A stretch of DNA of 64,000 nucleotides from an uncultured Bdellovibrionales bacterium (GTDB taxonomy: Bacteria > Patescibacteriota > Minisyncoccia > Moranbacterales > UBA1568): positions 3,627 to 67,626 of the forward strand of contig CAYTED010000004.1 in assembly GCA_964436855.1 (NCBI GenBank), written 5' to 3'. The notes beneath the pieces are model-generated. The model was not told where the DNA came from and ran no database searches. It saw only the letters and a list, made by a program, of their open reading frames with translations. The position numbers were made by a program, and so were the translations under genes. Positions 1-64,000 of the stretch are shown here, in pieces (the first letter of the stretch is position 1; the number at the start of each line of letters is the position of its first letter).

Positions 1-320
1 GCAAAGAGGTATGGGTCTTGAGCGTTCCACTCGACTACCCGATGGATCTGGAATTCTTCAATGCGGGAAAAGATCGGGTTGAGAAATGGCTTACTTCAAT
101 TGGCCTTTTCGGTCACACAGAGGTCACTCTCGAACGATCGCGCATAAAGACAGATGGTAATGAGAAAACCGTTACCGGAACAAACGCGCTCACCTTCACT
201 TTCGACTCCATCGCTCTCAAAACATTCCTCGCAATTCAATTGCACAAAATGATCACGGTGTTCTACCAAGAATCCAAAGAACAAACGGTCGCGGTGAACA
301 TCACCGGAATAGCACTCTAG
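1..320 (+). CDS. Hypothetical protein, 3' partial; the frame is open to the window edge
   Basis: ORF is open from position 3 with no upstream in-frame stop and ends at 318-320. It is followed by a hairpin terminator. No recognisable motifs. Confidence 0.3.
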   Translation, partial: KEVWVLSVPLDYPMDLEFFNAGKDRVEKWLTSIGLFGHTEVTLERSRIKTDGNEKTVTGTNALTFTFDSIALKTFLAIQLHKMITVFYQESKEQTVAVNITGIAL

Positions 321-328
321 CACCCTCC

Positions 329-359
329 CCCTCGCCGCCAGCGCGCCGCGAGGGTTTTT
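329..359 (+). terminator. Rho-independent terminator
   Basis: GC-rich hairpin ccctcgc..gcgaggg followed by TTTTT. Confidence 0.5.
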
Positions 360-413
360 CTTTACAAGAAATCCCCTTTATGGTACAAAAGACAGGTTGT
401 TTAAAAGAAGAGG

Positions 414-839
414 GTGGCGCTCCAAAAATTCAAGGAGAAAAAAGCAATGGAGTATAAAGCAAGGAGTATCGTCGTTACGGGATCGCAAGGAGCAGCATCT
501 TTCCCTTTCAGTCTCTACATCCACGAGAGAATTCTCAGAATGAAGTTCGAGAACTTTAAGAGAAAACGCCCGGACCTCATGTGTCTCCGCATGGCGATCA
601 CTCATCGGCAGATCATCATTCGGCCGCGTCAGGGAAAGGAAAGCACCCCAACGGAGAGCGACATCAGGAGCGCGTTCGCGTTTCTCGATATTACCGTGGA
701 ATCACCGAAGCCGCCTTCGGAAAAGAAGAAACCGAAGACGGTCACAAGGACACCGCGGAGCAAGCATAATGGTCGTCCGAACTTGAGTGGAGCGGCGAGA
801 TTCTCGAGAACCGCTGCCCTACTCGCCGCTCGACATTAA
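414..839 (+). CDS. Hypothetical small basic protein; doubtful
   Basis: ORF followed by a hairpin terminator at 894-925. No family motifs. Composition is R/K-rich. Confidence 0.2.
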   Translation: MALQKFKEKKAMEYKARSIVVTGSQGAASFPFSLYIHERILRMKFENFKRKRPDLMCLRMAITHRQIIIRPRQGKESTPTESDIRSAFAFLDITVESPKPPSEKKKPKTVTRTPRSKHNGRPNLSGAARFSRTAALLAARH

Positions 840-893
840 TCTACGCGCCACACCCTCTCACAGCATCCTCTGAAAACTATCAGGGGCAGTCAA

Positions 894-925
894 CCACGGG
901 TTCTTCATCCCGTGGTTTTTTCTTT
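894..925 (+). terminator. Rho-independent terminator
   Basis: Hairpin ccacggg-ttcttcat-cccgtgg followed by a T-run. Confidence 0.5.
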
Positions 926-975
926 TCCTTATTTGCCTTCTTGCTTTCTTTTCGGCAGAGTGGAAATATATCTCT

Positions 976-3093
976 ATGATCGAAAATACTTCACTCAACA
1001 CTCGCTCCGGCATCTCGCAATACTATCTCACCCGCCTCAAACGACTCGGGATCACGACCCTGCGCGACCTCCTCTTTCATTTTCCCTCGCGCTATGAAGA
1101 TTATTCCGTCACAAAAAAAATCGCCGAACTCCTCCCGGATGAAAAAGCGACCATCGAAGGTATCGTCAAAACGTTCAAATCAGGCCGCACCTTTCACAAA
1201 AAAATGTTTCTCGCCGAAGCGACGCTCGCTGATGAGTCCGGATCTATCCGCATCATTTGGTTCAATCAAAAATTTGTCGCACAGATGATACGGCCCGGGA
1301 TGCACCTTCGCGTATCCGGCAAAGTAAGCAATGACAAACACGGTCTCCATTTTTCCAACCCCGCCTTCGAACGCGCCGAACGAGACGAAACACATACCGG
1401 CCGCCTCGTCCCCATATACCCCGAAACCTCCGGCCTCACCTCGAAATTCTTCCGCTGGCAAATCGGCGAAATACTCAAAAAACATCTCAAAGGCATTCCC
1501 GACTTTGTCCCCGAAGAAATCCTCACTCGTCTTCACCTCCCCTCGCTCGCCCGCGCACTCGCCTACATTCACTTCCCCAACAAACTCGACGAAGCCCTCC
1601 TCGCCGAAAAACGATTTGCTTTCGACGAAATGCTCCTCGTCCAACTCAAATCACTTCTCACCAAATCTTCCTGGGATGCCGCTCGTGCGATTTCTTTTCC
1701 TCGCGCCGAAAAAGACGCCGAAGCACTGCTCACATCACTCCCCTTCACACTCACTGCCGCGCAGACCCGAGCGACCCAAGAAATTCTCGCCGATCTCACC
1801 CAAGGAAAACCGATGAACCGACTCTTGAATGGCGATGTCGGATCGGGAAAAACGATAGTCGCCGCCATTGCCTGTCACGCGATCGCGAATGCCGATTTTC
1901 AATCCGCGCTCCTCGCGCCGACCGAAGTTTTGGCCCGACAACACTACGAAACATTCGCAAAACTTTTTGCAAAAACAGATACAAAAATTGCCCTCCTCAC
2001 CCAAGCCTATCAAATCCTCGACGGACAAATCGTCTCCCGAGCGACGCTTCTTGCTGCGCTCAAGTCCGGCATGATCCATATCTTGATCGGCACGCATGCC
2101 ATCATCCAGAAAGACATTCGTTTCAAAAATCTCGCTCTCGTCATCATCGACGAACAACACCGATTTGGCGTGGCACAGCGCGCCTATCTTCAAGAAGAAG
2201 CCAAAAATATCAACGATGGACTCGCAGAGACCACACCACACTTCCTCACTATGACCGCCACCCCGATTCCGCGGACACTCACGCTCGCCTATTTCGGCAA
2301 TCTCGAACTCTCCCTCCTCGACGAAATGCCAAAATCGCGAAAACCCATTATCACCAAAATTGCAAAAAACAACGCTGACCGAAACAAAATCTATGATTTT
2401 ATCCGAAAGCACATTCGCGAGGGACGACAAGCATTTGTCATCCTCCCGCTCGTCGAGGAAAGCGAAGCGCTTGCCGATGTAAAGGCGGCAACTGTCGAGC
2501 GCGATCGTCTCGGAAAAGAAATTTTTTCCGATCTTTCAATCGGCCTCTTGCATGGCCGGCTCAAATCAAAAGAAAAAGAAGAAGTGATGCGCGATTTTAA
2601 AGAAAAAAAATATCAGATTCTTGTCGCAACCGCCGTCGTCGAAGTCGGTATCGATGTTCCCAATGCTACAATCATGGTGATCGAAGATGCCGAACGATTC
2701 GGACTCTCGCAACTCCACCAATTCCGCGGACGCGTTGGTCGCGGTGAGCATCAGTCATATTGCTTTCTCTTTCCCCACCAACATCCCGCCGAATCGGGAA
2801 GTTCCGGCGGACAGGCCGGCTCCATAAATGAACGTCTGAAAATATTGGAGAAAACCAACAATGGTTTCGAGATCGCCGAAGAAGATCTCAAAATCCGAGG
2901 ACCCGGATCATTTTTCGGCATTCGCCAGTCAGGACTTCCCGATGTCGCAATGGAAAATCTCGCCAATGTAAAACTCGTCAAAATCTCCCGCACCGAAGCG
3001 GAAACACTTCTCAAAAAAGACCCCTCCCTCGCATCGTTTCCCCTCCTCCAAAAAGAACTCGCTCGCTTTGACCAACGCATTCACTTGGAGTAA
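976..3093 (+). CDS. recG: ATP-dependent DNA helicase RecG
   Basis: 705 aa. N-terminal wedge/OB region. Walker A GDVGSGKT. DEQHRFG motif. Helicase C domain with QLHQFRGRVGRG. C-terminal RecG-type tail. Confidence 0.9.
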   Translation: MIENTSLNTRSGISQYYLTRLKRLGITTLRDLLFHFPSRYEDYSVTKKIAELLPDEKATIEGIVKTFKSGRTFHKKMFLAEATLADESGSIRIIWFNQKFVAQMIRPGMHLRVSGKVSNDKHGLHFSNPAFERAERDETHTGRLVPIYPETSGLTSKFFRWQIGEILKKHLKGIPDFVPEEILTRLHLPSLARALAYIHFPNKLDEALLAEKRFAFDEMLLVQLKSLLTKSSWDAARAISFPRAEKDAEALLTSLPFTLTAAQTRATQEILADLTQGKPMNRLLNGDVGSGKTIVAAIACHAIANADFQSALLAPTEVLARQHYETFAKLFAKTDTKIALLTQAYQILDGQIVSRATLLAALKSGMIHILIGTHAIIQKDIRFKNLALVIIDEQHRFGVAQRAYLQEEAKNINDGLAETTPHFLTMTATPIPRTLTLAYFGNLELSLLDEMPKSRKPIITKIAKNNADRNKIYDFIRKHIREGRQAFVILPLVEESEALADVKAATVERDRLGKEIFSDLSIGLLHGRLKSKEKEEVMRDFKEKKYQILVATAVVEVGIDVPNATIMVIEDAERFGLSQLHQFRGRVGRGEHQSYCFLFPHQHPAESGSSGGQAGSINERLKILEKTNNGFEIAEEDLKIRGPGSFFGIRQSGLPDVAMENLANVKLVKISRTEAETLLKKDPSLASFPLLQKELARFDQRIHLE

Positions 3094-3924
3094 ATTTTTC
3101 TTTCTTTTTAACGAAAAATACATTCCTCTTTCTTTGTACGCACAAAGAAAGAAAAGTATCGTCCTGCGTTTTGCTGTGAAAGCTCTTTCGATTCACTTCG
3201 CTCAATGTCCGTCTGCCGTTTCACTTCCTACTTACGAAAGGTGTCCTTCAGAACGCTTCACTTCATCTCGCATCTTTTGTAAAGCTTCACTCAACGGACG
3301 ATGTATTTTTGAAATCGACCGCAAGCGAAGTATCGAAAGAAATATCGATGAAGCGAAGGAAAAAGAAGCTCCAAAGGAGGAAGCAAAGCGCCTCTGGAGT
3401 TTCTTCCGAAGCGAGTCGAATATTTCTCGATACGAAGCGCAGGGAGAGAGTTTTTCTTTGCATACTTTCTTTTTTCGGAAAAAAAGAAAGTATGAAGAAG
3501 AAATGATCAGAGAAAATGAAAAAGGGTCGACCGAAGTCGAACCCTTTATTCGAAAAGCTTCTCTACCGATGCCTGTGCTTGTGCCGAATTCCGAAGCCCA
3601 TGTGGATCACACGACGACTTCCCTGCCTACTACCACCATTGTCGGTGGGGCGAGGAAGAACATGTCTCCCATTCTCACCCGCAACCGAGGCGACTGGATG
3701 ATACAGTACTACCGTTGTTTGTTGTAGACCTCCAGCTTTGCGCATAGCGTTTTCTCTCCTTTGCATCGCAATACAACGAAATTCCTTGAAAAGACAAACC
3801 GTAACATTGACGGGCAAGGCTCCTCAAGGGCCAAAAAAGAAATGCTAATGTATCCCTTTATAGCAACTTTCAAAAATCTTTGCAAGAGACAGTGAGCCGT
3901 TTCAAAAAAGAGCTGTTCTCTCCC

Positions 3925-5697
3925 TTACTTGCGACGTATTTTTTCCGTCACCCAAAACTCCCCAAAGTATTTCCCAAACAAGAGCCGTGTCTGCGAATCA
4001 AGCGCCGGAAACGCCGAAAGAAACGCGATCAATGGCGAGATAATCCATTGGAGAAACATCAAGATATATCGCGACCAGTGATACTTTTCCGGTTTCGGCG
4101 GAAGCGACACCATCGAAAGCGGCACCGAAACCGCCATACCCATCATCGCAAGCGTCATCAATGTTTGCGTGACAAGCGGAAGGTTGTGCGCAAGAAGCCC
4201 CTCACGAAATGCCTCTCCCCCGAGAACAAGCGGCAACCATCCGAGAAACGCAAGAATAAATGAAGTCGTCGCCCATGAGTGATGTCCCTCGATCATTTCA
4301 AAAGTAACGCGGATCTTCACACGAAGCGGAACATTCGGATTCGGCCACACCGCGCGAAGCGTAACCGGCCAGTTCTCGATTCCATACGCCCAACGCCGAA
4401 GCTGCTTGTACTGATTCTTGATCGTCTTCCAGTACGTCTCCGCAAGCACCGCATCGAGCGACACCGGAAGATGAATCGGCTTCACCTCATAATCCCCATT
4501 GAAGTATGAGAGGCATTTCCAATAAATCACCGAGTCTTCACTGATCATATTGAGCGGCCAAAAACCAACCTTCACTAACGTATCAAATGATTCCGAGTGC
4601 GAAGAAAACGTTACCATTTCCCGACGAGTACTCTGATAAAGATGCCAAAACGACGACCCTGTCACCGCGAGCCGAACAAACGCGTTCGTATCCCACAAGT
4701 TATTGTGATACACCGGGATCGGCTGATACGCGCGCCGGTGTCGCTTCGGATCAGTGATAAACGCGTAGGAGAGCGCAGCAAAATATTCCGGATGCGCCAC
4801 CGTATCGCAATCAAAATTCGAAAAAATAACCCGCTTGTAATCAATCTTCCGTTCATCGAAATACGCCATCAGGTATCGCGCGGCAAACGCCGCATTGGAC
4901 GCCTTGCACTTCATCTCGTTTGCCGCGACGATATGCGTCGTTACGATAAAATCACGGAACTTCCCCGCAAATGTGTTTGTAAGATATTCCACTTTCGGAA
5001 TACGCGTCATCGGATTTTCTCGCTCTTCCGTCGCGAGCACTACAATCATTTGTTCTTTGGGAAAGTTCGTTTCAAGAAGCGATCGGATAGCCGGCTCAAT
5101 AATTTCAGCCGACTCATTTGCCGTCGGAAGAAGAACGACATGAATCACATCTCGCCAGTCAAGTATTTCTTTCTCGATCGGAACAAGCGATTCCACTTCT
5201 TCGAGGTATCGTTTGGTTTTTACGATCGATCGACGAACGATACAACGCTCCCGTAAATGAAAAAACGGAAGTTCTCGAAGCGCATTTCGATATCCGTCGA
5301 TACGTTCCTGTAAGAGTTTCGCATACACGTTTGGATGAACAATATTCTGACATCGCTCCCACCAATCAATCTTCTTTCCCTCGCGAAGCATAAAATGCCC
5401 CTTGAGCGAATAGTACGAAATAAATATCGTCCGATAAATCCAATAGATATCAAAAAGAATAATAAAAACGGCCGCCCATACCGGCTTCAAAAAAGAAAGG
5501 AGAAGCATTCCAAGGACGGTCGCCCACGAAAGCATTCCCGGAATCATTTCGAGCGTTCTTTGCGCCAGTCTCCCCCACTTTTCCGTTGTTTTCGGGTCAG
5601 GAAAATGAAAATTCGGATCCATAATATTCAGCTTTAGAATACCGCGTATCGTACCGCAAATCCACCGATCTGTCCATGCAGCAACCATATTCAGCAA
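3925..5697 (-). CDS. Membrane-embedded family-2 glycosyltransferase, processive beta-glycan (cellulose-synthase-like) type
   Basis: DCD (DxD) motif, SED (TED-like) motif and QLRRW (QxxRW) motif. N-terminal and multiple C-terminal TM helices. True start may be the internal Met near 5622. Confidence 0.75.
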   Translation of the reverse strand: MLNMVAAWTDRWICGTIRGILKLNIMDPNFHFPDPKTTEKWGRLAQRTLEMIPGMLSWATVLGMLLLSFLKPVWAAVFIILFDIYWIYRTIFISYYSLKGHFMLREGKKIDWWERCQNIVHPNVYAKLLQERIDGYRNALRELPFFHLRERCIVRRSIVKTKRYLEEVESLVPIEKEILDWRDVIHVVLLPTANESAEIIEPAIRSLLETNFPKEQMIVVLATEERENPMTRIPKVEYLTNTFAGKFRDFIVTTHIVAANEMKCKASNAAFAARYLMAYFDERKIDYKRVIFSNFDCDTVAHPEYFAALSYAFITDPKRHRRAYQPIPVYHNNLWDTNAFVRLAVTGSSFWHLYQSTRREMVTFSSHSESFDTLVKVGFWPLNMISEDSVIYWKCLSYFNGDYEVKPIHLPVSLDAVLAETYWKTIKNQYKQLRRWAYGIENWPVTLRAVWPNPNVPLRVKIRVTFEMIEGHHSWATTSFILAFLGWLPLVLGGEAFREGLLAHNLPLVTQTLMTLAMMGMAVSVPLSMVSLPPKPEKYHWSRYILMFLQWIISPLIAFLSAFPALDSQTRLLFGKYFGEFWVTEKIRRK

Positions 5698-5722
5698 AAG
5701 AAAAATCTCTTATACTAAAATT

Positions 5723-7018
5723 ATGCACAAAACAAAAAAATTTCCCGACGGTTTTTTGTGGGGCTCCGCCACGAGCTCGCATCAGGTCGAAGGAGGGAAT
5801 CACAATGACTGGAGCGAATGGGAAAAGAAAAACGCCGTCCGTCTCGCCCGCGAATCATCAAAACACTTCTCACAGTTCCCATCATGGGAATTCATCCAAA
5901 AAGAAGCGGAGGATCCGAAAAACTATCTCTCCGGAAACGCTTGCGATCATTACCACCACTACGAAGAAGATTTCGACATCGCAGCATCCCTCGGCCACAA
6001 TGCCCATCGTTTCAGCATCGAGTGGTCGCGCATCGAACCCGAAGAGGGCGTGTTTGACGAGCAAGAAATTGAGCACTATCGAAATGTTTTGCTCGCCCTT
6101 CGCAAACGCAATATCGAACCATTTGTCACGCTCTGGCACTGGACTATTCCCGTCTGGCTCGCCCAGAAAGGCGGCTGGGAAAACAAACACTCCGTCGAGC
6201 ACTTTCTTCGATACGCCGAAAAAATAGTGACCGAATATCGCGACCTTGTGAGATTTTGGATGCCACTCAATGAGCCCGGCACCTTCGTCGGGATGAGCTA
6301 TATCCAGGGAGCGTTTCCCCCTCAGAAGCGCCTCGCGCTCTTTGCCGCCAACCGCGTCTTCAAAAATTTGATGCGCACATACCGGAAAACCTACTCCCTG
6401 ATAAAAAAATACGACCCGGACTCGATCGTCGGAATGTCTCACTATGCCGTGTACATGTTCCCCAGTACGAGCAGCCTCGCAAACAAACTCCTCGTAAAAA
6501 TACTCGACTACATCCGCAACTGGCGATTCCTTGATTCGATCAATCAGACAAACGACTTTATCGGTATCCAATACTACCATACCGACTGCATTGCTTTCGC
6601 ACCGCTCGGAAACGGCACTTGGGGCTTTATCAATAAAAAAGAAATCAATCCCTGGGGAAAAAATCGAACCGATATGGGTTGGGACATCTATCCGGAAGGG
6701 ATGTACCACCTGCTCCGGCGCGCCGCAAAATACAAGAAGCCGATCTACATCACCGAAAACGGACTTGCGGATATGAGAGACGCGTTGCGAGAAGACTTTA
6801 TCAAAGAAAACCTCCTCCAAGTACACCGCGCTATTACGGAAGGCGTTGATATTCGCGGTTACTTTTATTGGTCACTCCTCGACAATTTCGAATGGAACAA
6901 GGGGTACTGGCCACGCTTTGGACTCATCTCCTTCAACAAAAATACTCTCAAGCGCACCATCCGACCAAGCGCCTACTCCTACAAAAAAATCTGCGACACG
7001 AATACGCTTGAAATATGA
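5723..7018 (+). CDS. Glycoside hydrolase family 1 beta-glucosidase
   Basis: N-terminal FLWGSATSSHQVEG signature. NEP acid/base motif. ITENG nucleophile motif (YITENGLAD). 431 aa. Confidence 0.85.
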   Translation: MHKTKKFPDGFLWGSATSSHQVEGGNHNDWSEWEKKNAVRLARESSKHFSQFPSWEFIQKEAEDPKNYLSGNACDHYHHYEEDFDIAASLGHNAHRFSIEWSRIEPEEGVFDEQEIEHYRNVLLALRKRNIEPFVTLWHWTIPVWLAQKGGWENKHSVEHFLRYAEKIVTEYRDLVRFWMPLNEPGTFVGMSYIQGAFPPQKRLALFAANRVFKNLMRTYRKTYSLIKKYDPDSIVGMSHYAVYMFPSTSSLANKLLVKILDYIRNWRFLDSINQTNDFIGIQYYHTDCIAFAPLGNGTWGFINKKEINPWGKNRTDMGWDIYPEGMYHLLRRAAKYKKPIYITENGLADMRDALREDFIKENLLQVHRAITEGVDIRGYFYWSLLDNFEWNKGYWPRFGLISFNKNTLKRTIRPSAYSYKKICDTNTLEI

Positions 7019-7062
7019 AAGGCCGATTACGTTTGTAACCGGCCTGGAAAAAATTCATCGCC

Positions 7063-7536
7063 TCACAGGAGCGCTGCTCCGGTAGTGATCACAAGGAAAA
7101 AAACCAGAATCCCGAAAAGTATCAGGACCCATCGCTTATCCCAAGACTCCTTTCCATTTTCCTCGGGCGAACGGGAATCGAAATTGGCATAGAGCCACCA
7201 CAGAACATACCGCGACCCTACCCCGAGAACCGTCGCGATAAGCGCGATAAGGGTCGGGTCAAACTGGAACGGCGCTTCCCCTGGGAAAAAAAACGCCACC
7301 ACCAATACCAAAAGAGACAACCACTGAACAAGAAAAGTCCGGTATTCCTTCTCATTCGATGCCCGCCCCTTACGAGCCTCACTTTCAAGCATTATTGCTG
7401 GAATAGCAAACACCATACTAACAATGGCAAACGCAATGAAAACCGCATTTATCCACTCACCCATCTCTGTCTCCTGGTTGTCAAGTCGCGAGAAAAGTCT
7501 CGTGAAAACTCTTTGAGAAAAAACAAGTAGCCCCAA
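7063..7536 (-). CDS. Hypothetical membrane protein
   Basis: Three to four predicted TM helices. No motifs. Probable start at the internal Met (MGEWINAVF). Confidence 0.4.
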   Translation of the reverse strand: MGLLVFSQRVFTRLFSRLDNQETEMGEWINAVFIAFAIVSMVFAIPAIMLESEARKGRASNEKEYRTFLVQWLSLLVLVVAFFFPGEAPFQFDPTLIALIATVLGVGSRYVLWWLYANFDSRSPEENGKESWDKRWVLILFGILVFFLVITTGAALL

Positions 7537-7599
7537 GGGGAGTCGAACCCCTCTTACCAGGATGAAAACCTGATGTCCTAGCCGATAGACGATGGGGCC
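7528..7599 (-). tRNA. tRNA-Glu (anticodon TTC)
   Basis: 72-nt cloverleaf by hand. Acceptor GGCCCCA/TGGGGCT. T-loop GGGGTTCGACTCCCC. Anticodon loop TTTTCAT. Confidence 0.85.
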
Positions 7600-7752
7600 A
7601 AATTTGGAAACACAACAAAAAAACAGCGAAACACTGCAAGCACATCATAGCATAAAATCACCTTTACGCAAGGCGGCTCGTCTCTTTTTCTTAAGCACCC
7701 TTTTAATACCCTGCTTTATGCTCTATACTCCATACCTTATACTTCCATATAT

Positions 7753-8991
7753 ATGAAAATTCTCTCTATCGAAACTTCTTGCGACGAAACCGCCGCCGCC
7801 ATTGTCGAAAAGCAAGGCGAGAATGTTTCCATACACGCAAGCGTCGTCTCTTCGCAGATCGACCTCCATGCCAAATATGGCGGTGTCGTCCCCAATCTCG
7901 CCGCGCGAGAACATACAAAAAATATCGTCCCGGTCATCGAAGAAACTCTCGCGGAAGCGAAATGTACCCCAAGCGATATTGATCTCATCGCGGTTACCCA
8001 GGGGCCCGGCCTTATCCCCGCCCTCCTCGTCGGCACAACCGCCGCGAAAACACTCTCGTGCGTTTGGAAAAAACCATTAATTGGAATACACCACATCGAG
8101 GGACATATCTACGCCAATTTCATTGGCAATAACCAATTACCAATCCGCCAGCTGACGGACAAGATACAAACAAATCCCAATAATCAAATTTTAAATTCGA
8201 AAATTCATTCATTAGAGATTGATTCAAAATTCGAAAATCAAAATTCGAAATTCCCCCTAGTAGCTCTCGTCGTCTCCGGCGGACACACAGAACTCATATT
8301 GATGCGCGATCACTTCGACTACGAAATTCTCGGCGAAACGGAAGACGATGCTGTCGGTGAATGTTTTGACAAGGTCGCGCGTATGCTCGGCCTCCCCTAT
8401 CCCGGAGGCCCGGCCGTCGCCAAACGTGCCGATACATTTCACTCTTCCTCCTCCTCTGCCCGAGGGGAGGTGTCGAGTCTTCGAGACGGAGGGGTGGGAG
8501 ATTCCAAATTCCAAATTCCAGATTCTCACTTTCAATTTCCTCGTCCCATGATCAATTCCGGCGATTACCGATTTTCTTTCTCCGGCCTCAAAACATCCGT
8601 TCTCTATTTTCTCAAGAAAAATGAAGAAAAAATGAAAGATGATGCTTTCATTGACGAAGTCTGCTCTGAATTTCAAGAAGCGGTCGTGGATGTATTGGTA
8701 ATAAAATCGAAACGGGCAATCGAAGAATTCCGACCGAAAACCTTCGTCATCGCCGGCGGTGTCTCGGCCAATGTTCGATTACGTAACCGATTACGTAATA
8801 TGATCGAGACCGAATTTCCCGACACCACATTTACCATGCCGGAATTTGAGTACTCACTCGACAACGCCGTCATGATCGGCGCCGCCGCCGCCTTCCGCTA
8901 CGATCGCATGAGCGACAAGCAAAAATCCGAACTCAAAAACAACTGGCAAACCCTCGAAGCAAGCGCCAGCCTCACGCTTTCCAATCTATGA
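7753..8991 (+). CDS. tsaD: tRNA N6-adenosine threonylcarbamoyltransferase TsaD (Kae1/Gcp), carrying two in-frame repeat-derived insertions
   Basis: N-terminus MKILSIETSCDETAAAIV. HHIEGH metal motif. VSGGHTEL, FSFSGLKT and AGGVSAN motifs. 412 aa versus about 340 typical. Extra segments map to 8136-8252 and 8437-8530. Confidence 0.9.
   Translation: MKILSIETSCDETAAAIVEKQGENVSIHASVVSSQIDLHAKYGGVVPNLAAREHTKNIVPVIEETLAEAKCTPSDIDLIAVTQGPGLIPALLVGTTAAKTLSCVWKKPLIGIHHIEGHIYANFIGNNQLPIRQLTDKIQTNPNNQILNSKIHSLEIDSKFENQNSKFPLVALVVSGGHTELILMRDHFDYEILGETEDDAVGECFDKVARMLGLPYPGGPAVAKRADTFHSSSSSARGEVSSLRDGGVGDSKFQIPDSHFQFPRPMINSGDYRFSFSGLKTSVLYFLKKNEEKMKDDAFIDEVCSEFQEAVVDVLVIKSKRAIEEFRPKTFVIAGGVSANVRLRNRLRNMIETEFPDTTFTMPEFEYSLDNAVMIGAAAAFRYDRMSDKQKSELKNNWQTLEASASLTLSNL
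8185..8252. repeat. AT-rich AAAATTCGAAAAT-type repeat block, inside the tsaD coding sequence (insertion 1)
   Basis: aaattcgaaaattcattcatt...gattcaaaattcgaaaatcaaaattcgaaattc. Translates as NSKIHSLEIDSKFENQNSKF in frame. Confidence 0.6.
8444..8500. repeat. Copy of the two-hairpin palindromic repeat family, in-frame inside tsaD (insertion 2)
   Basis: tcctcctcctctgcccgaggggagg tgtcgagtcttcgagac ggaggggtggg. Aligns with copies at 9761, 10174, 44598 and 45131. It is followed by attccaaattccaaattcca. Confidence 0.6.
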
Positions 8992-9728
8992 ATGTCACAC
9001 CGATAAAAACCGAAAAGGTATCTCCAAACGAGCAGACACTCATTTCTGTTCTCGACCGAAATCTCGAGCATTTTCCAGATCACTCTATCCTCGCTATCAG
9101 TGCAAAAATCATTTCCCTTTGTGAAGGTCGCATTGCCGATCTTTCCAAAGACAAAGAAGCTCTCATAAAGCAAGAGGCCGATTATTTCCTCCCAAAAAAA
9201 TTCCGCAAACACAAAGCCTCCGGAACTATCATTCATCACGCTTTCATTGGCGCGGCCGGCATCGATGAAAGCAATGCTGCCGGACACTATGTTCTTCTTC
9301 CAAAGGATCCACAACAAGCTGCCAATACCATTTATCAATACTTAAAAAAACGTTTCAATGTGAAACGCGCTGGCGTACTGATTACCGATAGTCATTCCAC
9401 TCCGATGCGACGTGGGGCTTCCGGTATAGCTCTTGCTTATCGCGGCTTCATAGGGCTCAAAGACTACCGAGGCAAACCAGACGTCTTCGGTCGAAAACTC
9501 ATTATGGAGCAAGCCAACATCGCCGATGCACTTGCAGCAACCGCTGTCCTTATGATGGGCGAAGGTGACGAGCAAACACCCCTCGCGCTCTTTGAAAACA
9601 TTCCAAATATCACTTTTAGCAATACCGCTCCGACCAAAAAAGAACTGGGTCAATTCTTCGTCGACCTCGAAGACGATATTTTTTTCCCGATCATCAACTT
9701 CAAACACCTCAAGAAAACAAAATTCTAG
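8988..9728 (+). CDS. CofE-family protein (F420-0:gamma-glutamyl ligase-like fold, PF01996-like)
   Basis: Shared blocks AISAKIISLCEGR, GAAGIDESNAAG..VLLPKDP, ITDSHSTPMRRGASGIALAYRG..LKDYRG and ADALAATAVLMMGE. Start overlaps the tsaD stop (ATGA). Confidence 0.7.
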   Translation: MNVTPIKTEKVSPNEQTLISVLDRNLEHFPDHSILAISAKIISLCEGRIADLSKDKEALIKQEADYFLPKKFRKHKASGTIIHHAFIGAAGIDESNAAGHYVLLPKDPQQAANTIYQYLKKRFNVKRAGVLITDSHSTPMRRGASGIALAYRGFIGLKDYRGKPDVFGRKLIMEQANIADALAATAVLMMGEGDEQTPLALFENIPNITFSNTAPTKKELGQFFVDLEDDIFFPIINFKHLKKTKF

Positions 9729-9760
9729 ACAAGTAAAAATCCCCCATATCATCAAGCCTT

Positions 9761-9818
9761 CCCGCTCCTCTTTTTTAAAAGGGGAGCTGTCACGTACTCG
9801 TGACTGAGGGGTTATACA
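9761..9818. repeat. Palindromic two-hairpin repeat, upstream copy flanking the DUF559 gene
   Basis: gctcctctttttt-aaaaggggagc hairpin plus gtcacgtactcgtgac hairpin plus tgaggggtta. Ends 7 nt before the DUF559 ATG. Confidence 0.6.
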
Positions 9819-9825
9819 GAAAACC

Positions 9826-10176
9826 ATGACACAGATAAGCACCCTCGAGCTGCTCAAGACCAAGCGAAAAACTTTAAGAAAATCTGCAACGCCACAGAAA
9901 ATTATTCTCTGGTCGAGACTTCGTCGAAATCAGCTTGGCATCAAGTTCCGAAGACAACATTCCATCGGAAACTACATTCTTGATTTTTACTGCTCAGAGA
10001 AAAAACTTGCTATCGAACTCGATGGTTGGCAACACAAGGAAAATAAACTATACGATAACGAAAGGACGGCTTTCTTACATGATTTGAACATTCGAGTACT
10101 TCGGTTTTGGAATAATGAAATCAATGATAATCTCGAAGGAGTCATATCAAAAATAATCGAGGCACTCAAACCCTAA
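9826..10176 (+). CDS. DUF559 endonuclease-domain protein (Vsr/restriction-endonuclease-like fold)
   Basis: 116 aa with the canonical DUF559 pattern LRKSATPQKIILWSRLRRNQLGIKFRRQHSIGNYILDFYC..KLAIELDGWQH...RTAFLHDLNIRVLRFWNNEI. Confidence 0.85.
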   Translation: MTQISTLELLKTKRKTLRKSATPQKIILWSRLRRNQLGIKFRRQHSIGNYILDFYCSEKKLAIELDGWQHKENKLYDNERTAFLHDLNIRVLRFWNNEINDNLEGVISKIIEALKP

Positions 10177-10232
10177 CCCCTCCGTCCCGCAGACGGGCCC
10201 CCTCCCCTTTCAGAAAAGGTGAGGGGGAAATA
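10174..10232. repeat. Palindromic two-hairpin repeat, downstream copy in inverted orientation relative to 9761-9818
   Basis: taacccctc ccgtcccgcagacggg ccccctcccctttcagaaaaggtgaggggg. Its reverse complement aligns with the upstream copy at about 75% identity. It begins at the DUF559 stop codon. Confidence 0.6.
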
Positions 10233-10382
10233 CACACAATTCCATCCCGAACACCTCACCGATCGTACCTTAGGCAACGAAGTCTTTCTCACAATTCTCA
10301 AAAAGTGTCTCGCAAGATAACATCGTATTATCTCTCTTTTCCCTTGAAAAAAAGGGCTTGTTCATGGTATTCTCAAAGACAT

Positions 10383-12959
10383 ATGGATCCACAAGAAATC
10401 CCGAAAACCTATACCCCGAAAGACTGGGAATCCAAGCTCTACGCAAAGTGGGAAGAGAGCGGTTTTTTCAATCCTGACAACCTTCCAGGAGATCGAACGG
10501 AGGCTTTTTCCATTATCATGCCGCCACCAAATGCCAATGGACGACTCCATGCAGGACATGCGCTCTTCGTAACTGTCGAAGATATTTTCACCCGTTTTCA
10601 TCGCATGAATGGGAAAAAAGCACTCTGGGTTCCCGGGGCCGATCACGCCGGATTCGAGACGCAAGTCGTATATGAAAGGAAACTTGAGAAAGAAGGTCGC
10701 TCACGATTCGATCTCTCACGCGAAGCACTCTATGACGAAATCTACAATTTCACCATGGAGAACAAAGGGCACATGGAAAGCGATCTCCGTAAGCTTGGCG
10801 CAAGTTGCGACTGGAGCCGCAATGCCTTTACACTCGATCCGAAAATTGTTTCCATCGTTCAGGATACCTTTCGCAAGATGTTCACAGATGGACTCGTGTA
10901 CCGCGGCAAGCGCATCGTAAACTGGTGCTCCAAACACCAGACCGGTCTCTCCGATGTGGAAACCGAAAATCAAGAATCCATTTCCCCACTCTACTATTTT
11001 CAGTATGGACCATTTGAAATTGCAACCGTACGGCCGGAAACCAAGTTCGGCGACAAATATGTCGTCATGCACCCGAATGATGAACGCTACAAAGAGTTCA
11101 CCCATGGACAAAAAATAGAAGTCGAATGGATCAATGGCCCTATCACCGCAACTATCCTCAAGGACGAAGCTATCGACCCAGCCTTCGGAAGTGGCGTCAT
11201 GACCATCACCCCTTGGCATTCCCAGGTGGACTACGATCTCGCACTCAAATACGATCTCGACTTCGAGCAGATCATCGATGAGAAAGGTTGTCTGCTTCCA
11301 ATCGCCCAGGAATTCGCCGGAATGAATATCGATGAAGCGCGCGAAAAAATCGTCGAGAAGCTACAAAGCAAAGGCCTCTTAGTAAAAATCGAGGAGGGTT
11401 ATCATAATGTAAAAAAAGTTTGCTACAAATGTGAGACTGTTATCGAGCCGCAAGCGCGTGAGCAGTGGTTTGTAAAAATGAAACCACTCGCGGAGCTCGC
11501 ACTGAAAGCTGTCCGCGATAATAAAGAAATCGAATTCCATCCGAAGAATTATGAGAAGATTTTCACCTACTGGATGGAGAACACCATCGATTGGAATATC
11601 TCCCGACAGATCGTCTGGGGCATTCCTATTCCTGCGCAGTACTGTGCTGTTTGTAACAAAGGCTACATCGACAGGAAAGCCGGCGACACCTGCAAATGCA
11701 GTGGCACTCTCGTCGCCGAAACCGACACTTTCGATACCTGGTTCTCATCCGGACAGTGGCCACTCCTATCGCTCGGCTATCCAGATTCACCGGATGTAGC
11801 TACCTATCACCCAACCACTGTCATGGAAACCGGCCATGACCTCATATTCAAGTGGATTCCTCGCATGGTTATCTTCAGCCTGTATCTCAAGAATGAAATC
11901 CCCTTTCAGCATGTCTATCTACATGGCCTCGTCAATGATGAGCATGGACAAAAGATGAGTAAGAGCAAGGGAAATGTCATCAGCCCGATCGACCTCCTCA
12001 ACGAATACGGCACTGACGCACTTAGACTCGCGCTCGTCATCGGCAATGCCCCAGGGAATAATATCCCACTCTCGTTCAAGAAAGTCGAATCCTATCGCAA
12101 CTTCGCGAACAAGCTCTGGAATATCGGGCGATACATAAACAGCCAACAGTCAGCAAACAACAATCAACAAAAGAGCGCTGCAGATTATTGGATCCTGTCA
12201 CGTCTCAACGAAACCATCGAAGAAATTACTCGACTTCTTGAAAATTACCAACCATCTCTCGCCGGAGAAAAGCTTCGCGACTTCACGTGGACCGAATTTG
12301 CTGACTGGTATGTCGAGATCCACAAAGTCGAAAAAAATGATGCGGTGCTTCGACATGTTTTTGAAACTCTCCTCAAACTCTGGCATCCATTCATTCCCTT
12401 CGTCACCGAAGCTCTCTGGGAAACATTTGGCAACTCGGAAAAAAGCTTGCTTATTACTGAAAAATGGCCGACGAACAATACTTCCGAGGAGAATTCCGAA
12501 GCCGAGGCCTTCAAAAAAATCATCACACTCATTCAAGAGGTCCGCGCCATTCGCTCTCTCTACCGTATCGACCCGGCGACGAAATTCAATATTACCGTTC
12601 AAGAAAATTCTGAAGCATTCATCCGAAACAATGAAGCAATTTTCAAACGCCTCGCGCGCATCGAAGAAATTCGTCTTTCAGAGACCATCCCAACACACTC
12701 TGCTCTCGCACAAGCAGGATCACTCCGTGTCTACATCGAACTCGAAGGCGTAATTGACTTTGACGCGGAGAAAAAGCGTCTCGAAAAAGAAATATCCGAA
12801 AAAGAAAAATATATCGTTTCGCTTGAATCAAAACTCGGAAACAAGAACTTCATCGAACGCGCAAAACCGGATATCGTCGAAAAAGAACAATCGAAATTAC
12901 AAGAAGCAAAAAACCAGATGAGTGATCTTACCGAACATCTGAATTCTCTCCCTCATTGA
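10383..12959 (+). CDS. valS: Valine--tRNA ligase
   Basis: Class I aaRS. HIGH-type motif PPPNANGRLHAGHA. KMSKSKGN motif. C-terminal coiled-coil typical of ValRS. Start placed at MDPQEIPKTY. Confidence 0.9.
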   Translation: MDPQEIPKTYTPKDWESKLYAKWEESGFFNPDNLPGDRTEAFSIIMPPPNANGRLHAGHALFVTVEDIFTRFHRMNGKKALWVPGADHAGFETQVVYERKLEKEGRSRFDLSREALYDEIYNFTMENKGHMESDLRKLGASCDWSRNAFTLDPKIVSIVQDTFRKMFTDGLVYRGKRIVNWCSKHQTGLSDVETENQESISPLYYFQYGPFEIATVRPETKFGDKYVVMHPNDERYKEFTHGQKIEVEWINGPITATILKDEAIDPAFGSGVMTITPWHSQVDYDLALKYDLDFEQIIDEKGCLLPIAQEFAGMNIDEAREKIVEKLQSKGLLVKIEEGYHNVKKVCYKCETVIEPQAREQWFVKMKPLAELALKAVRDNKEIEFHPKNYEKIFTYWMENTIDWNISRQIVWGIPIPAQYCAVCNKGYIDRKAGDTCKCSGTLVAETDTFDTWFSSGQWPLLSLGYPDSPDVATYHPTTVMETGHDLIFKWIPRMVIFSLYLKNEIPFQHVYLHGLVNDEHGQKMSKSKGNVISPIDLLNEYGTDALRLALVIGNAPGNNIPLSFKKVESYRNFANKLWNIGRYINSQQSANNNQQKSAADYWILSRLNETIEEITRLLENYQPSLAGEKLRDFTWTEFADWYVEIHKVEKNDAVLRHVFETLLKLWHPFIPFVTEALWETFGNSEKSLLITEKWPTNNTSEENSEAEAFKKIITLIQEVRAIRSLYRIDPATKFNITVQENSEAFIRNNEAIFKRLARIEEIRLSETIPTHSALAQAGSLRVYIELEGVIDFDAEKKRLEKEISEKEKYIVSLESKLGNKNFIERAKPDIVEKEQSKLQEAKNQMSDLTEHLNSLPH

Positions 12960-13492
12960 ATTTTCTTTCCGATTCTTCATTCTCCATTCAATATTCCATA
13001 TTCTTCTTCAATATGCTCCTCCGATTCCTCTCTCTCGGTATCCTCGCCGCGGCATCCGCGATGATTCTCGAACTCATTGCGCTCGCCCTGGCACAAGGAA
13101 AAACCCAAGATAATATGTCACTTCTTTTCGCGGTCCTCCTCTTCCCACTCATCGAAGAAAGCGTAAAATATCTTTTCCTCGCACGCGGGCGATCGACTTT
13201 TTCCGCATCAACTTCCGGCGTAACGATATTTTCCACCGTCCTTTTTGCCGGGCTTTTTTTCGGTATCGGTTTTTTCCTTCCGGAAATGCTCTTGCTGCGT
13301 TTCGGCGAAACATTGTCCGATCGGGGAAACATACCGATTCTTTTCTCAATACTGCTGGTTCACTCCGGAACCGGTATTCTTCTGTCATTCGCATCCGCGC
13401 TCTCGGTTCGATCAAAAATATTCGTCCCGGTGCTCCTCTTTCTTCTTGCCCTTCTCACTCATGGTGCCTACAATTTTTTCCTCTTCACATAA
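12956..13492 (+). CDS. PrsW/CPBP-like intramembrane protease family protein (putative)
   Basis: Polytopic membrane protein with an EESVK (EExxK) motif and C-terminal HGAYN (HxxxN) motif. Weak assignment. Confidence 0.45.
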   Translation: MNFLSDSSFSIQYSIFFFNMLLRFLSLGILAAASAMILELIALALAQGKTQDNMSLLFAVLLFPLIEESVKYLFLARGRSTFSASTSGVTIFSTVLFAGLFFGIGFFLPEMLLLRFGETLSDRGNIPILFSILLVHSGTGILLSFASALSVRSKIFVPVLLFLLALLTHGAYNFFLFT

Positions 13493-13520
13493 CTCCTTTT
13501 CCATTTGCACTCTTTGCGTC

Positions 13521-13541
13521 ACTCTTTTATAATAAAAGAGT
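13521..13541 (+). promoter_or_regulatory. Perfect 9-3-9 palindrome ACTCTTTTA-TAA-TAAAAGAGT with an embedded TATAAT box, 30 nt upstream of hsp20. Candidate repressor operator overlapping the -10
   Basis: Inverted repeat read directly. A TTTGCA -35-like hexamer lies about 18 nt upstream. Confidence 0.4.
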
Positions 13542-13568
13542 ATTGATTGAAAAATATTCACAAACACT

Positions 13569-14123
13569 ATGACCAAAGAAAAAACCTCCTTCTTCGAACG
13601 ATTGACCGGAGCGAAAAAGCTCGACGACACCGGAATGTCCACTATGTCCGAACCCATATCCGTCTACAACGAAACCGAAGAAAGCGCCTTTGTAGAGACT
13701 GCGCCCCTTATGGCATCGCAACATCCCGAACCGAAAAAAGAAAGCTGGTTCGCGCCATCGCCATCATCGCACGCAAGCGCACAAGACGAAGGCGAAGGAC
13801 AACTCACCATCGATGTCTACCAGACTGAAAATGACATCGTCATCAAGTCAACGATCGCCGGCGTCAAACCCGAAGACCTCGATGTAACTATCAATAACGA
13901 TATGGTTACCATCAAAGGCGCCCGGTCAAACGAAGAAGTCGTCGAATCCGGAAACTACTACTATCAAGAATGTTACTGGGGCGGTTTTTCCCGATCGGTA
14001 CTCCTCCCGGTCGACATTATTCCCGAAAAAGCCGACGCTTCACTCAAAAACGGTATCCTGACTATCCGCCTGCCAAAAGCCGATGTTACCAAGGTGAAAA
14101 AAATCCAGGTACGCGGATTCTGA
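13569..14123 (+). CDS. Hsp20/alpha-crystallin family small heat-shock protein
   Basis: Alpha-crystallin domain DVYQTENDIVIKSTIAGVKPEDLDVTINNDMVTIKG...GILTIRLPK. Confidence 0.85.
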   Translation: MTKEKTSFFERLTGAKKLDDTGMSTMSEPISVYNETEESAFVETAPLMASQHPEPKKESWFAPSPSSHASAQDEGEGQLTIDVYQTENDIVIKSTIAGVKPEDLDVTINNDMVTIKGARSNEEVVESGNYYYQECYWGGFSRSVLLPVDIIPEKADASLKNGILTIRLPKADVTKVKKIQVRGF

Positions 14124-14148
14124 TTCGAACTCCATCAAAGCAACACAC

Positions 14149-15498
14149 GTGAAAGGGCGCTCGATCTTGTTTGTCGGACGCTCTTTTTTTGGATATACTG
14201 AAATACTTTCTATGCCGAAGATATTTTCATTTTTGATTCGAAGTTTTTTGGTGCTCATTTTGAGTCTCTCTTGTTTCGCTGTCCTCCCAGAAACAACCCA
14301 CGGGAGCGATACTCCTGAAAGCGTCTTGCTTCGATATGAAAATTTCTCCGAACCCGTTTCCGGAGAATTACTTCAATCGTTTTTTTCTCACCACAGATCC
14401 TTCTCGATCAATCCGGAATATCGGTCCGAAATAGAAAATCAGAACCCCTGCCAAAAAAAAGAATTTTTTTGCTCTTTTTTTCGAACCGAACGATCTCGAG
14501 CAAGCGTGCAATATTCCCTCGTATCGACACCGGATAGAGATGCCATTACCGATTATCTCGTTCGACTTTCCGAGAGATTCGACACTGAACCGAAAAATAC
14601 GATTCTTGCGGCAAAAGACGGAAAGGTAATTGTAGATACCGCATCGGAAAACGGCAGAAAACTTCGTATCGCAGAAAGTACCGATGCCATCATCTCATCC
14701 CTTTCATCAAAAAAATCCGCTCAAACTCTTATCATAGATCTCTTTGTGGAGCCGAAAAAACCGGAATTTTCCATCAATGACCCAAGCGAAATCGGTATTA
14801 CCGACCTCATCGGAGAGGGAGTAACTAATTTTCGCGGATCGCCAAAAAACCGTATCTATAACATTCACCGTGCGCTCGAACAATTCCAGGGGCTTCTCAT
14901 TGCGCCAGAAGAAGAATTTTCTTTTGTCCGATACCTCGGCGAAGTGGATGGAGAACACGGATACCTTCCGGAGCTCGTTATTAAAAATAACCGCACCGAG
15001 CCGGAATTCGGTGGTGGCATTTGTCAGGTATCATCGACCGTCTTTCGGGCCGCAGTCAATACCGGACTTAAGATAACCGAGCGGCGCAATCATGCCTACC
15101 CGGTACAGTATTACAAGCCCTACGGTATGGACGCGACTATCTATATTCCCAAGCCCGACCTTCGATTCAAAAACAACACCGGCGGACACATTTTCATTCA
15201 ACCGATTGTCGACGGTACGCAACTCACGTTTCAAATCTTCGGAAAAAAAGACGGCCGATCTACGACAATCGACGGTCCGCATATTCTCGAAAGCAATCCC
15301 GACGGAAGCATGAAAACACTCTTTACCCAAATCGTGACAACGTCCGACGGCATGGAATTGATTCGCGACAATTTCTGGAGCAATTACAAATCCCCTTCGC
15401 TTTTTCCACATCCCGGCGAAGAATCCGTTCTCACGGAAAAGCCGAAAAATTGGTCCGAAAGACAATGGCGTGAATACAAAAAAACCCGGTCGACCTGA
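14149..15498 (+). CDS. VanW-domain protein with N-terminal membrane anchor
   Basis: VanW signature GGGICQVSSTVFRAAVNTGLKITERRNHAYPVQYY. N-terminal TM segment. Probable start at MPKIFSF (14212). Confidence 0.75.
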   Translation: MKGRSILFVGRSFFGYTEILSMPKIFSFLIRSFLVLILSLSCFAVLPETTHGSDTPESVLLRYENFSEPVSGELLQSFFSHHRSFSINPEYRSEIENQNPCQKKEFFCSFFRTERSRASVQYSLVSTPDRDAITDYLVRLSERFDTEPKNTILAAKDGKVIVDTASENGRKLRIAESTDAIISSLSSKKSAQTLIIDLFVEPKKPEFSINDPSEIGITDLIGEGVTNFRGSPKNRIYNIHRALEQFQGLLIAPEEEFSFVRYLGEVDGEHGYLPELVIKNNRTEPEFGGGICQVSSTVFRAAVNTGLKITERRNHAYPVQYYKPYGMDATIYIPKPDLRFKNNTGGHIFIQPIVDGTQLTFQIFGKKDGRSTTIDGPHILESNPDGSMKTLFTQIVTTSDGMELIRDNFWSNYKSPSLFPHPGEESVLTEKPKNWSERQWREYKKTRST

Positions 15499-15511
15499 CC
15501 GGATTTTTTTA
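15486..15511 (+). terminator. Rho-independent terminator overlapping the VanW stop codon
   Basis: ccggtcgacctgaccgg followed by TTTTTTT. Confidence 0.55.
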
Positions 15512-15612
15512 TAAACGACAAACTCCATTAAGATGACCCTGCAAAAGCACCCCCTCTTCCGCGGATGGGAACCGAAATGAATTCATAGTTTTCACGAAGA
15601 AGCACTCACAGG

Positions 15613-15684
15613 GGTGACTACAGGGAATCGAACCCTGATTCATGGTACCACAAACCATTGTCCTACCATTGAACGATAGTCACC
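15613..15684 (-). tRNA. tRNA-His (anticodon GTG) with an extra G-1
   Basis: Hand-folded. Acceptor GTGACTA/TAGTCAC plus G-1:C73. Anticodon stem ATGGT/ACCAT with loop TTGTGGT. T-loop AGGGTTCGATTCCCT. Confidence 0.8.
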
Positions 15685-15787
15685 CCTCTATTCACTTCTT
15701 TCTGATCGCAATCCGCCCGGCTGGCGGATCTGCCACCAAGCGATACTCTTGGTACGCCGAGAGAAAATCTCCACTTGCCAAAGTCTG

Positions 15788-15859
15788 TGCCCTCGGTTGG
15801 AATCGAACCAACATCAACGGCTTAGAAGTCCGCAGCTCTATCCATTGAGCTACAAGGGC
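15788..15859 (-). tRNA. tRNA-Arg (anticodon TCT)
   Basis: Acceptor GCCCTTG/CGAGGGC. D-arm GCTC-AATGGATA-GAGC. Anticodon loop CTTCTAA. T-arm GTTGGTTCGATTCCAAC. Confidence 0.75.
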
Positions 15860-15860
15860 A

Positions 15861-15934
15861 ATGGCCTGACGGGCAGAAACTCCCATCAATCCCACTCAAG
15901 CGGGACTGCTTTATCCATTAAGCTATTGGGGCCA
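15861..15934 (-). tRNA. Degenerate tRNA-like sequence, a possible pseudogene. The candidate anticodon TGA is uncertain
   Basis: D-arm and anticodon arm resemble the neighbouring tRNA (GGCCCCAATAGCTTAATGGATAAAGC..). The T-arm is non-canonical (GGGAGTTTCTGCCC) and the acceptor stem is mismatched. Confidence 0.3.
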
Positions 15935-15948
15935 AAACATTCTCTCGG

Positions 15949-16021
15949 TGGGTGTAGTAGGGATCGAACCTACGACCGTTGGCTTAAGAGGCCACTGCTC
16001 TACCGACTGAGCTATACACCC
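15949..16021 (-). tRNA. tRNA-Lys (anticodon CTT)
   Basis: Acceptor GGGTGTA/TACACCC. Anticodon loop CTCTTAA. T-arm GTAGGTTCGATCCCTAC. Confidence 0.8.
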
Positions 16022-16160
16022 AAACACAAAAAAACAACATCAGAATAATACCAAAAAGACCTCTTGACGTCAATCCGGAAATCATTTGCGAAAGAAGGAG
16101 GGAGTACTATAATAAAGGGAAGGAGGAATATATAATTCAATAAGTTTAACACACGCTCCT

Positions 16161-16640
16161 ATGATGAAAGGATGCAACGTGAAAGTACACGGACCGCGAG
16201 TGCTGCTCTCGCTTTTGTTTGTGGTTGGTGGGTTTAATTTCTTGACCAATTTCAGCGGCACAGCGCAGTACGTTGGAATGGGTCTTACCCCTTGGGGACT
16301 CGCAGGTATCGCAACGCTCGCAACCGTGGTTGCTATCGTTCTCAAGCTCGGCGGCGGTCTGATGCTTCTTGCAAATTTCCGTACAAGTACAGCGGCTTGG
16401 ATGCTTATTGTCTTTACCGTTCTCGCGACAATCATGTATCACACTCCGAGTTCCGGAGATCCGATGTGGATGGTTCAAGCATTGAAGAATGTTGCCATTA
16501 TCGGCGGATTGCTTACCTTTGCCTGCTGCCCCTGCAAAAAATGCAAAGAAGCCTGCAGTAAAGATGACGGCTGCTGCAATGACGGTGGCTGTTGCAGCGG
16601 AGGATCCTGCGAATCAAAAGAAGATGCCCCTCAAGCATAA
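16161..16640 (+). CDS. DoxX-family membrane protein with a cysteine-rich C-terminal tail
   Basis: Four TM segments with DoxX-like spacing. C-terminal CCPCKKCKEACSKDDGCCNDGGCCSGGSC. Confidence 0.55.
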   Translation: MMKGCNVKVHGPRVLLSLLFVVGGFNFLTNFSGTAQYVGMGLTPWGLAGIATLATVVAIVLKLGGGLMLLANFRTSTAAWMLIVFTVLATIMYHTPSSGDPMWMVQALKNVAIIGGLLTFACCPCKKCKEACSKDDGCCNDGGCCSGGSCESKEDAPQA

Positions 16641-16665
16641 ATTTTGGTTCTTCATACCAACAGAA

Positions 16666-16693
16666 AATCCGCTCCTTCCGAGCGGATTTTTTT
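16666..16693 (+). terminator. Rho-independent terminator after the DoxX gene
   Basis: aatccgctc-cttccg-agcggatt followed by TTTTTTT. Confidence 0.55.
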
Positions 16694-16694
16694 G

Positions 16695-16766
16695 TGCCCC
16701 GAGAGAGAATCGAACTCCCATAGCCGGTTCCGAAGACCGGTACTTTATCCATTAAGCTATCGGGGC
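16695..16766 (-). tRNA. tRNA-Arg (anticodon TCG)
   Basis: Acceptor GCCCCGA/TCGGGGC. Anticodon arm CCGGT-CTTCGGA-ACCGG. T-arm GGGAGTTCGATTCTCTC. Confidence 0.8.
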
Positions 16767-17271
16767 GGAGACATACTCTTTTGTACCTGAATTAAACGGC
16801 GCCGTCAACACAAAGCACGGAAAAGACCCGAAACTGCTGATACAAATCCCTGTCAATTCATTGATTGTCGGTATATGAAAAAACTCGAGACTGAATGGGA
16901 GGAATTTGCTTTTTACAGCATTTGCCACGGCATCATCGTTCTTTCCGTCATTGCATTCAGATACGCGATATTCGCGCTCGCGCAACTCTCTATCGTTGCA
17001 CAATAAGACCCCTTGACAGGTTTTCCTCGGAGGATTATTGTTGAGGCAGAAGCTTGAAAAGGAAAGGGTCAAACAAAGTGGGAAAAATCTACATATTCCC
17101 CGCCCCGATCGAACATTGATCAGAGTTGGTTAAATGAGTGAATGATTGTACATCGCTACATCGCTTCACTCAAACACACTCTTGTGTGCTCCGACTCGCT
17201 TCGATTCCATCGATCCTCCTTTCCTTTTCTCTCTTCTCACACCAAGGCAATGCCCTTGGTTTCTTCTTTTT

Positions 17272-17583
17272 TCAGACATTCTTTTTCTCACCGTCGATTT
17301 TCCGAATAATATCCCGCATCAAATATACGCCCACAAAAAAGAAAATGCTCGCGATAAGTTTTGAGACAAGGGAGGCGAGCGCGACATATCCCCTATTCGG
17401 AACCATCCCGACAGTCTCGGAAACAATCAGGAAAAAAATCGCCCAACCGAAAAATTTGTACGATGCGTCAAGCTCCATTTCCACCCGCCAAATAACGCCG
17501 ATCGCAAAGAGAAGCGCAAAAAAAAGCGTAACAATCGTCGCAAGCGAAAGAAAGAGGAGGAAAAGTTCCATATTCATCCCCAC
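17272..17583 (-). CDS. Hypothetical small membrane protein
   Basis: Two to three TM helices. No motifs. Confidence 0.3.
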   Translation of the reverse strand: MGMNMELFLLFLSLATIVTLFFALLFAIGVIWRVEMELDASYKFFGWAIFFLIVSETVGMVPNRGYVALASLVSKLIASIFFFVGVYLMRDIIRKIDGEKKNV

Positions 17584-19025
17584 ACCCCCTTTCCTTGACC
17601 AAAAAATCCGAATCGCTCAAAATGCCGCTCGGTTATTCGTCGTACCGAGTGCACAAAGTACCAGTACTCACGCGCAAAAAGAAGTATCCACAAGAAAAAG
17701 AGGGTCAATAACACAAGGAAAAACCATCCGATCCTTTGTGCGACTTGCGCATACGTGATTGTCTCGCTATTCCCAAGCCTCGCGACCGGATACGGCTGCA
17801 CAGAAAATGAAAGCTCTCGACTCACCGTATACTTGCCCCGCTCCGCATATACCAAAACCCGATACCCCGAAACCGCGTCAACCCAGAGTGGTATTTTTAT
17901 ATCCCGGGAAAAAGATTGGTCGGAAAAATCTCGAATTTCAGGAATAAGCCGCGACACTTCTCTCCCGGAAGGATCGAGTACAACGTACGAAAAAGCGATC
18001 GGATCCGTATTCTCATCGGAAAACGCCGCATTCGTATCGACAGTTACCACGATCGGAAGAGAGTCTCCCTGCATCACCTCGTGCATCCCTCCGCGAATCG
18101 CAATGTTAAAATCAAAAGGAAGTGACGATTTTCCCGAAGAAATTTGTTCGAAAGATCCGGTGAAAAAATCTTCCTCTCCCTTCTGATTCGATTTTCCGCG
18201 CCGATGAGAATCATCCGTATTATCGGTTACTTCGAAAGAAATCGAGTCCTCCGATGTTCTTGTTGAATCATCAGGATCGGTAACCGTAACCGTAAAAAGA
18301 TGCTCTCCTTCGGAAAGGCGTACCGGCGACGTCCACTCCCAATATCCGGCGGCATTGGCCGTCAATTGAGCAGCGACGGTATTCGAACTATTCAGAAGAA
18401 TATCAATAATACCGTTCGCGATATTGGTCACTCCGGAAAACCTCGGGGTCCTGTCGGATATGGAAAGATTCGTTCGGAAATTCGTCACATCTTTTCGAAC
18501 AAAGCGCGTTGTTGTAATGGTCGCCGGAGATGCGGACGGACAATCAAGCGTCGTCGCCGAAACCGAATCCGAGACTTCCGTCCCCGGAAACATCGGCCCA
18601 TTCGCCGTCACAACATACGAATAGGTCGTTGATTCGGAAACGGAGATGTCGGAATACTGCGATGTCGCGACCCCGGTAACAAGCGTCACGCTGTCTCGAT
18701 CGATATCCCACGACGATGTCCCGATATCATCCGCCCAGTCAAGTTGCACGCGCGGCGCTCCGGAAACGCACACCGGCGTTGCGGTAACAATGGGTTTTTG
18801 CGGCGGCCCAACCACGGTCGCAAGCACGGTAATATCGGCTCCGATTGCGCGAAGTTTTTCTTGTATATCCTTGACAAAAAATTCCGGACCAAGGAAAAAT
18901 CCCAAAGCAAGGTACGAAACAAAAGCGATACCGACAACAAAAAGATGGAGTCGGATACACCACTGAATAGCCCGATTTGGTTGATGCATAATTTTTTGAG
19001 AGCCTCCCTCAAAATATCGAAACAA
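17574..19025 (-). CDS. Hypothetical exported protein with N- and C-terminal TM anchors and a Ser/Thr/Asp-rich extracytoplasmic region
   Basis: N-terminal TM (FVVGIAFVSYLALGFFLG), about 400-aa hydrophilic region, C-terminal TM (WFFLVLLTLFFLWILLF). Probable start at MHQPNR (18989). Confidence 0.45.
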   Translation of the reverse strand: MFRYFEGGSQKIMHQPNRAIQWCIRLHLFVVGIAFVSYLALGFFLGPEFFVKDIQEKLRAIGADITVLATVVGPPQKPIVTATPVCVSGAPRVQLDWADDIGTSSWDIDRDSVTLVTGVATSQYSDISVSESTTYSYVVTANGPMFPGTEVSDSVSATTLDCPSASPATITTTRFVRKDVTNFRTNLSISDRTPRFSGVTNIANGIIDILLNSSNTVAAQLTANAAGYWEWTSPVRLSEGEHLFTVTVTDPDDSTRTSEDSISFEVTDNTDDSHRRGKSNQKGEEDFFTGSFEQISSGKSSLPFDFNIAIRGGMHEVMQGDSLPIVVTVDTNAAFSDENTDPIAFSYVVLDPSGREVSRLIPEIRDFSDQSFSRDIKIPLWVDAVSGYRVLVYAERGKYTVSRELSFSVQPYPVARLGNSETITYAQVAQRIGWFFLVLLTLFFLWILLFAREYWYFVHSVRRITERHFERFGFFGQGKGVWG

Positions 19026-19043
19026 ACTCCTTTCTTCAGTATA

Positions 19044-19067
19044 CCAAAAAACGCCCCTTTGGGCGTC
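19044..19067 (-). terminator. Rho-independent terminator about 215 nt downstream of the 16S 3' end
   Basis: acgcccctttgggcgt hairpin followed by a T-run on the minus strand. Confidence 0.5.
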
Positions 19068-19281
19068 TGGTTGTTTTTTCTATTCTATGCGCAGCGAGAC
19101 GTTAAATCGTCTCATAAAGATCGACATCTTTTGTGGTCAGTCTTCTGTAAAAATCTTCGCTTTGACCGTATTGCTCCATTTCTCTTGCCGGAGCAAAGAA
19201 GAAATATCTTCACAATACCGTCGACCTTGTTTGGTTGAGAACTCGATACTAGGTATCAACTCTCACCCACCATTACTCCCT

Positions 19282-20880
<1,599 letters not shown>

Positions 20881-21171
20881 TAAAGGTGATTGGAATGGAA
20901 AATCATTATGCACCTCCATAATGATTCTTTCCGATCGAAATCGAAAAGTTCCGAAAGAAGATTCTTAGCAAACCACCCGTCTTTTCTCTCCGGTAAACCG
21001 GAAACAAGAGAACGTTTTTCGTTTGCCAAGCATCTTCAAAGAATAAACGAAGATTCACTTTTTCTCCCGAAGGAGAAAATGAAGACTGACCGCAAAAAAT
21101 TGCGATCGTACTGACTTCTTTTTTTAAGAAAACAAAGCAATTGAGAAAATGAATTCCTCTATCGCCAAGCC

Positions 21172-21200
21172 ATTATAGCAGCCTAAAAAACCTTGTCAAC
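21172..21200 (-). promoter_or_regulatory. Sigma70-type promoter for the 16S rRNA: TTGACA, 17-nt spacer, TATAAT
   Basis: Minus strand reads TTGACAaggttttttaggctgcTATAAT. It sits about 300 nt upstream of the 16S 5' end. Confidence 0.6.
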
Positions 21201-21404
21201 CCTCCTATCTCCCCCTTTTTTCATACGGGGAATAAAGACCAAAAAAATCGCCTTTCTTCATAAAAAACAAAAAAATATCCAGCTTCGATAACTACGCCAA
21301 ACCAGCCAAAAAAGAATCCCGGGCGCAAAAAAATCCCAAGTAAACGCCTCCTTTCCGCTCCTCGCGAAAGGGGTTGGAAGGGGGACTCGATCCAAAAATA
21401 CCCA

Positions 21405-21941
21405 TTATTTCAGCCTATTGTTAATAAAAAAGAGCGAGGCAAGAGGGAGAATCATCCACGTAATCCGAGCAAGCGGTGAAGCAAAAACGGCATACACCGA
21501 CGGAGAAACATATCCGAGAAGATCCCTTGCGGGGAAAAGCGAAAAAAGAGAGCTTGCGAAAAACCCAGTAACGAGAATACTCATCACGAACAGCCTCCAA
21601 AAAAAGTCCGTTCCGGCACTCGTAATATGCAGATCAAAAAGACGTTCGTCCGTCGCCGTCAAAAAAGCAAGCACGAGTGCAAAAACGAGCAATCCTCCGT
21701 ATTTTGAAAACGAGAGAAAATTACCCGACAACAGAACGCCGACAAAAGCAAGAGCAATATAAATATTGATCAGAATATTGATCAGTTTCCATCGCCCAAA
21801 GAGAAAACCAATGGCGATACTCATGCCGATAAACAAAAGCAGGAAGGAAAAATCCCCCGACCGATCTCCGAAAAATCGAAATGACTCGTAAAAAAAATCC
21901 ATAGATATGGGAAGCATAGTGAAAAAAATGTGGCTTGTCAA
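21405..21941 (-). CDS. Hypothetical polytopic membrane protein
   Basis: Five to six TM helices. No motifs. Confidence 0.4.
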   Translation of the reverse strand: MTSHIFFTMLPISMDFFYESFRFFGDRSGDFSFLLLFIGMSIAIGFLFGRWKLINILINIYIALAFVGVLLSGNFLSFSKYGGLLVFALVLAFLTATDERLFDLHITSAGTDFFWRLFVMSILVTGFFASSLFSLFPARDLLGYVSPSVYAVFASPLARITWMILPLASLFFINNRLK

Positions 21942-22013
21942 AGGGATTTTTTTAAGAGATACCGTTTGAGGAAGCGGGAAAAAGAGGTATAATAAAAGGG
22001 AGATTTTTCAATA

Positions 22014-23504
22014 TTGGCTATGCATCCGAAAATCGGGCGACGTCTTTTTTTCTGGGTATTGGTTTTTTGTTTTCTCGCAACTTCCGTCGCGGTTCTTTTT
22101 TTTACTTTTGGGTACTCTTTTGATACGAAAAGAAAAATCTTCGTACACACCGGATCATTTACTCTGAAAACCGTCCCTCTTGATACGATAGATATTCGGA
22201 TCGATGGCGAGGAAGTCTCCAAACGAAAACTCAATATACTGAACAACGCATATCATGTCTCGGGACAAATGCCCGGAGAGCATTTTATCGAAATAACCGC
22301 ACCGGGATACTCAACCTGGAAAAAAAAGGCGGTCATCGAAAGCGGAAAATCAACCGAGTTCTGGAATATCAATCTGGTAGCGACACACTACACGACATAC
22401 TCCTTTCCGGAAACAAAAAACGTACTCAAAATTTTTCCATCACCAAAAGAAAATCTTCTCGCCATTTTACAGAAAGAAAATACGACTCTCCTCATCAAAA
22501 CATTTGACTCACAACAAGGTGTTATTTCCACCGTCGCACAACTCGAACAAGCAGATTTTCCCGAATCTTTCGAGGAAAATCTCGAGTGGTCACCCGACAC
22601 TACGCTCCTCACGCTTCCCATTTTCTCAAATGGAACCCGAGAATATATTCTTGTGAATAGAGAAAACAATACCGTCGAAAACATCCTCTCTCGATCGGGC
22701 CTGTCGGATATGCGTTTCGCGCGGTGGGATGCACGTCGCAACGGAATCCTCTACTTTTTATCGGGATCAAATTTGTTCGAATGGGACGCCACAGACAAAA
22801 CAGCCTCCCCCCGATTGATCGCTGAACAAATCGACGGCTACGACATTTCCCATCAATATCTCTACACTCTCGACCTCTCAAACGGACTTGTCAAACGATT
22901 TCGATCAGGCACTTCCGTCAATCAATCAGAATTCATTTCCCTCGAACCCATACAAACCGCTCCTGACTCACGCTACGACCTCACCGTTTATGACGAAGAT
23001 CGGATCGCAATTCGCGATCGAAAAACAGGCGAACTCTTTATTCACAATATCGGTGAAAAAGATCACTTCGAAAGAAAGGAGGCCGGGGTGCGTGGCATCC
23101 AATTCTCAAATGACGGCAAAAAACTTCTCTACTTTACCGATCGAGAAATATTCGTATACTTCCTTCGAAAGTGGGATACGCAACCGACACGAAGAGAGGG
23201 AGAAACTCTTCAAATCGCTCGTTTTTCAGAACCGATACGATTTGTCCAGTGGGCAGAAGATTACGAGCACGTTCTCTTTTCGCTCAATACCGAAATCAAA
23301 ACTATCGAGCTTGATGGACGCGATCGACGCATTGCAGAAACGGCAATGACGCTCCATAAAGAGCCACAGCAGTTCTTTGCAAACTTTTCCTCAAACGGCA
23401 TATTCTTGATAGAACAAGATTCCTCCATGCCCCTTTCATATTTTTCTTTCCCGGAAAATATCGATCAACCCGCCATAGAAATACCAAAAGAAAATACCCT
23501 ATGA
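22014..23504 (+). CDS. Membrane-anchored protein with a PEGA-like domain and probable beta-propeller-like extracytoplasmic region
   Basis: N-terminal TM (LFFWVLVFCFLATSVAVLFF). PEGA-like segment IDIRIDGEEVSKRKLNILNNAYHVSGQMPGEHFIEITAPGYSTWKKKAVIESGKSTEFWNINL. Confidence 0.5.
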   Translation: MAMHPKIGRRLFFWVLVFCFLATSVAVLFFTFGYSFDTKRKIFVHTGSFTLKTVPLDTIDIRIDGEEVSKRKLNILNNAYHVSGQMPGEHFIEITAPGYSTWKKKAVIESGKSTEFWNINLVATHYTTYSFPETKNVLKIFPSPKENLLAILQKENTTLLIKTFDSQQGVISTVAQLEQADFPESFEENLEWSPDTTLLTLPIFSNGTREYILVNRENNTVENILSRSGLSDMRFARWDARRNGILYFLSGSNLFEWDATDKTASPRLIAEQIDGYDISHQYLYTLDLSNGLVKRFRSGTSVNQSEFISLEPIQTAPDSRYDLTVYDEDRIAIRDRKTGELFIHNIGEKDHFERKEAGVRGIQFSNDGKKLLYFTDREIFVYFLRKWDTQPTRREGETLQIARFSEPIRFVQWAEDYEHVLFSLNTEIKTIELDGRDRRIAETAMTLHKEPQQFFANFSSNGIFLIEQDSSMPLSYFSFPENIDQPAIEIPKENTL

Positions 23505-24715
23505 CTTCCCGCCTTGAAAAAGGATTCGATATGATTCGATCCGGAAACGGAGACACACGTTCTCCGGAATCAACAATCGAAACACCCGAAAAGAAAGCGC
23601 GCGATATTGCCGAGAAACAAAACGGAAACTACGACGCCATTGTCGAAGAGCTAACGGAAAAAAATCTTTTCGACGCGGAGAAGAAGCGCATCCAATCAAA
23701 TGTTGAATACCAAAAATACCTTCAAGAAGCCTCTTTTCTCACGGAAAAAGAATGGGAAATGCTCACCGTGCTCGAGCTCTTTGATGTGGAAACATTTAAA
23801 CACTGTCTTCGAACCTACGAAAAGGCGAGAGAAATGATCGAGAGTGAGGGAGTTCTCGGAACATACCTGAAACAAAATATCGACCTTGAGCTCCAAGAAC
23901 TCTCTCCATCAAATCGCCTCTCAACCCTCTATCGCGCCTGTCTTTTTCATGATCTTGGAAAAATTGCGGTTCCGAAATCCATTCTCAACAATCCACTCCG
24001 AAACGATGATTGGCTGAAGCTTGGCGAACAATTTTGCACCCACACAGCAAACGCTTGTTATCAAAAAAGGATACGCGAATCACACGGGACACTCCGGGCA
24101 AAAGACATCGTTCCGCTTCGCGTCTGTCTTACGGAAGGAGAGAGTATCAGATTTCAAGTGCTTGGTATCGATGTCGATCTTCCTCTCGGACAGATTATCA
24201 ACGCCATCCATACCAAACAATCCGCCGCTTATCTCGAAAAAGCCGGATTCTTGACCGAGGCGGCACTCGTCAAAGAACACCACTCCGAAACACCCATTGC
24301 GCAAAGAAACTATCCTGTCTCTTCGAGTACAATTACCGTCACAAATATACTTCAAAGCCTCCTTCATACAGCCGATGTCTACGATGCCATGCAGAACGCT
24401 CGCTCCTACAAAGGAGATGAGGGCATATTCGAGACCCTGGCAATATTGATACAAGAAAGCGAGAAAAAATTAATCGATCCGAAACTCCTCTCCCTTCTTC
24501 TTGAGTTCGAACTGAAAAAACTTGCAAGACAAGTGAACACTCGAAACGAAAAATTATCATCCGTAACTCGAGCTTATTTTAAAAATCTTCAATCAAAAAC
24601 CAAAGAAAAGCCATTTGAAACAACATACCAAAAAGAATTGTTTGCCTTAAAAAAAGTTCACCGATTTTTCAAAGAAACCGGTGATTTACGAAAGAAAGCT
24701 TCCATTGAATCTTGA
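23501..24715 (+). CDS. HD-GYP-like (HD superfamily) phosphohydrolase with a degenerate GYP motif
   Basis: FHDLGK (HD) motif. EHHSETPIAQRNYP in place of HHExxDGxGYP. ADVYDAMQNARSYKG matches the ADVYDALTSDRPYK block. Start overlaps the upstream stop (ATGA). Confidence 0.65.
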   Translation: MTSRLEKGFDMIRSGNGDTRSPESTIETPEKKARDIAEKQNGNYDAIVEELTEKNLFDAEKKRIQSNVEYQKYLQEASFLTEKEWEMLTVLELFDVETFKHCLRTYEKAREMIESEGVLGTYLKQNIDLELQELSPSNRLSTLYRACLFHDLGKIAVPKSILNNPLRNDDWLKLGEQFCTHTANACYQKRIRESHGTLRAKDIVPLRVCLTEGESIRFQVLGIDVDLPLGQIINAIHTKQSAAYLEKAGFLTEAALVKEHHSETPIAQRNYPVSSSTITVTNILQSLLHTADVYDAMQNARSYKGDEGIFETLAILIQESEKKLIDPKLLSLLLEFELKKLARQVNTRNEKLSSVTRAYFKNLQSKTKEKPFETTYQKELFALKKVHRFFKETGDLRKKASIES

Positions 24716-24716
24716 C

Positions 24717-25139
24717 CTATTTCGAAGGAAAGACGTCGCGAGAAAGCCAGTCCTCAAGAAAAATCCGCGCCGCCTCGGCATCATCTTGTTTCGATATCCC
24801 CTTTCCACCGGTTTCTTTCAACCGATCCTGCGCCATCTTGGTGGTAAACATCTCATTTGTATATTCAACCACAAGTTCCGGAAATCTTCGCGAAAGCCCT
24901 GCCCCGAATTGTCGTTCTGGAAATATTTTTCCTTCTCGAGCGGAGTGTTCCGGAATACCAATAATAACGGTGCCGATCCGTTCGGATTGAAAAATAAGCC
25001 CGAGTCGTTCAAGAAGCGACGCATCGTTTTGAATTACATCAAAAGAGAGCGCAATCCGCGTCTCCGGATCAGCGATCGCAAGACCGATCTTCGAGGATCC
25101 CCAGTCGATCCCCATAAAACTCTTACGTTCTTCATTCAT
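24717..25139 (-). CDS. ruvX: Holliday-junction resolvase-like RuvX (YqgF)
   Basis: MGIDWGSSKIGLAIADPETRIALSF motif and RNase H-like fold signature. Confidence 0.75.
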   Translation of the reverse strand: MNEERKSFMGIDWGSSKIGLAIADPETRIALSFDVIQNDASLLERLGLIFQSERIGTVIIGIPEHSAREGKIFPERQFGAGLSRRFPELVVEYTNEMFTTKMAQDRLKETGGKGISKQDDAEAARIFLEDWLSRDVFPSK

Positions 25140-25309
25140 AAAACTTTCGAAAAACGCGATACTGAAAACACAAAAACCAAACAAAACACCTTCTCTATAA
25201 TCCTCAAAGCACAAACTTTTCCTATCTGAAATTTCGTGTTTTCTGTTTTGAACTTTGTTTGCCTGCCTGCCAGCGAGGCAGGATATTCATGTTCTGTGAT
25301 TTTGCATCT

Positions 25310-26077
25310 TTACAGTCGTGTGGCTACTTCAACCCCATCTTTCGTAATAAGCACCGTGTCCTCAAAGTGCGCGGAAAGCGATTCGTCGGCCGTCACAAAT
25401 GTCCACCCATCATCGGAAAGCTCCACTTGCCAATCGCCTGCATTCACCATCGGCTCAAGCGCGACCGCCATTCCCTCCACAAAGGTAAACCCCGGGATAC
25501 TCTTCGTCGTATAATTCGGAATTTGAGGTTCCTCGTGAAGCTCGCGTCCCACACCGTGTCCGACGAGATCACGCACCATCGAGAATCCGTCGCGTCTCGC
25601 CCGATCTTCCACGGCATGCGCATACTCAAAAAGACTCGCCCCGGTATGAATCGCCGCAATACCGCAGTCAAGCGACTCTCTTGTCGCGCGTAACAGTTTC
25701 TCGGCAAGTGGCGATACTTTTCCTACTGAAAATGTTCTCGCCATATCACTGACCATCCCAGAAAAACGCATCCCGATATCAAGCTTAAAGAGATCCCCTT
25801 CCCTCAAAATCTTTTCTTTTGAAGGAATACCATGTACCACCTCATTATTAAGAGAAGCACAAATAGTGGCTGGAAATGGCCGTCTCCCGCCATATCCCTT
25901 AAAAATCGGGATGCCGCCAACCTCACGGATCCATTCCTCCGCAAAGCGATCAATTTCAAATGTTGAAACACCCGGAACAATTTTTTCTTCGAGTCGCGTA
26001 ACGATTCGAGCAAGCTCTTGACCAGATGTCCGTATTCCCTCAAGCTCTGCTTCGGTTTTAATCCATTCTTTCTTCAT
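25310..26077 (-). CDS. map: Methionine aminopeptidase type I
   Basis: 255 aa. Conserved metal-binding pattern (D..D..H..E..E) and MetAP-I blocks. Confidence 0.9.
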   Translation of the reverse strand: MKKEWIKTEAELEGIRTSGQELARIVTRLEEKIVPGVSTFEIDRFAEEWIREVGGIPIFKGYGGRRPFPATICASLNNEVVHGIPSKEKILREGDLFKLDIGMRFSGMVSDMARTFSVGKVSPLAEKLLRATRESLDCGIAAIHTGASLFEYAHAVEDRARRDGFSMVRDLVGHGVGRELHEEPQIPNYTTKSIPGFTFVEGMAVALEPMVNAGDWQVELSDDGWTFVTADESLSAHFEDTVLITKDGVEVATRL

Positions 26078-26089
26078 ATCTCGAAAAAC

Positions 26090-26743
26090 TCACCTTTCGT
26101 GAATGATTGTCTCAAAAATATCCTCCGCTGGTTTCCTCCCGTCGACACGAAGGAGCTTTTTTTGTTCCGAAAAATACCGAATAACCGGTTCAGTCTCCTC
26201 GTGAAAAATCGTCCATCGCTTTTCAACACCTGACGGTGTATCATCTTTCCGTTGTGTCAACGCGCCGCCGCACTTGTAGCACGGACTCGAATGATCTTCC
26301 GGATGAATGCCAAGAATAAATTTCTCCCCGCATCGTTCGCATGCAAACCGGCGGGAAATTCGATCAATGGAATCCTCTTTCGGCAGATCTACAAAAATAA
26401 CCCCATCAATTTCTCGTCCAAACTCTCGGAGTACGGAAAGCACTTCTTCGATTTGACTTTCCCGTCGCGGCGCACCATCGAGCACGATGCCTCTTGCCGG
26501 ATCAGCTGCCGACAAAGCTCGGTGGAGCGCTTGTTCGACGATCCTGTCCGATGCGAGCTCTTTTTTTTCGTAGATTGTTTCAGCCACTTCTTTTCCAAGT
26601 GGAGAATCTTCCGCGGCAATTTTTCGAAGCTCCGCCCCTACATCAATATGCGTGAGCGAAAGACGATTTCGGAAAAAATCCGCCTGTGTGCTCTTGCCGC
26701 TCCCCGGAGGACCGAGAAGAATATAATTTTTTATGCTTAACAT
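26090..26743 (-). CDS. adk: Adenylate kinase with Cys4 zinc lid
   Basis: GPPGSGKSTQ P-loop. LID with CERCGEKF...CYKCGG. Confidence 0.9.
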   Translation of the reverse strand: MLSIKNYILLGPPGSGKSTQADFFRNRLSLTHIDVGAELRKIAAEDSPLGKEVAETIYEKKELASDRIVEQALHRALSAADPARGIVLDGAPRRESQIEEVLSVLREFGREIDGVIFVDLPKEDSIDRISRRFACERCGEKFILGIHPEDHSSPCYKCGGALTQRKDDTPSGVEKRWTIFHEETEPVIRYFSEQKKLLRVDGRKPAEDIFETIIHER

Positions 26744-26780
26744 CTGGGTATGAAAACTTAACTCTTGTATTCTTGGAGCT

Positions 26781-28061
26781 TCAAAAACCATCGTAACTCC
26801 GCATCGCAAGCTGGCTCTGTGAATGTTTCAAGAACTCAAGTACGACCGAAACGACGATAAGAATGCTCACCCCGCCAACCGTCAGCGCCTGCACTCCGGT
26901 CAGTCCCTGAACAACAAAAGGAAGTACAGCGACCGCACCAAGAAACACCGACCCTGCGAGCGTAATACGATTGATAATAAAGTGGAGATACTCCGCCGTC
27001 GCACCTCCGGGACGAATACCCGGAACATATCCTCCTTGTTTTTGTAGATTCTCCGAAATCTTGTACGGATCAAACACGACCGTCGTATAAAAATAGGTAA
27101 AAAGAATAACAAGAACAAAATAAAGCGTCCCATATGTCCAACGATCCTGAAAAAATGCGCCCACAGAAAGTGCAATTTCTCCCGCGCGCTCGCCACGCCA
27201 CGCCTGTGCAAGGTAATTCGCCACCATGGTTGGAATGAGAATAATCGACACTGCAAAAATAATCGGGATCACGCCCGCCTGATTCACCCGAAGCGGAAGG
27301 TGCGTTCCCGAGCCGCCGTAGACCTGACTCCCTCGAACTCGTTTCGCATAAGCAACCGGAATAATGCGTTGCCCCTCGTTGACGAGAATAACACCAGCGA
27401 TTGTTATCGCTCCCACCAAAAAGAATGCGAGATATGAGAAAAACTCCGACGGATCCCATGTGGAAGCAAATCGACTGGCAGCCGCCGGCAATCCGGCAAC
27501 GATACCCGAAAAAATCATCATTGACACTCCGTTCCCCAGACCCTTTTCGGTAATCAATTCACCAAGCCACATCAGAAAAACCGACCCTGCCGTTGCTGTG
27601 ATGATAATCGCCGCTTTTGTGAATGGCGAAAGATCGCCCAGCACATTTTGTGATTGCAAAAGAGATATCATCGCAAATGACTGAATCGCCGCGAGGGGAA
27701 CAGTAAGAATTCTCGTCCAGAAATTGAATTTCTGTCGACCGGCCTCCCCCTCCTCTTTATAGAGTCGCTCGAGCGAAGGGACGATAGTCGTCAGAAGCTG
27801 CATAATAATCGATGCGGTAATGTACGGACCGACCCCCAAAAGAACGATCGAAATATTCGACAATCCGCCGCCGGAAAAAATATTCAGGAGTGTAAAAACT
27901 TCATTCTGTTCAAACAATCGACGGAGCTCTTCCGCATCAACTCCCGGAATCGGAACATTCGCAACCAATCGATACACGACCAAAAGCGCCAAGATAAAAA
28001 GAACCTTCTTCCGAAGATCCGGCTGACTTATCATAATCGAAAGTGTTTCTCGGACATTCAT
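26781..28061 (-). CDS. secY: Preprotein translocase subunit SecY
   Basis: Ten-TM topology with SecY signature blocks. Follows rplO as in the spc operon. Confidence 0.9.
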   Translation of the reverse strand: MNVRETLSIMISQPDLRKKVLFILALLVVYRLVANVPIPGVDAEELRRLFEQNEVFTLLNIFSGGGLSNISIVLLGVGPYITASIIMQLLTTIVPSLERLYKEEGEAGRQKFNFWTRILTVPLAAIQSFAMISLLQSQNVLGDLSPFTKAAIIITATAGSVFLMWLGELITEKGLGNGVSMMIFSGIVAGLPAAASRFASTWDPSEFFSYLAFFLVGAITIAGVILVNEGQRIIPVAYAKRVRGSQVYGGSGTHLPLRVNQAGVIPIIFAVSIILIPTMVANYLAQAWRGERAGEIALSVGAFFQDRWTYGTLYFVLVILFTYFYTTVVFDPYKISENLQKQGGYVPGIRPGGATAEYLHFIINRITLAGSVFLGAVAVLPFVVQGLTGVQALTVGGVSILIVVSVVLEFLKHSQSQLAMRSYDGF

Positions 28062-28275
28062 AAACGTTCGTTTCACCCTATAAATTCTTATCAACAGAAA
28101 AGATCGAACTTCACCAGTATACCGCAAAAAAGCGAAAAAAGAAAGCCGAAACAAGCAAAGACAGCGCCAATGTTCCCCGAAAAATCACTCTCCCAACCGA
28201 AACAAGACGGCCTCACCAAAGGCGAGACCGTTTTTATCGAAAAACCAGTTGTGAAAAGAGAGCTCCCCTTTCGGT

Positions 28276-28710
28276 TTATTCCGCCTTCTTCCCGCCATTT
28301 TTGACGATTATCTGTTCCGCGCCGACAGAAACTGCAATACCAGAAGCGAGAGAAAGTTTTTTGGAAAGCGTTCCGGTCGATACGATTTTCACTCCGCACT
28401 TTCCGGCATCATCTCGAACCAGACCCTTCTCAATCAGCGAAAGAAGAGTAACTTCGGAACCATCTTCATAAGAGCGCTCCAGCATTCGAAGTGTGACGGT
28501 ATACGGCTTTGCGTGTGGCGATTTGAAACCACGTACTTTCTTTAATCGTTTGATCAGCGAAGAGCGCCCTCCTTCATGGAGCGGACTTTTCTTTTTTCCA
28601 TGAGCGCCCTGTCCCTTGGTGCCACGACCAGATGTCGTGCCGCGCTTTCCACCACGACCAATGCGCTTCATTCTTCGTTTTGCCAATCCGGAAAATTCAT
28701 GTGACTGCAT
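28276..28710 (-). CDS. rplO: 50S ribosomal protein L15
   Basis: GRGGKRGTTSGRGTKGQ glycine-rich L15 signature. Confidence 0.9.
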   Translation of the reverse strand: MQSHEFSGLAKRRMKRIGRGGKRGTTSGRGTKGQGAHGKKKSPLHEGGRSSLIKRLKKVRGFKSPHAKPYTVTLRMLERSYEDGSEVTLLSLIEKGLVRDDAGKCGVKIVSTGTLSKKLSLASGIAVSVGAEQIIVKNGGKKAE

Positions 28711-28730
28711 ACCGTTCTCAAATATCAAAA

Positions 28731-29261
28731 TTATTTCTTCTCCGCTTTCTCCGTTTCGGAAACTTCCGGAGATGAAGATGAAGGAGAAGCGACATTTTTC
28801 GGAAGTTTTTTCAATGCCTCAATCGTGACGCGAGCGACATTCAGTTTATTCGACGCACCGAGAGACTTCGAAACAATATCTTTCACCCCCAAAAGATCCG
28901 CGACCGAACGAACCGCGCCACCCGCAATCAATCCGCGACCGGCTGATGCCGGTTTCAAGAGCACTTTCGCACTCCCAAGTTTGGCGGACACGTCATGAGC
29001 GATCGTTCCATTGACCATCGGAATTTCTACAAGGTGTTTTTTCGCCTCGCCATACGCCTTCTGAATCGCAAGAGAAACATCCGCACCCTTCGCAACCCCG
29101 ACTCCAACCTTTCCTTTTCGGTTTCCGATCACAAGTGTTGCGCGAAAACGAAAGCGTCTTCCCCCCTTCACAACACGGGTTACGCGCGCGAGATCAAGGA
29201 GTTTCTGATCAAACTCCGGTTTCTCCCGACGCATTCCTTTTTTCCCTTGCGGCTTTGCCAT
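28731..29261 (-). CDS. rpsE: 30S ribosomal protein S5 (no L30 gene follows)
   Basis: [22 protein letters not shown] S5 signature. C-terminal S/E-rich extension. Confidence 0.9.
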   Translation of the reverse strand: [176 protein letters not shown]

Positions 29262-29294
29262 ATTCCTTGTGCGTATAATAAATAATTGAATCCT

Positions 29295-29648
29295 TTACAT
29301 TCGAATACCCGCTTCTCGGATCCCCTCGGCGAGCGCCTTCACTTTCCCGTGATACCGATATCCCGCGCGATCAAACACCACTTCTTTTATATGAAGTGAA
29401 AGGCACTTTTCTCCAAATACTTTTCCCAATTCGTGCGCACCCGACACATCATTCTTCGTCTTCTTTATCGAAGCAAGCGAAGATGCGGCGAGCGTTTTTT
29501 GAGACACATCGTCAATCGCCTGTACAAAGAGCGAACGATTACTCCGAAACACCGTCACTCGCGGACGCAACGCAGTACCCGACACTTTCGCACGGACGCG
29601 ACGATGTCGTTTTATTCGAAGTGTTTTTGCTGATGAAGATCGTATCAT
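29295..29648 (-). CDS. rplR: 50S ribosomal protein L18
   Basis: Sequence and position. Confidence 0.9.
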   Translation of the reverse strand: MIRSSSAKTLRIKRHRRVRAKVSGTALRPRVTVFRSNRSLFVQAIDDVSQKTLAASSLASIKKTKNDVSGAHELGKVFGEKCLSLHIKEVVFDRAGYRYHGKVKALAEGIREAGIRM

Positions 29649-29673
29649 ACGTTTCCTGTATATTATTCACTCA

Positions 29674-30210
29674 TTATGCCGCCGCTTTCTTTCCTTCTTT
29701 GCGACGGACAATTTCATCGGTATATCGGAATCCCTTTCCTTTATACGGCTCAACCGGTTTCAACGCGCGAACTTCCGCCGCAAATTGACCGACCTTTTGC
29801 CGATCAATGCCCGAAATAGAAAGCACATTTCCCTCTACTTTCGTATCGATACCCTCCGGAACAACAACTTCAACCGGGTGTGAAAATCCGAGCGCGAGTG
29901 TCAATTTCTTTCCGCTTCCGGACATACGATATCCGACACCGTTCAATTCCAACTTTTTTTCAAAACCCTTGGTTACCCCCTCAATCATATTCGATACAAG
30001 TTTTGCGGTCGTTCCCCACAGGGCCTGCGCCCGTTTCGACTGGGAAAGCTTCTCCACCCGAAACATTCCGTCCTCAAGTTTGACCGACACATCAACCGCA
30101 TGCGCAAAAGAGAGCGTCCCCTTTGGACCCTTGACGGTAATGACATTTTCCCTGACCGACGTCTCGACGCCGGACGGGATCGCTACTGGTTTTTTTCCGA
30201 TTCTTGACAT
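29674..30210 (-). CDS. rplF: 50S ribosomal protein L6
   Basis: MSRIGKKPVAIP start and two-domain L6. Confidence 0.9.
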   Translation of the reverse strand: MSRIGKKPVAIPSGVETSVRENVITVKGPKGTLSFAHAVDVSVKLEDGMFRVEKLSQSKRAQALWGTTAKLVSNMIEGVTKGFEKKLELNGVGYRMSGSGKKLTLALGFSHPVEVVVPEGIDTKVEGNVLSISGIDRQKVGQFAAEVRALKPVEPYKGKGFRYTDEIVRRKEGKKAAA

Positions 30211-30314
30211 ACAAGCCTCATTAAGCTTCTTTAATAGCCTCGTTAGCTTTATTAGTCCCAACAGCCTTGATTTCTCAAGCCTCTGAAGCTAATGAAGCTA
30301 GCGAAGCTTTCTTT

Positions 30315-30722
30315 CTACCACACCTCACAAATATACTCTCCACCAAGACCGCGACGACTCGCATTGAGTCCGGTCATCAGCCCTTGTGATGTCGATACGA
30401 TAGAAACACCGAATCCATTCTTTACTTTTCGCAACTCGCCCCGTTTCACATACACTCGTCGACCTTCTTTGCTTACTCGGTGGATCTCGTGAATGGCCGG
30501 ATCCCTCCGAACAGGCGACACCGGAATATACTTCAGCGACACAACAATATCCTCGCGATTCGACCCGATCGACTCTTTAGAGACAGCCGAAAGGAAACCC
30601 TCTTCGACAAGGATATTTGCGATTGCGAATTTCAATCGGGACGCCGGAACGCGCGCGGTATCAAGACCAGCACGTTGTGCGTTCCGAATTCTGGTGAGCA
30701 TGTCTGCGATTGGATCAATCAT
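30315..30722 (-). CDS. rpsH: 30S ribosomal protein S8
   Basis: MIDPIADMLTRIRNA. Confidence 0.9.
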   Translation of the reverse strand: MIDPIADMLTRIRNAQRAGLDTARVPASRLKFAIANILVEEGFLSAVSKESIGSNREDIVVSLKYIPVSPVRRDPAIHEIHRVSKEGRRVYVKRGELRKVKNGFGVSIVSTSQGLMTGLNASRRGLGGEYICEVW

Positions 30723-30850
30723 AATTCTTCTTTATACACTAGCTTCTTTATTCCACGGCCCCCGCAGCTTCATGGGCTTCGAGAGTCTTCAGAGTTTTTC
30801 TCTGAAAGCTATCGAAGCGAACGAAGCTCTTGGAAGCGATGTATTCATTA

Positions 30851-31036
30851 TTACCACGACGCTTTCCGAACTCCCGGAATCTCCCCCTTGCTCGCGAGTT
30901 CTCGAAAGCAGATTCGACAGAGATCATACGCTCGAAGATACCCGTGTTTCCGTCCGCATTTCCAGCAGCGGCGAACACTCCGCGTGCTGTACTTCGGTTT
31001 CTTCTGCGCTCGTGCCATGGTCGATGTCTTTGCCAT
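30851..31036 (-). CDS. rpsZ: 30S ribosomal protein S14 type Z (zinc-binding)
   Basis: 61 aa with CxxC...CxxC. Confidence 0.9.
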
Positions 31037-31051
31037 AAAAATTCTTTTTAC

Positions 31052-31603
31052 TTACGCGTCATTTTTTATCGGAACTCCGAGAAGACGAAAGAGTGTTTCT
31101 CCTTCCTGTTTGTTTTGGGCGGTACTGACAATCGTCACCTGCAAACCGAAAATCGACTGTACCCGCTCCGGAATCACCTCGGGAAAAATCAACTGCTCGC
31201 GAATACCAATATTGCAGTTCCCGGAAGTATCCACGATACTTTCCGGATACCCCTGAAAATCTCTCGTTCGAGGAAGCGCAGCATTGAGCAGTCGATCCAA
31301 GAATTGCCACATTCTCCGTCCGCGAAGCGTCACCTTGGCGCCAATTTCAAGCCCTTCGCGAGTCTTAAATCCGGCAATCGCCTTCTTCGCCTTGGTTTGC
31401 ACCGGCCTTTGTCCGGTGATCGCCGTCAGCGTTTCCAGAATCTCTTCGACTTTCTTCGTATCTTTGAGGGATTTTCCGGTACCGACATTGACGATAACCT
31501 TGAGAACTCGCGGGAGCGCCATCGGATTTTTCATACCAAACACCTTCGCCATTTCGGGCGCCGCCACTTCCGCGTATTTCTTTTTGGTGAGTTCTTGCTT
31601 CAT
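31052..31603 (-). CDS. rplE: 50S ribosomal protein L5
   Basis: Sequence and position. Confidence 0.9.
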   Translation of the reverse strand: MKQELTKKKYAEVAAPEMAKVFGMKNPMALPRVLKVIVNVGTGKSLKDTKKVEEILETLTAITGQRPVQTKAKKAIAGFKTREGLEIGAKVTLRGRRMWQFLDRLLNAALPRTRDFQGYPESIVDTSGNCNIGIREQLIFPEVIPERVQSIFGLQVTIVSTAQNKQEGETLFRLLGVPIKNDA

Positions 31604-31627
31604 AACTTGAAAATATCTTCAATACGA

Positions 31628-31933
31628 TCAAATAGTTTTTCCGGAACGTTTCGAAAAACGAACTTTTTCGCCACCCTCGATCCGATACCCGATGCGCGTC
31701 GGTTTTCCGGTATGCGGACACACGAGCATCACGTTTGAAATATGGATGGGAGCCTCTTTTTCGATACGCTCACCTTTTTCACCTTCTTTGCGCGGTTTCC
31801 GATGACGCATCACCATATTCGCACCCTTCACAAGAACACGATTGGCCGACGGAAAAACCTGAAGAATTTCTCCTCGTTTTCCGGAATCCTTTCCGGTTCT
31901 CACTTCAACTTGATCGCCTTTTCTTAATTTCAT
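31628..31933 (-). CDS. rplX: 50S ribosomal protein L24
   Basis: KOW motif [11 protein letters not shown]. Confidence 0.9.
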
Positions 31934-31957
31934 AAATCTCTCAACACTCATTGTTCT

Positions 31958-32323
31958 TTATAACACTTCCGGGGCGAGCGAAACGATTTTCGTAAACCCC
32001 TTTTCACGAAGCTCTCGCGCCACCGGTCCAAAAATACGCGTCCCTTTCGGCTCCGTACCATCGAGAATCACCGCCGCATTTTCATCAAATCGAATATAGG
32101 AATTGTCTTTTCGTCGATATTCATTCTTCTGTCGAATCACAACCGCCTTTACCTTATCGCCCTTTTTCACGGTTCCTCGAGGCTCGGCGATCTTCACCGA
32201 GGCAACGATAATATCGCCAAGTTCCGCATACCGACGACGCGTTCCGCCAAGCACCTTGAAGCATTCGATCACTCTCGCGCCGGTATTGTCCGCAACTTTT
32301 AATCGTGTCTCTGGTTGAATCAT
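31958..32323 (-). CDS. rplN: 50S ribosomal protein L14
   Basis: [16 protein letters not shown]. Confidence 0.9.
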
Positions 32324-32344
32324 ACAGTTCTCTCAAAATAAAAC

Positions 32345-32626
32345 TCAATTTGCTTTCTTCTCAATGTCGACGAGTCGATGTTTCTTCTCGCGACTCATCG
32401 GTCGACACGAAACAAACGTAACCGTATCGCCCTTTTTCGCGACACCCTCTTCGTCATGCACTTTGTACTTCTTGGTTGAGAGGTACTTCTTGCCGTACTT
32501 CGAGTGCGTCTTGAACGTATCGACAGCGACCACGATTGTCTTATTCATTGCATCGCTTACAACCGTTCCTTTCCAAATCGGCGACGTTCCCTTCTTTTCT
32601 TCTGATGGTGTATTCTTGTCAGTCAT
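32345..32626 (-). CDS. rpsQ: 30S ribosomal protein S17
   Basis: Sequence and position. Confidence 0.9.
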   Translation of the reverse strand: MTDKNTPSEEKKGTSPIWKGTVVSDAMNKTIVVAVDTFKTHSKYGKKYLSTKKYKVHDEEGVAKKGDTVTFVSCRPMSREKKHRLVDIEKKAN

Positions 32627-32641
32627 AACTCAAAAATAAAT

Positions 32642-32860
32642 TTATGCGATCTCTTTCTGTTCCTCGACGGTACGTTCGGAGAGAATCGTCAAAATCCGCG
32701 CGCGATCAGTCCGCGCCTTTCGATACAATTGGTGATTCTTTTCCTCGCGGGATCCGATCCGAAACCGAAGGTCGCGCAGCTTCTCATTCAAGAGCTCGAT
32801 GTCCTTTTCCAATTCCCCGGTTGATTTTTCCCGCCATTCTTTCGTCTTCATACCGTTCAT
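32642..32860 (-). CDS. rpmC: 50S ribosomal protein L29
   Basis: Sequence and position. Confidence 0.85.
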   Translation of the reverse strand: MNGMKTKEWREKSTGELEKDIELLNEKLRDLRFRIGSREEKNHQLYRKARTDRARILTILSERTVEEQKEIA

Positions 32861-32866
32861 ATTTTC

Positions 32867-33280
32867 TTAATGTCGTTCCACAAATTTCGTTTTCACGGAA
32901 AGCTTGTGTCCCGCAAGCCGCATCGCTTCCATTGCTTGACTTCTTGTAACGCCATCGAGTTCGAACAACACTCGCCCGGCAGCTATCTTTGCCACAAAAT
33001 GATCCACACTTCCCTTTCCCTTCCCCATCGGCGTCTGCTCACCTTTTTTTGTTACCGGCGTATCCGGGAAAATACGAATCCATACTTTTCCGCCGCGCTG
33101 GATATACCGAGTCATCGCGCGACGAGCCGATTCAATCTCTCGAGCGCGGATAATACCCGTTTCAAGCGCCTTCAAACCGAAGCTTCCGAAGGAAACTTCC
33201 GCTCCGCGCGTCGCCGGCCCTTTCGGCATTCCGCCGCGCTGGTGCTTTCGATGCTTGACTTTTCGTGGCATGAGTAGCAT
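32867..33280 (-). CDS. rplP: 50S ribosomal protein L16
   Basis: [16 protein letters not shown]. Confidence 0.9.
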
Positions 33281-33305
33281 AACCGTTTCGTCTCAAAAAT
33301 CCTTT

Positions 33306-33953
33306 TTATGAAATAATCTTTTCTCCCTTATACACCCACGCTTTCACTCCGATCACTCCGTAAGTCGTATAGGCATTGTATCGGGCAAAGTCGATATCCG
33401 CGCGCAGGGTGTGCAATGGAATTTTTCCTTGCGAGAGCCACTCCCGACGAGACATTTCCGCACCGCCAAGGCGTCCGGAAATTTCAATCTTGACCCCTTC
33501 CACTTTTGTATTCGACCGAACCTGCTCAATAGTCGATTTCAACGCTCGGCGAAACGGTATACGCTTCTCAAGTTGTTCCGCCACCTGTTGCGCTACAAGC
33601 ATGGCGCTCTCTTCGAATCGTTTTACCTCTTCCACGTCCACTTTAAAATCAACTTTCTTTCCGGCAAAAAATCGGCGCTTCACAACACGAGAGAGATCTT
33701 CGATTCCCGTCCCGCCGCGACCAATCAGAACTCCCGGACGCGAGGTATGGATAACGAGACGAACTTTTCCGGAAGAACGGTCGATGGTTACATCGGCAAT
33801 TCCCGCCGCTTTCCAGCGCTTGAAGACAAATTCGCGGAGGAGTACATCTTCCCGAAGGTTCTTTTTGAATTCTTTCTTCGCGCCAAACCAGCGTGACTTC
33901 CATTCTGTCACGATGCCGATTCGCAGTCCGGTTGGATTTGTCTTATGTCCCAT
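33306..33953 (-). CDS. rpsC: 30S ribosomal protein S3
   Basis: MGHKTNPTGLRIG, KH domain. Confidence 0.9.
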   Translation of the reverse strand: MGHKTNPTGLRIGIVTEWKSRWFGAKKEFKKNLREDVLLREFVFKRWKAAGIADVTIDRSSGKVRLVIHTSRPGVLIGRGGTGIEDLSRVVKRRFFAGKKVDFKVDVEEVKRFEESAMLVAQQVAEQLEKRIPFRRALKSTIEQVRSNTKVEGVKIEISGRLGGAEMSRREWLSQGKIPLHTLRADIDFARYNAYTTYGVIGVKAWVYKGEKIIS

Positions 33954-33988
33954 ACGATTTTATTCGACTTCTCTTCTCATTCGTTAAT

Positions 33989-34357
33989 TTATTTCGACTC
34001 TTCCGCGTGCGCCGGAACTCGTTCCGAGAGAACAATCCGAACTTTTGACATCCGCTTGTAAATCGGTGTCGCCCGTCCGAACGCTTTCGGCATCCATCGC
34101 TTCAATCGAGTCCCCTCACCAACAATCGCTTCCGAAACGATCAGATTGTTCCGATCGAGCTTGAAGTTATTTTCCGCATTCGCGATAGCACTCGAAAGGA
34201 GTGTTTTCATCGGATTCGAAGACCGCTTCACTTGTTTCGAAAGTTCCACAAGCGCGGCCGCAACCGGCATACCGACAATCGATCGGGCAACCAGCCTGAC
34301 CTTCCGGGGAGCGATTCGCACATTGTTGAGTGATGCAATAACTTTCATAATTCTCAA
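33989..34357 (-). CDS. rplV: 50S ribosomal protein L22
   Basis: Sequence and position. Confidence 0.9.
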   Translation of the reverse strand: MRIMKVIASLNNVRIAPRKVRLVARSIVGMPVAAALVELSKQVKRSSNPMKTLLSSAIANAENNFKLDRNNLIVSEAIVGEGTRLKRWMPKAFGRATPIYKRMSKVRIVLSERVPAHAEESK

Positions 34358-34378
34358 ATCAAAACGATATTTCTTTCA

Positions 34379-34717
34379 TTATTTCTTTTCCGTAGACGCC
34401 TTGGCGGCCTTTGCGACATCGAGTTCTTTCTGTTTCGCCGCAAGCTCAATCTCTTTCTGCATTTTTCCACCATGACGACTAAATTTGCGTGTCGGAGAAA
34501 ACTCACCCAATTTGTGTCCCACCATTTCTTCGGTCACAAACACCGAAACAAAGTCTCTTCCGTTATGAACACCAAAGGTAAATCCTACCATCTCCGGTGA
34601 GATCGTGCAAGAGCGAGACCATGTCTTGATAACCGATTTATCTCCAATCTTTCGACCTTCGAGTTTTTTGAGAACCCGAGGATCAATGTATGGGCCTTTT
34701 TTGAGACTGCGTGCCAT
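34379..34717 (-). CDS. rpsS: 30S ribosomal protein S19, with Lys-rich C-terminal extension
   Basis: [12 protein letters not shown]. Confidence 0.9.
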
Positions 34718-34739
34718 ATGACTCTCTTACGTAATTCGA

Positions 34740-35567
34740 TTATTTCTTCATTCTTCGACGGACGATATATTTGTTGCTCGCATTTTGTTTCTTTCGGGTC
34801 TTCTTTCCGAGCGCCGGCTTTCCCCACGGCGTCTTCGGGTGCATACCGATCGGCTGTCGCCCTTCACCGCCACCATGCGGATGATCCACCGGGTTCATTG
34901 CCGAACCGCGAACAGTCGGACGAATACCGAGCCACCGACTCCGACCGGCTTTTCCGATTCGCTCCGCGGAATGCTCGAAATTACTCATTTGTCCGATCGT
35001 TGCAAAACACTCTACGCTGATCAATCGAATTTCTCCGGACGGCATCTTCAGTTGAGCGTACTGTCCCTCGGTCGCCATCACGGTCGCTCCCGATCCCGCG
35101 CTCCGAACAATTTGTCCGCCTTTTCCGATTTTCATTTCAATATTCGATACCACCGTTCCTACCGGAATATTTTTCAAAATCAATCGGTTTCCAATTTCAA
35201 TCGGAGTCTCCTTTCCGGAAAGAATGGTTTGTCCAACCTTCATCCCTTCGACGGCAAGCACATATCGTTTTTCCCCGTCCACATACTGAACGAGCGCGAT
35301 CAGCGCCGAACGATTCGGATCCTTCTCAAGAGAAACGATTTTTCCCGGAATGCCGAATTTGTCCATTTTAAAATCAACCAAACGATACATCCGCTTGTGT
35401 CCTCCACCTTTGTGACGAACCGAGATTTTCCCATGCGACCGTCCGCTTTTTTTCGGAAGCGGCGCAAGGAGCGACTTCTCCGGCTTTTGATCGGTGAGAA
35501 GGTTCGGCTTTACGATGGAAATATTCCGTCGAGCGGCCGTATTTCGTTTGTAGACTTTAATTGCCAT
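34740..35567 (-). CDS. rplB: 50S ribosomal protein L2
   Basis: Sequence and position. Confidence 0.9.
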
Positions 35568-35592
35568 ATGCGTATAAATCGTGTTCGATCCT

Positions 35593-35949
35593 TTATTCCG
35601 TTACGCCCCCCTGAAACATCGGGATAACATCTCCCTCCGCAAGGGTCACAACCGCCTTCTTGACTCTCCCTTTTTTCCCAATGATTTTTCCAAACACGCG
35701 TCGCTTCGGCGGAATGGAACTCGTATTCACCGCCTCCACTCGAACACCGTATGCTTCTTCGATCGCTCGCTTCACTTCGTTTTTCTTTGCCGAAAGCACG
35801 ACGCGAAACACATATTGTTGCTTTTCGGAAAGAAGGTACGATTTCTCGGTAATTCTCGGGGAAACAAGGACTCGATTCGCCAGCGCAACACCAAACGGCG
35901 TTTTTTCACGCTTCGTTTTCTCGCTTGATTTTTTCTCAAACAATGCCAT
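35593..35949 (-). CDS. rplW: 50S ribosomal protein L23
   Basis: Sequence and position. Confidence 0.9.
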
Positions 35950-35961
35950 AGGTATTTGGTA

Positions 35962-36603
35962 TTACTTCGCCCATTCGGCAAACCGGGTTTCCATTTCTTG
36001 AACCGCTTCTTTTGAAACAATAAAATACTGTGCGTCAAGAATATCCTTCACATTCACATTCGCGACAAGCGTATGATTCGATCGATCGAGATTTCGGGCA
36101 GCTCTTCGATTCTCATTCTCCGTTCCGGCAAATGCGAAAAGTGTGGATTTTCCCGCGCATCCAAACGCCGAGAGCGCCTTCGCAAAAAATTTCGTTTTCC
36201 TCTCCGGGAGCTGAAGCGAATCAACGAGAATAAACTTTCCCTCGCGAATCTTATCCGACAGCGCGATAAGCGTCGCCTTCTGTCGCATTTTACGATTCGC
36301 CTTCGTTGAAAAATTCCGGTCATTCCGCGGACCAAAAACAACACCACCTTTTTTCCAAACCGGCGTTCGGCGAGACCCGACACGGGCACGGCCCGTCCCT
36401 TTTTGTCGCCACGGCTTCATACCGGAACCGGCGCGATCTCCGCGAGTCTTCGTATGCGCGATCGGCTCGCGAAGATTTCCCGAGAGCGTCACGTAGATCT
36501 GATGTACCAGAGCGTTATTTTTTTCCAAACCAAAGAGCGCGTCCGAGAGTTCGATCTCTCCTACGCTTGATCCTTCCAAATTTTTGACGGCTACTTTTGG
36601 CAT
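35962..36603 (-). CDS. rplD: 50S ribosomal protein L4
   Basis: Sequence and position. Confidence 0.9.
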   Translation of the reverse strand: MPKVAVKNLEGSSVGEIELSDALFGLEKNNALVHQIYVTLSGNLREPIAHTKTRGDRAGSGMKPWRQKGTGRARVGSRRTPVWKKGGVVFGPRNDRNFSTKANRKMRQKATLIALSDKIREGKFILVDSLQLPERKTKFFAKALSAFGCAGKSTLFAFAGTENENRRAARNLDRSNHTLVANVNVKDILDAQYFIVSKEAVQEMETRFAEWAK

Positions 36604-36614
36604 ATCCTTATTCT

Positions 36615-37187
36615 TTATCGGACAGTTTTCACACAAACCATTCTTCCATTCGATCCGGGAACCGCTCCGCGAACCGCGAGAATTTTTTTCTCGGCATCCA
36701 CATATTCGATCGAAAGATTTTGCACCGTAAAATTCTCACCGCCCATACGACCCGCCATACGCATACCTTTGAAAACACGCTGCGGATCCGTTGCGCCGAT
36801 CGATCCCGCCTTGCGGATATCGTGTTTTCGGCCATGGCTTGTCGTCTGCCCTTTAAATCCATGTCGCTTGACCACACCCTGAAATCCTTTGGATTTGGTC
36901 ACTCCGATCACATCCACGCGATCGCCAACAGAAAAAACATCTACCGCGACACTCGCGCCGGGCGCAAACGAAGCAATCTCTTCGGTCGTCATTCGGAATT
37001 CCTTACGCATTTTCTTCTTTTCGGTCTTTGCGGTTTCAAGCTGCACGGCGGAATATCCATCCCGATCAGCCGTACGAAGCAAAGAAACGACATTATCGCC
37101 ACAGTCAATAAGCGTCACATTACGCGCCCCTTTCTCCGCATCATGAAGCGTTGTCATTCCTAATTTTTTTCCGATAATACACTTCAT
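36615..37187 (-). CDS. rplC: 50S ribosomal protein L3
   Basis: MKCIIGKKLGMT. Confidence 0.9.
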   Translation of the reverse strand: MKCIIGKKLGMTTLHDAEKGARNVTLIDCGDNVVSLLRTADRDGYSAVQLETAKTEKKKMRKEFRMTTEEIASFAPGASVAVDVFSVGDRVDVIGVTKSKGFQGVVKRHGFKGQTTSHGRKHDIRKAGSIGATDPQRVFKGMRMAGRMGGENFTVQNLSIEYVDAEKKILAVRGAVPGSNGRMVCVKTVR

Positions 37188-37487
37188 ACACTCTTTCAAA
37201 AATTCACAAAAAAAGACCGGTGAGCCAGTCTCAAGAAAACATGTTTCTCTCTGGCTCGTTCAGTATCCCTGCCGAAACACCTCATAAATCTGAAGCGGCC
37301 GAGACTTTAACGAGAGATATGTGTTTAAAAGTCTTTTTTTGAGTACAGTTCGAGGCGCAATCGAGGAGCGGAGTAATCCGCCAACCGGCGGAGTACTTAA
37401 AAAGGTACAGCGTTGAGCACCGGAGATTGCAACCTGCCCGAATCGCTACGGGCGGGCGAAGAAATGTGCCAAAAAAAGACTTTTAAT

Positions 37488-37817
37488 CTACATTTTGATT
37501 TCAATATCGACACCTGCGGGAAGATCCAAACTCGTCAACTGATCAATCGTTTTTGGATTCGGATTGAGAATATCCACCAATCGCTTGTGGATACGCATTT
37601 CGTACTGATCGCGCGAGTTCTTATGAACAAATGTCGATCGGTTCACCGTAACGCGATGCACTTCGGTAGGAAGCGGCACCGGACCCGTAATTTCGGCACC
37701 CGTACGCTCTGCGGTTTCAACAATCTTTCGCGCGGTCTGATCAATGACCTTGTGATCGTAGGCCTTGATCTTAATCCGAACGCGCGTTCCCTCATTGTGA
37801 TCAGTCTTCTTTGCCAT
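37488..37817 (-). CDS. rpsJ: 30S ribosomal protein S10
   Basis: [14 protein letters not shown]. Confidence 0.9.
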
Positions 37818-37933
37818 TGCTTTCAAAATACGAGTTGTCGATAAAATACTTGACCTGCCGAATATTTCGGAGGACATTCGTCCCGATAAATCCTCTTTCG
37901 AAAAATTATCAGGACTCGGTTCCCCGAAGAAAA

Positions 37934-39124
37934 TTATTTGATGATCTTCGTAACGACACCGGCACCAACGGTTCGGCCACCTTCGCGGATCGCGAAACGC
38001 ATACCGTCTTCCATCGCAACCGGAGCAAGGAGTTTCACCACAAGCTTCACGGTATCACCCGGCATAACCATTTCCGATCCTTCCGGAAGGGTTACTTCGC
38101 CGGTTACATCCGTGGTACGGATATAGAACTGCGGTTTGTATCCCTTGAAGAACGGCGTATGTCGTCCACCTTCTTCTTTCGTGAGTACATACACTTCACT
38201 TTCGAACTCGGTGTGCGGCGTAATCGATCCGGGCTTCGCAAGCACCTGACCACGCTCCACATCTTCTTTCTTGATACCACGAATGAGGAGGCCTGCGTTG
38301 TCGCCGGCTTCACCGCGATCAAGTGATTTATTGAACATTTCGATACCGGTTACCACTGTCTTCGATGTATCCCGGATACCCACGATTTCCACTTCTTCGT
38401 TGATATTCACGACACCACGTTCGATACGACCCGTTACCACGGTTCCACGACCTTCGATCGAAAAAATATCTTCGATTGGCATCAGAAACGGCTTATCCGT
38501 CTCACGAACCGGTTCAGGAATTTTTTCATCGAGCGCCGCCATAAGATCAAGGATCGGCTTTGCATCAGCTTCATCGGCCGATTTCGATTCAAGCGCTTTG
38601 AGCGCCGAACCACGAATAATCGCCGTATTGTCGCCATCAAATTCGTATTTCGAAAGGAGTTCGCGGATTTCCGCCTCGACGAGGTCGACGAGTTCCGCAT
38701 CATCCACCATATCCACCTTGTTCAGGAAAACGACGATATTCGGCACACCAACCTGACGAGCAAGAAGGATATGCTCCCGAGTCTGCGGCATTGGACCATC
38801 TGTTGCCGAAACCACAAGAATCGCACCATCCATCTGCGCCGCACCGGTAATCATGTTTTTGATATAGTCGGCGTGTCCCGGACAGTCAACATGCGCATAG
38901 TGACGCTTTTCCGATTCGTACTCACAATGCGACGTGGAAATAGTGATACCACGGGCTTTTTCTTCCGGCGCCTTATCGATTTCATCCACACCTTTCTCTT
39001 TCGCCAATCCCTTCAGGGAAAGCACGTGAAGAATCGACGCGGTAAGCGTCGTCTTTCCGTGGTCCACGTGTCCGATCGTTCCGACGTTCACGTGCGGTTT
39101 GGTTCGTTGAAACTGTTCCGCCAT
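37934..39124 (-). CDS. tuf: Elongation factor Tu
   Basis: GHVDHGKTT and DCPGH motifs, about 397 aa. Confidence 0.95.
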
Positions 39125-39417
39125 ACGTTTTCGCAGTCCGTGCATCCCGTTCTTTTTCCGGGAACGCGCGCTCCTGCTCAAAATAATTACCAATTAAAAA
39201 AAGAATGCATCACTCCCCGGGACCGCAATTTCCGAAAAATATCGAAAAAAAGCCTCGAGGACGAACATCAAAGCCATCTTACACAAAGAGAAAAAAACTG
39301 TCAAGAGGACGTTATTTTTTAAAAAAATAAAGGGTGGGACCACTGAACAGCCTCACCCGAAAAACACTCCCTTGCGTGATCCGTTTAGGTGTTTTTTTCT
39401 CCTCCCCGCAAACGATA

Positions 39418-39783
39418 TCACCTAGCAGCACGCTTCACCCAGCACTCTTTCAATTTCAAAGAGTGCCGGAAGGAAATCCTCTGGCCAGCAATGGCCCCAA
39501 TGCCCATCCCGATCAGCATAGCAGCCCTGATATTCAGGAGTGAAGCAAAAAGCATTGAGGCAAGCACTCCCCCGATAGCTGCCCAGAAGCCAAGAATGAC
39601 ACAGAATAGATATGGGGGACGCGTTCGGTTGAAGAAATGCGTATTCATCAGCCGATGCACACTCCGTATCAAACCTCGATCCGTAGAAAAGCAGCAGCTG
39701 TGTTGCAGCTTGCGAAACGAACATCCCGACCACAAGCGCAATGCTGTAGTAGCCGAGCAAATAAAAAGCGATATCAAAAACAC
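39418..39783 (-). CDS. Hypothetical small membrane protein inserted between fusA and tuf. Only the C-terminal approximately 75 aa looks protein-like
   Basis: Two TM segments with a GMGIGAIAG glycine-zipper. The N-terminal part is compositionally odd. Confidence 0.3.
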   Translation of the reverse strand: MFLISLFICSATTALRLWSGCSFRKLQHSCCFSTDRGLIRSVHRLMNTHFFNRTRPPYLFCVILGFWAAIGGVLASMLFASLLNIRAAMLIGMGIGAIAGQRISFRHSLKLKECWVKRAAR

Positions 39784-39862
39784 TCATCATATCCCCCTCC
39801 ATCCAAAAGCGACAAGTTTTCAAACAGCAAGAAATCGTCATATTCCAATCTCTGAAAAAAAG

Positions 39863-39890
39863 CAAAAAAACCGGCTGTCGCCGGTTTTTG
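39863..39890 (-). terminator. Bidirectional rho-independent terminator directly after fusA
   Basis: ccggctgtcgccgg flanked by an A-run and a T-run. Confidence 0.55.
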
Positions 39891-39911
39891 CACTGATATA
39901 TTTCAGGAGTT

Positions 39912-42011
<2,100 letters not shown>

Positions 42012-42029
42012 ATAAAAAAAGATTTAAGA

Positions 42030-42185
42030 TTTGGATTTTTTCAATAAAAAAAATTTTCAATTATCAATTCTCAATTTCCATTGAATTTTCAATGCCACAA
42101 TCCTCAATGATCTGAATGGATAAACATTGAGACATTGAATATCGATCAGATTGAAAATTGAAAAATGTAAATTGAAAATTGCTGT
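42030..42185. repeat. AT-rich AATTGAAAATTG / CAATTTTCAATT repeat block in the fusA-rpsG spacer
   Basis: ttcaattatcaattctcaatttccattgaattttcaat ... gattgaaaattgaaaaatgtaaattgaaaattg. Confidence 0.55.
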
Positions 42186-42189
42186 CGCT

Positions 42190-42657
42190 TTATGCAAAGT
42201 GCGCAAACGCCTTGTTTGCCTCCGCCATACGATGCACTTCTTCACGTTTTTTCATCGCGGCACCCGATCGATTGGAAGCATCGATCAGTTCGGTTGCAAG
42301 TTTTTCCGCCATCGAACGCCCCTTCGCTTTCCGGCACACATCGCGAATCCAACGAATCGCAAGTGTCTGACGGCGATCCCCCGAGACCGGAACCGGAACC
42401 TGATAGTTTGCTCCACCCACACGACGCGACTTCAATTCAAGAAGCGGCGAAACGTTTTTGATCGCTTGCTCAAAGGTGTTCAGTCCGCCTTTTTTCGTTC
42501 GCTCGTGAATAATATCAAAGGCATCATACACAATCTTCTCGGCAACGCTCCGTTTGCCGTTCCACATAATCATTCCCACGAAATGTCCAATAAGCGGATT
42601 GCCGAATTTCATATCCGGCTTCCATTCGCGATTGTATTGTCGTTTCCGTCGAGGCAT
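42190..42657 (-). CDS. rpsG: 30S ribosomal protein S7
   Basis: Sequence and position. Confidence 0.9.
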   Translation of the reverse strand: MPRRKRQYNREWKPDMKFGNPLIGHFVGMIMWNGKRSVAEKIVYDAFDIIHERTKKGGLNTFEQAIKNVSPLLELKSRRVGGANYQVPVPVSGDRRQTLAIRWIRDVCRKAKGRSMAEKLATELIDASNRSGAAMKKREEVHRMAEANKAFAHFA

Positions 42658-42659
42658 AC

Positions 42660-42720
42660 TTTCTTAAAATTTCCAATTATCAATTTCCGATTTCCAAACA
42701 ATTTTCAATATTTCAAAAAA
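42660..42720. repeat. AT-rich CAATTTCC/AATTTTCAAT repeat block in the rpsG-rpsL spacer
   Basis: aaaatttccaattatcaatttccgatttccaaacaattttcaatatttc. Confidence 0.5.
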
Positions 42721-42773
42721 TCTTTTCTTCTTTCACTCTTCATTCCCGATTCACCATTCTTGATTCTGCCTTG

Positions 42774-43193
42774 CTAGTCCTTCTTCTTCTCCTTCTTCAC
42801 GCCATACTTCGACCGACTCCGCTTGCGCTTCGCAACGCCGGCCGCATCAAATGTCCCTCGAACCACATGATACCGCACACCCGGAAGATCCTTCACTCGT
42901 CCGCCGCGAATCATTACGATCGAGTGTTCCTGAAGATTATGCCCTTCATCCGGAATATACGCCGTTACTTCCATACCGTTCGTCAATCGGACACGACAAA
43001 TCTTCCGAAGCGCCGAGTTCGGCTTCTTCGGAGTGGTGGTGGTTACTTTCAGGCAGACTCCGCGCTTAAACGGGCTGTCGGCAATCTTAAGACGGTTCTT
43101 TACACCGTTCCAAGCAACCCCCATTGCCGGAGACTTTGACTTTCTCTTCACTGATTTTCGCCCGCGTTTTACGAGCTGATTGATCGTTGCCAC
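42774..43193 (-). CDS. rpsL: 30S ribosomal protein S12
   Basis: [10 protein letters not shown]. Confidence 0.95.
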
Positions 43194-43241
43194 AGTATTT
43201 TTTGGATTACACCTTTAGTACAAACAAAAAAAGAGTGCTTA

Positions 43242-43400
43242 GAACCTGTTCGAAACCTCTCTTTCGTTACGAAAATTTTCATTTTCGAGCGAAAAATTTG
43301 GAGAACGAGGAAGGCTATAAGGAATATAACCTGACGAGTTATCCGAATTTTACAGCCGAAAATGAAATTTTGCAGTAAAAAACGGGTTTTGAACAGGTTC
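43242..43400. repeat. Upstream-of-rpsL structured spacer: a 16-bp long-range inverted repeat (43242-43257 and 43385-43400) enclosing CGAAAATTTTCATTTTCG-type AT repeats
   Basis: gaacctgttcgaaacc vs ggttttgaacaggttc (15/16 complementary). Confidence 0.45.
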
Positions 43401-43490
43401 ACAACTCGTAGTCCCATTATAGGGAAGAAAAGGGAACTGTCAACCCCGCCCGAAAAGTTTCGCGCAGCGATGCGAATGACCCCGCGCCCT

Positions 43491-44204
43491 CTACACCGCG
43501 ATCCCGAAAAAAACCCCAAGCATCCGCGTAATGAAAAAACTTATCGGCGCCGAAACAAATACGATAATAAAAATCAGAAGAAAGAACCCGTATTGTTCAA
43601 GGAGCGCCTGTGTCTCTTCGCGAATCTGAAAAAGAGTAAAGACGATTTTCGATCCATCAAGCGGCGGCACGGGAATGAGATTAAAACACCCGAGAATCAC
43701 GTTCCAAGAAATAATCATAAGAAACAACGCAAACAAAATCCCGAATGCCGATCCGGAGACATCGTTTGCCAGAGCTTCCCAGCCGCGCCCCTGAAAAGCG
43801 GCGAGTTGGAAACTGCTCAAAATTTCCATTTTCTCGATCGGCCGAAGTGGCAACAAAAACGCGAGAAACGACGCGGACAATGCGAGAAAAAAATTCGACG
43901 CCGGTCCGGCAAGCGCCACATAGAGTGGTCCGTTTTTCTGATCGCGAAGATTGTACGGATTATACGGAACCGGTTTTGCCCAACCGAACAAAAAAGGCAC
44001 TTTTGCAAGAAACAGCATCCCCGGCAAAATAACCGATCCGAACCAATCGATATGATTCATCGGATTCAGGTTGAGTCGTCCCGCGTATTTTGCCGTCTTG
44101 TCTCCAAGCCACAAAGCCACGACCCCGTGAGAAATCTCGTGAATAATGATCGAGTAGATCAGGGTGATGAGATAGAAAACGATAAGAACGATTTCATTGG
44201 ACAT
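43491..44204 (-). CDS. Site-2-protease-like M50 family membrane metalloprotease
   Basis: HEISHG (HExxH) in the first TM region. Polytopic. M50-like LDG-type motif. Confidence 0.75.
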   Translation of the reverse strand: MSNEIVLIVFYLITLIYSIIIHEISHGVVALWLGDKTAKYAGRLNLNPMNHIDWFGSVILPGMLFLAKVPFLFGWAKPVPYNPYNLRDQKNGPLYVALAGPASNFFLALSASFLAFLLPLRPIEKMEILSSFQLAAFQGRGWEALANDVSGSAFGILFALFLMIISWNVILGCFNLIPVPPLDGSKIVFTLFQIREETQALLEQYGFFLLIFIIVFVSAPISFFITRMLGVFFGIAV

Positions 44205-44239
44205 ACCGAAAAATAAGATAAAAGATAATGGATATTGGT

Positions 44240-44319
44240 GAGGACCTTCGCGTTTGAGTTCAATTCAAGCCGCAGAGACTCCGCAGCAAAAAAGTCCACC
44301 AAACACGAGAATCCTACGG
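44240..44319 (+). repeat. Copy R1 of an approximately 80-nt direct repeat (partner at 46355-46487)
   Basis: gaggaccttcgcgtttgagttcaattcaagccgcagagactccgcagcaaaaaagtccaccaaacacgagaatcctacgg. Lies about 60 nt upstream of rpmB. Confidence 0.5.
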
Positions 44320-44377
44320 TATTGCAAGAAAAGCGTTTCTATGGTACCTTTTTTCAAGTAATAACTCAAGACCGATT

Positions 44378-44557
44378 ATGAGCCGAACTTGCCAAATGAC
44401 CGGACGCGGCACGAAAACCGGAAACGCCCGCAGTCACTCGAATATCGCCACCAGACGAACCTTTAAGGTAAACGTCCAGACGAAACGAGTAAACGGGGTG
44501 AAAATGAAGCTCTCCACCAAGGCGATCCGCACACTTGCGAAACAAGCCGCGAAATAA
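44378..44557 (+). CDS. rpmB: 50S ribosomal protein L28 (59 aa). It is absent from the supplied ORF track because it is under 60 aa
   Basis: MSRTCQMTGRGTKTGNARSHSNIATRRTFKVNVQTKRV... matches the L28 pattern M.R.C..TGK...GN..SH....T.R.F.PNLQ. Confidence 0.8.
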   Translation: MSRTCQMTGRGTKTGNARSHSNIATRRTFKVNVQTKRVNGVKMKLSTKAIRTLAKQAAK

Positions 44558-44564
44558 TCAAACA

Positions 44565-44590
44565 CCCCGCGCGTCGGGGTTTTGTTTTTC
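44565..44590 (+). terminator. Rho-independent terminator after rpmB
   Basis: ccccgcgcgtcgggg followed by TTTTGTTTTT. Confidence 0.55.
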
Positions 44591-44597
44591 AAACACA

Positions 44598-44650
44598 GCT
44601 CCCTTTCTTCCTCCTCCCCTTTCCGAGGGGAGGATATGAGGAGGGGTTCG
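44598..44650. repeat. Copy of the two-hairpin palindromic repeat family (short variant)
   Basis: cctcctcccctttccgaggggagga ... gaggaggggttcg. Confidence 0.5.
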
Positions 44651-44678
44651 ATTCGTAACTTCACGATACCTAATATCT

Positions 44679-45077
44679 ATGCTCCAAGAATTCAGACAAT
44701 TCGCGCTCCGCGGCAATGTCATCGATCTCGCAGTCGGTGTCGTTATCGGCGGCGCCTTCGGCAAAATCGTTACCTCGCTCGTCAACGATATCATTACCCC
44801 AATCATCGGTATCCTTCTCCGGGGGATCGATGTCTCGACACTGGCTTTTATCGTCGGAAACGCAAAAATAAACTACGGGTCGTTTCTGCAATCCATTATC
44901 GACTTTCTTATCATCGCGCTCGCGATTTTCGTCGCGATCAAACAAATCACCAAAGTTCGAAAAAAACTCGGTCTCGAAAGCGAGCCGACGCCGGAAACCA
45001 CCAAGGAATGTTCGTATTGTCTCTCCAAAATCGACAAACGCGCCTCCCGCTGCCCGCAGTGTACCTCTTCGCTCTAA
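44679..45077 (+). CDS. mscL: Large-conductance mechanosensitive channel MscL with a C-terminal Cys4 zinc-ribbon
   Basis: MLQEFRQFALRGNVIDLAVGVVIGGAFGKIV MscL signature. C-terminal CSYC...CPQC. Confidence 0.85.
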   Translation: MLQEFRQFALRGNVIDLAVGVVIGGAFGKIVTSLVNDIITPIIGILLRGIDVSTLAFIVGNAKINYGSFLQSIIDFLIIALAIFVAIKQITKVRKKLGLESEPTPETTKECSYCLSKIDKRASRCPQCTSSL

Positions 45078-45097
45078 AAAAAGAATCAACAAAAAAA

Positions 45098-45121
45098 CCG
45101 GCGATAAAGCCGGTTTTTTTA
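45098..45121 (+). terminator. Rho-independent terminator after mscL
   Basis: ccggcgataaagccgg followed by TTTTTTT. Confidence 0.55.
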
Positions 45122-45130
45122 TTACACCAT

Positions 45131-45186
45131 CCCTCCTGCTCCCCTTTCTAAGGGGAGCTGCCGAGTCTTCAGGGTTGAGGGGTGTG
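45131..45186. repeat. Copy of the two-hairpin palindromic repeat family
   Basis: ccctcctgctcccctttctaaggggagctgccgagtcttcagggttgaggggtgtg. Confidence 0.55.
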
Positions 45187-45214
45187 TTGAATTGGTGAAT
45201 GAGATTTGATATTA

Positions 45215-45460
45215 CTACGAATGATACGAAACGATATATTTTCCGCTCGTACTCTCATACGTCAGCACGAAGCGATGCTTGTATCCGTCCTGAAACGGAG
45301 CCGTTCCCTTATTCTTCGCGTAATAAAGAAATACATCCATTTCATCCTCATACAAAGCGCTCAAATAATCCGTAGCGTCCGACAATCTGGAAACTTCTTC
45401 GTCATACCACACGCTCCCTCCGGACACGGAAACTTCTTTCAAAGTTTTTTCTTCCGACAT
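45215..45460 (-). CDS. Hypothetical small acidic protein
   Basis: ORF only. Start chosen at MSEEKTLKEV. No motifs. Confidence 0.3.
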   Translation of the reverse strand: MSEEKTLKEVSVSGGSVWYDEEVSRLSDATDYLSALYEDEMDVFLYYAKNKGTAPFQDGYKHRFVLTYESTSGKYIVSYHS

Positions 45461-45578
45461 AGTTTTGTTTCTTAAAAAAATTATCTGTCGGGGTATCGGG
45501 AATCCCTGCCCGCCATACTTTCGCCTCTTCGGCGGATGTAGGCGGGGAACCGGAACGACAACTTTCATCCTAAAAATG

Positions 45579-45649
45579 TCGGGGTAAGCGGAATTGAACC
45601 GCTGCTACAACCACCCCATGGTCGCGTACTACCACTATACTATACCCCG
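45579..45649 (-). tRNA. tRNA-Pro (anticodon GGG)
   Basis: Acceptor CGGGGTA/TACCCCG. Anticodon arm CGACC-ATGGGGT-GGTTG. T-arm GCGGTTCAATTCCGC. Confidence 0.8.
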
Positions 45650-45757
45650 ATAAGAAAAACACAAAACTCAAACCACAAAAGCCAAACAAAAGCCAAATAA
45701 GTCGTCTCGAGTAATTCCTAACCATCCCTATTCCAAGCCGTCATAAGACTCTTCATT

Positions 45758-45836
45758 CTGTCATCCCGGGCTTGATACGGGATCCAGAAAAAATCAGTTT
45801 GTGGAGCCTGGATCCCCGCCTTCGCGGGGATGACAG
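45758..45836. repeat. Hairpin-pair palindromic element (family TGTCAYCCCCGC..GCGGGGATCCAG), locus 1
   Basis: ctgtcatcccgggcttgatacgggatccag + 20 nt + ctggatccccgccttcgcggggatgacag. The two units are in inverted orientation. Confidence 0.55.
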
Positions 45837-46081
45837 AGGACTAACCCAATACCAGTTCAAAACGATTTTTACTCTATCATTCTTTCTAAAAAAAGTGCAA
45901 GGGAGGTCTTATTCAAGACGCTCCCTTCTTCGGACGGCGCGTTGCGCCGCCGGATGTGTCACAAAGGACGCATGGCCAGACAATGCCGATATGTGAACAT
46001 TATCCGCCGCGCCCACTGGTGCAACGCGATATCGGCACGCAGCTTGCGCACGCATCGTGCGAGTTGCCGACGTAAGAATCG

Positions 46082-46222
46082 CTACCGCTGTTCCACCTTT
46101 TCAAACCCGACCTCCTCGTGGAATACCTTCGTCCCGCGGGAAACGGCGATCATTATCTTCTCGATGAGACCCCACACGCGATTTTTCACCGTGCGGTCAT
46201 AGACAACATCCCTACCAGACAT
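46082..46222 (-). CDS. Hypothetical 46-aa protein with a perfect Shine-Dalgarno, inside a GC-rich island
   Basis: AAGGAGG lies 5 nt upstream of the ATG. MSGRDVVYDRTVKNRVWGLIEKIMIAVSRGTKVFHEEVGFEKVEQR. Surrounding DNA is about 58% GC versus about 47% elsewhere. A terminator hairpin sits at 45885-45921. Confidence 0.4.
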   Translation of the reverse strand: MSGRDVVYDRTVKNRVWGLIEKIMIAVSRGTKVFHEEVGFEKVEQR

Positions 46223-46354
46223 GCTTGCCTCCTTGGTTCAATTCTATATTACCCCTGAAAACATCGTTTCAAGGCCGCCATACCGCCCGATTATTCCCGA
46301 GCGAGGAAGAATATTCATCAACAAATACTCTTCCCCACCCGGAAACTTTCTTTA

Positions 46355-46487
46355 GAGGACTTGCGCGTTTGAGTGAAATTCAAGGCGCGGAGAAAGTGGC
46401 GATCGAGGCGTACTACAGAGAGTTACGGTAAGGGCGACACAGAGGCTCCGCAACGAAGAAGTTTGCCAAACGCGGAAGTCCTAATTT
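46355..46487 (+). repeat. Copy R2 of the approximately 80-nt direct repeat, with an approximately 50-nt internal insertion
   Basis: gaggacttgcgcgtttgagtgaaattcaaggcgcggag [49 nt] gaggctccgcaacgaagaagtttgccaaacgcggaagtcctaatttt. Collinear with R1 at about 80% identity. Confidence 0.5.
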
Positions 46488-46774
46488 TGTAAAAGTACAA
46501 AACCCGGCGCTACGGGCCGGGTTGAGGTTCGTTCTGGAAAAAATTGTCTTTTTCTTTTTCCGCGACCCGGCACTCAAAAAATCCGTCCCTCCATAAGGAG
46601 GACAAACTTCTTGAGAAACAGGTTGCGCTGCATTTTTTGCATAAATGTTATAAGAACCGTTTTTCTTATAATCGTCAATTCTACCAGAGAACATTTCTCA
46701 TGTCAACAGCGTCTAAGAAAAAGCAAAATCTGTCTTTCGACGGATCAGCTCTTCTTTTGAGTTATACAAAAAAA

Positions 46775-47392
46775 CTACTCCAGAATCCCGTCCAAGTTTA
46801 CATCGTAAAGAATCTGCTCGGATACGAGACGGTATTTGATGATCTCTTTTTCATCAAACCAGATTTTTATCTCACGCTCGGCTTCTTCGGGTGAATCGGA
46901 GCAGTGAATAAGATTTCGCACCGCGCGATTGTCAAGCGACGAGAGCGCATACGAATCGACCGTCAGGTCTCCGCGAATCGTTCCCACATCGGAGGTCGTC
47001 GGCTCGGTACCGCCCACAAGTTTTTTCACGATCGCAACCGACTGATTCCCCTCAATCACCATTGCCAAAACCGGTCCCGATGTAAAAAAATCAACATTCG
47101 ACTGAATAATATCCTTTCCGTATTCGATTGCTTCTTTTTCGATCGGCATTCCGTGCGCTTTGCGATCCTCCACGATGCGAGTTCCTTTTTTGAGAAACCA
47201 TTCTTCATCTTTGTTGTAGTGCGTCCAGCACTGCTCCGCTTCGGGAAGAAGAAATTTGACCGCAGCAAATTTGAGTCCCGTCCGCTCGATCCGGCGGAGA
47301 ATTTCGCCCATAAGCCCCCGCTGCACGCCGTCCGGCTTGACGATAACGAGTGATCGTTCTTTCTTCGGATGATGCTCCATAAAAATCTTCAC
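46775..47392 (-). CDS. ndk: Nucleoside-diphosphate kinase with an internal insertion
   Basis: LVIVKPDGVQRGLMGEI ... NLIHCSDSPEEAEREIKIWF. About 205 aa versus about 140 typical. Confidence 0.85.
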   Translation of the reverse strand: MKIFMEHHPKKERSLVIVKPDGVQRGLMGEILRRIERTGLKFAAVKFLLPEAEQCWTHYNKDEEWFLKKGTRIVEDRKAHGMPIEKEAIEYGKDIIQSNVDFFTSGPVLAMVIEGNQSVAIVKKLVGGTEPTTSDVGTIRGDLTVDSYALSSLDNRAVRNLIHCSDSPEEAEREIKIWFDEKEIIKYRLVSEQILYDVNLDGILE

Positions 47393-47460
47393 CTTAAAAA
47401 ATCATTCATTATTTGAAAGGATACCACAAAATTCAACAGAAAGCAAGCGCTCACCAAAAC

Positions 47461-48306
47461 CTATCTCCTTTCACACGTTTGTTTGCGACACACATACGCA
47501 ATGTCTCCCAAAAGATCCGTCCGAAAAATACTCGCTCCGATTTTTTGCAAACGATCAAGCGTTTCCGACGTCGGATGTCCGTACGAATTTTTCCCAACCA
47601 ACACGATCGCTTCTTTCGGTTTCACGGAATTGAGAAAAGATTCGCTGGTCGAATACTTCGATCCGTGGTGCGCGACTTTCAATATATCCGCCTGCGGAAT
47701 CTCCGAAAGAAAATGTTCTTCATTCGGGAGGTCTCCAGTGAACAACACTCGTGTCTCGCCAAAAGAAAAAAGCAAAACAATACTTCCTTCGTTCGAAGCG
47801 TCCTTTCCTGCCGACACGAATTCCGGCGTCGGATGCAAAACATCGAATACTCCTTTCCCATCGGGAAGCGAAATCCGACTTCCGGATCGCAGGGCGTGCC
47901 GATCGACACCCGCCCGTTCAACCGCCGAGAAAAATTCTTTTTCCGTTTCAGTTCCGTCTTCGATCCCGTTTGTCAACACGCTCCTTACCCGATAGAGCCG
48001 GAGAAGTTTTGCAAAACCGCCGATATGATCCCGATCCGAGTGCGTCGCAAGAACCATTTCAATCGTCCGATCCCAAAACGGAAGGTGCCGTCCCAAATGC
48101 GAGAGGAGCCGATCGGGGTCCGCGCCGCTATCAATCAGCAACTCCGTCAAACCGGACCGAACGAGTATCGCATCTCCCTCGCCGATATCAAGAAAAATCA
48201 CTTCCACGGCATCGTCGCGATACGAGACAACAAGAAACACGCCGAGCATTACCGCGAAGGAAAACAGAAATAAAACGATGAAAAAAAGAATTTTGGTTCG
48301 CATCAT
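47461..48306 (-). CDS. Membrane-anchored MBL-fold nuclease, equivalent to the ComEC C-terminal domain, encoded as a separate gene
   Basis: N-terminal TM. ATHSDRDHIGG (HxHxDH) and VAHHGS motifs. Start overlaps the upstream stop by ATGA. Confidence 0.75.
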   Translation of the reverse strand: MMRTKILFFIVLFLFSFAVMLGVFLVVSYRDDAVEVIFLDIGEGDAILVRSGLTELLIDSGADPDRLLSHLGRHLPFWDRTIEMVLATHSDRDHIGGFAKLLRLYRVRSVLTNGIEDGTETEKEFFSAVERAGVDRHALRSGSRISLPDGKGVFDVLHPTPEFVSAGKDASNEGSIVLLFSFGETRVLFTGDLPNEEHFLSEIPQADILKVAHHGSKYSTSESFLNSVKPKEAIVLVGKNSYGHPTSETLDRLQKIGASIFRTDLLGDIAYVCRKQTCERR

Positions 48307-49784
48307 ACCGATTCATCATATCGCCTTCGTCGCAACAAGGCGAAAAAAACCGCGCAAGCAATCGCGTACCACCCCACAGCAAAGAAGAGGGGTGAAATAT
48401 TGTTGAATGATACCAACGCGAACGAAACATCAGAAAACATTCTCGCCGTTTCGGAAAAGAAAAAAAGAAGAAACGATGCGACCAGTGAAAACGGATCCGA
48501 CGAGAAAGAAAATATCATTCCGACAACACCGGAAAGAAACGAAAAAAGCATAATCGGCGAAACAAGTGGAAGAAGAATGGTGTTCACGGCAATCGACACA
48601 AGCGACACCTGCCCAAAAGAAACAAAAAGCACCGGCACGAGAAGCGCTTCAATCACCAGAGTCACAAATGCCGTCTCGAGAAACAATTTTGGGAGCCATG
48701 ATTTTGGAAACGGGATCCGCGTTTGAATTTCAAGCGAGAGGAGAATCGCCGCCGTCGCGAGAAACGAAAGCTCAAATCCGACATCGTATCGAATAACAAG
48801 CGGATTCATAAAAAGCATTGCCGCCAATGCAAAAAGAAGAAACCGCCACCCAACCCCCGGTCGCCCGATAATCGAACCGATAAAAAACGCGCACCCCATA
48901 ATACCCGCGCGCACCGCGGATGCCGGCGCACCAACCAAAAGCACATAAAGAACAATGCTCGCAATCGCTATCGCGGCGGCGGATCTCCTGTACCACCCGA
49001 GTCCGATTGCAAGCAAAAAGAACGCGCTCCCGACAAGCACGATATTGAATCCCGATACCGCCGTCACATGCGAAAGCCCGACGCGAACAAACACCTGCCG
49101 TTCATCGCTTGGCATAGCGTCATCCGACCCAAGAAGCATCCCCGCGGCAAGCGGCGCGTACTGCGGGACAATCGTCCGGTCAAGCGCTTCGAGAAACCGG
49201 TGTTTCCACCGGAAAAGACCCGTTTGAAACGACTCGCCTGATCGAGAAATCCGATCAAACCGATCAGGCCGACACGTGTACCCGATTCCGCGCGCAAGAA
49301 GTATCATCCGCCAAGGGAGCGTTCTTCCACTCATCTCAATCACTTCTTTCGGTTTTTCAAGAACACACGAAAGAAAAAACGACTCGCCCGGAAGCGCCTC
49401 GAATGTTTTCGGAAGTTCAAGACGGATTTTCTCCTTCGGACACGTGTTTGCGCAGTTATCAAATCGAAATTCCGCCTCCGAAGAGAATCCCTTCTCTTTC
49501 ACATCGCTAATTATTTGTCCGCGCCCGGAGACGGTTTCGGAAAACTCCGGAAGCTCTTCTCCATACGAACGTTTTTGCTCCGCAAACGACACGCCACCCG
49601 CAGCAACAAGAAAAAAAAGTGAAACGAGAACGGCGCCCTTCTCCCGAAAAAAAACGGAAAAGAGAGCGATCCCGAACAAAAGACACGCAAAAAGCATTTC
49701 CGGAAAAAACACCGGAAAAAATATCTCCAATCCGACACCGAACGAAAACCCGAGAAGCAACACCGAAAAAATATCGAATCGCAT
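48303..49784 (-). CDS. comEC: ComEC/Rec2 competence channel protein (DUF4131 plus competence domain, lacking the MBL domain)
   Basis: VGLSHVTAVSGFNIVLVG competence-domain motif. Polytopic membrane protein. Confidence 0.75.
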   Translation of the reverse strand: MRFDIFSVLLLGFSFGVGLEIFFPVFFPEMLFACLLFGIALFSVFFREKGAVLVSLFFLVAAGGVSFAEQKRSYGEELPEFSETVSGRGQIISDVKEKGFSSEAEFRFDNCANTCPKEKIRLELPKTFEALPGESFFLSCVLEKPKEVIEMSGRTLPWRMILLARGIGYTCRPDRFDRISRSGESFQTGLFRWKHRFLEALDRTIVPQYAPLAAGMLLGSDDAMPSDERQVFVRVGLSHVTAVSGFNIVLVGSAFFLLAIGLGWYRRSAAAIAIASIVLYVLLVGAPASAVRAGIMGCAFFIGSIIGRPGVGWRFLLFALAAMLFMNPLVIRYDVGFELSFLATAAILLSLEIQTRIPFPKSWLPKLFLETAFVTLVIEALLVPVLFVSFGQVSLVSIAVNTILLPLVSPIMLFSFLSGVVGMIFSFSSDPFSLVASFLLFFFSETARMFSDVSFALVSFNNISPLFFAVGWYAIACAVFFALLRRRRYDESV

Positions 49785-49822
49785 GCGAGCTTAAAACAAG
49801 CAATAAGAAAATTATTTCCTCT

Positions 49823-49923
49823 TTGTCACCCCCGCGAAGGCGGGGGTCCAGATTCCACGATCGTTGATTTTTCTTTGAACAAGGAAAGTGATTTCTGGGT
49901 TCCCGCTTTCGCGGGAATGACAG
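49823..49923. repeat. Hairpin-pair palindromic element, locus 2
   Basis: ttgtcacccccgcgaaggcgggggtccag + 42 nt + tctgggttcccgctttcgcgggaatgacag. Confidence 0.55.
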
Positions 49924-49943
49924 AAATGTATCCGATACCACCT

Positions 49944-50402
49944 TTATTCCTCTTTCCCCGGAAGTTTCTCAAGCGCCTTCAAAAAGCTCTTTGCGCTTCC
50001 GAAAGATTTGTACACGCTCGCAAACCGAATATACGCCACTTCATCAACAGAAAGAAGCTTCTCAATCACAAGGTTTCCAATATCGCGACTCGGAATTTCC
50101 GCAAGACGTTTCTCATGAAGATCATACTCGACTTCGCCGATAATTTTCTCGATTTTTTCCACCGCGTTCGGACGCTTCTCAAAAGCCCGATCAAGCCCGT
50201 GTTCGATTTTTTTCCGATCGTATTCTTCTTTCCGACCGTCTTTTTTCACCACCATCACGCGGAACATTTCCACCTCTTCGTACGTGCTGAAACGCGCGGC
50301 GCATTTTTCGCACTCGCGACGACGCCGCGTTACACGCCCTTCCTGGGTATCGCGCGAGTCAATAACTTTCGTTTCCGGGTGATTGCAAAAGGGGCAAAAC
50401 AT
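49944..50402 (-). CDS. nrdR: Transcriptional repressor NrdR
   Basis: MFCPFCNHPETKVIDSR zinc ribbon plus ATP-cone. Confidence 0.9.
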   Translation of the reverse strand: MFCPFCNHPETKVIDSRDTQEGRVTRRRRECEKCAARFSTYEEVEMFRVMVVKKDGRKEEYDRKKIEHGLDRAFEKRPNAVEKIEKIIGEVEYDLHEKRLAEIPSRDIGNLVIEKLLSVDEVAYIRFASVYKSFGSAKSFLKALEKLPGKEE

Positions 50403-50659
50403 AGAGGGAAGATAAGAGATATTTGATAGAGCGTATCTCAAAAATAGCTTTCGGACGATTTTTCTCTCATTTCGAGCGAAACGCTTGAAGAACGAGGAGG
50501 GATAATAGCATTATTCCGACGAGTTCTGAAAGTGTTGCAGCCGAAATTCAGGAAATGCAGTCGAAGATTATTTTTGAGATAGGCTCTAGTAGATAATAAA
50601 TCAAAAAATACGAAAGACTCTCTTTCAAGCATATTCCTTTTCTCGAATATTTCCAAGAA

Positions 50660-50696
50660 AAAATAAAAAAGAAGGCCCCTTCAAGCCTTCTTTTTG
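50660..50696 (-). terminator. Bidirectional rho-independent terminator after the large surface-protein gene
   Basis: gaaggc-cccttcaa-gccttc flanked by an A-run and a T-run. Confidence 0.5.
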
Positions 50697-50726
50697 ATTG
50701 ATTTTCCCTTTTTCTCTCACCTCTTT

Positions 50727-53700
50727 TTACGGAGTTACTTCCTTCCAATTAAAGTCCCGTATCTGGCTTGCCGAGCAGCTTGCATTTACCGAGCTGCCAA
50801 AGAGACCATTGCAGTTCCATACGTAGGTTTGTCCCGATCGGGAGAAGTTTGCAACAGCGCCACCCGAACAGAGATCGGAACTTGAACTTGAAAGCGCCTC
50901 GAAAGAACCTCCGTTTGCTGATCCGCAAGATCCATTTTCAGAGTTGTGCGTGTATTGGGCGGTAACGGTTTCATTCGTATTGATCGTTTGAGTACAGGTG
51001 GTACCCGCCGGACTATCGCAGCCGGCAAAGCTCTGGAAGGTATAGGGGCCACCGGCGGTCGTGGTGATGGTACGTACTTGTCCGGAAGGGATGTTGGATT
51101 CCGAGATGAGGCCTCCTGTTTTTGTGGTGCTCGTCGCATCAATCCAAGAAACGGTTGCAGCGACACTCGGACAATTAAGGCAGCTTGTCTGTCCGGTAAG
51201 AGTGTATTTGTTCTGGATGGCAGAACAGGCATTCGGGAGAGTGCTTATCCCTCCTCCTGAACCTGAACAGCCCCAGGTAAAGCCAGTACTGGTTCCAGTG
51301 AGAATGCCTCCGGTGAGGGTTCCTGTAGCACAAAGTCCGGGAGAAGAAGGTGAGAGCGTATCAAGGGAAAGCCCGTTCGCAGAACCGCAACTCCCATTTA
51401 TAACGGGAGCGATTACCGCTTGAGCGGTGGACCATGTGGAGAATCCCCCCTTACTGTCTTCAGTGCGAACACGGAAGGTGTAAGTATTAGCTGTAGACCA
51501 GAGATAGGGTGGATTACTCAAAGTCTGACCAGTGCCGGATGCGACGTATCCCGGGCTGGGAGCATAGTAGTCGACAATCGTGTCATTGTTCCAGTCAATG
51601 GCGTAGCGAATTGAGTCATTGTCTGGGTCAGTTCCTTGAAAGGTAAAGGGGTAGCTTGTATTGGTGTTGCCACTGAAGGGTTGCGGGGTGATGGTGGGAG
51701 GGGCGGGATTGTTGTTGGTGGAGATGGCGGTCAAGTTGAAGGTGATGGTTTGGGGCGGAATAATAATTGGATCATGATCCGGCCTATCCCATCCCCATGG
51801 GTAGCTTAATCTCGTATCTAAAGAATAGAAGTAGGGGTTATCCCCCAACCAGCAGTCATCTGCATACAAACACCCGTCATTTATATTATTTCCGGCACTA
51901 TCAAACCAATACCCATATCCCATATTTTGAGAACGAGCATAATAAGTACCAAGAAACCTGTTAAAATAGTATAGCCAAAACTTCGCTCGAGTTTGAGGAA
52001 ATTGAACTGAAACAGATATAATGCCAGGTCCGGTTACGGTACAATTGGCTCCCATACAAGCAACGGGTCCGGTAAAATTGAGTTGTGGAGTAGGTGGATG
52101 AACAGAAAAATAATACCAACCAAAATGAGAATCGTCTCTTGGTGGAGCATCTGCATTTTGAGTCCAGTATCCACAGGGAGTATCCCACCCGGATCCGGTA
52201 ATCCACCACTGAATATCACAATTTTGAAGGCCTTTTGGAATAACAGAAAATGTACTACCGACCGGAATGCTATCACCATCATTCAAAAGGGCCGCACCCT
52301 GTTGAATGGATGCGCCGTACAAAACCGAAGCCTGCCCATTCTCGTATGTCGGATCAATGCTTCCCTGCCTTGGAAATCCCAATGGTAGCGATGTCCACGT
52401 CACACTCTTCGCCTCCACTCCTTTCCCCAGAAGTAATCCCGATGAAAGCACGAGAAGGAAAAGCGTCATTTTCATTCCGGTGTTCATCGGAGTCGTCGGT
52501 CCGTTTCCATCCTGATTCTTGTGGTGTCTCCAGATGAGGAAAAGAATTCCTCCGATCGAGAGAAGAGCGATCAGTCCAGAGAATATGGTTTTGTTGTTTG
52601 ATGCTTTGCTCATTGTTCCCTTTCCGTCGTTTTGCGCCCCGGGACACATCTTCGGATCAATATCCTTGCAACGATAGGTTTGGGTGACGGTATCCACCAC
52701 TTTCCCATTGTTCTTGAGGAGAGTGGTCAAATTCACATTGCCGGTTGTTTTCGTCGGAGTGAAAGACTGTTTCACACCCATCATCGCACCAGTAATGGCC
52801 CCTTCGTAGGTATAGGTGTGGATCGTTTCTCCGGTATCGGCATCGGTGAGAGAAAGGGTGATTTCGTTCCCGTCGATCTTCGGGAGATTGGTGCTGTGCA
52901 CACAGGAGAAGAGAGCGTTTTCTTTTCCTTTCTCAATTGGGAAGCTTGTGATGCTTGGGAAGTTCAGGCGCATCTCGGGAATACCCTCTCGAACAAAGCG
53001 AATATTGAGTATCGATGAGGCATCCTGATCCTTTGCTTCAACAAGAAGATAAGAGACCGAACCCTTTGCTTGGGTAGTGGTGTAGGAGAGAGACTTTGTT
53101 TCTTTTCCTTTGAGCGTGACGAGCTCGGTTTTTTGATCAAGTTTGTTGTCTTGACGAAGTCCGTCCCAATTAAAGAGGGTCCAGATGAGTGCGATTGTTT
53201 TTGGTTCACTCGAAGGGTTTATGAGGGTTACTTCTGTCGTCACGGGTTCATCCTTCGTAAAGTGTGGTGGGAATGCGGAAAAGTGGTAGTCTTTCTTGTT
53301 GAGAGTGACGGTGTGTTTGTTGAAGGTTACTTGGTTTTGATTCGATGAAGTAACCTTGAAGCCTGCTTTGTTTCCCGTCACATCATCGGTGAAGGTAAGC
53401 CCCAGGAGATTAAAGCGGTCATTCGTAACAAAGAAGAAATCCGCCTCGTAATCGCCGCCGGAAAGCGTATTGGGAACATCGTAAGAAAACGAGAAATCTT
53501 TCTCGCTTTTTGCGGGGAGAGCGATATCCTTTCCCGCCTCAAAGAAGGCAACCATCGGGTAGCCGTTCTGGTGAATCTTAGAGTCTTCCCCTTCTTTCTT
53601 AAAGATCTTCACATAAACGGAACCGCTGATGATTGGGTAGGGATTGTCATTCTTCAATTTTCCGGTAAAGGTAAGAGGTACGCCAGGAATGGTTTGTGTC

Positions 53701-53978
53701 AACGTTGGCGAGAGATCGACTTGAATGGAACCAAAGTGATAATCATCAAAGCAGTTACTCGTCCCCTCCGGAAGAATGGCTCCTCCGGCGGAAGGTGCGG
53801 GGAGGGCGGTCCGGATCTTCTCTTTTTCTTCGTCGGTAAGAGTGGTTTGGTCTTTTTGCAGGAGAACTCTTACTTCCGGGGAGAGATTCGTGGGTGTTGG
53901 TTTGGAAATCTGCGCAGAGACAGGAAGAGTGAAAACGAAAACACAAAGAAACGCGAATAGAAAAACTTTTTTATTCAT
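50727..53978 (-). CDS. Large secreted/surface protein (about 1080 aa) with signal peptide, an internal hydrophobic hairpin, and repeated Cys-containing C-terminal modules
   Basis: Signal peptide MNKKVFLFAFLCVFVFTLPVSAQI. Mid-protein TM IFSGLIALLSIGGILFLIW followed by a second signal-like segment MKMTLFLLVLSSGLLLGKGVEA. Two approximately 60-aa repeats CGSANG..LC..G...W.C.G......CSA. Confidence 0.6.
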   Translation of the reverse strand: MNKKVFLFAFLCVFVFTLPVSAQISKPTPTNLSPEVRVLLQKDQTTLTDEEKEKIRTALPAPSAGGAILPEGTSNCFDDYHFGSIQVDLSPTLTQTIPGVPLTFTGKLKNDNPYPIISGSVYVKIFKKEGEDSKIHQNGYPMVAFFEAGKDIALPAKSEKDFSFSYDVPNTLSGGDYEADFFFVTNDRFNLLGLTFTDDVTGNKAGFKVTSSNQNQVTFNKHTVTLNKKDYHFSAFPPHFTKDEPVTTEVTLINPSSEPKTIALIWTLFNWDGLRQDNKLDQKTELVTLKGKETKSLSYTTTQAKGSVSYLLVEAKDQDASSILNIRFVREGIPEMRLNFPSITSFPIEKGKENALFSCVHSTNLPKIDGNEITLSLTDADTGETIHTYTYEGAITGAMMGVKQSFTPTKTTGNVNLTTLLKNNGKVVDTVTQTYRCKDIDPKMCPGAQNDGKGTMSKASNNKTIFSGLIALLSIGGILFLIWRHHKNQDGNGPTTPMNTGMKMTLFLLVLSSGLLLGKGVEAKSVTWTSLPLGFPRQGSIDPTYENGQASVLYGASIQQGAALLNDGDSIPVGSTFSVIPKGLQNCDIQWWITGSGWDTPCGYWTQNADAPPRDDSHFGWYYFSVHPPTPQLNFTGPVACMGANCTVTGPGIISVSVQFPQTRAKFWLYYFNRFLGTYYARSQNMGYGYWFDSAGNNINDGCLYADDCWLGDNPYFYSLDTRLSYPWGWDRPDHDPIIIPPQTITFNLTAISTNNNPAPPTITPQPFSGNTNTSYPFTFQGTDPDNDSIRYAIDWNNDTIVDYYAPSPGYVASGTGQTLSNPPYLWSTANTYTFRVRTEDSKGGFSTWSTAQAVIAPVINGSCGSANGLSLDTLSPSSPGLCATGTLTGGILTGTSTGFTWGCSGSGGGISTLPNACSAIQNKYTLTGQTSCLNCPSVAATVSWIDATSTTKTGGLISESNIPSGQVRTITTTAGGPYTFQSFAGCDSPAGTTCTQTINTNETVTAQYTHNSENGSCGSANGGSFEALSSSSSDLCSGGAVANFSRSGQTYVWNCNGLFGSSVNASCSASQIRDFNWKEVTP

Positions 53979-54382
53979 AGTTCTTTTATTATTCTTTTTT
54001 TTACTGTCCATTGACTCCATAATACTCCTCCCTAAGACATTTATGCAAGCCATTTTGGCCCAAATAAAAAACAAAGACGACCTCGCCACTGTTTTTCAAA
54101 CATTTCAGTTCCGCCAAAATCAATCTGTACACAATTCTCCACGACCGCTTATTTTTGCGTACAACGCTCAAGACAACAGTATCAAATCGTGTTCAGCTTC
54201 TATTGGTTCCCGTTACGCCGGAAGTTTTTGTTGATTAGGTTGTATCAATTTGAGACGATCGTTATGTGTTGATATGGTGTTTTTGAAAAAAGATTGAAAA
54301 AGAAGGAAACACAAAAACAGCCCCGGCGGAATGTCGGGACTGTTATTTCATTTCGTCTCACGCCACATTCTTCACCTCTCGT

Positions 54383-55642
54383 TTATTTCTTCATCTTCCG
54401 GCGGATAAAGGCGGGGATTTCAAGATCATCGTCATCCTCCGCGATTTCCTTCACATCATTTCGCGATGTAAACGCGCGCGGCTGAATCTTTTCCTCGATA
54501 ATAAGCGGGGTTGGTTCAATTTTCCGAGTTGGAAACGTTATCCGATCATCAACTTCCGGTTCGGAAAAAACAATCGGAGATTTCATTGTCGCCGCTTCTT
54601 CTTCTCGTTCCATTGCTGTTTTCACGGTAGCAGATGGTGCTTGGGTATTGTTTACCCGGGTCAGCAACCCAGGGGCCTCCTTCACGCGATTCGTATCAAA
54701 ACCGGTCGCGACCACGGTAATTTTAATTTCACCCTTCCGAATTCCCTCATTCACTGCTGTACCGAAAATCACCTTCGCGTTCGGATCGATATTTTCCGTC
54801 ACAAGATTCGCCGCCTCATGCACCTCAAGCATGGTCAAATCAGGACCGGAGATATTCAAGAGTACTCCCTTCGCGCCGTCAATCGAAAGCTCGAGGAGTG
54901 GGCTATTGATCGCCGCTTTGGCCGCCTCACTCGCACGATTGTCACCCGACGCAACACCGATACCCATAAGGGCGCTTCCGCTGTCTTGCATAATGGTTCG
55001 CACATCCGCAAAGTCGACATTCACCTCGCCCGGATTCGTAATAAGATCGGAAATACCCTCAACACCCTGTCGGAGTACATCATCGACAATTCGAAATGCC
55101 GAGACAAGCGTTGTTTTCCGGTCAATAATAGAAAGAAGCCGATCATTCGGAATCGTAATCAACGAATCTACGCGATCTCGCAAATTTTCAAGCGCCTCGT
55201 CGGCAATCGCTCGGCGTTGCGCGCCTTCAAAAGAAAATGGTTTTGTTACCACAGCAACCGTGAGCGCGCCAAGCTCTTTTGCCGTTTCCGCGACAATCGG
55301 GGCCGCACCCGATCCGGTTCCACCGCCAAGACCACACGCGACAAACACCATATCCGCTCCCTTCAATACTTCTTGAATTTCATCGCGATTTTCCTCCGCA
55401 GCTTGACGACCTACCTCCGGATTCATTCCCGCGCCAAGTCCCTTGGTAAGATTTTTTCCGATATGCACTTTTTCATTTGCCTTCGAATGATGAAGCGCCT
55501 GCGCATCAGTATTGATCGCCACAAATTCCACTCCTTTGATTTTCGAATCGATCATTCGTGAAATGGCGTTCCCTCCGGATCCCCCAACTCCCACGACTTT
55601 GATTTTTGCAAATGTTTCTATATCCGGTTTGATTTCTGCCAT
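54383..55642 (-). CDS. ftsZ: Cell division GTPase FtsZ
   Basis: [10 protein letters not shown] tubulin signature. Long C-terminal tail. Confidence 0.95.
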
Positions 55643-55721
55643 ATCGTTCGGCGATTATTGTATATCTCCTTACTGAAAATGAGAAAAAAAGCTTCTTCGG
55701 CTTGTCGGCCACTGTACCACG

Positions 55722-55770
55722 TCAAAAAAACCGATGTCAAGCGGCCACTTCGGTTGTGTTTTTTGTTTTA
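55722..55770 (-). terminator. Hairpin terminator between ftsA and ftsZ
   Basis: aaccgatgtcaagcggccacttcggtt flanked by an A-run and a T-run. Confidence 0.45.
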
Positions 55771-55932
55771 GAGCCTGTCCAAGAAATCCGTATTCTGCTG
55801 CAATTCCATTTTTTTGGCTGCAAAAAGTTCAGATCTCGTCAGGTTATATCTTCATATAGCCCTCCTCCATCTTCACTTTTTTCGCTCAACAACATGGAAT
55901 TTCGCGACGAAAGAGATTTCTTGGACAGGCTC
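55771..55932. repeat. Perfect 18-bp long-range inverted repeat (55771-55788 and 55915-55932) in the ftsA 3' region
   Basis: gagcctgtccaagaaatc and gatttcttggacaggctc. Confidence 0.5.
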
Positions 55933-55949
55933 TTACCGGATTCAGTATA

Positions 55950-57212
55950 TCACGGAAGGAATTTATTGAAAAATTGCTTCGCTTTTTTCCCCATTTCAAG
56001 GGCTTTTTCCGGCATCATATTGAGCATCACCGACGACGCGCCTCCTTGCGAAGCATCAAATCGATGTTCGTATGAAGAAAGGAGCGCGCCAACCGCCGCC
56101 GAACAAAGCGGTGTGTCCACCTGATCAAAAAGTCCGCCAAGCGGCTGCGGTCCACCGATATGTACCGGCAACCGAAGAACATCTTTCGCGAGCTCGATCG
56201 TTCCCGGAAGAAGCATCGTCCCGCCAGTGAGGATTGCACCCCCGGGGAGCAATCCTTCTTTCCCCGCTTGTTTCAATTCATCATTCACGAATTGAAAAAT
56301 CTCTTCGAAGCGCGCTTCAATAATTTCCGCGACATGACGACGCGACACCAATCCTTCTTCATTCGAATCAAATGCGGAAAGATCGATCTCTTCCCGACGA
56401 TCCACACTTTCGGGGAGCGCGTGTCCGTACGCAAGTTTAAGCGCCTCGGCAACTTCTATCGACGTACGCAAACCAATCGCGATATCGTTCGTAATATGAC
56501 CGCCCCCAACCGGAAGCGCGGCAATATGAATCAGCTCCCCTTCCTCAAAAATGGCAATGGAGGTTGTCCCACTTCCCGCAAGCACAAGAACCGATCCAAG
56601 CTCCTTTTGTTTCTCGGTAAGTACAGCCTGTGCGGCAGCGAGCGGTGCTGCTACAAGACCAAGTAGATTCACTTTTGCAATCTCAAACATCCGTGTCACA
56701 TTCCGGTATGCGAGACTCCCCATTCCAATCACAAGCGCATCCACTTCAAGTCGAACCCCCTTCATCCCAATCGGACTCTGGAGGTTTTTCTGATCGTCAA
56801 GCCGATAACTCTTCGGAACAACATAGAGAATTTCTTGATTCGGCGTAAGCGATGCCTTGGAATGCGCCTCGCCAAGCGCGCGATTCACATCGTCTTCGGT
56901 TACCTCTCCATCCGCAAGCGATACCGCAACGACTCCCTGCGCCGATTGCGAAAAAATATCCGCTCCAGAAAACGAAGCGATAACATTTTCCACGCGCACT
57001 CCCGACATTTTTTCCGCCCGTTCTACAGCACTTGCAAGTGCCTTTGCCGCCTCATCAGGGTTAATCACCACTCCTCGCCGGATCCCAGATGCAGAACATT
57101 CTCCGATACCAATAATCCGGAGAACCCCCCGATCTTCATTTTCTTCTCCAATAATAACCCGGACAGTGGATGAGCCGATATCAATACCGGTAAAAATATC
57201 TTTTTTCGCCAT
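55950..57212 (-). CDS. ftsA: Cell division protein FtsA
   Basis: Actin-like ATPase with DIGSSTVRVIIGE. Confidence 0.85.
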   Translation of the reverse strand: MAKKDIFTGIDIGSSTVRVIIGEENEDRGVLRIIGIGECSASGIRRGVVINPDEAAKALASAVERAEKMSGVRVENVIASFSGADIFSQSAQGVVAVSLADGEVTEDDVNRALGEAHSKASLTPNQEILYVVPKSYRLDDQKNLQSPIGMKGVRLEVDALVIGMGSLAYRNVTRMFEIAKVNLLGLVAAPLAAAQAVLTEKQKELGSVLVLAGSGTTSIAIFEEGELIHIAALPVGGGHITNDIAIGLRTSIEVAEALKLAYGHALPESVDRREEIDLSAFDSNEEGLVSRRHVAEIIEARFEEIFQFVNDELKQAGKEGLLPGGAILTGGTMLLPGTIELAKDVLRLPVHIGGPQPLGGLFDQVDTPLCSAAVGALLSSYEHRFDASQGGASSVMLNMMPEKALEMGKKAKQFFNKFLP

Positions 57213-57336
57213 AAGAAAAACGGATGTATCGCCATCCAACAATCATTTTGTTTTTGAATCCCCGAAAGAAGGGCGCCAAAATAGCACGCCTCCTTGAAAA
57301 CAGTATACCTGAAAACGGCTTTTTTCAAAATATTCT

Positions 57337-57693
57337 TCAGATCACGCCAAGGACTTTCGGGAGAAAAATAACGATGCCAACAAGAAAAGAAGCAAGCGCC
57401 GCAACCAACACCGCTCCCGCCATAACATCTTTCGCAACCTTCGCATATGGATGAACGCGAGGCTTGAGCATATCCACCATCCGTTCAAAAGCTGTATTCA
57501 CCAATTCAAGAACAAGAACAATGCCGACCGCCAAAAAAAGAGTGGTTTGTTCAAACACAGAAAGATCGAAAAAAAACGCCAAGAAAAAGACGAGCACCGC
57601 GAAGAGCGCCTCAATCTGAAAATTATGCTCTCGCTTCAGCGCATACAAAATACCCTGCAGAGCATTCCGAAAGCTTCGAAAAAATTGATTCAT
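57337..57693 (-). CDS. dgkA: Diacylglycerol kinase family (DgkA-type) lipid kinase
   Basis: 118 aa, three TM helices, ELVNTAFE motif. Confidence 0.75.
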   Translation of the reverse strand: MNQFFRSFRNALQGILYALKREHNFQIEALFAVLVFFLAFFFDLSVFEQTTLFLAVGIVLVLELVNTAFERMVDMLKPRVHPYAKVAKDVMAGAVLVAALASFLVGIVIFLPKVLGVI

Positions 57694-58166
57694 GACTTTG
57701 CTTTTTTCTGACGTGGTGCGTATGCGGCTGCAATCGCTTCTTGTATCGCAAACATTGTTTCTCCGTGACGAAATCCGAGTAAGTGAAGAATTCCGTGCGA
57801 AAAAACAAATGCCATTTCCTCCTCGGTCGTTACTCCGTCTTCTCGCGCCGCCTCCGTAATAAATGACTCACAGAAAACGACTTCCCCGAGAGAGATTGCT
57901 TTTTGTGTCTCATTTGCAATCGCCTTCCGATTCGGATACTCGTAAAATGAGAGGATGTCCGTTGTCCGGTCTTTCCCTCGCGTTTCCCGGTTGAGCGATC
58001 GGATTTCATCAGCATCGACCGATACGGCACTCACCGAAACCTCTTTCTCCAGCATACCACGAATCTTGCTTCGGTGAAGCGTCTCGGATAAAACCGTTCG
58101 ATAGAAAGACGGCGGAAACAACCTTTTTTTCTTGGTTCGAAAGAGAATATCGAGAGTCACTGACAT
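57690..58166 (-). CDS. ybeY: rRNA maturation endoribonuclease YbeY
   Basis: HGILHLLGFRHGE metal-binding motif. Confidence 0.85.
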   Translation of the reverse strand: MSVTLDILFRTKKKRLFPPSFYRTVLSETLHRSKIRGMLEKEVSVSAVSVDADEIRSLNRETRGKDRTTDILSFYEYPNRKAIANETQKAISLGEVVFCESFITEAAREDGVTTEEEMAFVFSHGILHLLGFRHGETMFAIQEAIAAAYAPRQKKAKS

Positions 58167-58269
58167 AATAATGAATTTTGAATACGAAATTTTAAATCAA
58201 TTTTTAATTTTAAAAATTCGAAATTCAATCAAAATTCAAAATTAAGAAATTGAAAATTTTCTCTCTTTC
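58167..58269. repeat. AT-rich AAATTCGAAATTC/AATTGAAAATT repeat block in the ybeY-yqeY spacer
   Basis: gaattttgaatacgaaattttaaatcaatttttaattttaaaaattcgaaattcaatcaaaattcaaaattaagaaattgaaaatttt. Confidence 0.55.
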
Positions 58270-58722
58270 TTAAGAGAGTATTTTTTCCACCATCGCCCGA
58301 ACCGCGTTCCCGTCCGCGCGTCCCGCAACTTTTTTCATAGCGACACCCATCGCCTTCCCCATATCGGCCTTCCCGATTGCGCCACTCTCCGCAATTGCCT
58401 CCCGAACAAGCGCGGTAAGTTCCTCTTCCGGCATTGCCGTCGGCAAAAAAGCCTCGAGAATCGCAATCTCGCCCTTCTCTTTCTCCGCGAGATCCGCCCG
58501 CCCGCCCGATTCGAACTGTGTCACACTTTCTTTGCGCTGTTTTACAAGCCTCCGAACAACCACGAGCGATTCTTCATCCGAGAAATCCTGCGGTTGCTTC
58601 ATTTTTTCAATCGCCTCGTTTTTCATCGCGCTCTGCAGCATCCGAAAAACATCCCGTTTTGCCGCATCTCCCGATTTCATCGCCTCTTTCAATTGACTCC
58701 CGACCGTTTCATACAGTGACAT
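58270..58722 (-). CDS. GatB/YqeY-domain protein
   Basis: YqeY-like two-domain helical protein. Confidence 0.75.
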   Translation of the reverse strand: MSLYETVGSQLKEAMKSGDAAKRDVFRMLQSAMKNEAIEKMKQPQDFSDEESLVVVRRLVKQRKESVTQFESGGRADLAEKEKGEIAILEAFLPTAMPEEELTALVREAIAESGAIGKADMGKAMGVAMKKVAGRADGNAVRAMVEKILS

Positions 58723-58894
58723 AGATTTTCCATTAGAAGTTCAATCCCTTTCGATTGTAGCCATTTCTCATCAAACTTTCAATGCATCAATGCGCGGAGA
58801 AAATAACGAATAAGACATTCTTGCTTGCGACGATAAAAGGTTACAGAAACCTCGCAGCACAGCAGCTCGCCAAACGCAGGAGTCTTTCATTTTT

Positions 58895-58921
58895 CAACCA
58901 AAAACCCCGATTGCTCGGGGC
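58895..58921 (-). terminator. Rho-independent terminator after rpsI
   Basis: ccccgagcaatcgggg followed by TTTTT on the minus strand. Confidence 0.5.
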
Positions 58922-58941
58922 CTTGAAAATTTGAAAAAAAT

Positions 58942-59376
58942 TTATCGTTTGCTCCACTGTGGCGCGCGACGAGCTTTCTTTAAGCCCGGCTTCTTTCGTT
59001 CTACCGCACGAGCATCGCGAGAAAGAAATCCTGCCGCCTTGAGAAGCGGTCGGAGTCCGAGATCATGCTTCACGAGTGCGCGAGCGATGCCAAGCTTGAC
59101 CGCATCCGCTTGTCCGCTTTTCCCGCCGCCACGAGCAAGAATCGTCGCTCGAAACTGGCCTTCCGCTCCGATTGTCTTGAGTGGGGCGAGCGCAGAAGCT
59201 TCTTCGCGAGTCGTGGTAAAGTAGGTCTTCAGAAGTTTCCCGTTCACGAGAATATCCGAATCCTTTTCCTTTTCGGAAAGAGGAAATAACCGCACTTCCG
59301 CAACGGCCGTCTTTCGTCGCCCAACCGCGTACACATACCGTGTTTCAATTTTCTTCTCCGCTTGCTTCGTTGCCAT
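58942..59376 (-). CDS. rpsI: 30S ribosomal protein S9
   Basis: Sequence and position. Confidence 0.9.
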   Translation of the reverse strand: MATKQAEKKIETRYVYAVGRRKTAVAEVRLFPLSEKEKDSDILVNGKLLKTYFTTTREEASALAPLKTIGAEGQFRATILARGGGKSGQADAVKLGIARALVKHDLGLRPLLKAAGFLSRDARAVERKKPGLKKARRAPQWSKR

Positions 59377-59403
59377 ACGAGTTCTTCGTCAAAAAGTCAA
59401 AAA

Positions 59404-59823
59404 TCAGTGAGTTATATCGATCTTATGCGTATGATCCGCATTTTCAAAAATAAAAAGTCGCTTTAACATCCGATCCCGAAGAAGGTTTTTCGGGAGCATA
59501 TTGTATATCGCCTGATGCACCACTTTCCGAGAATCCCGCTTCATCGCCTCCTTCAGAGTGCGTGAAGTCATACCACCCGGATATCCGCTGTAGTGATGAT
59601 ACATTTTCTGATCCGCTTTTCGTCCGGTCGCCTGTATACCATCGGAATTAATAAGGACGACATAATCTCCCTTATCGAAATTCGGCTCATAATCAACCTT
59701 CACCTTCCCGGAAAGCACGCCCGCAACCTCGGTCGCAAGACGCCCCAAAACCTTCCCTTGCGCATCAAACAAGTGGAATTGCCTTGTAATCGTTCGTTTT
59801 CCCTTCTGTTCGGTAGTTGCCAT
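59404..59823 (-). CDS. rplM: 50S ribosomal protein L13
   Basis: Sequence and position. Confidence 0.9.
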   Translation of the reverse strand: MATTEQKGKRTITRQFHLFDAQGKVLGRLATEVAGVLSGKVKVDYEPNFDKGDYVVLINSDGIQATGRKADQKMYHHYSGYPGGMTSRTLKEAMKRDSRKVVHQAIYNMLPKNLLRDRMLKRLFIFENADHTHKIDITH

Positions 59824-59842
59824 ACGTTTCTTCGCCTCGCAA

Positions 59843-60208
59843 TTATACAAATTCAATGATTGCCATTCTTGCCGCATCTGATTTTCGGGCCTCAAGCTTT
59901 ATTACTCGCGTATACCCGCTTGAACGATCGGAAAACCGATTTGAAAAATCTCCGGAAAGTTTCCGTACCGCCACCTTCGGAAGTCGCGATTCAAGATCCC
60001 GAAGGACGGAGAGTTTTTTCGACTCATCAGCCTTCAGACGCTTTGCCTTTCCAATAAGAGGGTCAATCAGACGCTTCAATTCCTTCGCCTTCGCTTCGGT
60101 CGTCTTGATCTTTTCTTTCAAAATCAAGCTTCCAAGAAGCGTCTTCAGGAGCGCCTTTCGAACCCGTCTCACTCGATTGAATTTTCTTCCAACACTTCGA
60201 TGATTCAT
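59843..60208 (-). CDS. rplQ: 50S ribosomal protein L17
   Basis: Sequence and position. Confidence 0.9.
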   Translation of the reverse strand: MNHRSVGRKFNRVRRVRKALLKTLLGSLILKEKIKTTEAKAKELKRLIDPLIGKAKRLKADESKKLSVLRDLESRLPKVAVRKLSGDFSNRFSDRSSGYTRVIKLEARKSDAARMAIIEFV

Positions 60209-60244
60209 ACGACTTTCACAGACAATCCCGTTTCGATATTCTGA

Positions 60245-60985
60245 TTATGCTTCCGACTTCTTCGCCTTCTTTTTTGGTTGAGCAGCTTCTTCCGCCACTT
60301 CCTTGGTTTCCATGGCAAGCGTCGAGAATTGTTCGATCAAAATCGAAATCGACTTCGCAAACGCTTCTTCCGGAGAAATACTGCCATCGGTAACCACCTC
60401 AAGCGTAATCTTGTCATAGTCCGTTCGTTTTCCGACACGCATATTTTCCACTTCGAAATTCACGCGCTTGACCGGCGTATAAATCGCATCAATCGCAATC
60501 ATGCCGATTTCCTTCTCGCGCTCCTGCTGTTCGACAGTGACGTATCCGATGCCGGACGCGACATCAATCTCCATTTCCAATTCCGCCTTCTTATCCGAAA
60601 GCGTCGCAATTACCTGTTCCGGATTTACCACCTCAACACCAGAAACAGTTTTAATGTCACCCGCTTTCACAACTCCCTCACCCTTTCCCTTAAGTGAGAG
60701 TCGCACCGGACCTTCTTCGGTCATACGAAAACGAACTTGTTTTAAGTTGAGAATGATATGCACCGCATCCTCCATTACTCCCGGAAGAGTCGTAAACTCA
60801 TGAGATACTCCCTTCATCTTTACAGATACTACGGCCGCGCCCTCAAGCGAAGACAAAAGAATTCGCCGAATCGCGTTTCCAAGTGTCGTCCCATATCCCG
60901 GATAACATCCAAGGATTTCAAACTTCCCGTGAGACGGAGCGATTTCCGTATATTTTGGTGCTTGCGGAAGACTGATTTTTTGCAT
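60245..60985 (-). CDS. rpoA: DNA-directed RNA polymerase alpha subunit, N-terminal domain only (no alpha-CTD)
   Basis: 246 aa. The alpha-NTD dimerisation/assembly domain is recognisable. The protein ends in a Lys/Glu-rich tail without the helix-hairpin-helix CTD. rplQ follows 36 nt later. Confidence 0.85.
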   Translation of the reverse strand: MQKISLPQAPKYTEIAPSHGKFEILGCYPGYGTTLGNAIRRILLSSLEGAAVVSVKMKGVSHEFTTLPGVMEDAVHIILNLKQVRFRMTEEGPVRLSLKGKGEGVVKAGDIKTVSGVEVVNPEQVIATLSDKKAELEMEIDVASGIGYVTVEQQEREKEIGMIAIDAIYTPVKRVNFEVENMRVGKRTDYDKITLEVVTDGSISPEEAFAKSISILIEQFSTLAMETKEVAEEAAQPKKKAKKSEA

Positions 60986-61064
60986 ACCTCTTTATTCTCG
61001 GGCAACCTTTCCCTCCATGGATAGGAGCGCAAAGATGGCTGCGATACGATTAAAAAAATTATGA

Positions 61065-61694
61065 TTATTTTGAATAGTATTCGACAACGAGTTGCGGGTC
61101 TACATTGACTCCGATATCTGAACGACTCGGCAACCCGACTACTTTCGCTTCAAGTTTTTCCAAATCGAGTGAAAGCCATTCGGGAACATCCTTTTTATTC
61201 TTCAAAATATCCGCCTGCACTTTCAAGTAATTTTTTTCCTGCTTTGCTCCTTTGAGCGAAATCACATCACCCACCTTGACGGCCATGGAGGGGATATTCA
61301 TTCGGCGGCCATTCAATATAAACCACTTGTGTCCAACCAGTTGTCTTGCCTGACTGCGGGAATTCGCAAAACCAAGTCGATAAACGACATTGTCGAGTCT
61401 TCGTTCAAGCCGCGCAAGCAACAAATCTCCAGTGATACCTTCGCCTTTCAGCGCCTCGCCGTAATGCTTGCGGAATTGCCGTTCCAAAACGCCGTAAATC
61501 CGCTTGATCTTTTGCTTCATCGCGAGCTGTCGTCCGAATTCGGAAACGTTTCGGGCACCGGCCTGTCCGTGCTGTCCGGGCGCATACGCACGGCGAACCA
61601 TTGCGCATTTCGGCCCAATACAACGATCGCCTTTCAAAAAAAGCTTCTCTCCGGCGCGACGGCACAGTACACACTTATCGGTAATTTTTGCCAT
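61065..61694 (-). CDS. rpsD: 30S ribosomal protein S4 (zinc-finger form)
   Basis: CVLCRR...C..C N-terminus and S4 domain. Confidence 0.9.
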   Translation of the reverse strand: MAKITDKCVLCRRAGEKLFLKGDRCIGPKCAMVRRAYAPGQHGQAGARNVSEFGRQLAMKQKIKRIYGVLERQFRKHYGEALKGEGITGDLLLARLERRLDNVVYRLGFANSRSQARQLVGHKWFILNGRRMNIPSMAVKVGDVISLKGAKQEKNYLKVQADILKNKKDVPEWLSLDLEKLEAKVVGLPSRSDIGVNVDPQLVVEYYSK

Positions 61695-61711
61695 AGAAAA
61701 ATAATTTGCAA

Positions 61712-62188
61712 TCAAATTCTTCGGGGACGACGCGGGCGACATCCGTTGTGCGGAATCGGCGTCATATCCTTAATACTCAAAATGGTAAAACCGTTATTCG
61801 CAAGTCCTCGGATCGCCGCTTCACGACCGCTTCCAACACCCTTCACAAATACATCCACTTCCTGAAGTCCGTATTTTTTAACTTTCTCGGAAACATCCGC
61901 TACCACTTGCGTCGCTGCATACGGAGTCGATTTTTTCGCCCCCTTGAAACCAAGATGTCCGGAGCTCGACCACGCAAGCGATGCGCCATTCGCATCAGAA
62001 AGCGTGATGATCGTATTGTTGTAGGTGCACTGAATCGTCGCGCGCCCCTTCAAGACCTGCTTCTTTGATTTCTTGCGTTTCTTCGCAGTCGTCCCTTCGG
62101 AGGTGGAAGCCTCTTCTTGAACTACTCCGGTCGAAATATCTTCGGGAGCCTGTGGCGCTTCTTCGGTTTTCTTCACTTCATCGGTCAT
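61712..62188 (-). CDS. rpsK: 30S ribosomal protein S11 with N-terminal extension
   Basis: Sequence and position. Confidence 0.9.
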   Translation of the reverse strand: MTDEVKKTEEAPQAPEDISTGVVQEEASTSEGTTAKKRKKSKKQVLKGRATIQCTYNNTIITLSDANGASLAWSSSGHLGFKGAKKSTPYAATQVVADVSEKVKKYGLQEVDVFVKGVGSGREAAIRGLANNGFTILSIKDMTPIPHNGCRPRRPRRI

Positions 62189-62232
62189 ACGAATAAATAG
62201 GATCTCGGATAAGTGTCAATGGTCAATGAATA

Positions 62233-62622
62233 TTATGTCTTGCTATCGGCTTTCTTTCGACCGCTACCCATAGTCTTTCGAACATTGCCGCGTACGGTTC
62301 GGGTATTTGTTTTTGTTCGTTGCCCTCGAACCGGGAGTCCTCGCTGATGACGCGACCCTCGATACGATCCGATTTCCTTCAGACGGCGAATATTCATCTT
62401 CACTTCATGCCGCAGTTCACCCTCCACCCGATAGTTTTTTTCAATTTCTTCACGAAGACGGTTGGCATCTTTTTCCGCAAGATCTTTCGTGCGAGTATTC
62501 GGATCAATCCCGAGCTTCACAAGAATTTTTTGACTCAAAGGAAGACCGATTCCGTAAAGGTACGGGAGCGCCGCTTCGATTCTTTTATTGTCAGGGAGGT
62601 TTACACCGGCGATTCTCAACAT
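62233..62622 (-). CDS. rpsM: 30S ribosomal protein S13
   Basis: Sequence and position. Confidence 0.9.
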
Positions 62623-62729
62623 AGTCTTGATGGCTTTATGAGTTTCTTTGGATACTTCACGATCTTTTTCGTATTTCTCGAATTCCTTGGAAAGAATTCT
62701 TGAAATGGCGTGGCCTCGGAAGTCTGATA

Positions 62730-62843
62730 TTACCCTTGTCGTTGCTTATGTTTCGGGTTCGCGCAAATTACGTACAGCTTCCGCTGCCGTCGAACAATTT
62801 TGCAATGAGCACAAATTTTCTTGATAGATGCACGAACTTTCAT
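62730..62843 (-). CDS. rpmJ: 50S ribosomal protein L36 (37 aa). It is absent from the supplied ORF track
   Basis: [37 protein letters not shown]. Confidence 0.85.
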
Positions 62844-62852
62844 AAAAATTCT

Positions 62853-63074
62853 CTACCTTAACCGCTGAACGATTCTTCCTTTTGTAAGATCGTACGGACT
62901 CATTTCAATAATCACCCGATCCCCGGGAAGCAAACGGATATAGTGCACGCGCATTTTTCCGGAGATATGACCGAGTACTTCGTGGCCACTGTCAAGTTTG
63001 ACACGAAATGTTGCACCCGGGTGGCTCTCAATCACTTCTCCTTCCATGCGAATAACATCCTTTTTTTCTCCCAT
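62853..63074 (-). CDS. infA: Translation initiation factor IF-1
   Basis: S1-like OB fold. Confidence 0.9.
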
Positions 63075-63265
63075 AGCGTCGTTTGACGTCCTTTTTGTAA
63101 ATTTTTTCGAACCAACGCAAAAACAGAGAAGCGTGTCTTTCTTCGGGAAACCCAATCCTCATTCATGAAACTCTGCCGTATGCACTCCCTGGAAAACGCT
63201 CTGTATTCACTTTTTTTCGAACGTACCTGCCATTGTAGGGAATGATGAGAATTTTGTCAATATTT

Positions 63266-63982
63266 CTATTTCCCCAGTCGGCGTTCACGACGGGAATATT
63301 CTTCAATCGCCGCATAAAATCGCTCGCCGGTAAAATCCGGGTAGAACTCTTCGGGGAAGAGAAGTTGGGAATTTGCCGTTTCCCACATCATAAATCCGGC
63401 CGACAAATGCGGGTCGCCGCCGGTTCGAATCAGATAATCAACTGGGGACAGCTCGCTTGTAAAAAGGTGTTGCTTGAGAAATTTTTCGTCTATTTCTTTT
63501 TCTGATGCACCACTCGTAACAATGGATCGAATCGCCTGAAGCATCTCATCATCTCCGCTATAAGCCAAAAAGAAATTCAAAAAATATGAATTGTACTCTT
63601 TCGTGTCCTCAATACACCGATAGAGAATTTTTCTGAGTGGCCCCGGAAACTGCTCTTCCCATCGGCCGATGATTCGGATCTGCGTCCGATCCGAATGAAT
63701 ATCTTCGCTCCCAATAAGTTTTTCAAAATACGTTTCATAAATACGAAGAAGTGCGCGACTCTCCTCAAGCGGACGCTTCGTGAGATTCTCAAGCGACGAT
63801 CCCCAAATCGAAAATTCTCGAATCCCGAGTTTCCGTGCCATTCGAACGATATCTTCCGTATTTTTCGCGCCCGCTTCATGCCCTTCCCATGGCGCAAGTC
63901 CTCGCGCTTTCGCCCAACGACGATTTCCATCGGGAATAATAGCGACATGATTCGGAACAATGTCTATTTTCTCAAATTCCAT
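63266..63982 (-). CDS. uppS: Undecaprenyl-diphosphate synthase
   Basis: HVAIIPDGNRRWA and cis-prenyltransferase motifs. Confidence 0.9.
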   Translation of the reverse strand: MEFEKIDIVPNHVAIIPDGNRRWAKARGLAPWEGHEAGAKNTEDIVRMARKLGIREFSIWGSSLENLTKRPLEESRALLRIYETYFEKLIGSEDIHSDRTQIRIIGRWEEQFPGPLRKILYRCIEDTKEYNSYFLNFFLAYSGDDEMLQAIRSIVTSGASEKEIDEKFLKQHLFTSELSPVDYLIRTGGDPHLSAGFMMWETANSQLLFPEEFYPDFTGERFYAAIEEYSRRERRLGK

Positions 63983-64000
63983 ATACCTTCCCTTATTATA

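Follow-up and report, generated by a model that had tools for sequence, protein, structure and literature searches.

A naturally CTD-less RNA polymerase alpha subunit in Moranbacteria and other Patescibacteria, with a short basic tip at the place of the missing domain

[quoted passage not shown] A 2001 study by Ross is said to place its contact with the UP element in the minor groove. Shortened alpha subunits of E. coli, alpha(1-235) and alpha(1-256), were described by Igarashi & Ishihama (1991) and Hayward et al. (1991); PMC8321222 gives a summary. According to the same paper, the N-terminal domain (NTD) is enough for dimerisation, core assembly and basal transcription, and the CTD is required for UP-element binding and for many activators. 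With alpha(1-235), basal transcription is still sigma-dependent, and contacts to UP elements and class I activators are lost. It is the CTD that binds the UP element (PMC12641261; PMC8321222).

Loss of the domain in nature has been described for the endosymbionts Hodgkinia and Tremblaya and is cited for Euglena chloroplasts (PMC8321222). One sentence of that 2021 paper states that a CTD-less RpoA 'is also present in Parcubacteria'; the source it cites for this (Nelson & Stegen 2015) has nothing on RNA polymerase in its text and names rpoA just as a core gene in a supplementary table. Beyond PMC8321222, searching the literature on rpoA or the alpha-CTD in Moranbacteria, Patescibacteria, CPR or Parcubacteria yielded nothing relevant. 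A 2024 perspective on the Patescibacteria does not mention RNA polymerase, and we found no paper on the extent of CTD loss in this group, on Lys-patch tails or on AT-hook tails. That a CPR bacterium has lost the CTD is thus not entirely without precedent; the stretch of DNA analysed here (64 kb, referred to as the window) contributes one member of a large CTD-less group. An alpha subunit in which a conserved basic tip systematically takes the place of the CTD, with AT-hook cores in sister lineages, seems not to have been described before.

The rpoA gene of the window is located at 60245..60985 on the minus strand and encodes 246 aa followed by a TAA stop codon (60245..60247). It had been described in the first-pass annotation as an alpha subunit of this length without the entire CTD, ending in a charged tail directly after the NTD; Pfam, NCBIfam and structure alignment agree on this point. 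The NTD (residues 1-232, 60290..60985, minus strand), responsible for dimerisation and beta/beta' assembly, is matched over the full length of both PF01000 (113.5 bits) and PF01193 (80.4 bits) and is seen in the AlphaFold2 model as well. Behind it stands a tail of 14-21 aa, and the alpha-CTD model PF03118 finds no match in the 246-aa protein. The NCBIfam rpoA models tell the same, as the window RpoA covers only positions ~3-247 of their ~300-340. It exceeds the equivalog cut-offs of TIGR02027 (264.1 against 227.8) and NF003519 (285.4 against 277), and scores below the cut-offs of six other PRK05182 sub-models, as the match extends over no more than ~225-250 of their 298-344 positions.

The same boundary is obtained with the alpha chains of solved RNAP structures: residues 10-232 correspond to residues 14-239 of E. 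coli alpha, so comparison with a full-length subunit, which had been proposed as a check, stops at 239 and comprises the NTD only. Within this domain we find the motif GNAIRRILLSS, of which R40 and R41 are invariant across 42 aligned homologues. R41 aligns with the beta-binding R45 of E. coli (GNALRRILLSS). The NTD is 65-87% identical to the aligned homologues, and the AlphaFold2 prediction (42 homologues) has a pLDDT of ~90 over residues 11-225 with a last helix at 205-233. By its NTD, its curated score, its operon position and its conserved residues the protein is a bona fide bacterial RpoA, and the CTD expected of such a protein is absent. The genuine and sole local rpoA encodes a naturally CTD-less alpha with an intact NTD.

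How does this subunit compare to the systems described so far? It has the same end point as E. coli alpha(1-235) and can be regarded as its natural counterpart. The E. coli constructs are laboratory-made and have no Lys patch, whereas the type found here is natural, conserved in whole lineages and equipped with such a patch. The subunit also falls within the descriptive class of naturally CTD-less RpoA (PMC8321222), as the NTD is kept, the CTD is absent and relatives are alike. With the proteins of Hodgkinia, Tremblaya and the Euglena chloroplast it shares the retained NTD, the natural loss of the CTD and the setting of a reduced genome. In contrast to the Hodgkinia/Tremblaya type, the group of the window shows an NTD that is not eroded, comprises many species-level lineages and carries a conserved basic tip in the CTD's place.

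A two-domain assembly platform without CTD is found in archaeal Rpo3 (subunit D) and eukaryotic Rpb3/AC40 as well. A protein of the archaeal Rpo3/Rpb3 type was considered and is ruled out by the bacterial sequence and operon context and by the score for NF001988 (RNAP subunit D), which is 25.8 bits against a cut-off of 153 (E = 7e-6), with only the last ~50 residues matching. A weak dimerisation-domain signal is what both have in common; the CTD-less state of the window RpoA is derived rather than ancestral.

The surroundings of the gene are those of a regular alpha operon. The order infA-rpmJ-rpsM-rpsK-rpsD-rpoA-rplQ-rplM-rpsI forms a conserved cluster, all features below lie on the minus strand, and rpoA takes its usual position between rpsD and rplQ. 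The cluster starts with infA (IF-1, 62853..63074; locus L081, which is identical, has here a called gene of 73 aa with PF01176), followed by rpmJ (L36, 37 aa, 62730..62843), which was identified by eye from its sequence and its place between infA and rpsM; locus L084 has a PF00444 gene at this same position. Next are rpsM (S13, 62233..62622; PF00416 gene call in L081), rpsK (S11, 61712..62188; PF00411) and, directly upstream of rpoA, rpsD (S4, 61065..61742; PF00163 and PF01479). On the other side, rplQ (L17, 59843..60208; PF01196) starts 36 nt downstream of rpoA, as had been noted before; the spacer between the two (60209..60244) is too short for any CTD remnant.

Several checks concern the question whether the missing domain is an artefact or is encoded elsewhere. 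The exact 246-aa protein with the same neighbours is present in three independent Logan assemblies (SRR12229868, SRR30303844 and SRR31893880), and from the tail to the start of rplQ, stop codon and 36-nt spacer included, the three do not differ in their DNA. A miscalled gene is thereby excluded, and so are a frameshift and an assembly gap, which the first-pass annotation had named among the grounds for dropping its claim. To search for a separate CTD we built a CTD HMM from 23 CTD-bearing relatives and the E. coli CTD (the latter sequence served as a probe). CTDs of relatives score 46-107 bits with this HMM. When all six frames of the 64-kb window were searched with it, the best hit had E = 5.3, which is noise, and the earlier statement that no split CTD gene is present locally is thereby borne out for every frame. 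Neither does the HMM detect a free-standing CTD in the ~12-kb flanks of 47 CTD-less loci, and the metagenome matches retrieved with a narrower CTD alignment are fused to an NTD at nine loci out of nine, with none free-standing. In all, the search for a free-standing CTD covered the window, 80 flanking loci and these nine metagenome loci, and was negative throughout. Taken together, the three identical assemblies and the lack of CTD-like sequence in any frame rule out a frameshift or assembly artefact.

A CTD remnant between rpoA and rplQ was considered too and is ruled out by the spacer lengths. For the 47 CTD-less loci in which rplQ was found adjoining rpoA the spacer has a median of 25 nt (3-88), against a median of 24 in CTD-bearing loci; since both match, no CTD pseudogene is left. 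In one Moranbacteria contig (L055) the NTD and the CTD are both intact and an in-frame TAG separates them. The coverage of this contig is 2.7x, so the TAG may have arisen by an error in sequencing.

Among GTDB species loci, those nearest to the window come from Candidatus Moranbacteria/Moraniibacteriota MAGs (Patescibacteria, CPR), at 65-78% identity. Whether relatives share the truncation had been left as a point to check, and most of them do: among the best 120 protein homologues, 97 are 245-292 aa long and have no PF03118, against 23 of at least 300 aa that have it, and when the window is taken together with 80 GTDB species loci, 48 of these 81 are without CTD and 33 carry a fused one. Taking a Parcubacteria alpha as second seed (query P0213), we find that 105 of its 120 homologues are CTD-less. 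Among the nearest 150 clusters at 50% identity there are 62 representatives without CTD, ~12 of which are evident frameshift junk; the junk tails in several of these 'CTD-less' representatives are rich in Arg, Ser and Cys, as is typical of frameshifts. Named members of the CTD-less clusters belong to Patescibacteria and Parcubacteria groups. Loss of the CTD is fixed across a large part of the Moranbacteria and in many other Patescibacteria.

With E. coli as outgroup, parsimony places a CTD at the root and requires five state changes on a neighbour-joining (NJ) tree built from BLOSUM distances. Given this root state, the absence of the CTD is a secondary loss and not an ancestral trait in common with archaea. 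The clade of the window (proteins of 245-253 aa) has 90% bootstrap support (200 replicates). A single clade of all CTD-less Moranbacteria reaches 14%, and the tree does not settle the deep topology of the group; with such poor support, one loss within Moranbacteria cannot be separated from two. Overall, we regard it as almost certain that the window encodes a real, lineage-wide and secondarily CTD-less alpha.

What has come in the place of the CTD was analysed on 122 distinct CTD-less tails of the Moranbacteria type, with 56 linkers of CTD-bearing relatives for comparison. These tails (median 35 aa) are built alike: an acidic linker of Glu, Ala and Val (mean net charge -5) leads to a basic patch and then to a few acidic residues. 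At least five Lys or Arg per 10-aa window are found in 120 of the 122 tails, with the consensus E-[P/E]-KKxKKxxKKK. The pattern KKx1-3KK is present in 109 of the 122, against three out of 56 for the equally acidic linkers of CTD-bearing relatives. More specific motifs are PKK (52/122) and KK[AVST][AVST]KK (69/122), while a GRP core is found in none of the 122.

The picture in other Patescibacteria is different in kind. Of the 105 CTD-less alphas obtained with the second seed, 42 are tipped by [P/K]KKRGRPKK, typically ~5 residues from the C-terminus; the GRP core in these 42 tails occurs almost always as KKRGRPKK, and one protein has two copies of it. The linker in front ranges from ~20 to 95 residues, is not alignable and is free to vary in both length and sequence, and the NTDs of these proteins are just 44-62% identical to the query P0213. 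In these lineages, too, rpoA has its place in this operon with rplQ as the next gene, and the genes recur in independent assemblies. When the 13-residue Pfam AT_hook model was applied to two such relatives, scores of 13.1 and 12.5 bits were obtained against a cut-off of 17.4. Finally, ~20 of the 105 have an acidic tail alone or no tail, for example a 227-aa Uhrbacteria protein, from which it follows that the basic tip is not obligatory. As read from their sequences, the alphas form a series in which the NTD is followed by a CTD, an AT-hook, a Lys patch or nothing.

In the window itself, the tail behind the NTD reads ETKEVAEEAAQPKKKAKKSEA. Its C-terminal part, residues 233-246 (the EEAAQPKKKAKKSEA region, 60248..60289, minus strand), stands where linker and CTD would be and is predicted to be disordered; pLDDT drops below 50 for residues 235-246. 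The Lys patch itself covers K238-K243 (KKKAKK, 60257..60274, minus strand; assigned by reading the sequence), with P237 before it, and is a local copy of the clade consensus E-[P/E]-KKxKKxxKKK-EE. No GRP core is found in the end of this tail (QPKKKAKKSEA), which thus does not qualify as an AT-hook (PF02178). Comparable C-terminal Lys patches occur in five of the 78 non-overlapping ORFs of the window, these being RpoA, three ribosomal proteins and one unassigned ORF. By eye the three ribosomal proteins were read as L23, S12 and S9, of which only S9 has a Pfam-backed gene call. Low-complexity extensions rich in Lys and Glu are seen elsewhere in the genome too, for instance at the N-terminus of S11.

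A/T enrichment upstream of the -35 element was compared between CTD-less and CTD-bearing loci. We collected promoter-like sites (intergenic, with at least 10 of 12 consensus matches) in 81 sequences and determined the A/T fraction at ~-60..-39. For CTD-less loci this is 0.587 against 0.573 in a control window (n=88), for CTD-bearing loci 0.624 against 0.615 (n=49). A/T tracts amount to 0.53 against 0.40 in the control for CTD-less and 0.47 against 0.45 for CTD-bearing loci. The comparison is confounded by base composition, as the intergenic AT content is 0.55 in CTD-less and 0.64 in CTD-bearing loci, and with that composition there is no convincing A/T difference at -60..-39 of the promoter-like sites between the two groups in the 81 sequences. 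Only one promoter in the window is clear. It precedes the 16S rRNA gene (21172..21199), reads as a perfect TTGACA-16-TGcTATAAT and has G-rich sequence directly upstream of its -35.

Short basic motifs of this sort are familiar from other proteins. R-G-R-P flanked by Lys or Arg is the defining core of the AT-hook, and both AT-hooks and Lys motifs of the SPKK/PKK type bind the minor groove of A/T-rich DNA. The SPKK/PKK motifs of histone H1 and the PAKK/KAAK tails of mycobacterial HupB/MDP1 bind with low specificity and prefer A/T-rich DNA, and the hook of WhiB7 contacts A/T-rich DNA beside the -35 element. Compared to the H1 and HupB tails, the alpha patch is alike in composition and short repeats; it is much shorter, being a single stretch of 6-10 residues with acidic flanks, and its binding is only putative. 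Nearer to transcription, the actinobacterial Wbl proteins WhiB1 and WhiB7 are RNAP-bound and end in an AT-hook or a basic tail, for which binding to DNA has been described (PMC6954389). They provide a working model for the alpha tail, as in both cases a short C-terminal basic or AT-hook motif is mounted on the RNAP holoenzyme. Wbl proteins, however, are separate Fe-S proteins that sit on sigma region 4 and have no homology to alpha, whereas the alpha tail lies within the subunit and comes in two copies per enzyme.

On these grounds we propose, at a confidence that comes close to an even chance, that the CTD may have been functionally replaced and not just dropped, with the basic tip on its acidic linker contacting upstream promoter DNA. 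The NTD-only alpha would build a working core enzyme that makes none of the canonical CTD contacts. The flexible acidic linker would have been retained and a short basic element fixed repeatedly at its tip, this being a Lys patch in Moranbacteria (here PKKKAKK) and a KKRGRPKK AT-hook core in other Patescibacteria. Such a tip could make a low-specificity contact with the minor groove or the backbone of DNA upstream of the -35 element. Because the target of the CTD is A/T-rich UP-element DNA, the tip is proposed to keep a minimal upstream contact; the anchoring role of the domain would then be preserved in reduced form while its activator-docking surface is gone. Loss of activator docking would fit the small regulator repertoire of these reduced genomes, and the reported lack of full CRP/FNR-type regulators in the CPR clade (PMC12531629) agrees with it.

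In its wider form the proposal extends to a large part of the Patescibacteria, where the alpha-CTD might have been replaced, perhaps repeatedly, by a minor-groove reader of a few residues (Lys patch or KKRGRPKK) on the old linker, which would give each RNAP two minimal 'UP-element hooks' without activator docking. We offer this wider form as a tentative possibility, somewhat short of an even chance. Some observations count against contact with DNA: the tail of the window has no GRP, the AT_hook scores stay below the cut-off and the 16S promoter is G-rich upstream. Moreover, an acidic linker would repel DNA. The first-pass annotation had concluded that absence of the CTD implies simplified promoter architecture and regulation. 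This stands insofar as the canonical alpha-CTD contacts cannot operate via the window RpoA, the whole domain being absent; the basic tip, on the other hand, looks like a minimal replacement rather than plain loss.

The simplest rival to a replaced CTD is exactly such a plain loss: in the course of streamlining the domain would have disappeared because there were no UP elements or activators left to serve, and the Glu/Lys tail would be a tolerated remnant, contributing at most to solubility or charge balance and touching no nucleic acid. Patescibacteria genomes are indeed reduced, the CPR clade reportedly has no CRP/FNR-type activators in which both domains are present (PMC12531629), and insect endosymbionts have lost the CTD too (PMC8321222). 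The ~20 of 105 CTD-less alphas without any basic patch point in the same direction, as do the similar Glu/Lys extensions on S11 and the promoter A/T comparison, which is without signal (composition being confounded). Nonetheless, the patch is present in 120 of the 122 tails while the linker drifts, against three of the 56 linkers in CTD-bearing relatives, and the C-terminal KKRGRPKK is kept in 42 sequences with NTDs at 44-62% identity to P0213. If the motif were not under selection, it would be difficult to see why patch and KKRGRPKK are kept despite this divergence, and we consider plain loss unlikely, if still a serious candidate. Alternatively, the tip might bind a target other than the promoter, such as nascent RNA or rRNA (for example as a link to the ribosome), an acidic protein, or its own acidic linker as an electrostatic switch. 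The comparable Lys patches in the window sit on RNA-binding ribosomal proteins, rpoA is part of a ribosomal-protein operon, and the layout of acidic linker and basic tip permits intramolecular pairing. Yet the RGRP core of related lineages is best known as a DNA minor-groove motif, the tip is located exactly where the DNA-binding CTD was tethered, and no candidate partner was found; a ligand of this kind seems improbable.

Two further explanations would leave a CTD in the cell or in the true gene. A CTD could be supplied in trans from outside the window, where either a separate gene for this domain or another rpoA of full length might lie. Our reading covered 64 kb, a structure from Francisella (6wmp) contains two paralogues of alpha, and the in-frame TAG of contig L055 shows that split states can at least arise transiently, even if at 2.7x coverage this stop may itself be erroneous. 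With no such CTD in any frame of the window or in the ~12-kb flanks of the 47 CTD-less loci, and all nine metagenome matches fused to an NTD, supply in trans is very improbable. In addition, we know of no way in which an untethered CTD would stay on RNAP. The chance that a frameshift, an erroneous premature stop or an assembly break has cut short a normal rpoA is negligible: frameshift-type junk tails do occur among the 'CTD-less' database representatives, but nothing of this kind was found for the window itself, where the DNA is identical in three assemblies, no frame contains a CTD, rplQ follows after 36 nt and dozens of species are alike.

Returning to the CTD-less alpha as such, if true, much of what is among the largest radiations of bacteria would live without alpha-CTD, and models of promoter strength and regulation derived from E. 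coli or Bacillus would not be transferable to these lineages. In practice, Patescibacteria RpoA proteins of 245-290 aa should then not be marked as truncated by annotation, completeness or pseudogene checks. The group also provides a natural experiment on upstream DNA contacts, with CTD, AT-hook, Lys patch and nothing side by side, and the conserved tips of the Lys-patch and AT-hook type hint at the least that may be needed for the role of the CTD on DNA. Should the reading of the tip as a minor-groove reader be true, these bacteria would recognise promoters by a distinct architecture, with a motif of eight residues in place of a folded domain to sense A/T-rich DNA upstream.

Base composition differs markedly with the state of the alpha subunit. 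Among the 80 GTDB species loci compared and the window, the mean intergenic A+T content is markedly lower in loci whose rpoA lacks the C-terminal domain (CTD) than in those that retain it (0.55 for 48 loci against 0.64 for 33), and CTD loss therefore correlates with a higher GC content in this sample. One of these loci, L055 (Moraniibacteriota MAG contig JBBINP010000055.1), carries an in-frame TAG at positions 2578-2580, within the acidic linker of alpha. The stop codon is flanked by an intact N-terminal domain (NTD) and an intact CTD (the latter scoring 90 bits), and the contig coverage is 2.7x. Either the TAG results from a sequencing error, or it captures an NTD-only alpha in the course of arising through a nonsense mutation in the linker.

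Our search of protein representatives with alpha also returned two polypeptides that each contain two diverged alpha NTDs: P0124 (526 aa) is arranged as NTD-NTD-CTD, with one CTD, and P0127 (664 aa) as NTD-CTD-NTD-CTD. Both may be covalently fused alpha dimers. A third match, P0122 (569 aa), repeats one sequence exactly in tandem and is probably an assembly artefact.

Many of the GTDB representative MAGs among the compared loci carry a Patescibacteria-like rpoA under a questionable record title. They comprise binchicken TPA assemblies named either 'uncultured Bdellovibrionales bacterium' or 'uncultured Candidatus Saccharibacteria', plus a single MAG named 'Candidatus Fimivivens sp.'. Their rpoA shows 53-78% identity to that of the window, a range that narrows to 61-78% when only the records titled 'Bdellovibrionales' or 'Fimivivens' are considered. 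Judging from these sequences, the record titles of such MAGs are unreliable for taxonomy.

The 16S rRNA gene of the window (19284..20884, minus strand) is preceded, approximately 290 nt upstream, by a perfect sigma-70 consensus promoter with an extended -10 (21172..21199, minus strand; TTGACA-16 nt-TGcTATAAT, 12/12 matches). The ~14 nt immediately upstream of the -35 are G-rich (GGGGGAGATAGGAGGG), and A- and T-tracts occur farther upstream. The 19 kb of the window that lie downstream of the 16S gene contain no 23S rRNA gene, and the rRNA genes therefore do not lie side by side at this locus.

At E <= 1e-5, Pfam matches none of three large ORFs, which encode 1120 aa (50727..54089, minus strand), 590 aa (3925..5697, minus strand) and 496 aa (22014..23504, plus strand). 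Between 50 and 54 kb the GC skew is locally reversed, at +0.04 to +0.09 where values elsewhere are about -0.15.

Ribosomal protein S11, encoded by rpsK (61712..62188, minus strand), bears an N-terminal extension of ~45 aa with the same composition as the alpha tail, consisting of an acidic stretch followed by KKRKKSKK. In its long reading rpsD shares 31 nt with rpsK, and its actual start may therefore lie at the internal Met (MAKITDK...).

Finally, rpoA and rplQ share one reading frame (60206..60247) because their spacer measures 36 nt, or 12 codons. Hypothetically, read-through of the TAA, if it occurs, would fuse alpha to L17.
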